Below the pieces are notes generated by a model. It did no database searches and was not told the origin of the DNA. It saw nothing but the letters and a program-made list of their open reading frames with translations. Below, in pieces: positions 1 to 64,000 of a DNA stretch of 64,000 nt (the stretch's first letter is position 1; the number at the start of each line of letters is the position of its first letter). The stretch is from Amphiscolops sp. MND2022. Its lineage: Eukaryota. A program made the position numbers and the translations under genes. The DNA lies in NCBI GenBank assembly GCA_964187785.1, contig OZ076412.1, positions 41,602,001-41,666,000 on the forward strand. The letters run 5' to 3'.

Positions 1-1599
1 ACGAACATTCGCTCGCTTCATCTCAATGACGTCAGCATACGAATGGATAATTACCACTCGCTCGTTCCATCGCACTAGAATTGAATTGTTGTCGGCAGCT
101 TTCCCACGCTTACACTCACTGCCGAACAAAATATCTGAATTATTCAGATCGTCCGAAAAATTTGTACTGAAAAAAAAGTAGAAAGTTTGAGGTTACAATA
201 ATATTCCTGCTAAAGCAGAAATATTAAAAAGAATAATTCGCAGCAAGAAACAAAAACTTGGCCTTGAGTGGGATTCAAACTGCTGTCTTTCGGACACGCA
301 AACCACTAGATCATCGAATCTTTTTCGAAAATGTTCCTCTGATGATATTGTTTGAATTTTTTTTAAAGTGGCCGGTCCAGTGGCATCTGGAGAATAAGTA
401 TACCCCTGTAAATTCTTGCAGAGAAGCACCTAATTAAAAACCAGCTACTGTTATTGAATTCCAAAATAAAAAGCGCCGACTTAAAATCGGGGTCGAACAA
501 CCACTTCGATTTTTTTTCATTTTCCGCTCACACAAAGAGGGAGGAAAATCATAATCTCTGTTGTGTTTTTTTTTCCAAATTCTGCCAAATCTCCATGATC
601 TCCATCCACTACTTGACTAATTCTATGATAATCAAGTAAGTTAAATAGCTATAGTTGAGCACCGTGGCCATATATGGCTCAGTTGAAGCGGAAACATCCC
701 GTTGCTCAGCAGTCGTCTTGTTTTCCATAGTTTGGATATCTTGGTCATGTCAACGACAACAAATTGCATCATCAAAAATTGTTCATGAATATTGCATACA
801 TCTAACTATCATAATGTTCCCAACCCCTCTGAAACAAGTAATTCAAAATGGCTAAGATGTCGATAGAAAAGCGTTTTCACTGTTTGTCAATACTAAGCAC
901 TCGAATAACGAGGGGTAGAGAAATCGGGCTGAGGACTGAGTGACATACACAGTAGGGTACAAGCAACCCCGTAACGGCCCAAGTCGGCACCCCGCGCAAG
1001 GCACGAAATTGTACCCGAGGGAAATGATTTTTGTATCTTCTGTTGAGTAAAGGTTTTTCGAAAATCCAAAAAAGTCCTAAAGTACTGAAAACTTGATCCT
1101 ATTGTCTCAGGCTGCCGCATGTTATAAAATTTTGTATTTCATTGTGTATTCCAGTGAAATCGCCCTTCCTGGAACGATTCCATTGACTTGAAGATCCAAG
1201 GTCGGAAAAAACAGATGAAACTGAAACTGTTTTTTGATCCAATTTCATTTCATATTTGATACTGTGAATCTCAATTTGTTTAGACGTTAGACATCAAATG
1301 TAAAGCACAACTGACAGACAAACACGGAAACGAGATGAAACATTTTGCTTGCTGAGTACGGCAGAGAGTACTTGTGGAATCCTTATCTACCATTTAGAAC
1401 GCACATACATCATTTCACGGCAAGCATGAGACTTCTATCTTAGCGCTAAAACTTAATCGTCCGGAAATGAACAACCGTCCTGAGCAATAAAAGAAACGCC
1501 GTTAAATGGCCAGTTACGGCCTGATGTTTAGAGCTGTTTGCACATTCGAATATTTTTGTGGATTATGAATACTGATAATTTGATATCATTTCGCCGAAT

Positions 1600-2250
1600 A
1601 CGACTAAATACCCTCAAATAATGTACACGACGGTAAGAAGCCGCATGAGGCTATCCATCTATTACTACGGGCTATTCATTTATCTGTGCTTATGAGCTAC
1701 CGTAGTTGACCGGCAAAGGCCAACAACCGTTGAGGACGGAAACGGGCATTGATGGCGGAGGGCCAATTGCGGCCTTAATCTATTAATTAGGTGTAGATGC
1801 TATCTGGAACAGTTTGGATAAGTATTATAACAATGTTCTGCACAAATCTTCCATTAGGATGATCAAATTACCCAAATTCCCATTGTTTGTGCCATCTGCC
1901 AGTCCTGTATAACTAACGTGCCCGTAAAGGGCCATTTCTGTAACCATATATACATATTTGTTATGCTCGCGCTTTGTACTAAAGCTGATTTGTGCTGATT
2001 GGAAAGGCCGAGTAGGGCTGTGCGTCCTAACTTTGCCGGTTGAGACTATTACTCTGCTTTTTGTTTAGAAGATGAAAGTAACAGGCGTAGCGTTAAAGCT
2101 TTGATGTTCATGTGCAGTACACGCGGACGTTCCTAAAAAGTGCTATTATAGTGGCCCAATCAATTTCCCTGCTTCGTAGTTGCCCTTTAACAATTTCTTG
2201 AAAAAACCCATTCGGGCACTTGGCCGGACATGTCCTTTTCATGAATTTCT
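1600..2250 (-). pseudogene. Degenerate Ty3/Gypsy-like integrase fragment
   Basis: Minus-strand translation gives STGKVRTHSPTRPFQSAQISFSTKREHNKYVYMVTE, resembling the start of the integrase core (P.RPF..V.IDF...KY.LV..D). Many stops; boundaries approximate. Confidence 0.35.
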
Positions 2251-2639
2251 GTGTATAGAGACATGTAAACTTTGTTCAATTTTTACGCAGATATCATCGT
2301 AGCGGACCAGTAAATTAACTCGCCGTTCCATCCCTCCGCTACTGCAATGTAAACAAACAATTCATTTTTAGAACATGTATCGTTGCTATATTTAGAATTG
2401 TTTTCATTCAGAGATGAATGAACACCCGTTTTTATGAGTGTCATTTTATGTAGGGTATATGAGCCCAGGATGGAATCTCAAAGCAGTTCGTCAAAACTGT
2501 TCACTTAATCTAAAAGTTGTTTTGTTGAAACACTACAAAATACAGGAAAAATTAAACATTGTTCTGTACAACTTTTTATGTCTTCAATTAGGAGACAAAA
2601 GGCCCAAACGAGATGCTCTAGATAATTGGACATACTGTT

Positions 2640-3131
2640 CGATCGTCAACCGCTTGGAGAAAATTCAAACTCAATAGAGAGAGAGAGAAATTCGAAAATT
2701 TGCAGAACGTCATAAATGTATCTACAGGTCAAGGGGACCCTGAGGCCATAACTACCTACAAGCAGAAGTCATCTCAAGAAAATGAGGCTCGAAACATTGG
2801 CAGTACAAATGGGACCGCTAGGCAAGATAGACTCTGGGAATCTATGGAAATGACATCAGTGGAAACGAATCTAAGGTTATCTCAAGTGATAGATTTACTT
2901 ATGAACATCCTGCAAGCGCAGATGAGTAAAGCGATCAATTCAGCGATCAATGACATAGAGATCCTCGAGATACACAAAATAGTGGGATGTCTGTTTTAAA
3001 GAGAAATTGGATTTTGGATTTCCACTTACCAACAGGGTTACACAGCGATGAGCCGGATGAGTCCAAAAGTAAACTACACAGAAGGACTCTAGATCTGCAT
3101 ACGCTATAAGAGACGTGTACATGGGTCCTTA
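2640..3131 (+). mobile_element. Decayed fragment of the LTR-borne ORF family (relative of 40365-40790 and of the LTRs at 55475/59546)
   Basis: ORF 2700-2999 RLSQVIDLLMNILQAQMSKAINSAINDIEILEI aligns with ORF 40318-40629 SQEIDTIMDTIRTQINRAISSAINDIVLPEI. Downstream DSRSA is similar to DSQSACGLRE. Confidence 0.5.
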
Positions 3132-6100
3132 AACCAAAAGCATTACAATGGAGGCAAGTTATGTGAAGTTTTGGAGAAAAAATCAATAACGCTATACGAG
3201 AAATGAAAATATTCGATTCGAACCTTGAAAACATTTAGTCTGGCAGTTTTTACACTTTTGAAAATTTCTCCAAGAATTTTTTATCCAGTATACGTTATAT
3301 CGGGTATTCGTTCCATTCGGTTTGCGTTAAGACGGGTTTGCGCCAAACAAAATCCGTAGCAGGGACCCTTTGACTTCAAGCTATTTTGTATCAACCCTAA
3401 ATTTTCTAAAATTCGAAAGGAGGTCCTTTTGTAACATTGAAGTTTCATTGTAAGAAACGTTATATCCGGCATACGTTATATCCGGAATTCGTTTAATCAG
3501 GTTTCTCGTTAATTTCGGTATGGCTTGTGTTATTGTCGAAGGGGGCTCGTCAGCATTTTTTTACAGCTTCGAAAAATTCTCCTAGAAACATTACATCCTG
3601 TATTCGTTATAACCTGTTTGCGTTAAGTCCGATACGTTGTGTTATTGTCGAAGGGGATCATTACGATACATATGCCGGAAAAGTGGAATTTATCATCAAA
3701 TGTAAAGTGTATTTTCCGTAAAACGAGAACAAACCGTATTCTAGTCAAACAGTGCAATGTGTTCATCGTGAATTTTGATGCACGGTGTAATCAGAAATTG
3801 CGGATTGTGGTCATTGAGCGTAATTAGAGAAAAGTGGAAACCAGTCGAGAATTTGAACCTACAATTGGCTCAATTCCGTGACTCCTTAGCACTTTTTACA
3901 GCTCAAATGTTGTATATAGAGGTCAAATAGTACGTTACCAACAGCTTAAAAAATCTATAAATTCTGTGATTTTGTAGGTCCTTAAAAAGCCACTACTATA
4001 GTCGTCTCTTTCTACAAAAGCGCCAACTAAAAAACACACCAGCGTTCAATAGATTTTCAAACGTTTGAGCTAGAAAAGAAAGGTTGAAGGAATCAATGGT
4101 TCGGTATTTGTTTTTCGTGCGTTTATCGACGTAAACGTTGTACCAATTTCAAGAAAATTGAGTTGAATTCCTTATTTTTTTGCGGTCTCCTATTTCTTAA
4201 TTTGATAAAGATCAGTGCGGGAACATTTTTTTAACAAGCCGGGAATTGCTTAAAGAACTTTGAATATGCAAATGAACAAATGCAAAAATTTATCAAATCT
4301 AAAAATTTTCGAAACGTCAAAAAACCCTACTTTTGAAAAAAAAGAGAAAATGTTCTGTTTTTCCGGAAAAGACATACAGTGCCGGAAAACCCAAAAAGAG
4401 ACCCTCTAAGTTCCCCAACCGCAATGTTTCTGCTAGAAAATGAAGAGTGGCTTCGGTAAAAAAGATCAGAAAAAGTCACCTAGTGCCAAAAAAAAACAAA
4501 GGGAATGGATGTTTTGGCCTTCCTTCTACATTTGCAAGCAGAAAAAACTTGGCTAAATGGTACTCAAACACCCACGTACTCCTGCTTCCCAAGCCTCCTC
4601 ACAAGGACCGTAAATCCACATTAACCATTGGGTCACCATGTTTTACGGTGACTGAAGCAAAAACAAGGCCCAATTGTTTAAACTTTTCAATACAGAAAAT
4701 GGGGAAAATATTAAAAAAAACGCTTTTTAGACAAAAAACAAAGATTTCGAAAAAGATTCATAGTGCCGTAAAAGTCCAATGTCGCTGTGTAAGGGGGGAT
4801 TGGCGCTTCTGTAAGCAAGCAAAGAACTAAACCTTCCCTCAAAACGTTCCACCTGCTATACGTTATATCCGGTATATCCGGTACAGTTGAAAAACGCATT
4901 TTGGAACGAAAAACAAGATTTACGGAAAAATGCTTAGATTTCGGTCGCATTTTTTCACGAAACGAGGGCATGTAAGGTAACTTATTGAATTGTTGATTTG
5001 ACAAAGTTGTAAGACCGAAATGATAAAAATTGAAAAAATGAAAATTACCTTTGGAAGAATTTCTTCTACATTCCAAAATGAACGTAAAATTGGGTGCCAT
5101 TTTAATATCGGGGAGCAATGAAACGTTACAGATTTAACATTGAGTAGAATTGGGCTCCATGAAGAGCATCGCCAATGGCGAAGTTAAGATTTCAGAAAAA
5201 TCTATGACCATAAATTCTTTGTTTCAGTGACTGATCAGTTCACTGTTTAAAGTCTTTGTCAGAATGAACTTTAAACATGGCGTCTTATGTTTACCGCTTT
5301 GATCGAAGACAATGTGCTGTGTATAAACTTTTGGTACCTTCCTCTATGTCGCTAGTTGAATAGATAAAGAAAAAAGAACGTCTGAAAGCAAAACAAGCGC
5401 TAAGGTTTCAAAGAATGCTAAAAGGTTTTCCCTAAAGCAATTCCCATATCACGAAAATTTCACCTTAGGGGCTTGCAAAGGTTTTTCTTTTTTCATATGG
5501 TCCAAGACTAAAGGACGATACTTTCTAAAGAATCCCAAAGAAGTGCCGTCATTTTTGAAAGGTCTTTTTTCTGACTCAAGAGATCAAAAACTAGTTTTGA
5601 TGCAACTTTGCATGATGTGTTTCAGAATGGCAACTTGGACACTCGTGGTGTCCTTTCCTTCTCACTGACTAGACTTGATTTGAGATGTAGAGCAGATGTC
5701 TATTGGTATTTCAAGCCGTTACAATCCCCGAAAACGCGTTCTTAGAGTCTTCACAAAAATCAGTGTCTGCTGGTTCCCATTAGCAGCCGGCAGACTACAA
5801 CAAGCAAGCATTTGCAAAATATTTTCAATGCTTTCAGGTGAACGGGGTTTTCAAGAAGAAATGAAATATTATGAAAGAGGCGCAGTGGTAACGTGCTTTT
5901 CCTCGTACAGTCTGCTAGGACGCCTTCAGAAAAAAAACACCTTCCACTGCCAATTGTTCAATAAAAAACCAGCGCATTATTTTCAACTGGAAAAGTTTTT
6001 GCTGTTCCGGAAACAAATTCATGCCTTCATGCAAAATGTTCCAAAATGCCAATTCCAAAGGTATTTATTCTGTCTCTGTTCTTGCACGATCCAATTAGAT

Positions 6101-7003
6101 ACGGGAATTACGTTAAAAATTTGGCGTCTTGCTGTTTGATTATTATATTTTGGAACCGAAAACGGTAACAATGTTCAGTCTGATAATATACAGATAAACT
6201 AATTTCTCATTGATCAGAGTCAAACCCAAAACTTATCCTACCACTACGTGAAATAAAACAGGTATGACTTCAAAAACTCGGGTTCAGCTCGGTTTTTCTC
6301 GTTATATCGGAAAACGATAGCTAAGTTGTTCAAATTGGAAAGACGCAGAAGTTCGCCACTGATCTGAGTAGAACCAGTTTTTCGGACAAAACCGATGTCA
6401 AATTGGATAAAAAAGCAATAAAAATGGTGAAAATGTCATCAATTTGGTCAGTTACACCACACTTTCTATTTATCGGAACAAGCCTGATATCAGTGAGTGG
6501 TACTATTATATATCAATGTGAATAAATAAAGAAGTTTGATTAGATACGCCACAATGGGAGGAAGAATTGTTGAGAAAAATTTCAAAAGAAAAGCATTACA
6601 CTGGGAAAGAATTTTCCCGGGTAGAAGTTACTAATTTCTAACGGAAAATCACGAAATGAAACAAAGGTGAGAACCTTCAGTCAGAATTTTTTAAAATAAA
6701 AACGTTAGGAAAAGATGGTCTCGTTTAATTTTTTGATGTGAACAATGCGTTTTAATGCGCTTCAGATCTGAGGTGTACCCAAAAATTATACATTTCCTGA
6801 AACTAAAACATCGAACAATTCAAAAACAACGAATTTTTTAAATAAAAATTTCCTGAAGAGAAAATTATAGAAAGTCGCTAAGAGCTTGAAAGCAAAAGCA
6901 GGATCTTTCAGGTAAAAATAAATCATTTCCCTACCTGGACGCAAACCGGGAACAACTAGATTAATTGCAATTACTGAGAAATCTCTCATCAATCGCAGCA
7001 TAT

Positions 7004-7970
7004 GACAAGCCGGGACCGGCCCAAGTCGGCGCCCCGCTCAAGTCTCAAAAACCCAAGTATGCAAAGGATACTACTGAAACTTTTATTAATTTCTCAGAGC
7101 CGAAAAAGGGATACGCATAAGACTTGGAAAACATTTTTGTCCAACTGGGAACACAAAAAATCCATTATTGAATTTTTTCGAATTTTTTTGTATATGTCTC
7201 ATAGCGCCAAAAATAGCTTTCAGCTCGCAGAACCCCTTTTTCTCAAGCCGAAATCAACTATGGAAACGAGGTGGGTACCCTTTGACCAAGGGGAGAGCTT
7301 CGGGAAAAAACGCATAGAGCAGAAAAAAGCTGAAAAAAGATCTTTCCAAAATCATTAGGAAAACTTATCAGATCCCGAGGATCAGAAACTAGCAAAAAGG
7401 TCACCCTCAAGACTTGGGAAACATGTTTCTTTTACAGAAAACCTCAAACAACCAAATGTTTTTCGAACATTTTATAACTCCGGGAAGTCGCAAAGTGCCG
7501 GAAAAACTGAAAGTGGCCATCTATGCTCGCAAAACGCTTTGTTTCTGCTGAAAATCGCAGGAGAGAGTTTCGGTTTAAAAAAAAGTGAGAAAGTGCATAG
7601 TGCCGAAGAAAATCTTAAGGAGGACCCTTTGGTCTCTCCCCTTTTTTGTAAATATTTTGCAAACAATTTCTGTTTAGTGCGAGACTCGAACCCACGTACC
7701 CGTGCTTTTTTGCCACCAAAACGGGAAATACGCGTTAGCCATTAGGCCAAGTGGCAGTGACTGGTTTTGCCAAAACTGAAAACTTTTGATAGAACTATTT
7801 TGGCTAGTTCAGGTGTATCGAAAAAAAACTGACGAAAGGCCATGACTGAGGAAACGCCGACAACAAATCAAGCCTCGAATCGAATATAGTTTTCATTATC
7901 ATGATCATTCATAAATAAGACACTATTTTGAATATTTGTCCTAGACTTGAATCTTAAAAAGCGGACATTT
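7004..7970 (-). mobile_element. Helentron-like non-autonomous element (HINE-type), long subfamily
   Basis: Family 3' end in reverse at 7004 (acaagccgggaccggcccaagtcggcgcc). Internal blocks are shared with 8120-8520, 8600-8770 and 52540-52910. The 5' boundary is approximate. Confidence 0.5.
7679..7755 (-). promoter_or_regulatory. tRNA-derived Pol III A-box/B-box module inside the HINE-like element
   Basis: Minus strand reads TGGCCTAATGGCTAACGCG (A-box, tRNA-Arg-like D arm; 7739-7749) and GTGGGTTCGAGTCTC (B-box; 7681-7693). No intact cloverleaf. Confidence 0.55.
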
Positions 7971-9860
7971 TTAGTCCGCTTCTTTGAAGAAAAAGCATAC
8001 TATAACAGTGACTGTGTTTTAGTCCTCGTTTTATAAATTGGAACGACTAATTATTGCGACCTTTCGTCGTGTTAATTTTTGATCCGGCCAGTGACCATAA
8101 TTTTTTTCAATTTGTTCTCACTTCAGTAATTCGCATAGTGCCGAAAAAACTAAAAGTGTCCATTTATGCACTCAAAACGCTTTGTTTCTGCTGAAAAATT
8201 GAAAGATGGAGATTAGGTCTGAGGAAAAATTCTGTAAGAAGTAGTATAGTGCTGAAGGAAATCTCAAGAGGAAACCTTTGGTCTCTTCCCTACTTTTACA
8301 AACATTTTGCAAACAATTTCTGTTTTGTGCGAGACCCGTGCTTTCCCGCAACCAGAACGGGAAATTCGCGTTAACCACTGGGCCAAGTAGCAGTTAGGAG
8401 TTATTGACTTCGCCAAAATTGAAATTTTTAAATTGATATTTTGGCTAGATCGGGCGTATAAAAGAAACTGACGAAATACCATGACTATAGTTCATTCCTA
8501 CAGAAAAGCGCCGACTAAAATCGACTTGAAAAATGACCTTTCAGACTCGAGTATTGGTTTGTCTTAACAGAAACCTCTTGATAAACCGAATAGCAAAATG
8601 AACATTTTTCGGGAAATACTTCTGGTCGGAAAAGCCTCAGTGAAAGGAAAATTCATTCGAAAAGTTGCACATCCCGAAAAACCTAGTATGGAAATCCTCT
8701 AGGCTCACGAAACGCTTTCTATTTTCTAAAAATCAAAGGGGGATTGAGCCTTCGGTATTACAGTATCGAAACAAAGTTGTCGAAAGAAATCCAAAGCGGG
8801 ACACTTGGTCGTTCTTTAAACTTTGGAATTATGAAATCTTTTGGTTCAACGCGGGACTCAAACCCACGTACTTCTGCTGCCCAGATTCCATCACAAGGCA
8901 GAGAAATCCACAGTAACCTCTAGACAAAGTGGAAAGACTTCCTACCTTTCCGTCAGCATCTAGCAGAAAACAATTACCGTGCTTAACTAAGACTGTTCTA
9001 TTCCTAAGAAAACTAAAAAGTTACTAAAAGACAAGAATAGTTTTTGGGCTAGTTTTTCAAATCTGTCAATACTGTCCACGAAGTTTAGTTATTTTCGTGA
9101 CCTCTGTTACTACTTATTCTGCTAAATATTTGTTGGGAATGATTCTTGTGCTAACTAATGTTTGTTGAAAAAAACTATAGGGAACCGAAAAACAACAAGA
9201 TCTTGGTATGGTTTTTTTACAACTTAATAAATTAAGTTTTGGAACAAACTACCCATTATCAAAAAAATAATATTACAGCATTGTCATCAAGGGTGTAAAA
9301 TATTTTATTGCCATATATTTTTGCAAGAAAATAAATTATTTATATTTAGTTTTCAAGAAGATAAATAACTTCAATTTTTGCACATTTATTGTGCTAGAGG
9401 GCTTGCGAAAACGAATTCACTTTCGCGAAATTTCATTCCCTGTATTTCCATCCCGGAAGCTCGAAATATATTTCAAAAACATTTGACTCCAAATTAAGTG
9501 GCGCTGGTTTGTTTCGATAGTCATTATGAACGTATCTGGCAGTACTGAAAATTCGTTCAGCTGAGTTTGACGTGCTCGCTGAAGTAAAATTTGAAACAAC
9601 GAATTATTGTTATTGAAAAGGCCGAAAAATGAATTATTTGAAAATATTTATTGCAATCATTTTTAAATAAATTATTTATTTTACTCCCTTGATTGTCATC
9701 GAGATTTAGTGTGACTTTTGAAAGACTATTGAAATCTGATACACGCTACTTCAAATTCACAAGAAAGCCACAAAGGGTTAATTTTTCAACATGTAAAACT
9801 GTTCTCAAAGAAAGTTATGTTAAAGTATTGAACAGATTACATACATAATAGTAGTAACTA

Positions 9861-10196
9861 CAGTGTATGACGCTGAAAATTCAATAAACGACAATCAAAA
9901 TTTAAGAATCAGGCAGGTGAAAGATTGAATTTTCTAAATAGACAATCAAAAATTCAAAATCGACATTGAATTTTAATAATCCCCCTGCAGACACTGCTCG
10001 CATGCAGCGTGTAATTAGGATTGAAAGTTGTAGCGTCGCTATGCAAAGCAGCATTTTCATTGTTCCTATAATCTTGAATGGCTATTTGTGAAAAGTTGAT
10101 TCTCTATTTTTTTTAAATTAACCAATCAAAAACAAGCTGTTACCCAGCGGTGGAAAATCTGAATGAAGTTTATTGAATTTTCAGCGTCATACACTG
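9861..10196. mobile_element. Tc1/mariner-type MITE (336 bp)
   Basis: Perfect 29-bp TIR CAGTGTATGACGCTGAAAATTCAATAAAC, with TA on both flanks (9859-9860 and 10197-10198). Confidence 0.85.
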
Positions 10197-11080
10197 TAAT
10201 GGTATTCTATCAACAATTTTTGAGGTAAGAAGCGCTAACTACAGTAGCACTAACTAACAACAATCGCTAACTGTAGTTTCACGTTCATTCAATCAACGCA
10301 TTTATGGGCAAATTAATGGTGTTGTTGTTTACGCTCTCACGGGACAGATTCAAGAGGCTACTTGAGTTAAAGTTATTTTTTATCTTTTAGATAATAAAGT
10401 AGATAATTGAAGTATGCTGTCAATTGAACGAAACCTTTTTTTCTTGCTTTCATCTCTCGTCTCAAAATTGGGTTTAACCAAAACTGTTTAAGATAAGAAA
10501 ACGCTAATTTCATTGAAAATTTGTATTAGTGAAAACCGCTGGTTTCCTGATTTCGTGTAATTTATTACTTGTCAAGCAAAAAATCAGAATATGAAAAAGC
10601 ATGTCAATAACCATCGTTTTTTTCAAAACGAACACTTGTTCGCATCATCATGTTAAGCTTCGAATAAATTGATTTTTCATGGAATTGAGAACAAGTGAGA
10701 TAGATATACTGTTGCATAAATTAAATTTTGCAATCCAAAAATCTTAAAACGTGAAATATATTTTTATTTGCAAACTTACTCCCTTAGAATTTCCGCTCAT
10801 GTATCATTTTTAGTCGGCGCTTCATGAAGTCGGCGCTTAGAAAATACGACTAATATAGTGAATTTTCTTCATATTTTTTGTTATTCCACGAACACTGAAA
10901 TAAAAATAGAGGGCAACGCATGGCTAAACTGTGATAAATTTCCCTGTGGGTGTTTCGATAACATGCATTAGATGAAATTCCATTCTTTTTCATTAACTTA
11001 AACCGTGATATCTCGAGTTAATTTTGTGGAAATAAATTCAATAATTTTTTTGCTGTACATTTCATACAATAAAAAAAATC

Positions 11081-11552
11081 GGATCATGTCATCTATAGAA
11101 TATATCCCCCCAGATATACCTTGTGGGGAATTGCCCCCCCCTCCCCCCCAACACGAAAGCACATTTTGTTCTTGAACAAAAATATTTCACCAATAAGAGA
11201 ATATTATATGAATGTATATACTTAGAGGATTGTCTCTACAACTTTTTGGACACTTCAGGTAAAAAAATTACCATAATTTTTTGATATTATTGTCCAAAAT
11301 AGCAGAAATTCACGTTTGGAACAAGCTAAAATCGTAAAAAAGGCCCCTATTTCAGCGCAAATTTTGTCAGCTATAAAATCTAATGAGCAACTTTTAACTG
11401 ACAGTCAATGTAATGGATAGGGTTATGTCGACATCAATTAATTTATTGGACCAAGATTCCAACGTAAACGATGTCGACATGATGGTATTCGAACCTTCTC
11501 TCTTATTCCCCCTGCCGCAGTTGGGGGGGGGGGGTTATAGATGCCATGCTCC
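11081..11552 (-). mobile_element. Non-autonomous Merlin-family MITE (472 bp)
   Basis: 8-bp TSD AAAAAATC (11073-11080 and 11553-11560). Imperfect TIR GGATCATGTCATCTATA / GGAGCATGGCATCTATA. Both ends are homologous, in reverse orientation, to the ends of the element at 18784-20014, including ATGTCGACAT motifs. Confidence 0.85.
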
Positions 11553-12645
11553 AAAAAATCAGTTTCAATCATGTTATATTTCCAATTCATCGAGATTGAT
11601 ATCGAACGTAACAACGTAACTTACGTTATATTAAACGTAACCTACAAAACCGGATGATACCAAAGGGTCCCCCTTTTAATTTTTTTGAGCGCTGTGAGAC
11701 TTTTTTTCGAAATTTTTTTGTCTTCAAAGGGTATCCCTTCGATTTTATTGAAGTCCCCCCTCGTAATATCCGGAGTTAAGCGCTATATCCGAACTTTTGA
11801 CGTTATATCCGAACTATATTGCGTTTTTGTAAGGAGGAGGCGGAAGTCCGAAAACAGGAGTTTTTCATGAAAACGTCCTACGCATATTTCAAATCTGCGC
11901 TTTTTGAGACTTAGATATAGGCCGACTTCAGATGTTCCCGTCTTGTTAACACTTTGATGGGCTTTTTGAGCAAATTTAAATATCGAAAAACAACGAAAAA
12001 TATGGTTACCATCTTCGGAAAAGTAGATTTCTTCGATAACGCGTTTCAAGAGATATCAAGCATTCCTCTGTAACAATAATAAATTGCAAGACGTTTTGCA
12101 TCACAAACTCCTACAAACTACATTGAAAGAGCCTCTGCAGTTTCTACACTCAGTGGCATCCGTTGAGCAGTGAATACTTGCCCATAAGATCTGAAACTTG
12201 AATTGAACTAGCAGTTGCAGCTTGTGTTTATAAATACTTCCTATCAAAACTGACAAAACTGAATGAATAACCGCGGTTAAACTTGATTTCGTTTTTATAC
12301 ACTTTTCTAAAGGACTTCAACCAGTTGCTTCAACCCGTCGTCAGAAAAACCTTTGTTTTTTACTGACCCAGAAGCGCTCTTAGTTTGAAATTTCAGAGTC
12401 ACTTCTCCATAAAACAGTTCAAACGTTTGGATGAAAGTTGTCAAAGGTTTGGTCCGCAATAAATGCTCGATTCTCAAAAACATTAATTTTCCAAGATGCA
12501 GGAAAGCTTCCCTTGCATGATCTGTGAAATTTCTCGGTTTTTTGAAAAAAAACTTCACTGTATGCGCCCGTGCAATATGTAAAAGCTTCATGGAGGCTCG
12601 ACTAGGGTTGGCCTTCTGCATTTTCTAACGTTAATAGGTCTCTGC

Positions 12646-12839
12646 AGACCTGGGGAAATTTGGATTAGGAAGTAGGAAACATAGAACGTTTTACACACCC
12701 GGTCCCAGAAAAGCTCTATATTGTTTGTAAATAACGTTGTCATGACAACGTTATTTACAAACAATATAGAGCTTTTCTGGGACCGGGTGTGTAAAACGTT
12801 CTATGTTTCCTACTTCCTAATCCAAATTTCCCCAGGTCT
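12646..12839. repeat. Perfect 194-bp palindrome (97-bp arms, no spacer)
   Basis: Checked base by base: AGACCTGGGG...GTTGTCA|TGACAAC...CCCCAGGTCT, centre 12742/12743, no mismatch. Confidence 0.97.
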
Positions 12840-13479
12840 TGTTGAGTGCTTGCTTGGAAAGTTCAGTTCACGATCCCGAATACTTACACCACGAATCTCG
12901 TTTCTATTTAAAATTCTATATGAAAACACAAATATTAAGTTTTGTTTTTGTCTGAGTAAAAATATTAAATTATTAAAAAGTAAATTATAATTCATAAATA
13001 AATTTTAACTATAGTAACGGGATCGCTCGACAATTGTTTTGGGTGAAAAGACTATAGAAAAATTTGCGATATCAGTCATAACACCTTAAGTCTACCGGAG
13101 TGTCAGAACGGGGCTGTTTTGCTCCAGAAACAGTTTTGAAAATAATTATTCATCTTTAACCAAAATGGACGATGGGGACGAATCCGTACCAATTAGTTTC
13201 TGCAAACTTCTGAAGGCACTATCTGAACGTATGGAAAAGAAATCCCTGGAATAAGTACTTTTGACAATATTACATAGCATTACACGCATTTTCACGAAAT
13301 GTTGACTTGATGTCTTTGAAATAAAAATCCGGTTTCAAAAAATCGAACAAAAAGTGAGTGCAGATTTTTGGTTTTTCCACTTTCCTTTTGTGGCTACTTT
13401 ATCCCAATGGTATCAAAGTTGTGTAACGAGACCCTGTGGTACAACGACTTTCCAAAAAAAACGACCAAAAATTAGTTCG

Positions 13480-14230
13480 AATCTGACGTGGCAAATTGAG
13501 CTTGTTTTGGCCAAAGTACCTGTCAAAAAGCAGTTCAGAAAACGAAGCAAGCTGCCCGCGGAGACGACCGAGCGGGAACACGGAGTGAAGAAGCCTGAGC
13601 GCTTAGAAGACTCATAGATAGACTCTTTTTGAGGTGCTAACCCCGGTTTTCACCGATTTTCTGCATTATGCTACCCAATGTAGCAAGAACCGGAAAAATG
13701 AGTCTTTTCGCTTAATTATCCTTGTTTGGTGCTTGGAGCCCCTGTGCTCCAGCTTGTAGCTATGAGGTTCTCCGTATTCGAGCCTGTTTTTATGTATTTT
13801 CACTGGTGTTAGCTAGCGCGAGCGCTAGTTTTGACAGTTTAGATACTATTCCCCATTTTAGACCTTATTCCCATGTCACCCGGGAATTCCACCCTGGAAT
13901 TGGAAATTTACACTGTTTATCTTCGGCATTGTTCTTAAAGGCTGTCTAAACGGTGATTGTGAACAGAAACAGCATAATGACCGTTATTCTCAGCAGTTAC
14001 AGACTGGAACAGGCCGGAGAGCATCCTTAGAGACGGTTCCCCCTACTCGGGACCGGCTATACTTAGGAGGACAAAGTGAGCTGCTGTCATGGTGGTTTGT
14101 CCCGGACCATATCCATGGTACCAGTTCCTCCACTCTATCGTCACGTTACAAACGCTCAGCGCTTGCCATTACATAGAACCTCATTTTTTGGCAACCACAG
14201 AGGGATCGTCTTGGGAATCTTTCCTTCATG
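13480..14230 (+). repeat. Old dispersed repeat, homologous in reverse to about 22880-23520
   Basis: Colinear diverged blocks, e.g. gactctttttgaggtgctaaccccggtttt versus the reverse complement of aaaaccgggtgttagcaccgaaaagagtc. A short direct copy of 13686-13760 lies at 23625-23690. Confidence 0.5.
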
Positions 14231-15849
14231 GTTTTAAATTTTCCGGCCCTCTGGTGTTTGACGCCAAGAACGATTTGGCGCTTGAAGGAGACGTTTACCC
14301 AGAGTTTTTCTATGTTGTTTGGCTGATCTGATGTGTTTGCTGGTATTTTTTGTATTTCGGGGGATTTTTCCTAATACCTGTGGTATGTCTTTTTAAAGGT
14401 ATTTGTTGACAGGTATGGTATAAAATTGCACGTTCCAATCAACGGGTACCTTTGTAATGGCTTAACAAAACGCTAGAAAGCCGTTACGCATGTCGTAACA
14501 GGTGTTTTGCAGCTTTTTAAAGCGTTTTTGGCCATGTACGAGGTATTCAATTGATGGATGCGCCATGTTTAATCTGACGGATAGATAAACTGAAACTAGT
14601 TTTACCGACTCTCTTTTCCCATTTCTACTACAGACGTCATAGAAGGATGGAATTTGATGGAAAGATAGAACAAGTGCTGACGTTGCCGCCGGTCTAAACT
14701 CTTTCTCTCTAGGTGGTCTGGGTGTTGAGAAAAATACGGCGAAGGTACCACCCCTCAGTCCAGAAGTATCATCGTTTTGGAGTATGGTATGAAAAAATTT
14801 TTTTGACTGTGTGTTTTTTGATGGGAAATCGTTTGTTCATGCTAGTTTTTGCCAGTTGCAACTCTGTGTGTGCTTTTGCAGCCGTTTTCAGTGAGAAAAG
14901 CTTAATTTTGGGTGCAAAAGTAGCAAAATTGTCATTTTTGGCATTTCTGAGTGTTTTTTTGGTAAGAGCTTGAGCGCTCTAGATTTTAACCACAGAAGTT
15001 GCAACATTAAATAGAAAGCAGCTCGAAGCCTCTAGGGTTTAGTTAAAAATTGTAACGATTACAAAAATGCCGTTGGAGTCCCTTTTGAGACGCATTTTGT
15101 ATAAAAAACCTGATTTTTGACATTACTGGCTACTGGCAGAGTGCCAGATAGTAATGTAATTGCATCTCCCATGCTGCTATTATTTTAGGGCACACTTCAC
15201 AATACCAAAAATAGGATATAAACGAGTTTGTAGTGTCATCTTAGTGATCACATGTCGATAAACTTTGAGTTTTGGCCAGCTTCAGGAGTGCCAGAGTGCA
15301 TAATTAAAACCTCTAGGGCACGTAGTTTTTTCGAGGCCTGGGAGCCCGAGCGCGTTCTCAATTTCTGTTTTTGAAGTGAAAACAACGTTTAAGAGCGAAA
15401 ATCGTACGTAAAAATTCTCATTCAGTGCTGAGAAAAACGCACTGAAATTGATGAAATTTCCACAAAACCGGACGGTCTAATAGTTATGGTCGGGTCATTG
15501 GTTCCCGAACCCTAGCTCAAAAGTGGTTGCATTTTGAAAGCACCACCAAAATAACCGTTAGTGCCAAAAATTTGGTTAGCCTAGCGCTAACCAAAGTAAA
15601 AAAAAGCTCTCTGACATCGTTTTGACATCAGAATGAGCTACAATAGCCAAAAAAAGCTAAAATTGTAGGACCGACAGCGCCTTATACCTAAAAGGCACAG
15701 CTAATTGAGGGCTAGTGGCAGTGCTGTGACCAGTGGGGCAATACGTTGACCCTATTTTGCCTGCCGTAACATTTGTAGTGTCAATCCTCTTAGCCAATTT
15801 GTGAAAAAAGTATCAAAAAAAACTTCTCTGAGACAAGATGAAATAGCAC

Positions 15850-16399
15850 CAATATAACGCGACTGTTACAGTGGCTTTTGTTCATGAAGTGAAACGCGAC
15901 TATAATAGTGACTCTTTTTAATTTTTAATCTGACCAAAATAGTTTAACCAAAAGTTCTCCAAATATTTAAGAAGGCAAACTGTTCCATTTGGCCCAGGAA
16001 ATCGTGAGATTCGGCACTGAGCATTTTTTGAAAATGTTTGAAGGTATCTGAAGGTACATTCATTGTGTTTGATATTTTGTAACAGAATGGATGTTGTAAA
16101 AGCCCAAAGGGTCCCCCGTTTTTACATTTTGGGGCACTATGAGTCTCTTCAAAATCTCATTTTTTGTTTTTTTCTCGAAATTTTTTAAATTTCTCTGGAG
16201 GGTCCCCTTCATTTTTCTGATATCTTGCAACACATGTTAAAAATAGCGAAAAGTCCCCCTTTCAGCGGGCTACCAGTGCGCAATTCGATCTCTTTTAGGG
16301 TTTTTTGGATCCTATGGAAGATAATACTTGACACTTTGAAGTCCTTTCGCTTTTTGGAGCCTTAGGCGGTTAGCTGACTTATGCAGTTCATGGCTTGTT
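15850..16399 (+). mobile_element. HINE-like family copy (diverged)
   Basis: 5' block ttcatgaagtgaaacgcgactataatagtgac, internal aagggtccccc motifs, and degenerate 3' end gctgacttatgcagttcatggcttgtt. Confidence 0.5.
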
Positions 16400-17311
16400 C
16401 TTCATTCCACATGAATTGCCGGAGGTAGTTCTTCAAACGTTCTACAAAATCTTGAAATGTACAATTAGGCCTATTGGCCTAGCGAACAAAATATAGTGCT
16501 ACATCTGAACCTTTGACGTCATATCCGAAGCATATCGCGCTATGTCAAAATTTTGACGTTATATTTGAGGTTTTACTGAGGAGGAAGAATTTCGAAATTT
16601 TTGCGCTATATCCGAATTTCGACGTTTCACCGGAAATAAATTGCGTAAAATCAAGGAGGAGGCGGATGTTCGAAAAAGCGCTCCCATTTGGCCCAGCATG
16701 CTATACTCAAACTTTTGACGTCATATCCGAAGAAAATTGCGTTTCCCAGGAGGAGGCAGGGGTTCGAAAATAGAGCGCTCTATACGAAGTTTCGGTGTCC
16801 TAACTGAACTAAGATTTAACTTAAGCTTTAAGCCCAAAAGATTCAGGTAATGTGGAAGAGAATACTTGACGCTTTGAAGTCCTTTTGCTAGTTGTGAGCT
16901 TTAAGCGGGGAGCCGACTTATGCCGTTTGCGACTTGTTGTTTATTGGACGTACTATGAGGACAAGATGAGAAATTTTTTTGTACCCTTGTTGAAACTGCT
17001 TGATTTTTTTTACAAAGTTTTGCAGGTTACCAAGCTAATTTTTCGTGATTTCATGAAATTCGCAAGGAGACTTCCATGCAATGAAATTTCAGTAATTCAA
17101 TTTAACTTAATCAAGCTCTCTAAAAGAGCATCCTAAATTTGGCGGCAATGCCGAGACACGGTGTTTTGCAGGTTTCATTAAGGAACAATCCTAACATTGA
17201 AAGCAGCTGTGACCTCAATAATTTCACCGCAATTAGAATGCAAATAAACTTCAGTCACAGATGGAAACTGCATTGTAATCCTACAAATTTTCTGCATGCG
17301 TGCATTTAGTA

Positions 17312-17768
17312 TTTTTAGTCGCCGCTTCATGAAGTGAAACGCGACTATTATAGTGACTCTTTTTTATTTTTTTTTCAATCCACACGAACTGACCAAAAGA
17401 GTTCTAAAAATTCTACGAAATTTTATGGTCATATATTGAATCATTTGGCCTAGCGAACTGAACCAAAAAGATTTGCCCTCTTTTTCGTAACATACAACAC
17501 CGGGAGAGACTAAAGGGCCCCTTTCAGTTTTTTTGGCATTGTAAGACTTTTTTTCGAAAAAAAATCCCCAAAGGGTACCCCCTTCATTTTTTTGATGTTT
17601 TGCAACAATGGATGTTGAAAAATGCAAAAGGGTTTCCCGGTGCGCCAGTTCGGTCCAACTTTTTGGGTTTTCGAGGTACTGTAGAAGATAATACTTTGAC
17701 ATTTGGAAGTCCTTTTGCTATTTTTGAGCCTTAGATATGGCGCCGACTTGAGCCGGTCCCGGCTTGTT
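17312..17768 (+). mobile_element. Complete Helentron-like non-autonomous element (HINE-type, about 457 bp)
   Basis: The 5' end TTTTT-AGTCGCCGCT pairs with the 3' subterminal GGCGCCGACT (17739-17748). This is followed by hairpin GCCGG-TC-CCGGC (17752-17763) and terminal TTGTT, with no TSD. This is the subTIR plus 3' stem-loop architecture described for DINE-1/HINE elements. Confidence 0.65.
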
Positions 17769-18122
17769 TATTTTTCTCAAAACACTTTCCGACAGGTCGA
17801 CTATGGTACGTACGTGGCAGGTGGTTATTAGAATTTTTGTAGCAGACTGGTTGATGCTACAGAACCTACGTGAACCTGCTGTACAGGCAAATTGTGAAAT
17901 TAACCCAAGTGATGAACACAAGGTATGAAAAAATTCTCCAAGCTGATTTTCAATATTTTTCCGGTCATGATATTCACTCATCCCGAACATAGGAAATAAT
18001 CGTTCATATCAATGTTATTGTAAGTATCGTCAAAACGTTTTGGGTGTTTCATAGAGCTTAGTTAGTTAACAAAACGAAAAACTCATCAGAAAATATTCCT
18101 ACTTGGAGTTCTCATTCTCAAT

Positions 18123-18386
18123 TTCCCTCGAAAGTTAGATAATTTAGAGAAAGGACAAGATGACATGAAATTCTGTAAAATAATTTCATTCTTGGTTGTA
18201 AACTTCGCAATTCAAGGTCTCATTGATTGTTGTTAATAGCATACCAAAGGCAAAATTCAGCTTTATAAACAACATTTCTTGCTTGATAAACTAACAATAT
18301 AAATTGTTTGAGTTAAAAACAATCAAAATTTTAAAGTTCAGTGAATCATAAAGTTGAAAAAGTTTATCGGAACTTTTGACCTGTGT
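18123..18386 (+). repeat. About 260-bp direct repeat, copy 1 (copy 2 at 20885-21141)
   Basis: Near-identical ttccctcgaaagttagataatttagagaaagg...ggaacttttgacctgtgt, with few substitutions and short indels. Confidence 0.9.
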
Positions 18387-18783
18387 GATCATTCAATTAC
18401 ATTAACCAAGAAGTAAATAAATGGAGACGATACACCAGGAAACTTGAAACTCTCAATTCATTCTGTGAATCAATAAAGTTAGTTACTGGCGAGTTCCGAA
18501 ACCTCCGGGAATCCCAAACAGACGGAAGCAACAGTTAAATCTTGCAACGCAAACAACTGACTGAGTAATAAATACTTCAAGCTGAAAATGAAAGCTCGGG
18601 GGCATGTTTTTGCATTTTCACTTTTTTTTCAATCAGTACTTTTTATTAATAGAAAGAAGTTTCAGCTATGATCAGAACTATCTTGATGTCTGATAATCAA
18701 TTTCAAATAGTTGAATAAACCTCGAGGATGTTATTGCATGATTTAGAGGACGTATACTTGATATAACGGTTAGAGCTACATTC

Positions 18784-20014
18784 GGACCATGTGATCTATT
18801 TCCCCCCCCCAAACTGCGGCGAGGGGAAATAATACAGTAGGTTCAAATACTAGTTTTAAACGAAATAATTATGTCGACATAACATTTTAAATAGTCAAAT
18901 ACCATTATGTCGACATCGTTGCGTTGAAATTTTAGTCCAATAAAATAATTGATGTCGACATAATCATATCTTTCACATTGATTGACAGTTAAAATCAATC
19001 ATTATCCTTTGAAATGTGCTTCCAAACGGAAAACGGACATACTTCCATATTTACAAAACTACGAACTTTGCATTCAGCATTCAAAAAATTTGGGTCTTTT
19101 GCCACGAAGTTTAAATTGTCCCATCTGCAAAAATCGTCTGTTTTGGACAAGATATAAAAAAGTCAAAGATGGTTTTGGCTGGAAGTGTCAAAATGGAAAA
19201 TGTGCGAAATACAAAAGTATTTTTTCCATTCGCACGGGAAGTTTTTTTGCCCAAAGTAATATTCAGTTATCAAAATGGTTACATTTAATTTACCTGTGGT
19301 CAATACAAACTCCAAACAAACAGAGTCAATTGCAAACAGGCCTCTCTGGGCATGCTATCATTAATGCTTTTGCGTGTCTCAGAGAAATTTGCGACTGTTA
19401 TCTGCAAAAAACCCTATCCGGTTGGGAGGCCCGGGCGTTATTGTACAAGCCGATGAAAGTTGCTTCTCACATAAACCCAAACATCATCGTGGACGAGGCC
19501 CCCAAAAAACGCAATGGGTTTTCGGGATTGTGGATACAAGTACTAGCCCGGCTATAGGCTACATGGAATTGGTCGATACAAGGGATGCTGAAACGTTATT
19601 GCCTATTATCAACTCAGTTGTTGAGCCAGGATCCATAGTTCATACCGATGAATGGCGGGCCTACCGAGGGATTATGCGGATGGGGATGGAACACAAAACT
19701 GTCAATCATTCGGGTAATTTTGTGGAACCCGAGAGTGGAGTGCATACCCAGCACACCGAGTCCTACTGGAATCGAAAAAAGACAATCATCAAAAGAATGC
19801 TCGGATGCCATCGAAGAATGCTTCACTGGTATTTACAAGAATTTATGTGGAGAGATCGATTTGATCAAAACTCAGACGCTTTTGTTAATACTTGTAAGCA
19901 TATCAACTTGTTTTATTCATTCGATATTTAATATACTTGTGAAAAAGCCGTTTTCGTTTTGGGGGGAAAATTCCTAACAAGGTGTACCTGGGGGGGAAAT
20001 AGATCACATGGTCC
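18784..20014 (+). mobile_element. Full-length Merlin (IS1595/ISXO2-like) DNA transposon, 1231 bp
   Basis: Perfect 25-bp TIR GGACCATGTGATCTATTTCCCCCCC, 8-bp TSD CTACATTC (18776-18783 and 20015-20022), and an internal DDE transposase frame. Confidence 0.95.
19033..19931 (+). pseudogene. Merlin/ISXO2-like DDE transposase, frameshifted (about 299 aa when repaired)
   Basis: N-terminal Zn ribbon CPIC...WKCQNGKC and SIRTGSFF, then after a shift in the A6 run at 19406-19411 LGGPGVIVQADES, WVFG, IVHTDEWRAY, VNHS and VHTQHTES. No in-frame ATG; ACG at 19033 is the likely former start (inference). Confidence 0.9.
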
Positions 20015-20052
20015 CTACATTCAACTATTCTTGAGAACGTGAAATATCCAAA

Positions 20053-20802
20053 CCCGGGTTTCCCGACCAGGTTGATCATACTCTGATCATATATGGTACC
20101 ATACAAATCATACAATTTTTGTTTCTATGATCTTACCATGATCAATCAGGAATCATGTATGATTCAGAGTATGGTCAATCTGGAACCACAAACTTCTATG
20201 ATCCAGTCTGAAACCATAAATGGTCCAGTGTGGAATCATAAATGGCCCAGATTTTGATCAACCTGGAATCATATATTTTTGTTCCAAACGTGGGTTGACG
20301 TGACATGCAACTGAAACAAAAATTTTCAAATATCGAGAACCGCCAGCTTTATAGGCTGAAAGCAATAGAGCCACATTCGACCTTTTGTTTCTGCTAACGA
20401 TACATTGCAGGTCAGAACTCCGTTAAACTCTTAGCGAAGTTACTCTCCGTTAAACTCTTAGCGGAGTGAAAGGCAATTTCAATTTGTTCTCAGCCACTCC
20501 TTAGTTAATACCTATCTCTTTCGTTATAGCAGTACACACTTTCCAGTGCGATTTCGAGAAAAATTACCATTAATTCAGCAAAAGCTGCCAAAAGTTGTTG
20601 ATTGCTACCTTTTTTTCAGTTTGGTGATTGTATTTGCACTTTGGTAGAGGAATATCTAGTGATTTCATCAGTGTATGCGTTAATTGACTACGTATTCTAA
20701 TTTTCTTTTCATAAATGGTCCAGAGTATGATCAACCTGGAACCATAAACCTTTATGGTCCAGAGTATGATCTACCTGTTTCTGTATGGGAGGGAAACCCG
20801 AG
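20053..20802. mobile_element. MITE-like element with subterminal ATGATC/ATGGTCCAG repeat arrays (possibly CMC/EnSpm-type)
   Basis: Ends CCCGGGTTTCCC...GGGAAACCCGAG with AA on both flanks. Inverted arms CAGGTTGATCATACTCTG / CAGAGTATGATCAACCTG. Confidence 0.5.
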
Positions 20803-20884
20803 AAACATAGAATTCAGAAATTGACATGTACAGACGACGAGGCTCCTCTTTGAAGGATCCGTTGGTACTGGAGTCCTCCGCGAA

Positions 20885-21141
20885 TTCCCTCGAAAGTTAG
20901 ATAATTTAGAGAAAGGACAAGATGACATGAAATTCTGTAAAATAATTTCATTCTTGGTCGTAAACTTCGCAATTCAAGGTCTCATTGATTGTTGTTAATA
21001 GCATATCAAAGGCAAAATTCAGCTTTATAAACAACATTTTTTGCTTGATAAACTAACAATATAAATTGTTTGAGTTAAAAACAAAATTTTAAAGTTTAGT
21101 CAATCATAAAGAAAAAGTTTATCGGAACTTTTGACCTGTGT
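20885..21141 (+). repeat. About 260-bp direct repeat, copy 2
   Basis: Matches 18123-18386. Confidence 0.9.
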
Positions 21142-23825
21142 CAAAAGCACAAAAATAGGTAAAATGATGTGAAAAAAAAGCTTCTCAACTATTATATCAT
21201 ACTTCGAAATTATTCTCTTTTTCTGGGAGAATTGGAAACTTTCCTAAAAGTATCGCCTTGTTTGAAGTAAAATTTGCAACCAATTCGACTAGCACTCGCT
21301 TTGCTTAAGATCACCACAATTTTGCTTGTTCTCAATGAAGACGAAGATTCTGTACGAGGACTCGAATTTTAAAATGTTGCCATAGTCTTATTGAAAAAAA
21401 CGCCAAAGAGTCAATTTGCGACATTTTAGATTGACAAACTGAATCTTTTCTGGAAACCTATGATTTAAATCCTATGTTTCGAGTTGTTTTGCTTTAATTT
21501 TTGCGTTGAAAGAGGTTGTAACTTTTTACTCGGTTTGGTTTTAGATGCTCTTAAACACCTCTAGAACAGAAGGTAAACTGAATCCGAAGTAGTTCATTAT
21601 CGAAAAGTAAAAGGAGTTATGATCGTTTTCAATCATAATGATTTCCCACCGCGGATATTGTGATGAGAATCATCATGTAGGCTTTGAAACAACTGAGAAA
21701 GTATCCATGATTATCCATGAACTTGAAAGTAATGTCGTGAAAAAATCATTATCAAAGACAAAATGTCAAGAGTGAGCCATAATAGTCAACCCGCGTTATC
21801 ATACCAACGTAAACATTCAAAAATTAACTAAAAATTGCACGAGAAGTTCAAAATTGAGTCTTTTTGGCATATTTACCACTTTTTTGACGTGATTGTGCTC
21901 TTTTTGCAAAAACATTCAGTCTCTCATGAACGGAAAAAGAAACAATTAAATGTTATAATAACTATAAAATGTAGCCTATTTTTGCCCATATAATCACTTT
22001 TTCCGCCGAATGATTTTTCACAAAAATCCATTGATTTATAATGAGATATGATTGCTCTCAATAAAAACTTTTTTCAGCACAGCCGTAGAGACAACTTTTG
22101 GACCAACTGTCGTAGTGTTTTAATTCATTTTCTCAAAACCCTTCAAAACCTTCAGATTTGTTTTCGTGGGTAGTGGTTAGAGCAATCGGCCATTACGGTG
22201 GCGGTATCAGGTTCGAATCTCTTTCAAATCGCAAACTGCTAAATCTTAGCTAGTCTTTCATTCCTAACCTAGTGGTAAGGTCAGTGACAAACAAAGATCG
22301 CATATGGGCATATGGCGGAGAAAGAAAAAAAAATAAAAAAAGTAACTGCGAGCAGTCAGACCATTGTGACTTTGACCAATTCACTCTGAAACGACAACTT
22401 CAAGTCGATCATTGGTTGAGCACTTTCTTGCAAATATGGTGCCAGTCAGCGTTTATTCGACTTCGAAACTCACGGAGCTAGAGTAAAAGTTTCATACCGA
22501 AACTTCAAGCTACGCCGAGCAAAATGTTTTGTCGGAGAAACTGCGCCTTGTATTCTTCTTAATTTCGGTGAAGATATCGTAACGTTTTACAAGCAAGTAA
22601 ATCATCAGAACGTGCAGATTGAATCTTCGTCACAACATCAAAATGGGCATGCTGATGATAAATCCTCAACTATACATCGCTGGACACTATAACGGCACCC
22701 TCTGGTATACAAATTCAGTCGATCCTGGAATTGGAAGTTGGATGTTCAGAAATTTGGTGAAAAATACAAATTCGATGTGCGAAGTGGTACAATGCATGTG
22801 ATTGCTCTTTTCGCTGTTCTATTATTTCGAAGGAAAAACGAAGAATAGACACAACAAAGCCAAAACACCGAGAACGAAACAGCTTGAGAGATCGTACAGA
22901 CTGTGAAACCTCTAGAAAGAATTTTTGCAAGTGCTAATATGTAACAGCAAGCTGTAATCGGTCGCTTAATGCGGTAACAGAGGTAGAGGAACCTGCAGAA
23001 ATGGGTGAACCGCTCGGGACAGGCCCCCATCGCCACAGATCCATTTTGCTTCCATAGGTGAAATACGTCCCGGGGCCGCGGGTGCTTCGACGAATACTGT
23101 CCAATCGGTCCTAGTCTTCGATTGCTAATAGTAACGGGCTCAACTAGCACATAAAAACAATGCCAAAAATAAAGTAAATTTCCAGTTCCATTGAAATAGT
23201 ATTCAAAATTCGGAATGGTATCTAAAACTGCCAAAACTAGCTCTCGGGCTAGCTAAAACCAGTGAAAATACATCAAAGCACGCATGAATATGGCAAGCCA
23301 CAAAGCTACAAGCTCGGGCGCTTCGAATAAAACCGGGTGTTAGCACCGAAAAGAGTCTTTTTATGAGTTTTCACAATCTATATGGGCTCTCAGGCTATCT
23401 CGTTCTCTGTGTTCTCGCTCGGTCTGCTCTCGTCTTCGTTTTGCACTGAAAATGGCGAAAACAGCGAAAAGAGCAATCACATGCTCAATGCCACGTCAGA
23501 CATCGAATTAGAATTTTTGACAAAATTTCTGAACATGTCAAAAATGTAAAAACGGCTATACCAGAGGGTGCCGTTTCAATACCTGGATTTTATTGATTTT
23601 AACATTATGCTACTTAAAGTGACAGAAACCGGAAAAATGAGTCTTTTCGCTCGAAATCCTCATTTTGTACCTGGAGCCCCAGCTTGTGGAGGCAAACTGG
23701 ACTTGTGGCAATGGGCTCCTGTCTCGTGCGATGCACCGATTCCACAGATACATTGTATAGCTAGAAAGAAGAAAATGAAAACATTCCTAAACAAGTCGTG
23801 TCTCACAAACGCACATAACTATCAC

Positions 23826-24307
23826 CGTTGGTCTTTTTGAAGAAAGAGTTGACTATAGTCATGACTTTTCGTCAGTGTTTTTTTGATACACCTCAAGTGA
23901 CCAAAATAGTTTTACCAAAAATTCTACAAAATTTTAAGAAGTCGCCAAATTGTACCTGTTGGCACAAGGAACTGAACCAAAAAGGTTTTTCCTTTTTTTC
24001 CCGCGTACCGGATACATTACCCCAAACGTTTACCGGACGAGACTGAAGGGTCCCCTTTTCAGTTTTTCCGCATTGTGAGAGTTTTTTCGAGAAAAAATGT
24101 TCCCAAAGGGTCTCCCTTCAAGTTTGTGGAGTTTTGCGATAGAATGGATGTTGAAAAATTCCAAAGGGCCCCTTTCAGTTTTTCGGCATTGTGAGATTTT
24201 TTTCAATTTTTTTGGGTGCTCTAGAAGAGAATATTTGACACTTTGAAGTCTTTTTGCTATTTTTGAGCCTTAGATATGGCGCCGACTGGGGCCGGTCCCG
24301 GCTTGTT
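23826..24307 (+). mobile_element. HINE-like family copy
   Basis: 3' end GGCGCCGACTGGGGCCGGTCCCGGCTTGTT; body colinear with 17312-17768. Confidence 0.6.
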
Positions 24308-25852
24308 TATTATTGTTCTAATTTATTAACCATATCGATTCGTATCAATTCCTGAAATTTTGGAATTTTTTTCACGTACTCCATGTTTGCCGTCATGAAT
24401 AACACCCAATCTAAATAACAGACCAATTTTCAAACGAAACAAATTCAAGGTCAAACAAAAAGTTTTCTGATTTCATGCTCATGAGTGCAAAGCTTCCTCT
24501 AGGAGTCCCAATTTTCAGTGCACTTCTAGAGAAATCAATGTTTTTCCTCACCTTGCGTTCCGAAGGAGTTCCAGCTTCCCCATCTATCCATGTTTTTGTC
24601 TGCGCAATTGCACTGTTTTCTCACAATTTTTCAATAATTGAAAAGTGAATTTCTTGCAAGATATAGTTGTGAAATGGTAGTTAATTGGTAACTGTAGAGC
24701 GGACATTATGATAATGCTTAGTAGTGGAAAGGGAAATTCTTGTGGCGAACAAAATGGCATGAAAGGAAGCATTTTTCGTTCCAGTTCCGGTCACTATTTG
24801 AGAACAATGCTCAATTGTCTTTTTTAAATGCTTCAATGGCCACGCAAACGTCCCATCCCTAAAATTGGAAGAAAGAGAGAAAAGATCAACCCAAGTGTGA
24901 TTATGAAATGACCAAACAGTCACATACAGGAAATTTCTTTTCTAGAAGCTAGTGTACAAACTGAAACTGCAGAAATTTGATGACCTATGAAAATTTTTTC
25001 ATTTAGCTGAATTGAAAAGAAAGACAAAAATCAGTTTTTCTGTTTTTATAAAGTGGCATTAAATTAAGCTAAAGATACAATTCGTTCTTTTCACTCAATC
25101 GTTTGATGTTGAAAAAGCCAGATACTTGACAGATAAATGACACCACAATTCAACTTTACAAACAACAGGCTGTTCTTCAAGGAAAAACTCAAATTTGAAG
25201 CGAAATTGCGCTTTTTGAGTACCTAATCCTGGGCTGAATTCGCAGTGCGTTGCCTACTGTGATATGGTGTGATCAAGACGGTGAAGAATATTTACAGTTT
25301 TGATTGAAATAGTGGACGCTGCATTGTAATGTTAACAATTTTTCCGAGCAGGCTTCCGGAGTTTTCCGTTTTTCTTTAAATGAAAAAAGCTTTTTCAAAA
25401 ACGGCAAAGTTGAATACAAGTGTCAATGCTACAAAATTTTATGTGGGATGTTTTTCTTCTGACCAGTAGATTTCCAAATATTGCTTAATTAAGTACGAAA
25501 AATTCTAAAACTTCTAAAAACAAAGTGATATTATTTTTTCTTTCGATTCCAAAATAAAAGATACCGACGCGTGGACCCAATACTATGGAAACAAAAATCT
25601 TTGGACAGATAATATTGCCTGAAAAAACTTTGAAAGCACAATATTTCTTTGAACAGGCTTTTGACAAAAAATTTCATCTGCAAAAATTACTCAAATTTTG
25701 ATGAGTCAGAGATCTATGGTATCTAAACCGAGGCAGTGTTTCTTTTATCAGCGCTGGCGGCGAAAAACTACACAATAAAGAAAAAAGCTATCAATGCTTG
25801 AAGTAAGAGCCTCTCCATGGACAATACCGCCTGTTGGTCCATGAACTTTATA

Positions 25853-26617
25853 CCCATGTTGAGTTTTCCTTGAGAATCTGTACAGATCTGTGAGCCTAAT
25901 ATCCTTGAGGATCTGTCAAGATCGTGCCACTGCTACGTAAAGACAATTGCAGATCTGCAAGGATCTTTACAGATGTTCAAAGATTTTCTGTAAAGATTTT
26001 TCAGGAAATTTTTTTCCGGAGTTTCTGCGAAACAATGAATTGCATTTTTGTGCTTCAAAAAGTATTTTAGCTGACCAAGGCTCAGTCGGTTGAAACTCTC
26101 CATCACACAAAGTTCTTGAGCAGGAAAGCTTTTCCCCAACACAGTAATTTGGGTGTCTGGGGAATGTTCGCTATTGGTGATACACTAATTTATCCATTTT
26201 ACGCGAACTTTCCAGAAGTGGTTATTCAACTTTGAGAGGCCCGTTTGACTTATTGACTTCTTTTTGGTGGATGTAATTAAACATGTGGCCACCGTCTGTG
26301 ATGGTAGAGGTGCTGATAAAGTGCTGTTGTTGTAATTTTTCGGGAACATGGTTTGCTGGAGTAGTTTTAGTAATTGCTGGAAATTTGCTGCAAGTTGCTG
26401 TAATATCTGTAAGGATCTGTACAGATCTGCACAGATTCGCGCAGAAACTTTTCTAAAACTTCAACTAGGAGGCATGTTCATCTTGTAGCGCAGTTTTTAA
26501 CCAACTAATTTCAATTTCAAAACTGTTTTCATGACTAATCAATTTTCCACAAATCTTAGAACATCTGTCAGGATCTGTAAAGATCTGTACAGATTCGCAG
26601 GGAGTGCTCAACGTGGG
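25853..26617. mobile_element. CCC...GGG MITE with AGATCTG subterminal repeats (CMC/EnSpm-like), 765 bp
   Basis: TIR CCCATGTTGAG...GAATCTGTACAGATCT versus CCCACGTTGAG...GAATCTGTACAGATCT, with TA on both flanks. The core is homologous to 48380-48780. Confidence 0.75.
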
Positions 26618-29600
26618 TATACCATAGATTAGGAGGAGGCTATCATTCATTTTTTGCTTCATATAAGGAACCAAGAAATACGACCCCTGAAACAAAATAA
26701 AATAATTTTAATCTTCATCCATTGTTTCTTGAGAAAAAACCTGGGAGACAAAAGTTTTCGAAAGTTACTGTTTTTTTTTGCTCGAAGAAATTGTTAATAA
26801 CGAAATTGACAGAAAAAACTTACCATGAATTGAATAAGGTATGGGTGTTACGTTCCAGTTAATCAGTTAATCAACTGTTATGAAATGAGCAAAACTTAGA
26901 GTCAATTTGATTCGATTTTCATTTTGAGAAAATATTCGAATTAGCGCGAAAGCATGCATCCATAAAAGAAACATGTCTGTTTATATCAATGAATAACCAA
27001 CCCTTGATCTGAAAAGATATGATGACGTAACAACAAATGGAAGCATTTCCGTGCAAGAACAGATATTTTAGGTCGCTAACAAGTGTTGGTCTAGTCGCAG
27101 GCAACAAATAAAAGATGGGAAAATGCAGAGCTCACTTGAGTAAGAGAACCAAAGAACAAAGCCTCGATTCACCACAAAACGTCGTCGAACATCTTTGCAA
27201 ACAAATTGTCTCATCAAAAAAAAACGTTTGAACTTTTAATTCCTTGCATTTATTGAAAATCAACAATGAACCGAGAAAAAACCCGGCAGTTAAATGTGAC
27301 ATTTCATGCTTCCTGGTATTAGGCCTCAGAAATCTGAATTGTAAAGAAATATACCAATAACCAATTCTTGTAGGCCGCCTTCAAAGCGTTTCAGGGTCTG
27401 TGAAAAGTCTGTATCCCGTCGAAAACATGAAATTGCACTTGTATGGAAAATACTAAAGCATTGTGTTTGGTGAAGTGCCTAGACAGCAACTGACCATTTT
27501 AAAATGCAATGTAGTAATTCAAAGAACTTATCAGACTCCGTTTCCACCTTCTAAAAGCATATTAAAGCATTTTCAGCGATCTACCAACATTTTTTTCGCC
27601 CAGCAGAGATGAAACAAGACTTTTCCTTCAAGTCCGCTTGCGTTGCAAAAAAACTTCTCTCTCAAATCCGCTGATGTTTTAATGCAATTTTTTTATATTA
27701 GCTATAGCAATTTTATTTGTATATAACTTATAGCTATGCCTATCGATGAAGTTCTGCATACAGAAAGCCAATCAGTGCCCACTGTTAAACTCATGAGCGA
27801 ATAGCTGTTAGGTCACAGATTTGAAGGAAAACAAACTTGTTTGAGCGGCCGAGTGACTTCAAGTGACGTAACTTGCGACCAACTTAAGAGTTTATCATTT
27901 CATCAAATAGTAGGATGTAATTCCCTTCCCACACCCTGATTTTGAAAAACACTCCTCCGATCGCGCTGAAAAATGATATGCATATTTTAGAAGAGTGACC
28001 TCAACTTTTGACATAAAGCACCCGACCTCGAATCTCCCCTGGGTCCCGATCAATTAGCACCGGAGTTGGAGTAGGTCGACACCCCACGGACAACCGGGCC
28101 TGGACGCAGAGACACGTTCAATTTTGGCTTATAATATCTGAGACAGCTCGTAATAATGAAAGAAGTCGATTGCTATCGAGTATGAAATTGGATAAGTAAC
28201 CTTACCCAGGAGTAACCGCCTCGAATAAATAAAGCATACGTTCATCATTCAACACGGAAACCATTAACCCTAGATTAGTAGGCATGTAGTAACATTAGAT
28301 GAGTGCCTGAGACGCAAGTGCCTGAATCGAGGATTCGATTGTGTTCGTGTATTTCATTTAGAACTGTAGATTATATTCGGTGAAAGTATTCCACTGGTTT
28401 TCCTATCTATGGTTCCTATCAATTGAAATATTATAATCTGCTTTCGCAGTTGATCAAACATGAGTCGATACCGCTAGAAGTGGAGAGAGAATTGAATATT
28501 AACCGGAAGTGAATTAGCTTAAAACGAAAGAACGTTTTTCTAGTAATACTCCACTTAGAAGTAAGATCTCTCATGTTGAAAGTTTTTACACAAAGGTCCG
28601 TGAGTTCGTATCCCAGGATGGACTAACATTACTTTTAGTTCTCGAAGGCCTAAAGAGAGCAAAGGGTGTCACTTTTGGGTACTTTTTGGCACATTGCTAA
28701 TTTTTTTCCCAAAAATTAGGTTTTCGTTCCGACAAAAGGTCCTTCTCTCTTTAGATGTTTTCTGTTTGGAAAAAGCGTTGAGGTCCAAAAAAGTCACCAC
28801 TCTTGGGTGTATTTTGGCACCATACAAATTTTTAGTAGTTTCAGGAAGACGAAAGTCAGATTCTGAAAGGTATCCCGTGAACAATTTTCGCACTGAAAGG
28901 TTGATGAAACGTTTTTATAGTAGTTTTCTGTTTGCATAATGAAAAGAGTTTAAAACGTTTTTGAGCGGACGCCCACTTACCTTGAGTTTTTTAGTGACTA
29001 TGCATGACCTCCGATACCCAAACTATTTTTTCTTGTAAGTTGACTTCCTAAAACTGGGAACCTAGACGTTTTGGCAAACAATTTTTTGACCTAACATGCG
29101 TGTTTAATAGCGGGTTAGGAAGTAAAGTTTCTAATCTATTTGCCTTCAGCAAGTGCTGAGTCCCTTTCAGTTTTTTAAAATTGTTTTGGGACAAAAAGGT
29201 TGAAAAATCCAAAAGGGTCCCCCTTTTGAGCGCTCCAAGGGCCCGCGCTAGCCCCGGCGCGCCAATTCGGTCCAACTTTTAGGTTTTTCGGGTACTGTAA
29301 AAGAGAATACTCAACACTTTGAAGTCTGCTATTTTTGAGCCCTAGATATTTTGCCGACTTGTTCCCAGCTTGTTATGGTTATGGGGGAAACTAAAAAATT
29401 TGTTCTATATGTTTACTTTCTGTATTTGCAAATCATTACCATTAGTTAATATTGCATTTATCGTTTCGTTTTTTTTTTCCAGTTGAATTAGATGCCAATT
29501 GATCGACTGAGCAGGAATAAGCAGTTTAGACTAACAATTGCAGAAACAAGGCAATTTTTATCAATATTGTGTCTCTAATGTGACTGTTCGAGCAGAGTGG

Positions 29601-29632
29601 TGTTTTGCTTTTTTTCAATAAAGGGTTTGCTA

Positions 29633-29993
29633 CAGAGTTTTGACACCGCTAATCAGCGATTTAGCGAATTAGCGGCCGCGCAGGAATTTTTCAGCGATTT
29701 CATTAGCGATTTAAATTAGCGGTAACTAACAGACCCTCCAAATTCAAAATTTCTTCGGTGTATAAACGGTGTTTCAAAATGAATTTCGGAAAAATTCCAA
29801 ATCGTACCCTTGTAAAACACGCACTGTATAAAAAATTCTAGTCTTTTTTCTTCCAAAAACCGAATAAGTTAATTTGACGCATAGTTGAAGCTAAACATTT
29901 AATAGTTTGCAGAAAAAGCTTTTCAGCAAAATAGCGATTTTCAAATTAGCGGTTTAGCGATTAGCGGAAGAAATTAGCGATGTCAAAACCCTG
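29633..29993. mobile_element. hAT-type MITE (361 bp)
   Basis: 21-bp TIR CAG(A/G)GTTTTGACA(C/T)CGCTAAT, 8-bp TSD GTTTGCTA (29625-29632 and 29994-30001), and about 10 subterminal TAGCG motifs. Confidence 0.9.
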
Positions 29994-31379
29994 GTTTGCT
30001 ATGAAAAATTGTTACGAACTGGATATAACAAAATAGTAAAATTCAAAACAATAGTCTACCAATCAATGAAACTTTTGAGCAAATCATCTGATGACAGTGA
30101 AAAATGAAATGCTCATATTCAAAATACAAAATTGACAATAATAATGTTGTCTTTTAAACTGAACATTTCAAGAGCTGACGAACTGGTAAAAAAGCTTCCT
30201 TACAGCCGTTTATTGAACTTTATAATTACTTTTTAAAACTTATAATCAATTTAGGATCCAAAAATAACACATATTAGACGTTTTTGACCTTTTCAGCAAT
30301 TGAAACCTTTTGCAGAATTTTTTGTAAAGTGTGCATAATTTTTGGAAACCATCTACTTATATAAATCAGAATTCAAAAAAATAAGAACTTAAACTGAAAT
30401 TGATGTACTCACATCCATTTCCCATAGTTCGGATAAAACGAAACTTGAGATATCAAAGCTAATCAATTCGATAACTTCAAAGAATTTTCTAAAAAATCGA
30501 AAGAAACGAAATTTTAGCTGAAACTCGAAAGGCACTGGTTCATGAAATTGCATGAGTCTCGGTAGGACAACTTGAAGTTTCCCACTCACGAAAATTTGGA
30601 AGGAAAACTATAATGCAGTAAAAGAAAACTGGATGGATAACTTTGCAAAACCCTGAATTCATTGTAATTATTACAGCGATGAGTCTGAAACTATCAATTT
30701 TAACGGATGTAACTTAGAATGCCGTGTGAAAAATTGGGCAATCTCAAATTGGGCTGACAGTTACAGGATGTTAAACATGTGCTAAAGAAGAAATGTTATA
30801 AGAATGGCAGTACTCACGGAATGAAGAATAATTGCACATCAACTGTCAACAAACTCCCCTTTCTTAGGGCGGGGGCAGTCGCTAAGGAGCCCAAAACAGC
30901 TTGATTAAAAAACTGATTATAAATATTTGTATGAAGTAACTTCCTTTTTCTCTATAAATTATGCAACTAGTCAAACAATCACGTCGTCAGTTGCAAACCG
31001 GGAAGCGTTTTTTTGACAGCAGTAAAATTTTCAATAAAACGAGGAATAATTCCTCCCAATTAGTCTCAAATAAAGCGCATTTTAATACCTGTTACCCTGG
31101 GGCTGAAAATCCATCCATTACTTGTAAATGCGTGTACGTACCAACACCATTTTGACAATTCTGAGGCAGCGTCAACTTACCGATTTTATGGTATAGCAAC
31201 TGCATCAATGTGTATGTTATTTACCGACAGGTTCAAACTTCGCTAATTAGATGCTCAGACGTTAAAATCATCAATCGGTATCCTACAGTAAGAAAGGAGA
31301 TGACATCATTGCGGATATGCAATTTATTTAATTTCACAAACATTTTTGTACCAAGTTGAAGGAATTTCGATAAACTGAA

Positions 31380-31800
31380 AGTGTCAACCATGTTGGCAAC
31401 CATCAGCACCCTGATAATGGAATACCGAGATGGAATCTACAAGTTTTTGAGGTGACTGCCGGTGGGGCTCCGAGTATTTTCCCAGACACCAACTATAGTT
31501 TCGGTGGTGGCCAATTATAGTCACTGGTCGCCAATTTTTTGATATTTGACTAACTCTATTATTCAAGAGTATCCGTGGTTTTGTACTAAGAAGAAAAAGT
31601 AATATTTATCAGTTGGACCGATCTAACTGAATGAAAAAAAATTTCCAGAAGTTCCATCTGGATATACCCCGAACTTTCAGAAATTATGCTGACAATCTTA
31701 TTTTTAAAAATGAATGAAGTGTCTGAAACTACAACTAAAACTTTCGAGAAACTTTGAAGATACACTTTTAGAGAAAATTTTAGTGGAGAAGCCTTCATCT
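31380..31800 (-). pseudogene. Possible degenerate LINE reverse-transcriptase fragment
   Basis: Minus strand ESSGYIQMELLEIFF...LINITFSS...ISKNWRPVTI resembles the LINE RT N-terminal KSPGPDG...NWRPISL region. Broken by stops. Confidence 0.35.
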
Positions 31801-32184
31801 GAATAAAACAACTAATCGTGTCTCTTCACTGTCTGGAGATGATTCCATTTTTGTTACCAACTCCATTAAACAAGGCCAAACTGAAAATCAAACAGAACTT
31901 GAGTTGAGTATGATTTCTACAAAAAAGATACCTGTTGCAATATTAATATATACAGTTTCGAGATAAGACTTCAAACTAGAGTCTACTTTTTGAAATCAAA
32001 ACACGTATGAAATCAAAATTTCTCCAAAAGCTTTCTGTTGCGATTCCGGTGAAACGGTTTTTGGGAAAAATGCGTAGGTATCATACCTTTGGAGAAATGA
32101 AATAAGATTTTGAAAACCACCTTAAAAGCACAAATTTGCCAAACTAGGCCAAACTTGGCCAAACGAGGACTTTAAGCCTTGCTG

Positions 32185-32534
32185 ACTCGTGAGGAGACAT
32201 TTGTTATCAAGCGACAAGAGTTATCAAGCGACATTTGCTATTATTTGCTGTAAAGTGGCATTTCTTATCAAATTGAGAAAGCGACATTTGTTATTGAATC
32301 TAAAAAGGCGACATTTGTTACCAAAATATGTATAGTGTTTTATGACAAAAAATGTCGGCTTTTTAGATTTGATAACAAATGTCACTTTCTAGCAAATAAT
32401 AACATGTGTCGCTTGATAACTCTTGTCGCTTGATAACAAATGTCGCCTCACGAGTGAAATGTCGCTTTTTCAAAAATGATAGCAAATGTAGTTCGATACC
32501 AAATGTCGCTTGATAACAAATGTCGCTATAACTT
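32185..32534. repeat. Fold-back (palindromic) MITE built from TGTCGCTTGATAACAAA units
   Basis: Inverted arms 32185-32235 and 32406-32455 (ACTCGTGAGG...ATCAAGCGACA). Extra units run to ATGTCGCTATAAC at about 32534; the left end appears truncated. Confidence 0.7.
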
Positions 32535-33210
32535 GCTCACTTCCATTTGCTCGCCTAAAATGAATAGGAAATTATAACAAAAAGATTAGCTTATTTGAAA
32601 ATTCATTATACGCATCTTGAAGTAAACTGATCTCTAAAATTTAAACACAAGACAAATCAGTATTTTGTAAGCATGCCTAACGATCAAGATTATATATATG
32701 GCAAATTTTAATAGCTAAAATTACCGGTAACTATCCAAGTCGGCGCCGGGCTCGAGTCTCGAAAACAGCGAAATCTTTCAAATATTTCTAGTTCTGCACT
32801 CTAAGGCAGCATACAGTATGAAGTCTTTAAAACCGCCTACTTAATAACTTCTTTTGAGAAACCTTGCACCTTAGAAACAAATTTTATTGCTGCCAATTTT
32901 GAACATGATAATTCCAAATTATTGAATTATGGAATTTGCAGAGAAAATTCTGGAAGCCTTCTCGGAACATTTTTGTAGAAAAACAAATGCGTCCAGTATT
33001 TCAATCTAATAAAACTGTTTTCACAATTATACCGTCTCGGTTAGTTGGCACAGTTGGCATTCAAACTTCATTCAATTTCCTGATTATTCAAATTATGTAA
33101 TCACCGTTATACTAATTGTACGCTGAATGTGACGCTACTTTGTAAACTATAATGGAACTGAAGTTGATTCGCATTTAAATGATGGTTTGTTTCGGCTGCA
33201 CATTAAAACG

Positions 33211-33589
33211 GGGACTGTTCAATTCGTCGAACATTCAATTCGTCGAACACGTATTACTTTAGCGAGCAATATATGACGTAATGGAATGAATTGATTTCGG
33301 CCAATCAAATTCGAGCATTCAAAATTACGATAACGTAGTCAGATATGTTCACATACTCCTAGTGCCCTAAATGCAGGAGCGAAGCGAAGCGGAGCGACGT
33401 GCCATATGGCCATGCCTCAATATTGCTACTTGGCGAAGGGAGCGAAGCGACCGAGCCATACAACAAATATGCTAATCGCTACAAAATATAACCAAATGAA
33501 ATTAATCGCTGATATGGAATTCTTTCGACGCATTGAATAGCTTTTCATTTTTCGACGATTTGATTGTTCGACGAATTGAATAGGCACCC
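33211..33589. mobile_element. MULE/Mutator-type MITE (379 bp)
   Basis: 9-bp TSD ATTAAAACG (33202-33210 and 33590-33598), GGG...CCC termini, and TIR core TTCAATTCGTCGAACA. Confidence 0.85.
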
Positions 33590-34284
33590 ATTAAAACGGT
33601 ATGAAATAATCATTTAGCACATTATTTATTTTGCATTTTGGTAAAACTTGGATTTTAGATCCATACAATTTCAGTTCGTCCAGGTTACTGTATTATGAAT
33701 GCCCCCAAATTTAGGGTGCATTTTAAGGCAACTCGGTAGAGTTTAATATAAACTGTCAATTTTTATTGCATAAAAGTCTCTGAGAGTTCTATAAAATCAT
33801 GATAATTTTGCTTTGCAAGCTACAAAAACTTGTTAAAAGTTCGAGCAGCTCCAACAATGGAAATGCATGTTAAAAAAATAGTCACTAAGTGTGTTCATTG
33901 AAGTGGTGGAGATTTATGAGTTGGAATAACTGTGTTAAGTTTTCTTGTCTCATGTTTTTTGCATCGAAGTCTCTTGATTTTACGCTACCATTGGGAATCA
34001 AATTGTGAGTATTACATGGTGCCTAAGTAATGAAGAACAGTCGATTATAAACTAATCTCGATTTTTTATTGGGACAATTGAAACACCGGCGATGAAAAAC
34101 CAAGCGCCTTGAGTTTCCAGAAATGTAGCCAGTCTTCTATATAAACAAATTTTTAAATTTTTTTAAAACTTAGTATTTTCCGCCCTCATATAATGGGGGA
34201 GGAAAATCATAATCTGTGTTGCGTTTTTTTTCCGAATTCTGCCAAATCTCCACAATCTCTATGCACTACTTGACTATTTAAGTT

Positions 34285-34350
34285 ACTAAAATAGTCAAGT
34301 AACTAAAATAGTCGAGAAACTAAAATAGTCAAGAAACTAAAATAGTCAAC
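34285..34350 (+). repeat. 17-bp minisatellite, about 4 copies (ACTAAAATAGTCAAGAA)
   Basis: Units start at 34285, 34302, 34319 and 34336. Confidence 0.9.
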
Positions 34351-34599
34351 TGAAAAGGTGGAAATTATCTCGGTGTTTAGCGGGCGTCTTGTTGTTAAAA
34401 AGACTGACTATATTTCATGAAAACTCATAACTGCCTATATAATTTAACACTTTAATATACAGACTTTTCATGTTTCATAAATCGATATCGTTTTTTCAAG
34501 AAGATTCCGATAACTGAACCGAATATATGGGAATGGAGAACTTCAAACCGCAGTTGGAGTCGGTTTTTGGTTGTTTTTCTTTCGTTTTTGTCAGTTTTT

Positions 34600-34738
34600 C
34601 TCTTGAATTCTTGGCAAGATCTTGCAAAATTCTACATATTCTTGGCGCTTTTGATTAAAATCTTGCCAAGATTCTTACCAAGGCTTTCACGAAAATGCAA
34701 GATTCTTATCAAGACTTTCAAGAGTTTTTCAGTGGGTG
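34600..34738. mobile_element. One end of a CCC-terminated MITE with CAAGATCTTG repeats
   Basis: Repeated caagatcttg/caagattctt motifs ending in CAGTGGG; the other end was not found. Confidence 0.45.
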
Positions 34739-36154
34739 CGCATGAACAAACATGAATTTATCTCATCATCTTTCATCATTTTCAAATCACAGGACGATGC
34801 TCACACCAAGGCCATGTTTTGTTTACTCCAAAACAAAATTTTCCCTAATCTAAATTTATGAGTGGTAGGTTTTCCATCATTGATTTGCAATTTGAAACAC
34901 CTGTTTGTGTCTTCAGGCAAGAAGGGAGTCAAAATGCCGATAATTGTTACCAATTTAGAAACAGTGAGCTGCTTTGGCAATGGGGAAGCTTGTCATCTAT
35001 TGTGCTCATCTTCAGAGCTCCCCTATGAACAAAACGTCGTTTCTCTCGTTTTGATGAATAATTCACAAAAATGTTTTGGTGGAAATGTTGGAAAATACTG
35101 AGGGTGCCATAAGTACCGCGCGTAACATCCTAACAAACTGGCCTCAAATTATTGGCGACGTAGTTCCAGCCGTCATTCTGAAAAGTCTTTTGAAACTTGT
35201 GTTTTTGAAAAATCTTTTTTCTTAGGGAAAAGGTAATAAAAATAATAAACTCCGTTTTGTGGAAAGACTGAATGTTTTCAAGTTCATGGAAATATCAAGC
35301 GCAGCTTTTATGTCATTCAAAAGGAGTTCAAAACAAATCGGAAGTACTGCAATGAAAAAATCGATAAAATGTTCACATTAAACTGTTGATTTTTAATCGG
35401 CGTTCGACGAGAGAGATCTTCCTGAATTCCCAACAGTTTGTTTTTTTAAACAAAATTTTTACACGATATAACCTAAACGATGCAAAAATTAGTTCTTGGT
35501 CTCAAATTACCGAAAACTCAACTTGATTTCAAACGCTTTAACATAATTAACGAAGAATGCAAGCGAAATCATGAAGAAAACAATTTCAATTTACAGACAC
35601 TCTTACAGACATGTTCATCAAGTATCACTGAGAGAATTGTTGCATATCAATATGTTTCGACATTTTCAGCTAATACATTTCAGACGAAGCGGCTTTCTAG
35701 GCTTCTTTTACGCAACAGATGTTTTGAAGAGGTTGAAAATCTCATCTAAAGTGACAAATATCCGAGAACTGTCAGCAGTTCCGTCGTCTAACAAGAAGCA
35801 AATGCTCCAGAGGGCCCTGTTCAGCTCTCAAGATGAGCTTGCAATCAGAAGCTGCCTATGCTTTAATTAATTGGTGACCTTGCAGCTGTTTTGATTACCC
35901 ATGTCTTCGATTATCTCCATGATTGCGCAAAAAATTGTAATTCGAGAAGTAAATTCAATCAAACACTGGATGTTTACAAAAATGAATCATACCAGTTAAC
36001 TTTGTATCGGATTTTGTGAAAAACCTAGATTACTGATTCCTAGAGAAATTGAGAATTCCATTTGTCAAATACTTCGCTAGATCAAATTATAGGACAGGTG
36101 AATTATTTCCACATAGCGACGACTCATATAAAGCGATAACTAATATAAATGAAG

Positions 36155-36602
36155 AACAAGACGGGAACGTCTCAAGTCAGCGCTATATCTAAGGCTCAAA
36201 TAAAATCGAAGGGGGACCCTTTGGAGACAAAAAGAATTTAAAGAAAAAGTCGCACAGTGCCGAAAAAAACGGAAGGGGCCACCCTTTACACTCATCCGGT
36301 TTTGTAGACTACATATAAAAAAAACAAAGGGGGACCCTTTGGAGACAAAAAATTTCTCGAAAAAAGTCGCACAGTGCCGAAACAAATGGAAAGGGGGGAC
36401 GTTTTGTAGGTTACGTTTAAAAAATAAAAAACCAAAGAAAGGACCCTTTGGAATAACTTAGATGCGTTTCCCGGGTATTCGTTTATTTTCTTTTAGCTGA
36501 AAGTTAACGTTCGTCGCTTCGAGTCTGTCCTGAAAAAAAAAGAAAAAAATACGAGTGACTGTAATAGTCGAGCTTTTCTGTTAATAAAAGCGCCTAATAA
36601 AA
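36155..36602 (-). mobile_element. HINE-like family copy
   Basis: Reverse 3' end aacaagacgggaacgtctcaagtcagcgc and reverse 5' end aaaagcgcctaataaaa. Confidence 0.55.
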
Positions 36603-36728
36603 ACTGACGTTTCATATCAGGTTTGTAGAAAAGTTAAAAGTATTAAAATTATACTTCAAAGATATTTTTTATTATTTTTCGCATTCTTAAGAAAGGAAAA
36701 ATCTTGGTGTCAGACGAGGAACTATTTT

Positions 36729-37317
36729 AACAAGCCAGGAACGGCCAAAGTCGGCGCCATATCTAAGGCTCAAAAACAGCAAAAGGACTTCAAAGTGTCA
36801 AGTATTCTTTTCTACAGTACCCGCATGAGAAAAAAATTGAAAAAAAATCCGATTTTTTTTTTGAATTTTTTCGAAAATTTGTTTGGTCTCCGGTAAGCCG
36901 CACAGTGCCGAAAAATGTAAAAAAGGGACCTCAAAAAAGCCTAATTAACCTCTTTCTCAAGTGGCAGTAGGTAGAACCTTTGGGAGTTTTTGAACATCCA
37001 TTCTTTTGCAAAATAGAAAAAATTGAAAGGGGACCCTTTGGAGACATTAAAAAAATTTGCGAAAAAAGTCTCACAAAACCGAAATACCCTGCACAAAAAA
37101 ATTGGTCAAGGGCGGGGCTCGAACCCACGTCCTTCTGCTTGGCAGATCTCAAAAAAGCCTTATTTACCTCTATGTCAAGTGCCAGTAGAAGTAGTGTGGC
37201 AGTTAGTGTTAGTCAAGTCAGGTTATAAAGCTTATTAAATCTGTCACTTCGTTGGTCTAAAAAAAAGAAAAGTCACTGCTATAGTCTGCGTTTTCTACGA
37301 AAAGCGCCGACTTAAAA
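36729..37317 (-). mobile_element. Complete HINE-like element carrying the tRNA-like module
   Basis: Reverse 3' end AACAAGCCAGGAACGGCCAAAGTCGGCGCC and reverse 5' end AAAAGCGCCGACTTAAAA. Internal B-box GTGGGTTCGAGCCCC at about 37113-37127 on the minus strand. Confidence 0.65.
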
Positions 37318-40300
37318 TCTGTTTTACCAAATTTCTGCCGCCATTAAACACTACAAGCGCAGCTTGAAAACTGGAATGTACTTTCTACTTGGTTCTACTT
37401 GGCCTGGAGACTAACTTGAGCTTCTCTACGTGCTGAGTTTGTATTGAGTACGTGGGTTCGAATCTTGCGTTAGACGTTAACTTTGTATGCCAGCAAAGGA
37501 ACAGGGAAGATTTTTGGTTTACGCGATTTTTTCCTGTGTTTTTCAAAACCGAAATGCGCTTTGTTTGCTTTGATTCCAGTTGGAACCATTACATCTATGA
37601 TTGCCATGCATTTCCATGCATGGAACAATATGGTTCCTTGCATAGAAACGTATGAATTCACATGGTGCTTCGTAAGAAATCATATGAACCTAATGCAATC
37701 ATCAGACGACAGTTACGCATGCATAACGTAGTCAGCAGTTATACCAAATGTCGAAAGTGATTTTTTTGTTTTGAATTGGCTATATTTCAAAACAAAGTAC
37801 GAATATGACTATTTCGATTCGTACGGCTCGATTTCACAACCTTCATTGTGTACATAAAATGAGTGGGTCAATTGTTTTTAGTGAACAACGGACCTTTGTT
37901 TCAGATGTCAGGGGACTTCCAGTCGAGTTTAATGGAAACGCATTTTTTGAGGTAATAGTAATCCAAAGTTTGCTTTTCTAGGTTTCTTGACAAAGCAAGA
38001 GGTGAGACTTTGTACTATATTAGACGCCACCAATAAGTCCTTTCTAAATTGACAGAATTGAGATGACTGAAAGAAACTTTTTGCCTTTTAGCATCTCGTT
38101 GTTTAAAAACATGCCAAATACTCAAAACGTATTTTGGCTAACTATTAGGACCTTGTCGGATGCAACTTGTTTTTGTGGTCATCGGATTTATTTGATAGTT
38201 TGTTTTGTATTTATACCTAGAAAGAAATTAAATTGTATAGTTTATTACTTGATTCCATGCAAATCTACGAATGGAATCATTTTGTTTCACGCGATTCCGC
38301 GCATGCAAACAACATGAAGTTTTGTATTGATTTATATTGTTCCCTGCATGGAATCACATGCGGCGTTGGGTACGGGTAATCAAGAACGTTTTGAAATATA
38401 TATTTTTCTTTTCCGTTGATATCAAACTTATCTTTCTGAGATGAGTTTTGATTGCAGTTGTGGAAATATGACGAATGGATTCAAACTCGAAAAATTTCGT
38501 ACGCATTGGTCATTGATTTCAAGGTGCAAGAATCTTTCAAATTTTGATCAGAATTACAACGGTAGATCTACGAACAGCGGTTCACGAGATATTGCAAGAT
38601 AAAATTCAGAAGAAACCAAAAGTCAAAAATAAACTATGCGTTATAACTTTTGTAAGTTTGTTTGATTTCCAAACCAAAAACACCCCTGTGATTCTGATCA
38701 AAATTTGAGGAAGTTTTGCTCCGGTAACTACTGTCAATTGAATATGTGAAAATTTACTGCAATTTGAAATTTGTTGTCAATGTGGAGTGTCTTCAGCTTT
38801 TTGGTACCCTAGTGTATCTTTCTGACAAATTCAAGCTGTCAGAAAACGTCTAAAAGGCTTGACCAGTCATTTCGTGTTCACCTTTGATGCGCGACAGTTC
38901 TTTTGTTTCGAGAAACTTGCCCGTTTGAAGGATTCATACCAGTGTTCAAAGTTGTTTTGAATAATTTGTGGGCGATTAATAGAAACTTTTAGAACAGTAA
39001 TTGATATACGATTATTCATGTTCATTCTACCAGAAGCTACATTGCCTGATGATTAATCTCTATTGTTTTGGAGCGAAATGTCTACCGTCTCACTGTAGAA
39101 TTTTTGAACAGGTTTCTTTTCATCAAAGTTCTAGGTTCGTAAGCTTTTGTTTCAACATGGTTTGAAACGGAACGAATATGTGCCTATATGTTTGTTTCCT
39201 TTCTTTACATTTTTACAGACTTATATTTCCTTTCTTTACATTTTTCCAGACTTATATTTCCTTTCTTTTCTGCAAAAATTGAGCAGAAATCTCGCATTTT
39301 TTGCTAAATTAGATGTGTCAGGTTTCCCCTTTGTCCTTATTCCTAGAACAGGGACTTTGGATTTTCGGCATTGTTCTTGCTGATTCGGCTTAAGAAAATG
39401 TCGGAGGTCAGGATTGTTTTTCAAGCTATTCAAGATGGGAGACAGACACAACAGAATGACGTCATTAACTTCAGTCTGTCACAAACGATATGACGTCAAG
39501 CAAAGACCACTTTGGAGCTCATCAAAGCTAGCTTTATCCTACAAAATGCACCTATTGTTTTCAAAATTGTGACAAATTAATCAAAAAAACTGCGAAATCA
39601 CGTTGAATCGTTTTTAATAATCAATACACTCAATGTTTGAGTATAGAGACCGACTATATATCAACTGAGACGAACTAGCATCGCTTTTACTTGTAAAACG
39701 TCTCCTACCTCAATTTTGGATGAAGTATTTTGAAGAACTTGCGTTTCTAAGAAGTTAAAGTACAAAACTCGGTGCTTTGAAAAGCACTATGGGAGCAAAC
39801 TTTAAAAAAGAAAACCATCAAAGTATGCTAGTTCATGAACATCAAGTCAAAAAAATGATACAACTTCTTCAAGAGGATGCTCACAGCTGTTTCCATTCAG
39901 GGTCCTAACGACGAGATGAAAAAAAATACAAACTTCAGACGAAAAAAAAACGGATAACGATGACTTTAAACTATCAAATTATTATTGTATTATTATTAGA
40001 GTACGCTTCAAGGTAACCTTGATTGAGTGTCAGCTTCCGGTCAATACAACTTGAATTACATTTCCAAGACCTGTCAATGGTTCCTTGGGGTATACCCGTT
40101 TCAGATCAACCTTGGTTATTATCTAAAACTCAAATTCTGTAACAAGCAAAAAAGGGGAAAATTTTTACACGTAAGATGTATTGAACGATAGACTTATCGA
40201 TCGGGTGTCTTACATCATCGCAAACATGTCAACCAAAATAGGGGAAAAAGTGAGTACCTAGACAATGAAAACAAGAGGCATCGATGTTTTTTGTTTCCTT

Positions 40301-40364
40301 GGAAACAGCGATTAAAATTATAAAATGGGACACTTCAAGAAAGCAACAAAGCGGCCATGGATAA

Positions 40365-40790
40365 TGTAATGAGTAGAGTCCGTGCTTTCCCTTAGACCAC
40401 ATGCGGATTGTGAGTCATTCTTTGTCAATTTAGCGTTTGGCTTCTTCCACGCATTACCAATACCAAATCCATCTGAGGTCTTACCCGTCCCACTACCATT
40501 TCGGTCCAAAAGCAAATTTCCTATTATGCTCATTATTTCAGGCAAAACTATATCATTTATGGCTGAACTAATTGCCCTATTGATCTGCGTTCGTATCGTG
40601 TCCATTATTGTGTCTATTTCTTGAGACAATCTAGCATTTCATTTCACCTGATAAAATCTCAATAGACTCAGTTAGTCTATCTCTACTTCTTCCATAACAT
40701 GACATCCATGTTAACGTAATCGGACATTTGTCTATCTAATTTGTCTAGCTTTCGCTTTTTGTTTTCTAGTTGAAGGCAATGTTTGTACAG
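40365..40790 (-). mobile_element. Internally deleted LTR fragment carrying the LTR-borne ORF
   Basis: Minus strand LPSTRKQKAKAR, MSDYVNMDVML and SQEIDTIMDTIRTQINRAISSAINDIVLPEI...DSQSACGLRESTDSTHY. Homology ends at ...CATTACA (40365), an LTR-type CA terminus. Confidence 0.55.
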
Positions 40791-41527
40791 AAAGAAATAC
40801 TCGAATTGTTCCTGTTATGTAGCTTTATCATCTTTTGGGTTTTACAGTAACCTTTAACAAAGCATTTTGTAATAGTGTAGGTCAAAGAAATTGTTTATTT
40901 CAGAGGCCTAACTTGGGTACATATACCCCAAGTGGGCATGACACTCATAATTACTATGGTCATGTTGCCAAAAATAGATTAAATTTAAAACTAGCCTCGT
41001 TTCATAGTTCTAAAAATAGACTGTTACGTCACTTCTCATTGTATTGGCAGTGTTCCCGGTAGGGCTGTCGGACGGCTCGGGTCGATGGTATATTAATTAC
41101 CGCCCTGGGACAAGTAAATAAAAAACATGCTGGGAACAGCCCGAGTCGGCGCTTAGCCAAAGTTAAAAAAGCGCAGAGAATCTTTTTGAGACTTTCGTGC
41201 TACTAAAGGGTGCTTTGACTGAAAACAGGGGGGGGGCTTTATTGGAATAAAGAATTTTCGGGAAAAAGTCGCAAAGTTTTAAAAACCTTCAAAGGGGTTT
41301 CCTTCTACTTTGTAGTCTTAGTAGCAAAGGCGAAGATTAAAAACTAGAAAGTGTAATCTTGGAAACGTGGTTATGTGTTAATGCATGCTTCACTGACTGC
41401 ATCAAGGTGTGGTGCCATCAGTTGTCAGTACAAAGTTCCCTCAACCTCCACAAAAAATGCCTGATGGTTGCCACAATGATAGGAAGTGCCTTGCAGCCAC
41501 AATTCTGTACATAACTTTTGGAGCTGT

Positions 41528-42250
41528 TTCTAGTCGGCGCTTTTGGAATAAAAGAGCCGACTATTACAGTCACTTTTTTTAGTCGGCGCTTTTATTAATA
41601 AATGAGCCCGACTATTACAGTCACTCGTTTTTTTAAAGACGGACTCGAAGCGACGAACGTCAAATTTAACGTTCAACTACTATTTACAGTACTACTAAAA
41701 CGCTGGCAGCCCATTTAAGAAATTGCAAAGGGCCCCCCTTTCAGTTAGTCCATTTTTATCGTAACTTACAAAACCGGTCGAGACTAAAGGGCCCCCCTTT
41801 TGATTTTTTTTTCGGCACTGTGCGACTTTTTTTCGAAAGTTTTTTAATGTCCCAAAGGGTCCCCTCTTTGAATTTTTGTTATTTTACAACAGAATGCATG
41901 TTTATAAATCAAAAAAAGGTCCCCCTTTTTACATTTTTCGGCACTGTGCGACATTTTCCGAAAGAGAAAAATTTTCGAAAATTTCATGTTTTTTTTCCAA
42001 AAAAATGTTTCGCGCTTTTGTTCAATTTTGTTCAACAAAAAATTTTGTTCAATTTGTTCAACTGAACGAATACCTCGGAAATGCAGTGCAAGTTCGCAAA
42101 CGGTCATTTCATTTTTTTTTAATTTTCTTCAACGTAAAACACAACCGGATGAGACTAAAGGGCCCTCTTCTAATTTTTCGACTTCGTTAGATTCTTTTTG
42201 GAAGATTTTTTAAATGCCTCCGAAGAGTCCCTTTAGCAACAAATTGCATG
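41528..42250 (+). mobile_element. HINE-like copy with tandemly duplicated 5' end, 3' truncated
   Basis: Two successive TAGTCGGCGCTTTT...CGACTATTACAGTCAC blocks (about 41532 and 41580), followed by family body motifs. Confidence 0.55.
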
Positions 42251-43123
42251 TCAAAAGCCCAAAGCCCATTTGGAGATTTTTTATAATGATTATTTTCTTT
42301 TCATGTAAAAATTAGGTTTTCTCAGTGGCCCAGCAAGCTATATCCGAACTTTTCACGTTATATCCGAAGTAAATTGCGTTTCATTAAAGAGGTGGTCGAG
42401 ATTCGCAAGTATTGCGCTTATATCCAAAATTTTGACGTTATATCCGAAGTGAATTCCGTCTGACAAAGAAGGAAGCTGAGGTTTGAAATTATAGTGCTAT
42501 ATCCGAATTCATTTCTTTGGAGTTCCTGCGAAGGAGAAATGATGTTTAAAGTCCTTCCGAAGAAACCCCATAAGGAGGATTGATCTCCACGGACCATCAA
42601 AAATGAATGACGATAAATGATCGGTCGGTATACCACTATAGCCAATTCTAGTAAAAATTAGCCCGGAAAATTGGGTGTCGGTAACATTCTGGAGAGGGCT
42701 GTTTTTCAAAAACAAATTATGCATCGAAATCATGTAATTATCAAAATGCTGAACTATATAATATCAATACATTTCAAAGGAGAATTTAACTTATTGTTAT
42801 TTTTAACTTTGCAGTCCGATCACTTAAGTGATTTTTGACATTTGTCAAGAAAAATTAGAACCACTCTTTTGTTCATTTATGATTGTTTACGACAGTCTAT
42901 GATAAAATTTTTGTACTCCAAATAATTATCGCAATTTTCACGCTACGTTGCTGAAACCCTGAATTGCGTCTTGACACTTTCCGAGTGGTGATTTGTCACA
43001 AATCAACATTTTCAGAAACTTGGAATTACATCTGAAACACTGAATCAGCGGTATTCGAAATTACCTAGGTTTTCGATCTTTGCGAATCTGTGCATATCTG
43101 CAGGACTTTTTCTGCTGGGTTCT

Positions 43124-43317
43124 TGTGAGAGAGTACACTCTCGAACACTCAAACAAAAAAAGAAACAGGTTGTGTAACACTTTATTAAAGTTGTTTACCA
43201 ACAAAAAGAGTGCTCACAAGAAAAGTGAGAGCGGCCATTTGCCACATGGTCTACATACAATACAGTATTAACAGCTCTATTGTTTTGATTCTTCCTCGAG
43301 ATAGCATAGCTATAACA
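43124..43317 (+). repeat. 5' LTR (194 bp)
   Basis: TGTGAGAGAG...CATAGCTATAACA, lying between the TSD and the PBS. Contains TTTATTAAAG (ATTAAA forward, AATAAA reverse). Confidence 0.75.
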
Positions 43318-46300
43318 TGGCGCTGCGAGACAATTCTTTTGAATCCAGCGGGAAACAAACCACAAGCAGTTCGTCAGCTCTGGCGGGACTGCCAGCTTAT
43401 TGGGAGTGTCCAGAAGTACCACCTAAAGCAGAATGGGAAAAGTGGTGGGAACTTTTCGTAATGGCAATAAATGCCAAACATGCTATATCAGTTACCGAGT
43501 TACTTAGAACACCTACCCAAAACAGCCCACGACAGGCAGCACTACTAAACAATCTAAACGAACAGGCCGCAGAACGGAAAGTTGTCAGCATTTTCTTCTT
43601 ATCATTAGGAGTGGCCGGCAGAAAGAATCTAACCGACAAATTTCCGTATATGACGGTAGCCACAGCACCACTAGCAGAAATCAAAGAAAATTGCGAGCAG
43701 ACGTTTTACAAACCCAGGAATAGAACCCTGGAGCGATACAAATTCTTCGCACGAAAACAACAGAGTCATGAGTCGTAGAGTCAATTCTGGAATATCCTCA
43801 CGGGATTAGCGGCAAGATGTGACTTTGGTGAACAAACAGAGGGACTTATCATGGACGCATTCATCCAGAACATGCGACACAAGACAGTACAGGAACGCCT
43901 GTGTACTGAACCAAAAGAAAATACACAGGAAGCATTGCGATTCGCGATCGCATATGAAGAAGGCATAAGCCAACAAAAGAATTTCGCAGGAGGCGCAGAA
44001 ATAAAAACAGAACCAGTAATGGCAGTAGAAGGAAGAACAACAAGAAATCCATGTACACGATGCGGGTTCGAATTTTCGCAAAACCACTTAGCAGCATGTA
44101 AAGCGAAAACAGAGAAATGCAGAAACTGCGGAGTAACGGGACACTTCGCAAGAATGTGCAAGAGACCAAGAGCTGGCAACTCGCGCGGAGCTGGCAGAAA
44201 TCAAAATAGTGGCAACATGCGGAGAGTGAACATGATTGAACAATCAGCCGACCAATCAGGAGGCAGCTCGGAGTGGGACGAGGACAACATTGTACTACAC
44301 GTAAACGGGGTAGGTGTTAAACCATTTGTGTTGAAAGGAAAGATAAACAAACAACAATTTTCAACCATGATAGACTCAGGGTCGCCCATAACGATCTTCA
44401 CGAAGGAAGACTTATGCCAAATACTGAAAACAGACCTAATCTTCGCAAGACCCCTCCCGAAAAACGAAGAGTACGTTGACTACAACGGCAGACCACTTAA
44501 TCTGGTAGGATACATCACAGTTGACGTAGAAGTGGGGAAACAAAAGATGACACGAGCACGCAAAGTGATATCAAGAGACGGGAAGAAGTCACTGATTGGT
44601 CGCGACTGGCTAACAAAACTAAACTACCGACTCACAGAAAAACAAAATGAAGGTGAGTGCAAAAACATTGTAAATAACATTGTAAGAAAAGCGGAACTGT
44701 CCCCGGAACTAAAACAAATTCAGAAAAAGTTTCCAAAGGTTTTTAAAAGAACAGGTAAGATCATCGGACACACGATCAAGATCGAATTCAAAGAAGGGGC
44801 CAAAATCACGCAACAGAAGGGCAGACGAGTGCCATTACAACTACAGCAAGCAGTGGATAAAGAAATAAAGAACCTACTGGAGGCAGGACATATCAGGAAG
44901 ATCGACAAAGTGACAGACGAGATGTTCATACAACCGGTGGTAATTACTGTCAAGAAGGACAGAAGTGTCAAAATTGCGCTAGATGCCAGGTCGCTCAACA
45001 ATGCCATTTTGAAGAATAAATATCAAATGCCAGATATGGAAAGTCTGATGGATAAGATCGCTGAGGTAATTAACAGCAAACAAGAAGGCGAAGTATTTTT
45101 CACTTCATTAGATATGCAATACGCATATGGCCAGACACAATTACACCCCGAGACGGCGAAGCACTGCAACTTCCAAATTGTGGGAGGAGAAACGACGGGC
45201 ACATACGCATTCAACACAGGATTTTACGGGTTAACGACAATGCCCCCGGAATTCCAGAAAATCATGGACAACATTTTACACGAACTAAACAATACATTCA
45301 CATTTATCGATGATATATTAATTGTGACAAAAGGGACAAAAGACGATCACCTGAAGAAAGTGGAAGAAACCATCAAAGTGTTAGATGAAGCAGGAGTCAG
45401 GCTGAAAATAGAAAAATGCATGATAGCCAAACGAGAAACTGAATGGCTGGGATACATATTGTCGGCTGAAGGAATAAAGCCCATCAACGAAAAGGTGCAG
45501 TTTATCACTGAGAAATTAAGACCAAAGAATTTAAAAGACTTGCGGTCCTTCATGGGGGCAATAAATCAGCTAAATAAATTTATACCGAACCTAGCCAACA
45601 TATGTGCACCCTTGAGACCCCTCCTAAAACACGATAACGAATGGAAGTGGGAAAAAGAGCATGAAGAAGCTTTCGAGAAAATAAAGGAAGCAATTCGAAA
45701 GATCACCGAGTTGAAACACTTCAAAAGAGACCTGCCCCTAAGAATTATATGTGATGCTAGCAGAGAAGGGCTGGGGGCGATGTTACAACAGGAACAAGAA
45801 GAAGGTTGGGAAACGACCCACTACGCTTCAAGATTTTTGACGGAGTTTGAACAAAAATACTCGATCAACGAGTTAGAATTGTTGGCCGTTGTGTGGGCCG
45901 TGGATTATTTCCGAAATTTTGTATACGGCACAGAATTCGAGGTAGTATCAGATCATAAAGCCCTAACGACTATACTAAGAGGTAACAGAGGAAATAAAAC
46001 ATATTCGTCAAGACTTACTATGTGGGTGGATCGGCTACTTCCGTTCCAATTCAGGGTAGTCCACGCCCCAGGCCGCACCATGGGAATGGCTGATTATTTG
46101 TCCCGGCATCCGTCGGAAATTAAGGGTAACGATAACAAAATTAAAGCAGAGGAATTGTGGCACAATTGGTTCACCGTTAAAGAAATAACTAAACAATCCA
46201 ATTCTGTCTTAGACACAGCCAATAGAATTCAACGAGAAGAAGCAAAACAGCCAATGAGCGAGAAGTTGGCAACTTCGAGCGAAAGGCACGCGAAGGTGAA

Positions 46301-48214
46301 GGCGGAGGAAGTGAGCGAGATAACAAGTGCAAATAAACAAACAATTAAACAAATAGCAGCAACCATAACAAACGCGCAAGAAAGCAATCACAGTGCGAAT
46401 TCAAGCGACAGCGAACAGATTAACAATAACGCAAATTCCAGCGACCAAATGAGCGACGAGCTAATACAAGAGGCTAACAAGCCACCCATAAAAACGCCAC
46501 AATGCTACTCGGTGAACCAAATCGAGGTTCTGCAATCTCTGGGCAATTTTACATTTGCCTCACAATATGAATCCGACGAGTTCCTACAAAGAGTAATTGG
46601 GCTAATAAAAAAGCCAGACGCAACCAAAATTAATCGACTGCCAACACCGTGGCGCGAAAAGTTTCGATGCCTTAGCTTAGACGAGCACGACTTTATGTAT
46701 ATGGACGAGCGCCTCGTCATTCCAAAACTATTGCGACCAATTATTATGCGGTCACTGCATTATGGCCATCCCGGTAGGGACTGTATGCTCGCCACAGTCA
46801 GCAACGTATGGTGGCCGAAATTACACAGAGAAGTCGTAACAATCGCAAAGAACTGCCCCCAATGCTGTAACGCCGGTAAGAATATTAAAACTATACTAAG
46901 GCAAAAACAAGTTGGTAAACTACCTAGTTGCTCCGAAAATAACCAAGAGATAGCAATAGACTTCGCTGGCCCGTTTCAAAATGCAATTCATGCAAGAAAA
47001 TATTTACTAGTCTCAATAGATCATTTTTCGGGTTGGCCAGAAGCAAAATTCTTAAGCAAGCCAACAACTGACAACGTAATAGAGTTCTTGAGAAATTATA
47101 TATCAGACACGGGATCCCTAAGATAATTAGGACGGACCCAGCCACAATCTTTCGGAGTAGAAAATTCAAGGAATTTTGTAACAAGTGGCTGATAAAACAT
47201 ATCGAGTGCCCAATAAGCGATCACCGTGGAAACGGAAAAATCGAACGGCTAATAAGAACGATAAACGAACGGCTAAGAACAAATAAGGAAATAGTGGTAA
47301 AGAGAGACAAGTCTGGGTTATCAGAAATATTATTTGCCTTGAGAATGAACCCATCAAGAACAGGAAAATCGCCGTTTGAAAAATACACTGGAGTAGAACC
47401 GAACACGATAAAGAAATTAGTCATAAATCGTGACAAATTCATTTCAGAAAACCCAGAATTTCCCCTTACAGAGACGGACTTCGAGAGTGGCCAAGACTCA
47501 ACAATACTAGTAAGAGAACGAGCCAGAGGAAGCAAGCTAGAAGGCAGCTTCAAGAAAAGAAAAGGCGTGCTCTTAGAACAGTCGAATCACACAATCACGT
47601 TCCTACCCGCAGGTAGCAACAATCCATCGGTCCTGTCAAAAAGGGACATCGGATACAGCAACGAAGACCAGCCATGCTGCTCAAAAGAGGCAGATAAGAG
47701 AAAGCAGACGAAAATAGTGGAGCCGCCAACTACAAGCGAGCTGTCAACTACAAGCGAGCGAACAAATAGAAATGAGACAAGCAGCAAAAGTTTACCGCCA
47801 GATGCAGAAGTTGAACGCGCGCACGAGCCAATAAAAAGAGAGAACGAAAAGAAAGCGCCGGCAATGAAACAGTTCAAGGAGAAAATAGCAAAGAGAAACC
47901 AAAAGCAAAAGAAAAGCAAAATCGAAAAACGACCCACAATCTGGGAACAATTAGAAAATTCAGACTCTGAAGAAGAAGAAGAACAAAAACCAGAAAAGCC
48001 AAATGAAGAAACAATCACTGCACACGAAGAGAAGAACAAGCAGAATGAAGAAACAATCACCGCGCACGAAGAGAAGAACGAGCAGAACCAGCCCAAGGCA
48101 GAAAAACAACAGAAGGCAGAGCCAAGAAGGGGGGAAAGGAGCCGAAACAAAACCGAATTCTACGGCCACAATGTGATGATAACCAACATCGAACAGAGCC
48201 CGGAAAAGCAATAA
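43317..48214 (+). pseudogene. gag-pol polyprotein (about 1,630 aa) with one premature stop (TAG 43776-43778) and one frameshift (about 47107)
   Basis: CCHC knuckle CRNCGVTGHFARMC, protease MIDSGSP, RT LDMQYAYGQ and FIDDILI, RNase H CDASREGLGA and VSDHKAL, integrase HYGHPG...CPQC and IDFAGP. After the shift the frame continues HGIPKIIRTDPA...IERLIRTINERL into ORF 47294-48214. Confidence 0.95.
43318..43329 (+). promoter_or_regulatory. Primer binding site, tRNA-Ser-like
   Basis: TGGCGCTGCGAG directly after the LTR CA, complementary to the 3' end of Ser(TGA/CGA)-type tRNAs. The gag ATG (43317-43319) overlaps the junction. Confidence 0.65.
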
Positions 48215-51200
48215 GCCAGGAGTTGCCAACTCCAAAGAAGCTGTCACCACCATAGCTATAACAGTTCTGCAAAGATCGTTTCACTGAATCTTGAAGATCC
48301 ATACAGATCTGCAAGATCTTTAAAGAAGTGTGAAGATTTTCTTGAAGATTTTGCAGAAATATGTTTTTCTGCAGCTTCTAAGGAACCAATATACTATATT
48401 TTTGGACTTCTTCAACTACTTTATCCAGTATTTTAGCTGACCTAGGGTCAGTTAGTTGAAATTCGCCATCACTCAAAATTCTCGAGAAGGAAAATTTGTC
48501 CCTATCACGATAATTTTGGTGACTGGAGAAAGTGCGGTAACTGTTATACACCGTAATTTATCCATTTCACTTGAACATTTCAGAAGTGGTTTTTCAACTT
48601 TGAGAGGCTCGTTTACCTTATTGACTCGTTTTGACAGATAAAATCTGACATGTGGCAACCTTCTGGGTTGGTAGATGTATTGATAAAGTGTTGTTGTTGT
48701 AATATTTCCGCAACATAGTTTGTTGGAGTATTTTTAGTAATTGGTGTTAACTTGGAATGTTATAGTAATTTATTGGTTTTTGTTCGGCTCTGTAAAGATC
48801 TGTAAAGATCTGTAATCTCTACAGATCTGTACAGATTGCTACAGAAAAATTTTTCATCATTTTGACAAAGATATGACTTCTCTCCAGTTATAAACATTTT
48901 TATTATTCCTTTGACATCGATGTGGGTTTTTTGGTTTTTATTGTGTTTCTGAGTATGTCAGTTTTTTCGAATCTGCAAATATCTGTAAAGATCCGCAAAA
49001 ATTCTGCAGGTCTGCACATATCTGCAAAGAGCTGCAAAAATCCTGCAGATCTGCACAGATTCTCAAAGATTGAAAACCTGGGTAGCGTTAAAATTTTTGA
49101 TCTCGAATGTGAAAAAGACTAAGTCGTTTAGACTTACCGTGATTATATATTTTTCAAGAACAGCCGCATTACAATGAGCAAGTTTACAAAATTTTGACGT
49201 TTTATTGACGACCCGCTCAAGGTTCAAAAAGGACGAAAGGTTTTTGAATATGCTAAGAGACACTATTGTGGAAATTTCTATCAATTTTACACTACCAAAA
49301 AGACCCGAAGATATACACATAAGACTCGAAAACTGCTTTTTCCCTAACTGGAAACATCGAAATCCATTTTTTGAAACTTTTCTTTCCGGAAAAAGTCTCA
49401 CAGTGTAACAAAAGGAGCTTTAAGCAAAATCTTTTTTCTACCATTAGACTATCACTCCTTTCCAACCAGCGTTGTAATGTGAAATTTATAAAGTTTATAC
49501 AATGAAATTTATAGAAGTGGACGACAGAAGAAAACAGATTTGCCACTGTAAGAGTCTTGCACTTTGTACTAAAAAGCGCCCACCAAAATTTCTCTCTGAA
49601 ATTCTGAGAACAATTCGTTTCTTAAAGTTTTTTTAAAGAGATTTAAAGAGTTATAATGGTATAGATTAAATCAAACCAAAAAAAGAAATCGAATTTTTGT
49701 GAAAAGTTAAGACTAACCTCTAGCGTTGTTTTGGTTCCGGGCATTATTGAAGGGCGCCCCTTCGCGACATCTACATTCAACCCCTTCCCCATGTCCGTTG
49801 GGAGAGTGGGGGGCTGTTGTGGCCGACGCCCTGCATTGCAATCGGTGCTCAAATCGAGTAGTGGCCAGACTATCCATAGAATCCATCCAACGTAATCACT
49901 AATTAAGCGGAGAGAGGGAATGAGTGACTACTAATGTCCAAGGATAACAACAAAATTGAGTTCTTTACTACATCCAGTTCGTTTGAATGCATTTTCACGG
50001 ATGTAGTTTTATCTTCAGTTTTTTATGGCCTCAGTTTAAACAGTTATAAATATAGCCTTTGTTCGCAACCGAGTGCGCTAATAAACCTTTCGGTGTGATT
50101 ATGCCGTTTCAAAAACGACAGGTGACGGCTTGTAAGATAATTCTGGATAAGTAAAAATTTCACCTCAATTGTCTGGATCTACAATAAATTACCTCTTCAA
50201 ACAACGTCAAAAAGCTGCTGCCGCTTTGATGCAATGCGACCACTTTGCTTGTAGTGTTCCAAACGTAAATTAACAAGCATACAAGGCGGCCAGTCTTTTT
50301 CAGTTTGGGTCGTTTCGTTTGTTGTTCAATAACAGGAGAAAAAAGTGACGTCACAGCGAATTAAGAAAAGTATTGCTTTGTGGGAATTAAAATGAAGCAA
50401 GGTTTCAAAGACAGGAGGATACTCTAAGCGGATAACAGCCACTGTGCCCGTGAGCTTCAGCGGGTTTCATAAAAAGCAAACAAAAGTGTGAGATTTTGAG
50501 AGAAAACAGGCACTGTTTAAAATGTTTTGCCGCGGGCTCAGTTTAGTTCGAAGCCTGTTTAAGGGCATGCAAGGCAGGTAAAATGGCGGGAATTACTTTG
50601 TATGAATGGCTGAGAGGCCGGCCGATAGTTGACTGTGTACAGTTTTTGTGCTATTTGTCGCCTGCGGAACGGGGAAATGTTTATACTGTAGAATAGTATT
50701 TGAGCAAGTTTTGATAGGAATCAAGTTAAGTGCAACAACAGAGACACACAGCTGGCTTACATTAAATTACCTGGTTGGAAATTAGAGCAAGATTTAAACA
50801 ACAATTGTTGATTGATAAACCAACGAAGCTACCATGCGCCATGGTTTCCACTCATGTCTGTGCTTTGTGCCTCTAGCAAACGCTGTCCCCCAAATATGTC
50901 AAGAAGCAAACATGTCGATCGATGTTCTCTTCTGCCAACAAATCAAATGAAAGACAGCAGCCAAATGAGCACAATTCAATTCAATTTTCTCTAATCAATC
51001 GATATCCCAAAACAGCAACAACAAGGAGAGAATAGAAGCGACCATGGCACAGACAACAAGGAACAGACAGCCCAAGACCGAGCTTAAGCCAAGTCACAAC
51101 TGTGGCTGCACTTGTTCCTGCTATCTGCTCGTTTCAACCCAGCTTTTGCTCCTCGTTTTTACAGCAGTTCTTCCGCCTCTGCTCTTGACAATCTCTTTGT

Positions 51201-52999
51201 TGAAACCGCTTCATTTGTTTTTATTGTACTAATAATTCACACAAAAACACAAACATTGCACGCTTAATAAAAACTGCCTTACTTTTCAACTATTCGCGCC
51301 AATTAACTTCAAACCGGAAATTCTTGTCCGCACCTAAGTTATCTAGATAAAAAGAACGTTTCATAGTTTGGAACACTACAATTATATTGGTTAATTAACT
51401 AAACCAGATCAAAAATAACAAGCAGTCCAGGGAAAAATAGTTGAAGCAAAAGTTGTTTTCAATCAGTCTTCTTTGGGTAACATAGCCAAAAGAAAACAAG
51501 ATAGAATTTTGGCCAACAGGAAATGTTGTCTGCGGAAATATATGGCGGGAAAATCAAGACGGGGAGACTGCGCTATTGGGCCAAGGAAGGGGGGTGTGTA
51601 CGGAGAGTGGAGACTTGGGATTGGTTTTGTTAGTTCAACGCGAATGGCGCAACTTTGCATATTTGTAACCTTCATTTTAATATCCTGAAAAGCCTCCTAA
51701 ATTGACATTTTACATAAATAGTGTTGAACGAAAAATAGCGCAATGGGAACTCCCAAAACCCCTCGAAGCCCTTATAGAAGCGAAACTTGAAATTACAAAC
51801 TCTTGAATTCCGCTCCACAAAGCTACATGAAAGGAATAGACTTTAATAGGATTAGTAAAACTCAATATGAAACTTCAGCAACAGATTCGAGACTAAATTG
51901 ACCCAATTTATCCCTAGCGTGGAATAAATGTTGAGTCATTGCATGGCAACATATATTTAATCTTCGAAACCGGAATAGCATATATTGAATGCACTTATAG
52001 GCACTTATCTTGACTCTGATTATAAACGATAACTGATACTGTCTAGCAGTTAGTACTCATCGTTTTCCAAATAATCAGCTTTTCAATAAATCAGTTTTCC
52101 AACAAAAATAGTGTCTGGTCAACTTTTTTTAAAATGTAACAAAAACCCAACTAGTGCTTATCTATTTCAGAATGTAACAAATGACAATACAGAACAAAAT
52201 ATGTGACAAAAGTTCCTGTTAACAATGGTTATTGTCAAAAGTTAATTAACATTTCATGTTGTACGCTTTCGAGCCTTTCCGAGACCTTGTCAAATCGGCT
52301 GATAAAAAAGCTCATATCAAAAGGTTTCACGATTATCTACCAGGAATGACGTTTTAATTGTTTAACAAGACGCCCGCTGAGCAGCGGGATATTTTCCGCC
52401 CCGAACTGTTCTACATAAGTTCTACATAAACAACTACATAAGTTTGAGGCTCAAGAATAAGCCAATGCACTATAAAAATGCCAATAAGTTCGAAGAAAAG
52501 AAAACTTTGATTCATCGTACCCCATTTTAAAGGAAACCCCTAATTTATCAGAGAGCTGGCCACTTTTCGTTTTTTCGGCACTATGCGACTTACCGAGAGA
52601 AAAGAAAGTTTTCAATAAATTTTTTGAAAATAATTTTTTAAAAACAATTTTCAAAATTTTTAGTTTTCGAGTTTTTCTGTAAAGGAAACAAGTTTCCCGA
52701 GTCTTGAGGGTGACCTCTTTGTTACTTTTGATCACGCGGAACTGATGAGTTTTCTTCTTGATTGTGGGAAATACCTCATTTAAGTTTTTTTCGACTCTGT
52801 ACCTCTTTCCGAAACTTTCATTTGGTCAAAGTGTACCCCTTGCTTTCATAGCACATTTCGGCTTGAGAAAAGCAGTTTCGCGAGCTGAAACTCGTTTCGC
52901 CATAAATGGTAAAAGGGAAAATGGTAAAATCTTGAAATTAGGTGTGTTTCAAATTTAGGAAAGTTGAGCGATCCCGGTTTGTTATATTATTGTTAATTG

Positions 53000-54900
53000 T
53001 TTCACCAGAAGTGTCAAAAATTGCAAATAGTTTTGACAACTTTAGGGTCAATTTGAGGAACTTTTCGAACATGAATCTACAGATGTCTCTTCATAAATAA
53101 GCCTACTGGACACCGAGTTTAGCTGTTATTGAATTTTTACACCATTCTAACCCACGAGTAGCTCGAAACATCTTTCTTAGGAAGATGTACTCCATATCTA
53201 GTGAATTTGCTTGGAGGTTTTTGAATGACAAATATTGGACAAATGAGGTTGAAATTTACGTTTTCAAGAAAAGTATTTGAAAGTTGTGCAAATAAACTTG
53301 TCTGATATCTTTTCGGAACACTACCGGTAGCTAGACGTTTTAATCCTGAGCCTATGATATTTCTGATTGAAGTAAGTTTTAGGAAAGTGTCCAAAATTGG
53401 GACTATATTGTCGAAAATAAAGAAAGTTCGGAAACTTTGACATCTTTGCTGTAAACTCGGTGAACTTCATGCCCATTTTCCCCACAATTGCGTTTTGAAT
53501 ACCTTATTGTTTAAACGCTGAGGTCATTGAAATTTCTCTTCCTTAAAAACTTTCATGGCTTGAACAAAAATGGGATTAGTTTGTCAAACATTGTGCTTTT
53601 TTGTTGTTTCATGGATTTTTGGGTGTTTTTGAGACCAATTCCAACAAAAAATGCAGTTATCTCTTGAAAATTGCCTACTGGAGATACCCGGATTAGTTAG
53701 TGTTGAGTGTTTAAAACCATTTTATGCAAGGAAGTAGGTCAAAAAAACAACAAAAAACTGCTTGAAAATGTAAAAAAATCTTGAAAATTTTCAGTTTTTC
53801 CAAAATATTCAGTTTTCCAAGGCTCACCGAAACAACAAGTTTGCCCACGCCTTAAGCGTTTAAACACTGTAGTCCACGAAGTCTATCGATATTTCGACAA
53901 AAAGTGGAAAAAAAGGAATTTGATAATTTTTCGAAATTTTGTCTTTTTCGATCTCGATTCCGGACAATTTCCTATTGAAAAACTGTATTTATCTCTTTTC
54001 TAAGCATATTAGACAACACTTATTTTCCTTGTTGACCCTTTTCAACGTTCCAATTGGCGAAGTCTGTCAAAAATTCGGAAAAAATGCATGAAATCTTTGA
54101 AAATTGGAAATTTTTGGGATTTTTGTCATTTTCGGTGTCGATTAGAGACATTTTCAATTAGAATATTGCAATTATGTCTTCATTAAAGACTACGGGACGT
54201 ACCAATTTTTTTCATTGTTGACCCTTCAAAACATTCCAATCCACGAAGTCTGTGAAACTTTAACAAAAAAGGCATAAAACTTTACTTTGAAAGTTGGAAA
54301 ATTTTGTGTTTTTTGTCAATTTCGGTGTCAATTTGAGACATTTTCATTTAGAAAAATGCAATAAACTCTTAAAAATGGTCACTGGACAACCAACGTTTTC
54401 CTTGTTGACCCTTTAAAACAGTCCAATCCACGAAGTCTCCAAAATTTGACGAGAAATGCGTAGAAACTTTGAAAAATGGAAAATTTAGGGACTTTTGTCA
54501 TTTTCGCTGTCAATTTGAGACTTTTTTCAGTAAAAAAACAGCCATTATCTCTTCGGAAACGCCTACTGGACAACAAACTATGTACCATGTTGATCGTTTT
54601 CAACATTCTAGTCCACGAATTCTATCGAAAATTTGACAAAAACTGCTTAAAAACGTTTAAAATCTGGAAATTTTTGGTTTTCTTTGTCATTTTTGGGTCT
54701 TTTTCTCTCCAAAAAACCGCATTTATCTCTTCATAAACGACTACTGGACAACGAGTTTTTGTCTTCGTGAATCTTTTCAACATTCTAATCCACGACATTT
54801 ATCGGAAACTCGACAAAAATTGCATTAAAACGTAAAAAAATGCAAATTTTCTTTTTTTGAGGTCATTTTTAAGTTATTTTGGGGTCATTCTCGGGTCCTT
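53000..54900 (+). repeat. Diverged tandem satellite, monomer of about 185 bp
   Basis: TTGACCC-type unit starts at about 54032, 54217, 54404, 54590 and 54769, with recurring TCCACGAAGTC and CTACTGGAC. More degenerate units extend back to about 53000. Confidence 0.8.
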
Positions 54901-55474
54901 GGGGTCAACTAAAAAAGTCCGGAAATCTCCACAAATACAATTCGCACGAAGCTAAATTTATGTGAGCTGAATTCTATGGGTGAAACCCTTTAGCTCTGAT
55001 ATAAATAAATTCTTGTCAAATTTTGTAAAAAAAACCCGTTCGATTTAAGTATTTTCCTTTCCCATATGAAATATGGGCGGAAAATAACAAAGACACTGTT
55101 CGAAACCGAAAGCTAAGGTGCTGATCCACGATTTGAAAAAGACAGTTCTACCCCCGGTAACTTGTTCTTTTTTGTCCTGGATAATGCACTAATAGAATGT
55201 GAGAATATGATAAATTTAGAAAAGTAGCCTTTGTTCACACTTCTACTGTTTTATATCTTTATACGTCAGATGAGAAGTATTTCTCAATGAAAGTTGTGTG
55301 GCAATGAAAAGAGGAAGATTTTCCATAATTTTCTGCCGTATTTCATGTACCGAAGGTAAAGTAAAGCATTCAATGAAAACCAGTGTTACTGCAAAACCGC
55401 TACTGCAGATTTTCACAACTGCCGCACAATTGTACAGTTATATGATCTTACAGGCAGGAGTTCGAGATTGAACC

Positions 55475-56736
55475 TGTCGTAACTCTGTAGAGTATTATCC
55501 GTGATCTCGACCAGAGTTACAATGATTAAAATGCATTTTAAGCAGGCTTCGCGTCCTATTCGGCTTCGGGATTCCAGTGTAGTCCCACGGACTGAAGGTC
55601 CACTTTCGTGCTAAATCCTGCTTTGAGCGCTCCCAGGCTAACGTGTGTTTGCGGAATGATTTTCTCATCACATGCAGGATAAATTGTACTCATATTCAGA
55701 GTATATGAAGTTTTCCAGCGTTCTTTTTACTAATTTTACATTATAAGAGTTCATCATTGTTCAAAATTCCTACATTTGAATTTCAGCTTTCTTGGCGCCC
55801 ACCGGACAATAGGTCCGCTTGCGAATCATTTGCTAGAGTGTTGAGAGTTGGTTCAATTACCAAGTTCATCGTCAATTAAGTTACTACTTCGGTGAGGCTC
55901 ATTAGACCGCAGGTCCATTTCTACATTTTCTCAACCGAGTTGTTTTCCAACTCATTCCTTCCGTAGTTTCTTAAGATAACATTCGTATCTTCTAATTCTG
56001 ACATTAGGTCACGTTTCCTCAATTTTCCATTTTCCAGTTGAAAGCTGTCTAAAAAGATAACTATCTTCAAGAGTAAATTTGGTCTTCAACGAAACAAAAT
56101 AGTTAGAGGTTACCAAGTTATCAAATGAAAAGTGAAAGCAGTAGTAACAATATAATGAATGGTTGATACAAAGGTAGTAATCTTCTGTGTCTTGTGGACT
56201 CAGCGTCTGTCTACATATACTTTAAAGTGCATGACAACCAATTTCTTGATAGTCATCGTGATAAAAATAGCATCAACATGGCATCATTGTTACGTCATGT
56301 CTAAATAGAGTTAAAAATAGCACCAGTATCAACATCAAAAGAAAGACCTAGAAACAACAGCAAGGGAGAAAGGCTTGTTACTTTGGACTAACAGTTCGGA
56401 TTTGTTTACTTTACTTGAAGTGAATGAGACATCAAAGAGCGAACTAAAACATCATAGTGGACCGACGGTCCGTTTGACTACAGCAGTAAGACTAGCAGCG
56501 CTGTGATTGGTTAGTAATTGAAAATTAATAATTCAAATATAGCATCTACATCTTGAAAGCTTGATGTATATATAATCAATGTTTGCTGTCGCCACGTGGA
56601 CCGAAGGTCCGATCAAAAAGCAAAAATGAAGTATCTACAACGTAAAAATGCGATGTATGTAATCAAAGTTTGCTGTCGCCGCGTGGACCGAAGGTCCATT
56701 TAGACAGATATATATCGCAGGGGGCAGCCTGCGACA
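55475..56736 (-). repeat. 3' LTR (1262 bp)
   Basis: Direct repeat of 59546-60805, with about 45 substitutions and one 2-bp indel counted by eye (about 96% identity). Confidence 0.95.
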
Positions 56737-56749
56737 GTCCCTTCGGTTC
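56737..56749 (-). promoter_or_regulatory. Short polypurine tract
   Basis: Minus strand GAACCGAAGGGAC immediately before the 3' LTR TG. Confidence 0.5.
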
Positions 56750-59530
56750 AAATCGAAATCGTCTAGTCCGCATCCAAGTCTTGGTTATTATTAAATCTCC
56801 ATCCGTACACGATGCGATAAGTTTTTAACATCAATCTCTCAACTTCTTGAAGTTTGTAATTAGGTCTGCATGTCCGCTCGAAGTTGTTTCCCTCCCATCA
56901 CAACTTATTTTCAATCAAGACGTTTCACCAAAGACTCTCGGTCCACATGGCTACACACGAGGAATTGGCCAATCACGTCCCGTTGATAGATGAGTGAGTA
57001 AATCTTGTAGATAAATGAAAGAATAAGGTGAAAATTGATGATATATGATAGTAAAATGTCGATGAAATATAAGACAATGTAATCAAATAAAAGTCCTGTG
57101 TAAATCGCTTGCAGGCTCCATGACACAAGAAAATAATTATAATCCGGTAAAAATGAAGTAGATTGTATTTGCAGGTAGGTGAGTGTAGTCAACGGTCCAG
57201 GTAGTCCATTGAAAGTATTGCTATTCAGTACAGTTTGTTAACATTGAATTTTACGCCCTTTTTCAATTGACTGTATGACACCTTTACAATTCTTGGTTCA
57301 TTCCCAAATGAATAAAATGCATTGGGACTTTACGTCTATTTGGCGTCAGCCTTTTACTGAGATTGCTCAACATTCTCAACTCAACTTGTTCACGTGATCT
57401 GTCGTCAAGCGATGAGTCCTCTTCTACACTATAGGTTGCTCCATTTAAACAGGCAAATAACCATTTTTTATTCCCTTTTTAATTTATACCATCATATCCC
57501 AGTGTCAGGCATTGTCCAATTTGTGACGCACATTCATCTGGGCGAAAACAGCTGTTAATACTTTTCTTTTCTCTCGCCGGACTTTGCACCCATTGCGACC
57601 TCCAGTCTAACAGACGTCAGTTTGATTTTTTTCTTCAGCAATCACACGTTTGACTTGTTCCACCACCAGATAGTACTTTGGAAGACTGTTTGAACCAGTT
57701 TTCTTTGTCAGAAGTTTTCGATTTCCGCTCTTCCGTCTTGGAAGTAACGTCAGGTTGGTTCTTTAAGGTGTCAATTTCGAACTTGATCAGGGCTTCTCAT
57801 TGACTAATTTACTTTCTCCATCGTAAAATGTGTTAACTAAGTGTAAACATTGTGTTAGAACTTGCTTTCGAAAGTCTTTAAACTGCGGTGAGATGGAATA
57901 TTTTTCAGGAAGTGACCCGCGTAATTTTGTTTCTATCCTTTCAGGAAAAGAAATCAACGGCCAACCAACTTCTGAGATAAAAGAACAAATTGATTTTTGC
58001 ATTCTGGTAACAGTCGCTTCTGTGAGCATTTCCGATACTGAGCTGAACTATTGTCATGTGGACTTTACGTCCGTTGAGCCTCAGCACTTGTTTGGTACTT
58101 TTTTGACCACTGGTTGTAGTGGACCCGCAGAGAGTGGTGGGACTGGTCTAACTTAGAATAAATATTTTTTGATTGACATCAACCTGCAGGAGTGTGAAAA
58201 CAAGTTTCAGTTGTGTCTATTTGATTGAAGCCACTGAAATTCTAAGTACTTTCAAATTGAAGGAAGGATCAAGGTGTTTTTGTCTGATGCGGAAGTATTG
58301 AAAGTTGCAAATGAGTTGCTGATACTTCGGGCACGATAGTATCTCCCCCTCCTGACGATTTTTGATTACCTAGGCGAGAGTCCGTGTAGTCCGAGGGTGT
58401 GTCTTCGCTAGGATCTGAATCGACTTTTTTCTCTAGCCCAGTGGACAGAAGGTCCGTCGGTATAAATTTGATCCTGCTGTCTATCGTCATAGGAACTAGT
58501 TCTTGTGTGCCGTGGCGTGTTAATGATGTAATGACAAACATGACTGCCACTGTTGCAATCGCAGTGACTCTTGGTCGAGTTTTGTCGATTGCGTTTTCTG
58601 ATTGACCCTGGATCAGTGAATAAGAGGGATCACATCAAAACCATTTCACAGATGCGTAGATGCTGTGGTAAGGTCAATGAAAGCTACATACTGCTCTCGT
58701 CCTAATGACGCAAATGTCAGAATAATTGAAACATGTGAACATGAAGAAACACTCTCGTTACTTAGACGTAAGGTCAACAAAACTCATTTGAAAAATGTGA
58801 TGGTGATATGAAGAAAGCTGTTTGTGCATGAACGTAAAGTGGACGTAAGCCAAACTAGGTCAAGAAAAGGAGGAAAGGCTCGAAACTGGCGTCATTTTAG
58901 AGTGAAAGGCAACGTTTTCAATTGTAAATGTTTCAATGTTCCATTTAGTCACTGAGCCCGGAACGCAAATCTTGCAGCACTAAGTGGATTTATCATGTGT
59001 TTGACATATAAGTGCAGAACTGCATTAATAATAAAATTAAGCTCCGTAGCACACTACTTTGCACGCAATACAACATCACTCAATCGCTAAAAGACGGGCC
59101 AACTTCCGCCGGTGAGTTTGAATCGAAATATTTTACTGTAGCCCGGTGGACGTATGGTCCAAAGATTTACTTCGCGCCTGTTATATTTCCAGCTGCCGTC
59201 GAAGCGACGTAAGGTTCAGCTAATTTCACAAACTTCAGACTTAACGCAATTAAGCGCAAGCACAAAGTTGACAAATGCGTCCAATATTTCGGATCTAGAC
59301 TTTTCAGCATTGATAGCAAACAATATATTACTACATTCTTGGTTGTTTGCTTGACGTTGCGGTCAATGTTTAGACGAAGTTGAATAATGAAATATTAGAT
59401 CTTGAAATTCAACCAAATTAGACCTGGGGAACCGCTGGCTGGTTAAGATAAATTCGAAATTTTCGCTGGGGCCATAGGGGATTGTGTGGGCCGTTCGGTC
59501 AGGAACTCAGGAACCATATGAGGGTAAGTT

Positions 59531-59545
59531 GGGCTCCTGTCACCA
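59531..59545 (-). promoter_or_regulatory. Primer binding site, tRNA-Leu-like
   Basis: Minus strand TGGTGACAGGAGCCC directly after the LTR CA; compare the canonical Leu PBS TGGTGTCAGGAG. Confidence 0.65.
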
Positions 59546-60805
59546 TGTCGTAACTCTGTAGAGTTTTATCCGTGATCTCGACCAGAGTTACAATGATTAA
59601 AATGCATTTTAAACAGTCTTCGCGTCCTTTTCGTCTTCGGGATTCCAGTGTAGTCCCACGGACTGAAGGTCCACTTTTGTGCTAAATCCCGCTTTGAGCG
59701 CTCCCAGGCTAACGTGTGTTTGCGGAATGATTTTCTCATCACACGCAGGATATACTGTCCTCATATTCAGAGTATATGAAGTTTTCCAGCGTTCTTTTTA
59801 CTAATTTTACATTATAAGAGTTCGTCATTGTTCAAAATTCCTCCATTTGAATTTCAGTTTTCTTGGCGCCCACCGGACAACAGGTCCGCTTGCGAATCAT
59901 TTGCTAGAGTGTTGAGAGTTGGTTCAATTACCAAGTTCATCGTCAATTAAGTTACTACTTCGGTGAGGCTCATTAGACCGCAGGTCCATTTCTACATTTT
60001 CTCAACCGAGTTGTTTTCCAACTCATTCCTTCCGTAGTTTCTTAAGATAACATTCGTATCTTCTAATTCTGACATTAGGTCACGTTTCCTTAAATTTCCA
60101 TTTTCCAGTTGAAAGCTATCTAAAAAGGAAACTATCTTCAAGAGTAAATTTGGTCTTCAACGAAACAAAATAATTAAAGGTTACCAAGTTATCAATTGAA
60201 AAGTGAAAGCAGTAGTAACAATATAATGAACAGTTGATACAAAAGTAGTATTCTTCTGTGTCTCGTGGACTCAGCGTCCGTCTATATATTCTTTAAAGTG
60301 CATGACACCCAATTTCTTGATAGTCATCGTGATAAAAATAGCATCAACATGGCATCATTGTTACGTCATGTCTAAATAGAGTTAAAAGTAGCATCAGTAT
60401 GAACATCAAAAGAAAGACCTAGAAACGACAGCAAGTGAGAAAGGCTTGTTACTTTGGACTAACAGTTCGGATTTGTTTACTTTACTTGAAGTGAAAAAGA
60501 CATCAAAGAGCGAACTAAAACAGCATAGTGGACCGACGGTCCGTTTGACTATAGCAGTAAGACTAGCAGCGCTGTGATTGGTCAGTAATTGAAAATTAAT
60601 AATTCAAATGTAGTATCTACATCTTGAAAGCTTGATATATATAATCAATGTTTGCTGTCGCCACGTGGACCGAAGGTCCGATCAAAAAGCAAAAATGAAG
60701 TATCTACAACGTAAAAATGCGATGTATGTAATCAAAGTTTGCTGTCGCCGCGTGGACCGAAGGTCCATTTAGACAGATAAATATCGCAGGGGGCAGCCTG
60801 CGACA
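59546..60805 (-). repeat. 5' LTR (1260 bp)
   Basis: Direct repeat of 55475-56736. Confidence 0.95.
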
Positions 60806-61019
60806 GAACCTGGTCGGTGTCAATGTATTCATCGTCTCATTCAATTTCACGGATTTTTTCAATCCCCACTCAAAGAGAACATTTAAACCCCCCCCCTCAC
60901 TAAAAAAGAACCGAAAGTTAACTTTAATGGATTTAAGATTGACGGTTAAACATACAAAACTTCACAGTTATTGATCACAGATTAGGCCCAACTTTTATAA
61001 AGCTCAAAAGATACCTTAA

Positions 61020-61557
61020 ATGAAAAATGCCCGACTCTTACAGTGACTTTTTTCTTCAGACCACAGACCTCACACGGAAAGGTCCATTTTTTACAGAAAC
61101 TACCAAAACTACTAAAGCCAAGTCCGGCCATCGGAAACTTAGTGCAAAGGGTTCCCTTTCATTTTTTACTATTTTAACCTACAAAACCGGACGAGTCTAA
61201 AGGGTCCCGCCTTTCAATTTTTTTTCGGCACTGTGCAACTTTTTTTGAAACATTTTTTATATCTCCAAAGGGTTCCACCTTCGAGTTCTTTGATTTTGCA
61301 ACAGGATGTATGTAATTAAATTGCAAAGGGCCCTTTTACATTTTTTGGCACTATGTGACATTTTCCGAAAGAAAAACATTTGAAGTTTTTTTCAAAAAAA
61401 AATCTTTTTTTTTTGTTCCCAGTTAGGTAAAGGTGGTTTCCGAGTTTTATCGAGCACGAAAGGTACTCTTCAAATGAATACGACCTGCGCAAATTTAAAA
61501 ACTTTGCGCTTTTTGAGCCTTAGCTATAGCGCCAACTTTGGACGTTCTCGCTTTGTT
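61020..61557 (+). mobile_element. HINE-like family copy
   Basis: Family body motifs (cggcactgtgc, aagggtccc) and 3' end atagcgccaactttggacgttctcgctttgtt. Confidence 0.55.
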
Positions 61558-61803
61558 TATTACTAACAGTTTGATACATACTGAAAGATAACGGCTCTTC
61601 TATTTATGAATGGAACTATTTTATGTCAGAATTATACATTTCAGCAATTCGAACTGGAAACAAAACCTATAAATCTCAATTTTTCTTCGAAAACTGAAGG
61701 CGGAGGCGGGGTTGGAAACAGGAAACAGGCAATTTCACCACCGCACTTTCTTTTGTCGAGATTGCTGAAAATTATTAAATGCTGCAGGATTACATGCCGG
61801 GTG

Positions 61804-62065
61804 TTTTTAGTCGGTGCTCTTCTTGAGAAACGTGCCCTACTGTTACAGTGGCTAGTTTTTAGTCGGCGCCTTTTCCCTTTTAAAGTTCGGATATAACGTT
61901 TTCAAAAATCGGATATAACCTTTTCAAAGTTCGAATAGACCGTTTTCGAAGTTCGAACATAACGTTTTCATTTGTTCCCCGATTTTTTTCAATTTTTTCC
62001 TCGAAATTTCACATAATTCATTGAGCCTCAGATATGGCGCTGACTTGGGCCGTTCTCGGATTGTT
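61804..62065 (+). mobile_element. Short HINE-like copy with duplicated 5' end and an internal 22-bp minisatellite
   Basis: TTTTTAGTCGG(T/C)GC occurs twice, AAAGTTCGGATATAACGTTTTC occurs four times (61882-61969), and the 3' end is GGCGCTGACTTGGGCCGTTCTCGGATTGTT. Confidence 0.6.
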
Positions 62066-64000
62066 TTTTTTTGTCAGATCGTAGAGCTCACCCTGTATGT
62101 AACTCTTTTTGGCTCTTTTTCCTTTCCCCATTTTCACAGTCCGCGCACGGCCGGGAATGTGGCTGCTGGAGAATAGGAAGTATCACGGGGCACGGATAAG
62201 CTACAAAACTAGTAAGATCATATTACTGTTCAACGTGATTGAGAATATAGATAAACCTTGATTGATCTAAAACATTCAAGATTAAAAATGAAAATGAATG
62301 CCAAAACTGACAAAACAAAATGAGTTCACGCATTCCGGCCAAGACGTTTGAGTTACGCCAGAAATAAGAAAAATTCCACCTGAAATCTTAATTGAAACAT
62401 ACATTTTGAAAATGAGCAGAACCAAACAAACCAAACATTGGAATTACATCAAAGAGCAGACATTAAATCAAGCAGTTAGTGCGAGTTAGGACAATGGAAG
62501 GTCGTTAAGTAACCAAACATAGGTGCGATGGCTTAAATTACTGTATGCGTGACGTCAAAGCCGCCTAGATCATTTCAGAAGATATATCTATGACGTCACA
62601 GTCTCGGGAAAGCGAAGCTAGAGATTTCAAATTTCCGTCGTTGCTACATTACAATTATAGCAGCTAGCTGATGCTCACTCGAATTTTCGTCAGCACTACG
62701 TGAGTAGTGGAGGCTAGCTAAGCTTGGTCTCAAATTTGCGTCAACACTACGTCGCAAATTCATGAGAATTGGGCGATTATGCTGGTAGTTAGTTTTAAGT
62801 GAGCGCTACGTCAACTAGTGATCAAAGTGCGAAGAAACCACGTTTTTACGTCTCACTTGGGCTGATTAAACATGGATCGCTCCGAAATAGAGGATTTAGG
62901 CTAATTTCTATCCGTTAACCTTAAAGGAGTATGTTTTTGATCAGTTTCAAATAAATCAGTCGCGTTTTATTGTTGTGCTGTTTCATTCCAAATGGACTCA
63001 GAACAAAATTGATAGACATGTAATAGGACATTTCGTAATAAACATTATCAACTTATGCGCGGGTTGAACTCAGACGCTGTTCGTTACCAACAAAAAAAGG
63101 ATTTCAATGGGCGTTTGAATGATACTTGCTAGCTGTTATTAACTTGTATAACCTGGTTGAATGTTTGACACCAACGCGTCGGTAATTATTTCATTTCTAT
63201 TTGCCCTTTACACTGTTTTAAAAGATGAATATTAATTAACTAAAGTAATCAAGTAATTACATAAAAGAGTCAATTAGTGGAATGAATGCACGCGTCAAAT
63301 AACTTTAAGTGGGAGGAACTGGGAAGAGGTTTGGCAGAATTTGGAAAAAAAGCAAAACAGAACTTGATATTCCCCCTCCAATATATGTGGCGGAAAATAA
63401 GAATTATGTTACCTTGTTGAGTCTTACCTGGTGAGAATATGCATAATCAACGCTGAATCTTCATGACTGGTACTTTATAACTGTATGAAGTTTATGATTT
63501 ATAAGTTGAAAGTCAAAATTGTTTGTGCGTTTTGGATTTTTGACGTTATCACGTCGTTAACTAATGTATTAACAAACGGAGAATTTCACCAATTAAAGCA
63601 GTTAGGTTTTCGTCGAACTGCTGAATTTTCCCCTCTTAGCATCATACAAAAGACGAATTCTAAAAGTCAGCTATGACTTGTTGAAAGTCGAATTTAAAAA
63701 TTATTTGTTCACGCCAGCGCAATTCCCCGCAATTTCAAGCAAAAAGTAGGAAATCTCAATGAAAAGTTGAAGAGCAATTTCTGTTTTCTCAAGATAACGT
63801 AAACTCTACTTATCACTTGGGAGAATTGAAAAAGACAGCGGAATGATTTAATATGAACACGGGCGATGACTAACACCAGCTAAACTATGGAAGTATTTGA
63901 CGAAGTGAGGACGCAATTCAGTTTCGTGATGGGAATTTTGTCGTAACAAATAAGGAATGACTAGTATTTCGAAGGAAAATTAGGGACACGAATATGAACA

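Follow-up and report, generated by a model that had tools for sequence, protein, structure and literature searches.

Remnants of a gag reading frame that begins inside the long terminal repeat: a dead Ty3/gypsy derivative of Amphiscolops and its intact relatives

Why should both long terminal repeats (LTRs) of a retroelement carry the remains of a protein-coding frame that runs through the LTR end and the primer-binding site (PBS) into gag? The question is raised by an element on the minus strand, at 55475-60805 of the window, that is, the whole 64,000-nucleotide stretch of contig OZ076412.1 of Amphiscolops sp. MND2022 analysed here. The first-pass annotation took it as the norm that gag starts at or after the PBS, but this norm has a precedent against it in Ty1, in which gag is described as beginning in the 5' LTR (PMC3522557) and the PBS as lying within GAG (PMC4974528). 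We conclude, with a probability of about 0.85, that the window element is a dead non-autonomous Ty3/gypsy derivative and that its intact kin carry the first 187-217 gag codons in the LTR, under purifying selection and likely translated through the PBS.

The element is bounded by two direct repeats with TG...CA ends and is flanked on each side by the same 5-nt target-site duplication (TSD; Table 1). Immediately 3' of its 5' LTR stands TGGTGACAGGAG; the tRNA-Leu(CAG) gene behind the PBS assignment lies at L212:1440-1521, and all 21 intact relatives have the same PBS codons, M-V-T-G. The TATA-like element of the window LTR matches those of intact relatives in relative position. Queries for capsid, nucleocapsid, reverse transcriptase (RT), RNase H and the integrase (IN) core gave only shuffle-level scores in the internal region, and a 121-codon frame at 58272-58634 scored weakly against two parts of pol (67 versus 47 and 52 versus 42 for shuffled sequence). 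The relic LSQAAPCD scores 55 against a shuffle maximum of 54, which is borderline by itself, and is supported by its position. With LTRs, PBS and polypurine tract (PPT) kept and RT and IN absent, the window element is a non-autonomous Ty3/gypsy derivative, and the copy is a fossil in which no intact gene is kept. TSDs differ among the window copy, the copies on C12, C13, C6 and C1 and two solo LTRs on C8, which are thus independent insertions. The subfamily would have been copied in trans by proteins of an intact family, via the common LTR ends, PBS and PPT; a gypsy gag-pol at 43779-48214, considered as the autonomous partner, was rejected because it belongs to another family.

Table 1. Positions of the features discussed, numbered from the first nucleotide of the window
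Feature	Position	Strand	Evidence or remark
5' LTR, 1260 nt, TG...CA	59546..60805	-	Self-alignment, 96.3% to 3' LTR; PBS next
3' LTR, 1262 nt	55475..56736	-	Self-alignment
TSD GGTTC, upstream copy	60806..60810	-	
TSD GGTTC, downstream copy	55470..55474	-	
PBS, 12 nt	59534..59545	-	Pairs with tRNA-Leu(CAG) 3' end plus CCA; codons M-V-T-G
TATA-like element	60282..60291	-	Motif scan; putative function; ~170 nt upstream of N-terminal motif of relic
Polypurine-tract region and LTR start	56714..56773	-	Weak relic of tail of U3-entering sense ORF (LSQAAPCD)
Internal region, 2.8 kb	56737..59533	-	
Relic of antisense cargo gene of intact relatives	57813..58078	+	Score 122 versus shuffle maximum 49
Gag N-terminal frame relic	59479..60112	-	Alignment; ~190 LTR codons plus 22 beyond
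Second copy of broken frame, 3' LTR	55475..56040	-	LTR-only scores 122-123 versus shuffle maximum 46-50
Internally shortened LTR remnant, related family	40364..41112	-	ORF tail at start, Gag N-terminal relic at end
Old LTR remnant, related family	1103..2999	+	ORF tail 1102-1185, Gag N-terminal relic 2569-2993; 3' end not located

The Gag relic in the 5' LTR is interrupted, according to which alignment is used, by 2-4 stops and 6-7 shifts, and has no ATG where relatives start. The peptides quoted in the first-pass annotation are all present on the minus strand, spread over three frames, except that STGKWKFKE, assigned to both LTRs, occurs in the 5' LTR only, the 3' LTR having STGKWKIEE. The junction had been read correctly: EITDKTLQSYD-MVTGAQLT crosses the LTR CA and the PBS in a frame open for 45 codons ahead of the LTR end (...QSYD/MVTGAQLT), and HMVPEFLTERPTQS follows in a different frame. 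The 1-nt shift past the PBS, also noted there, is decay of the window copy, because intact relatives continue without it; programmed frameshifting at the breaks was likewise rejected, since intact relatives show none there.

Frameshift-aware alignment, with X placed at the breaks and natural intact Gag N-termini as queries, gave scores of 118-153 with the PBS part included (shuffle maximum 46-52) for six queries from the nearer families. The best database relatives scored 127-132 over the LTR part only (shuffle maximum 46-50), with 78-79 identities in 187 positions over 60090-59479. The Gag N-terminus of the farthest family scored only 48 in the same alignment (shuffle maximum 50), and the far-family HMM, run frame by frame, gave the window LTR only 3-5 bits. 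The stops at 59994, 59949, 59741, 59738 and 59611 are common to 14, 11, 14, 12 and 14 of 14 sister LTRs, respectively, so that the relic was dead before the subfamily spread; the frame is broken in all solo and paired sisters. Two other places in the window, 40354-40638 and 2569-2993, match intact Gag N-termini (E 1e-19 and 6e-17). The remnant near 40 kb ends at the LTR end, 40364, without a PBS, and its TSD is not clean. Direct tblastx of the window element against both places gave no match, and thus the relatedness of the three sites, proposed earlier, holds through the intact relatives and not by direct comparison.

For the intact state, 27 relatives of ~16 kb, chosen for long frames, were fetched; an LTR pair was found by rule in 24, with a perfect 5-nt TSD in 22 of these. 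Autonomous kin with one open frame from LTR to gag, as anticipated by the first-pass annotation, do exist: in 21 of the 27 one uninterrupted frame starts at an LTR ATG, with 187-217 of its codons lying before the LTR end, and continues across the PBS into gag. The distance from this ATG to the LTR end is 562, 595, 598, 646 or 652 nt in the 21 copies (20 with perfect TSDs; LTR identity 98.8-100%), always 3n+1, and the junction reads x/MVTG, which recurs at residue 181-217 in 120 of 129 full-length database relatives. The Gag start M-P-S-T-R is invariant in the intact relatives, and the frame upstream of the LTR ATG is open for 3-20 codons only.

Downstream of the PBS, intact Gag contains the capsid and two CCHC knuckles (C-X2-C-X4-H-X4-C). 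Similarity of the post-PBS region to the capsids of PNMA2, HIV and dArc1 (best PNMA2, E 0.0099, with many further capsid rows) lends modest support to the capsid assignment; a weak match to DUF1759 occurs there in 34 of 34. The pol frame follows in -1 after an A-AAA-AAC heptamer, and Pfam places PR, dUTPase-like, RT, RNase H and IN domains in P0009; the best solved match of pol is Ty3 Gag-Pol (E 3e-47). By their LTRs and TSDs, the order PR-RT-RH-IN with a gypsy-type RNase H, and capsid plus CCHC knuckles, the intact relatives are Ty3/gypsy elements. BEL/Pao was rejected, P0009 having no Peptidase_A17 match and Gag two knuckles rather than three, as was Ty1/copia, the order PR-IN-RT-RH being absent from the relatives.

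The expectation that dN/dS would fall below 1 among copies was borne out: the LTR part gave 0.04-0.38 in 14 of 14 pairs (13 copies, 175-215 codons), with bootstrap upper bounds of at most 0.73 and third positions changed most in all 14, for pairs that are non-independent, with several dS values above 1 and loci chosen for long frames. One pair is 91% alike upstream of the ATG and 82% in the coding part, which points to recombination. A comparison of the paired LTRs in a single old copy gives dN/dS of 0.95. In a young non-autonomous family of 6.7 kb, with LTRs 99.3-100% identical, the frame is broken in 7 of 7 copies fetched, and since this family moves, the LTR frame is dispensable in cis. A second conserved sense ORF (~260-290 codons) terminates 28-31 codons inside U3, its LTR codons giving dN/dS of 0.04-0.50 in 6 of 6 pairs. 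Considered as a possible membrane fusion glycoprotein of the kind found in Env-bearing errantiviruses, its product is acidic with conserved His/Cys, and the ~280-aa sequence has no Pfam match at E <0.1. Because this ORF ends inside U3, both integrase attachment ends lie within reading frames.

It might be supposed that Gag begins at the junction ATG, to which the LTR contributes its last base and the PBS the rest, and that the frame ahead of it is open by chance or is preserved for signals in the DNA or RNA. All 21 copies have this ATG in frame, and it could act as a second start; the capsid lies entirely downstream of it, and the LTR ATG has a weak context, with T at -3, in 15 of 20. However, the junction ATG is an automatic consequence of CA/TGG, and against this reading stand the low dN/dS of the LTR part, LTR-frame lengths that vary by whole codons only across families 27-59% identical, and the mobility of young non-autonomous copies despite the lost frame; we give it hardly any credence. 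We also consider it improbable that the genomic RNA starts downstream of the LTR ATG, which would then belong to U3, with Gag made from a transcript of its own, longer or spliced. In favour of this, the 7 LTRs scanned lack a conserved AATAAA and show no clear poly(A) signal, and Cer1 is described as evidence that splicing of 5' gag exons can yield another protein in gypsy elements (PMC10309623). Against it, a TATA element precedes the LTR ATG by 122-242 nt in 20 of 21 intact copies, and the intervening stretch is eight-fold poorer in ATGs (11 in 2814 nt versus 249 in 8000 nt upstream), as expected of a scanned leader; of 20 predicted leaders, 6 contain 1-2 ATGs.

Besides serving as the Gag N-terminus, the LTR piece might be made alone from 3' or solo LTRs and either restrain the family trans-dominantly or give rise to fusion genes. 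A promoter region, an ATG and 187-217 codons are present in every intact 3' LTR; among the best 150 of 1452 database matches most are gene calls of 90-300 aa; P0107 (913 aa) changes at the LTR end into the gag frame of another element; and the predicted oligomerising helix would fit a dominant-negative role. L077, a candidate LTR fusion, proved to be a tandem chimera of gag and another protease, with a PBS. The second, fusable copy of the frame proposed earlier is thus present in the 3' LTRs, but its tails are 1-33 random, mutually unrelated flank codons in 21 of 21 pairs, among which no adopted fusion gene was found. Inserted LTR copies moreover drift neutrally, as the old copy shows, and the broken frames of all sisters of the window element speak against an LTR-only product. 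We regard this addition as rather unlikely, and it is equally doubtful that the LTR acts as a portable gene, with thousands of 3' and solo sites making the 200-residue oligomerising domain alone and tuning or poisoning particle assembly, or fusing it splice-free to adjacent frames, and with another gene overlapping the opposite end of the LTR.

If, as we favour, Gag is translated from the LTR ATG through the PBS, the TATA box would set the RNA start and leave a short leader, and minus-strand strong-stop DNA would be ~675-810 nt. Ribosomes would cross the PBS, and a single RNA could then not be translated and loaded with primer at the same time. The LTR-encoded part may be a matrix-position domain with a basic tip, disordered linkers and one ~60-residue amphipathic helix. 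This helix (residues 79-138) is predicted with pLDDT ~70-83 within a poor full-length model (mean pLDDT 42.9), and its hydrophobic period is 3.79-3.88 in 8 of 8; judged from periodicity alone, it is probably a coiled coil, through which the domain would oligomerise and help Gag localisation or assembly. The LTR domain gave no credible Pfam family and no usable ESM Atlas match, and Foldseek with the poor full-length model gave no match at E <0.001.

At the DNA level the layout is Ty1-like, the gag frame beginning in the 5' LTR and containing the PBS. In Ty1 only about a dozen gag codons lie in the ~330-nt LTR, whereas the present clade has 187-217, a whole predicted domain; Ty1 has copia order, tRNA-iMet and a +1 shift, the clade gypsy order, tRNA-Leu and a -1 shift. 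The layout is therefore a long variant of the known Ty1 layout, not a first case. Ty1 was the sole precedent for gag starting in an LTR in the full-text collection searched, which excludes Repbase and most subscription journals, so that an earlier description is possible. In its overlap with U3 the ~260-290-codon ORF is comparable to HIV nef and MMTV sag, whose coding frames run into or lie in U3, but HIV and MMTV have gag after the PBS and only one coding LTR end, whereas the clade codes at both. It shares with Ty3 and Cer1 the order PR-RT-RH-IN, 5-nt TSDs, TG...CA ends and capsid plus CCHC knuckles, and its large Gag domain ahead of the capsid recalls that of Cer1, described as having a leucine zipper, most Ty3/gypsy Gags being said there to start with the capsid (PMC10309623). 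It differs from Ty3/gypsy elements generally in the LTR-encoded Gag extension, the dUTPase-like domain, the antisense cargo and the U3-entering ORF. The window element itself resembles LARD-like elements and Quinta of wheat, which is described as having LTR termini, PBS and PPT in common with its partner Cereba and as having lost RT and IN (PMC11302176); by that description Quinta retains an intact gag, whereas the window element retains no intact gene.

Where Ty1 has a few gag codons in its LTR, this clade has a third of Gag there, and both integration ends of the LTR lie inside selected reading frames. Gene annotation is affected too: remnants of these LTRs appear as hundreds of orphan gene calls of 90-300 aa, judging from the best 150 of the 1452 matches. 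The system poses the questions of how a PBS embedded in coding sequence accommodates both translation and primer annealing, whether a strong-stop DNA of 700-800 nt is tolerated, and whether solo LTRs with promoter, ATG and domain restrain the family or seed genes.

The genome searched comprises 1.07 Gb in 1929 contigs. The peptide at 40321-40638 of the window, used as query, returned 8421 candidates; many matches among the 150 scored form same-strand pairs about 14 kb apart, in which the upstream member has a frame of 569–593 codons and the downstream member one of about 195–235. Two more searches (150 scored of 14475 candidates, and 150 of 16987) revealed further families with frames of 576–615 codons. 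Of 27 pairs examined, selected for long frames, 24 passed the LTR-pair rule and three failed. The continuous frame from the LTR interior into gag proposed in the first-pass annotation is open in 21 of the 24 LTR pairs of this set picked for long frames: its ATG lies 562–652 nt upstream of the LTR end, always 3n+1, and 554–599 aa span the junction of the LTR end and the primer-binding site (PBS) as x-MVTG. In the remaining three the LTR frame is interrupted early by a stop. The LTRs of the 21 open-frame pairs are 1450–1747 nt long and 98.8–100% identical, and the PBS codons GTG ACA GGA are unvarying, third positions included, in all 21. A capsid-like fold and two CCHC knuckles are located downstream of the PBS, and pol follows in the -1 frame after A-AAA-AAC in 7/7 copies inspected. 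The pol domains (Pfam) are protease, a dUTPase-like stretch, RT, RNase H and integrase, and the nearest solved structure is Ty3. At one locus, L073, the dUTPase-like stretch has an E value of 0.00036, slightly under the Pfam cut-off. In public protein sets x-MVTG occurs at residue 181–217 in 120 of 129 full-length relatives, and every database match listed is an unnamed ENA gene call.

The copy in the window is a fossil. Self-alignment of this LTR element gives repeats of 1260 and 1262 nt (96.3% identity) with TG...CA ends, the target-site duplication (TSD) GGTTC, and TGGTGACAGGAG directly 3' of the upstream repeat; these 12 nt, the PBS, are complementary to the 3' end of a genomic tRNA-Leu(CAG) gene. 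The tRNA-Leu 3'-end pattern has 874 matches genome-wide, and a dense tandem array of such ends was also noted. All peptides named in the first-pass annotation are present, spread over three frames. The 3' half of the LTR as DNA query gave 41 matches at 70–100% identity (40 scored of 128 candidates), and a long LTR frame is absent from all 30 loci listed by this search. The longest open stretch in the 14 closest sister LTRs is 49–85 codons, and the protein-like frames contain five stops that recur in 11–14 of the 14. Since the sister LTRs share stops, differ in their TSDs and include two solo LTRs, the spread of the subfamily postdates the death of the frame. The 2.8-kb interior retains 22 gag codons past the PBS and a fragment of an antisense gene, and within it capsid, nucleocapsid, RT, RNase H and integrase core scored at shuffle level. 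One sister copy, L004, is rearranged, with the same flank following both LTRs and the upstream LTR about 440 nt from the PBS.

Alignments of the window frame were made with X at breaks and judged against score maxima from shuffles. The 5' LTR plus PBS scored 118–153 against six nearer-family Gag N-termini (shuffle maxima 46–52) and 48, which is not significant, against that of the farthest family. The best database relatives show 78–79 identities in 187 positions, with LTR-only scores of 130–132 (shuffle maxima 46–50). The related peptides that had been reported at two other sites in the window match intact Gag N-termini directly.

Coordinates of the features described
Feature	Location	Remark
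LTR element	window 55475-60805 (-)	
U3-entering ORF, tail relics	window 56714-56773, 41042-41101, 1102-1185	
U3-entering sense ORF	L074:3991-4884 and equivalents	260-290 codons
dUTPase-like stretch	L073:3022-8232	between protease and RT
Antisense frames	L073:8416-9645 (-), L074:1181-2971 (-)	
Tandem chimera	L077:2343-5687	1.9 kb
Rearranged sister copy	L004, G000:C12:47372146-47372589	
tRNA-Leu-like 3' ends	G000:C8:35587799-35639269	tandem array
Separate gypsy gag-pol, another family	window 43779-48214 (+)	frames 1115 and 380 aa
Perfect inverted repeat	window 12646-12839	97 nt, zero spacer

Purifying selection on the LTR-encoded gag codons, which had been anticipated as dN/dS below 1, is borne out by Nei–Gojobori ratios of 0.04–0.38 in all 14 pairs among 13 copies (bootstrap upper bound <=0.73), the pairs being non-independent and several having dS >1. 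The capsid core gave 0.01–0.05 (10 non-saturated pairs) and the linker 0.06–0.57. Upstream of the ATG dozens of indels accumulate in four of five comparisons; in the fifth this DNA is more similar than the coding part, which suggests recombination. A young 6.7-kb family is mobile despite a broken LTR frame, and comparing the LTRs of a single old copy gives a dN/dS of 0.95; it follows that the constraint is on protein from autonomous copies and not on cis signals. That family (L117, L119-L124) is non-autonomous and very young, its LTRs being 99.3–100% identical, and its broken frame holds tandem DLRS-type repeats. Another family, spaced at 8.2 kb (L190-L193), has an LTR frame that stops early but is followed by 554–557 open codons including a second Met, and is possibly a Gag-only helper.

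Of 21 copies, 20 have a TATA element 122–242 nt upstream of the ATG, and the predicted leader, ATG-free in 14/20, has 0.39 ATGs per 100 nt compared with 3.11 upstream. The transcript would have a short leader with initiation at the LTR ATG, and strong-stop DNA would measure 675–810 nt. The ATG context, weak in 15 of 20 copies, counts against initiation there, and no conserved poly(A) signal was found in the LTRs scanned, which counts against this transcript layout. The AlphaFold2 model (34 sequences, mean pLDDT 42.9) is confident solely for helix 79–138, whose hydrophobic period of 3.79–3.88 in 8/8 copies exceeds the heptad value of 3.5 and suggests a right-handed coiled coil. Residues 1–16 have a net charge of +6. 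The LTR-encoded part, in the matrix position, may serve oligomerisation or targeting.

A second sense frame runs across the polypurine tract. In 19 of 21 copies it terminates within the 3' LTR after 28–31 codons, the two exceptions being shifted or internally deleted there; upstream of the LTR it is open for at least 200 codons in 19/21. Its predicted product is acidic, with a conserved His, a CxxC and a further Cys, and matches no known family in Pfam. Its LTR codons gave dN/dS of 0.04–0.50 in 6/6 pairs, and each of the three LTR remnants in the window begins with a relic of its tail. As gag crosses one LTR end and this ORF the other, each attachment end lies inside a reading frame. Two long antisense frames were also observed between pol and the 3' LTR.

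The first-pass annotation further supposed that the 3' LTR carries a second, fusable copy of the frame. P0107, a database protein call of 913 aa, shifts at the LTR end into gag of another element, so that in-frame fusion does occur at the DNA level. The 3' LTR frames end 1–33 codons beyond the LTR end in 21/21 copies, and the longest running past it at any locus has 267 aa. In the tandem chimera at L077, the first 350 Gag residues are in frame with the protease of another gypsy family.

Few Ty1 codons are involved in the LTR-encoded part of gag. Ty1 gag starts in the 5' LTR (PMC3522557), and the Ty1 PBS is located within GAG (PMC4974528). In Cer1, Gag carries a large N-terminal domain containing a leucine zipper, and capsid is the start of most Ty3/gypsy Gags (both PMC10309623); an autonomous/non-autonomous pair is given in PMC11302176, and PMC8396678 and PMC3601003 contribute nothing further. 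No account of a long Gag extension encoded in the LTR was found in the literature searched, most subscription journals being outside that scope. The proposed N-terminal gag extension inside the LTR is a real feature, its reading supported at the DNA level. The intact relatives share the gag-in-LTR layout of Ty1, and as judged from sequence theirs is a new, extreme variant of it in a Ty3/gypsy clade, with LTR coding at both ends.
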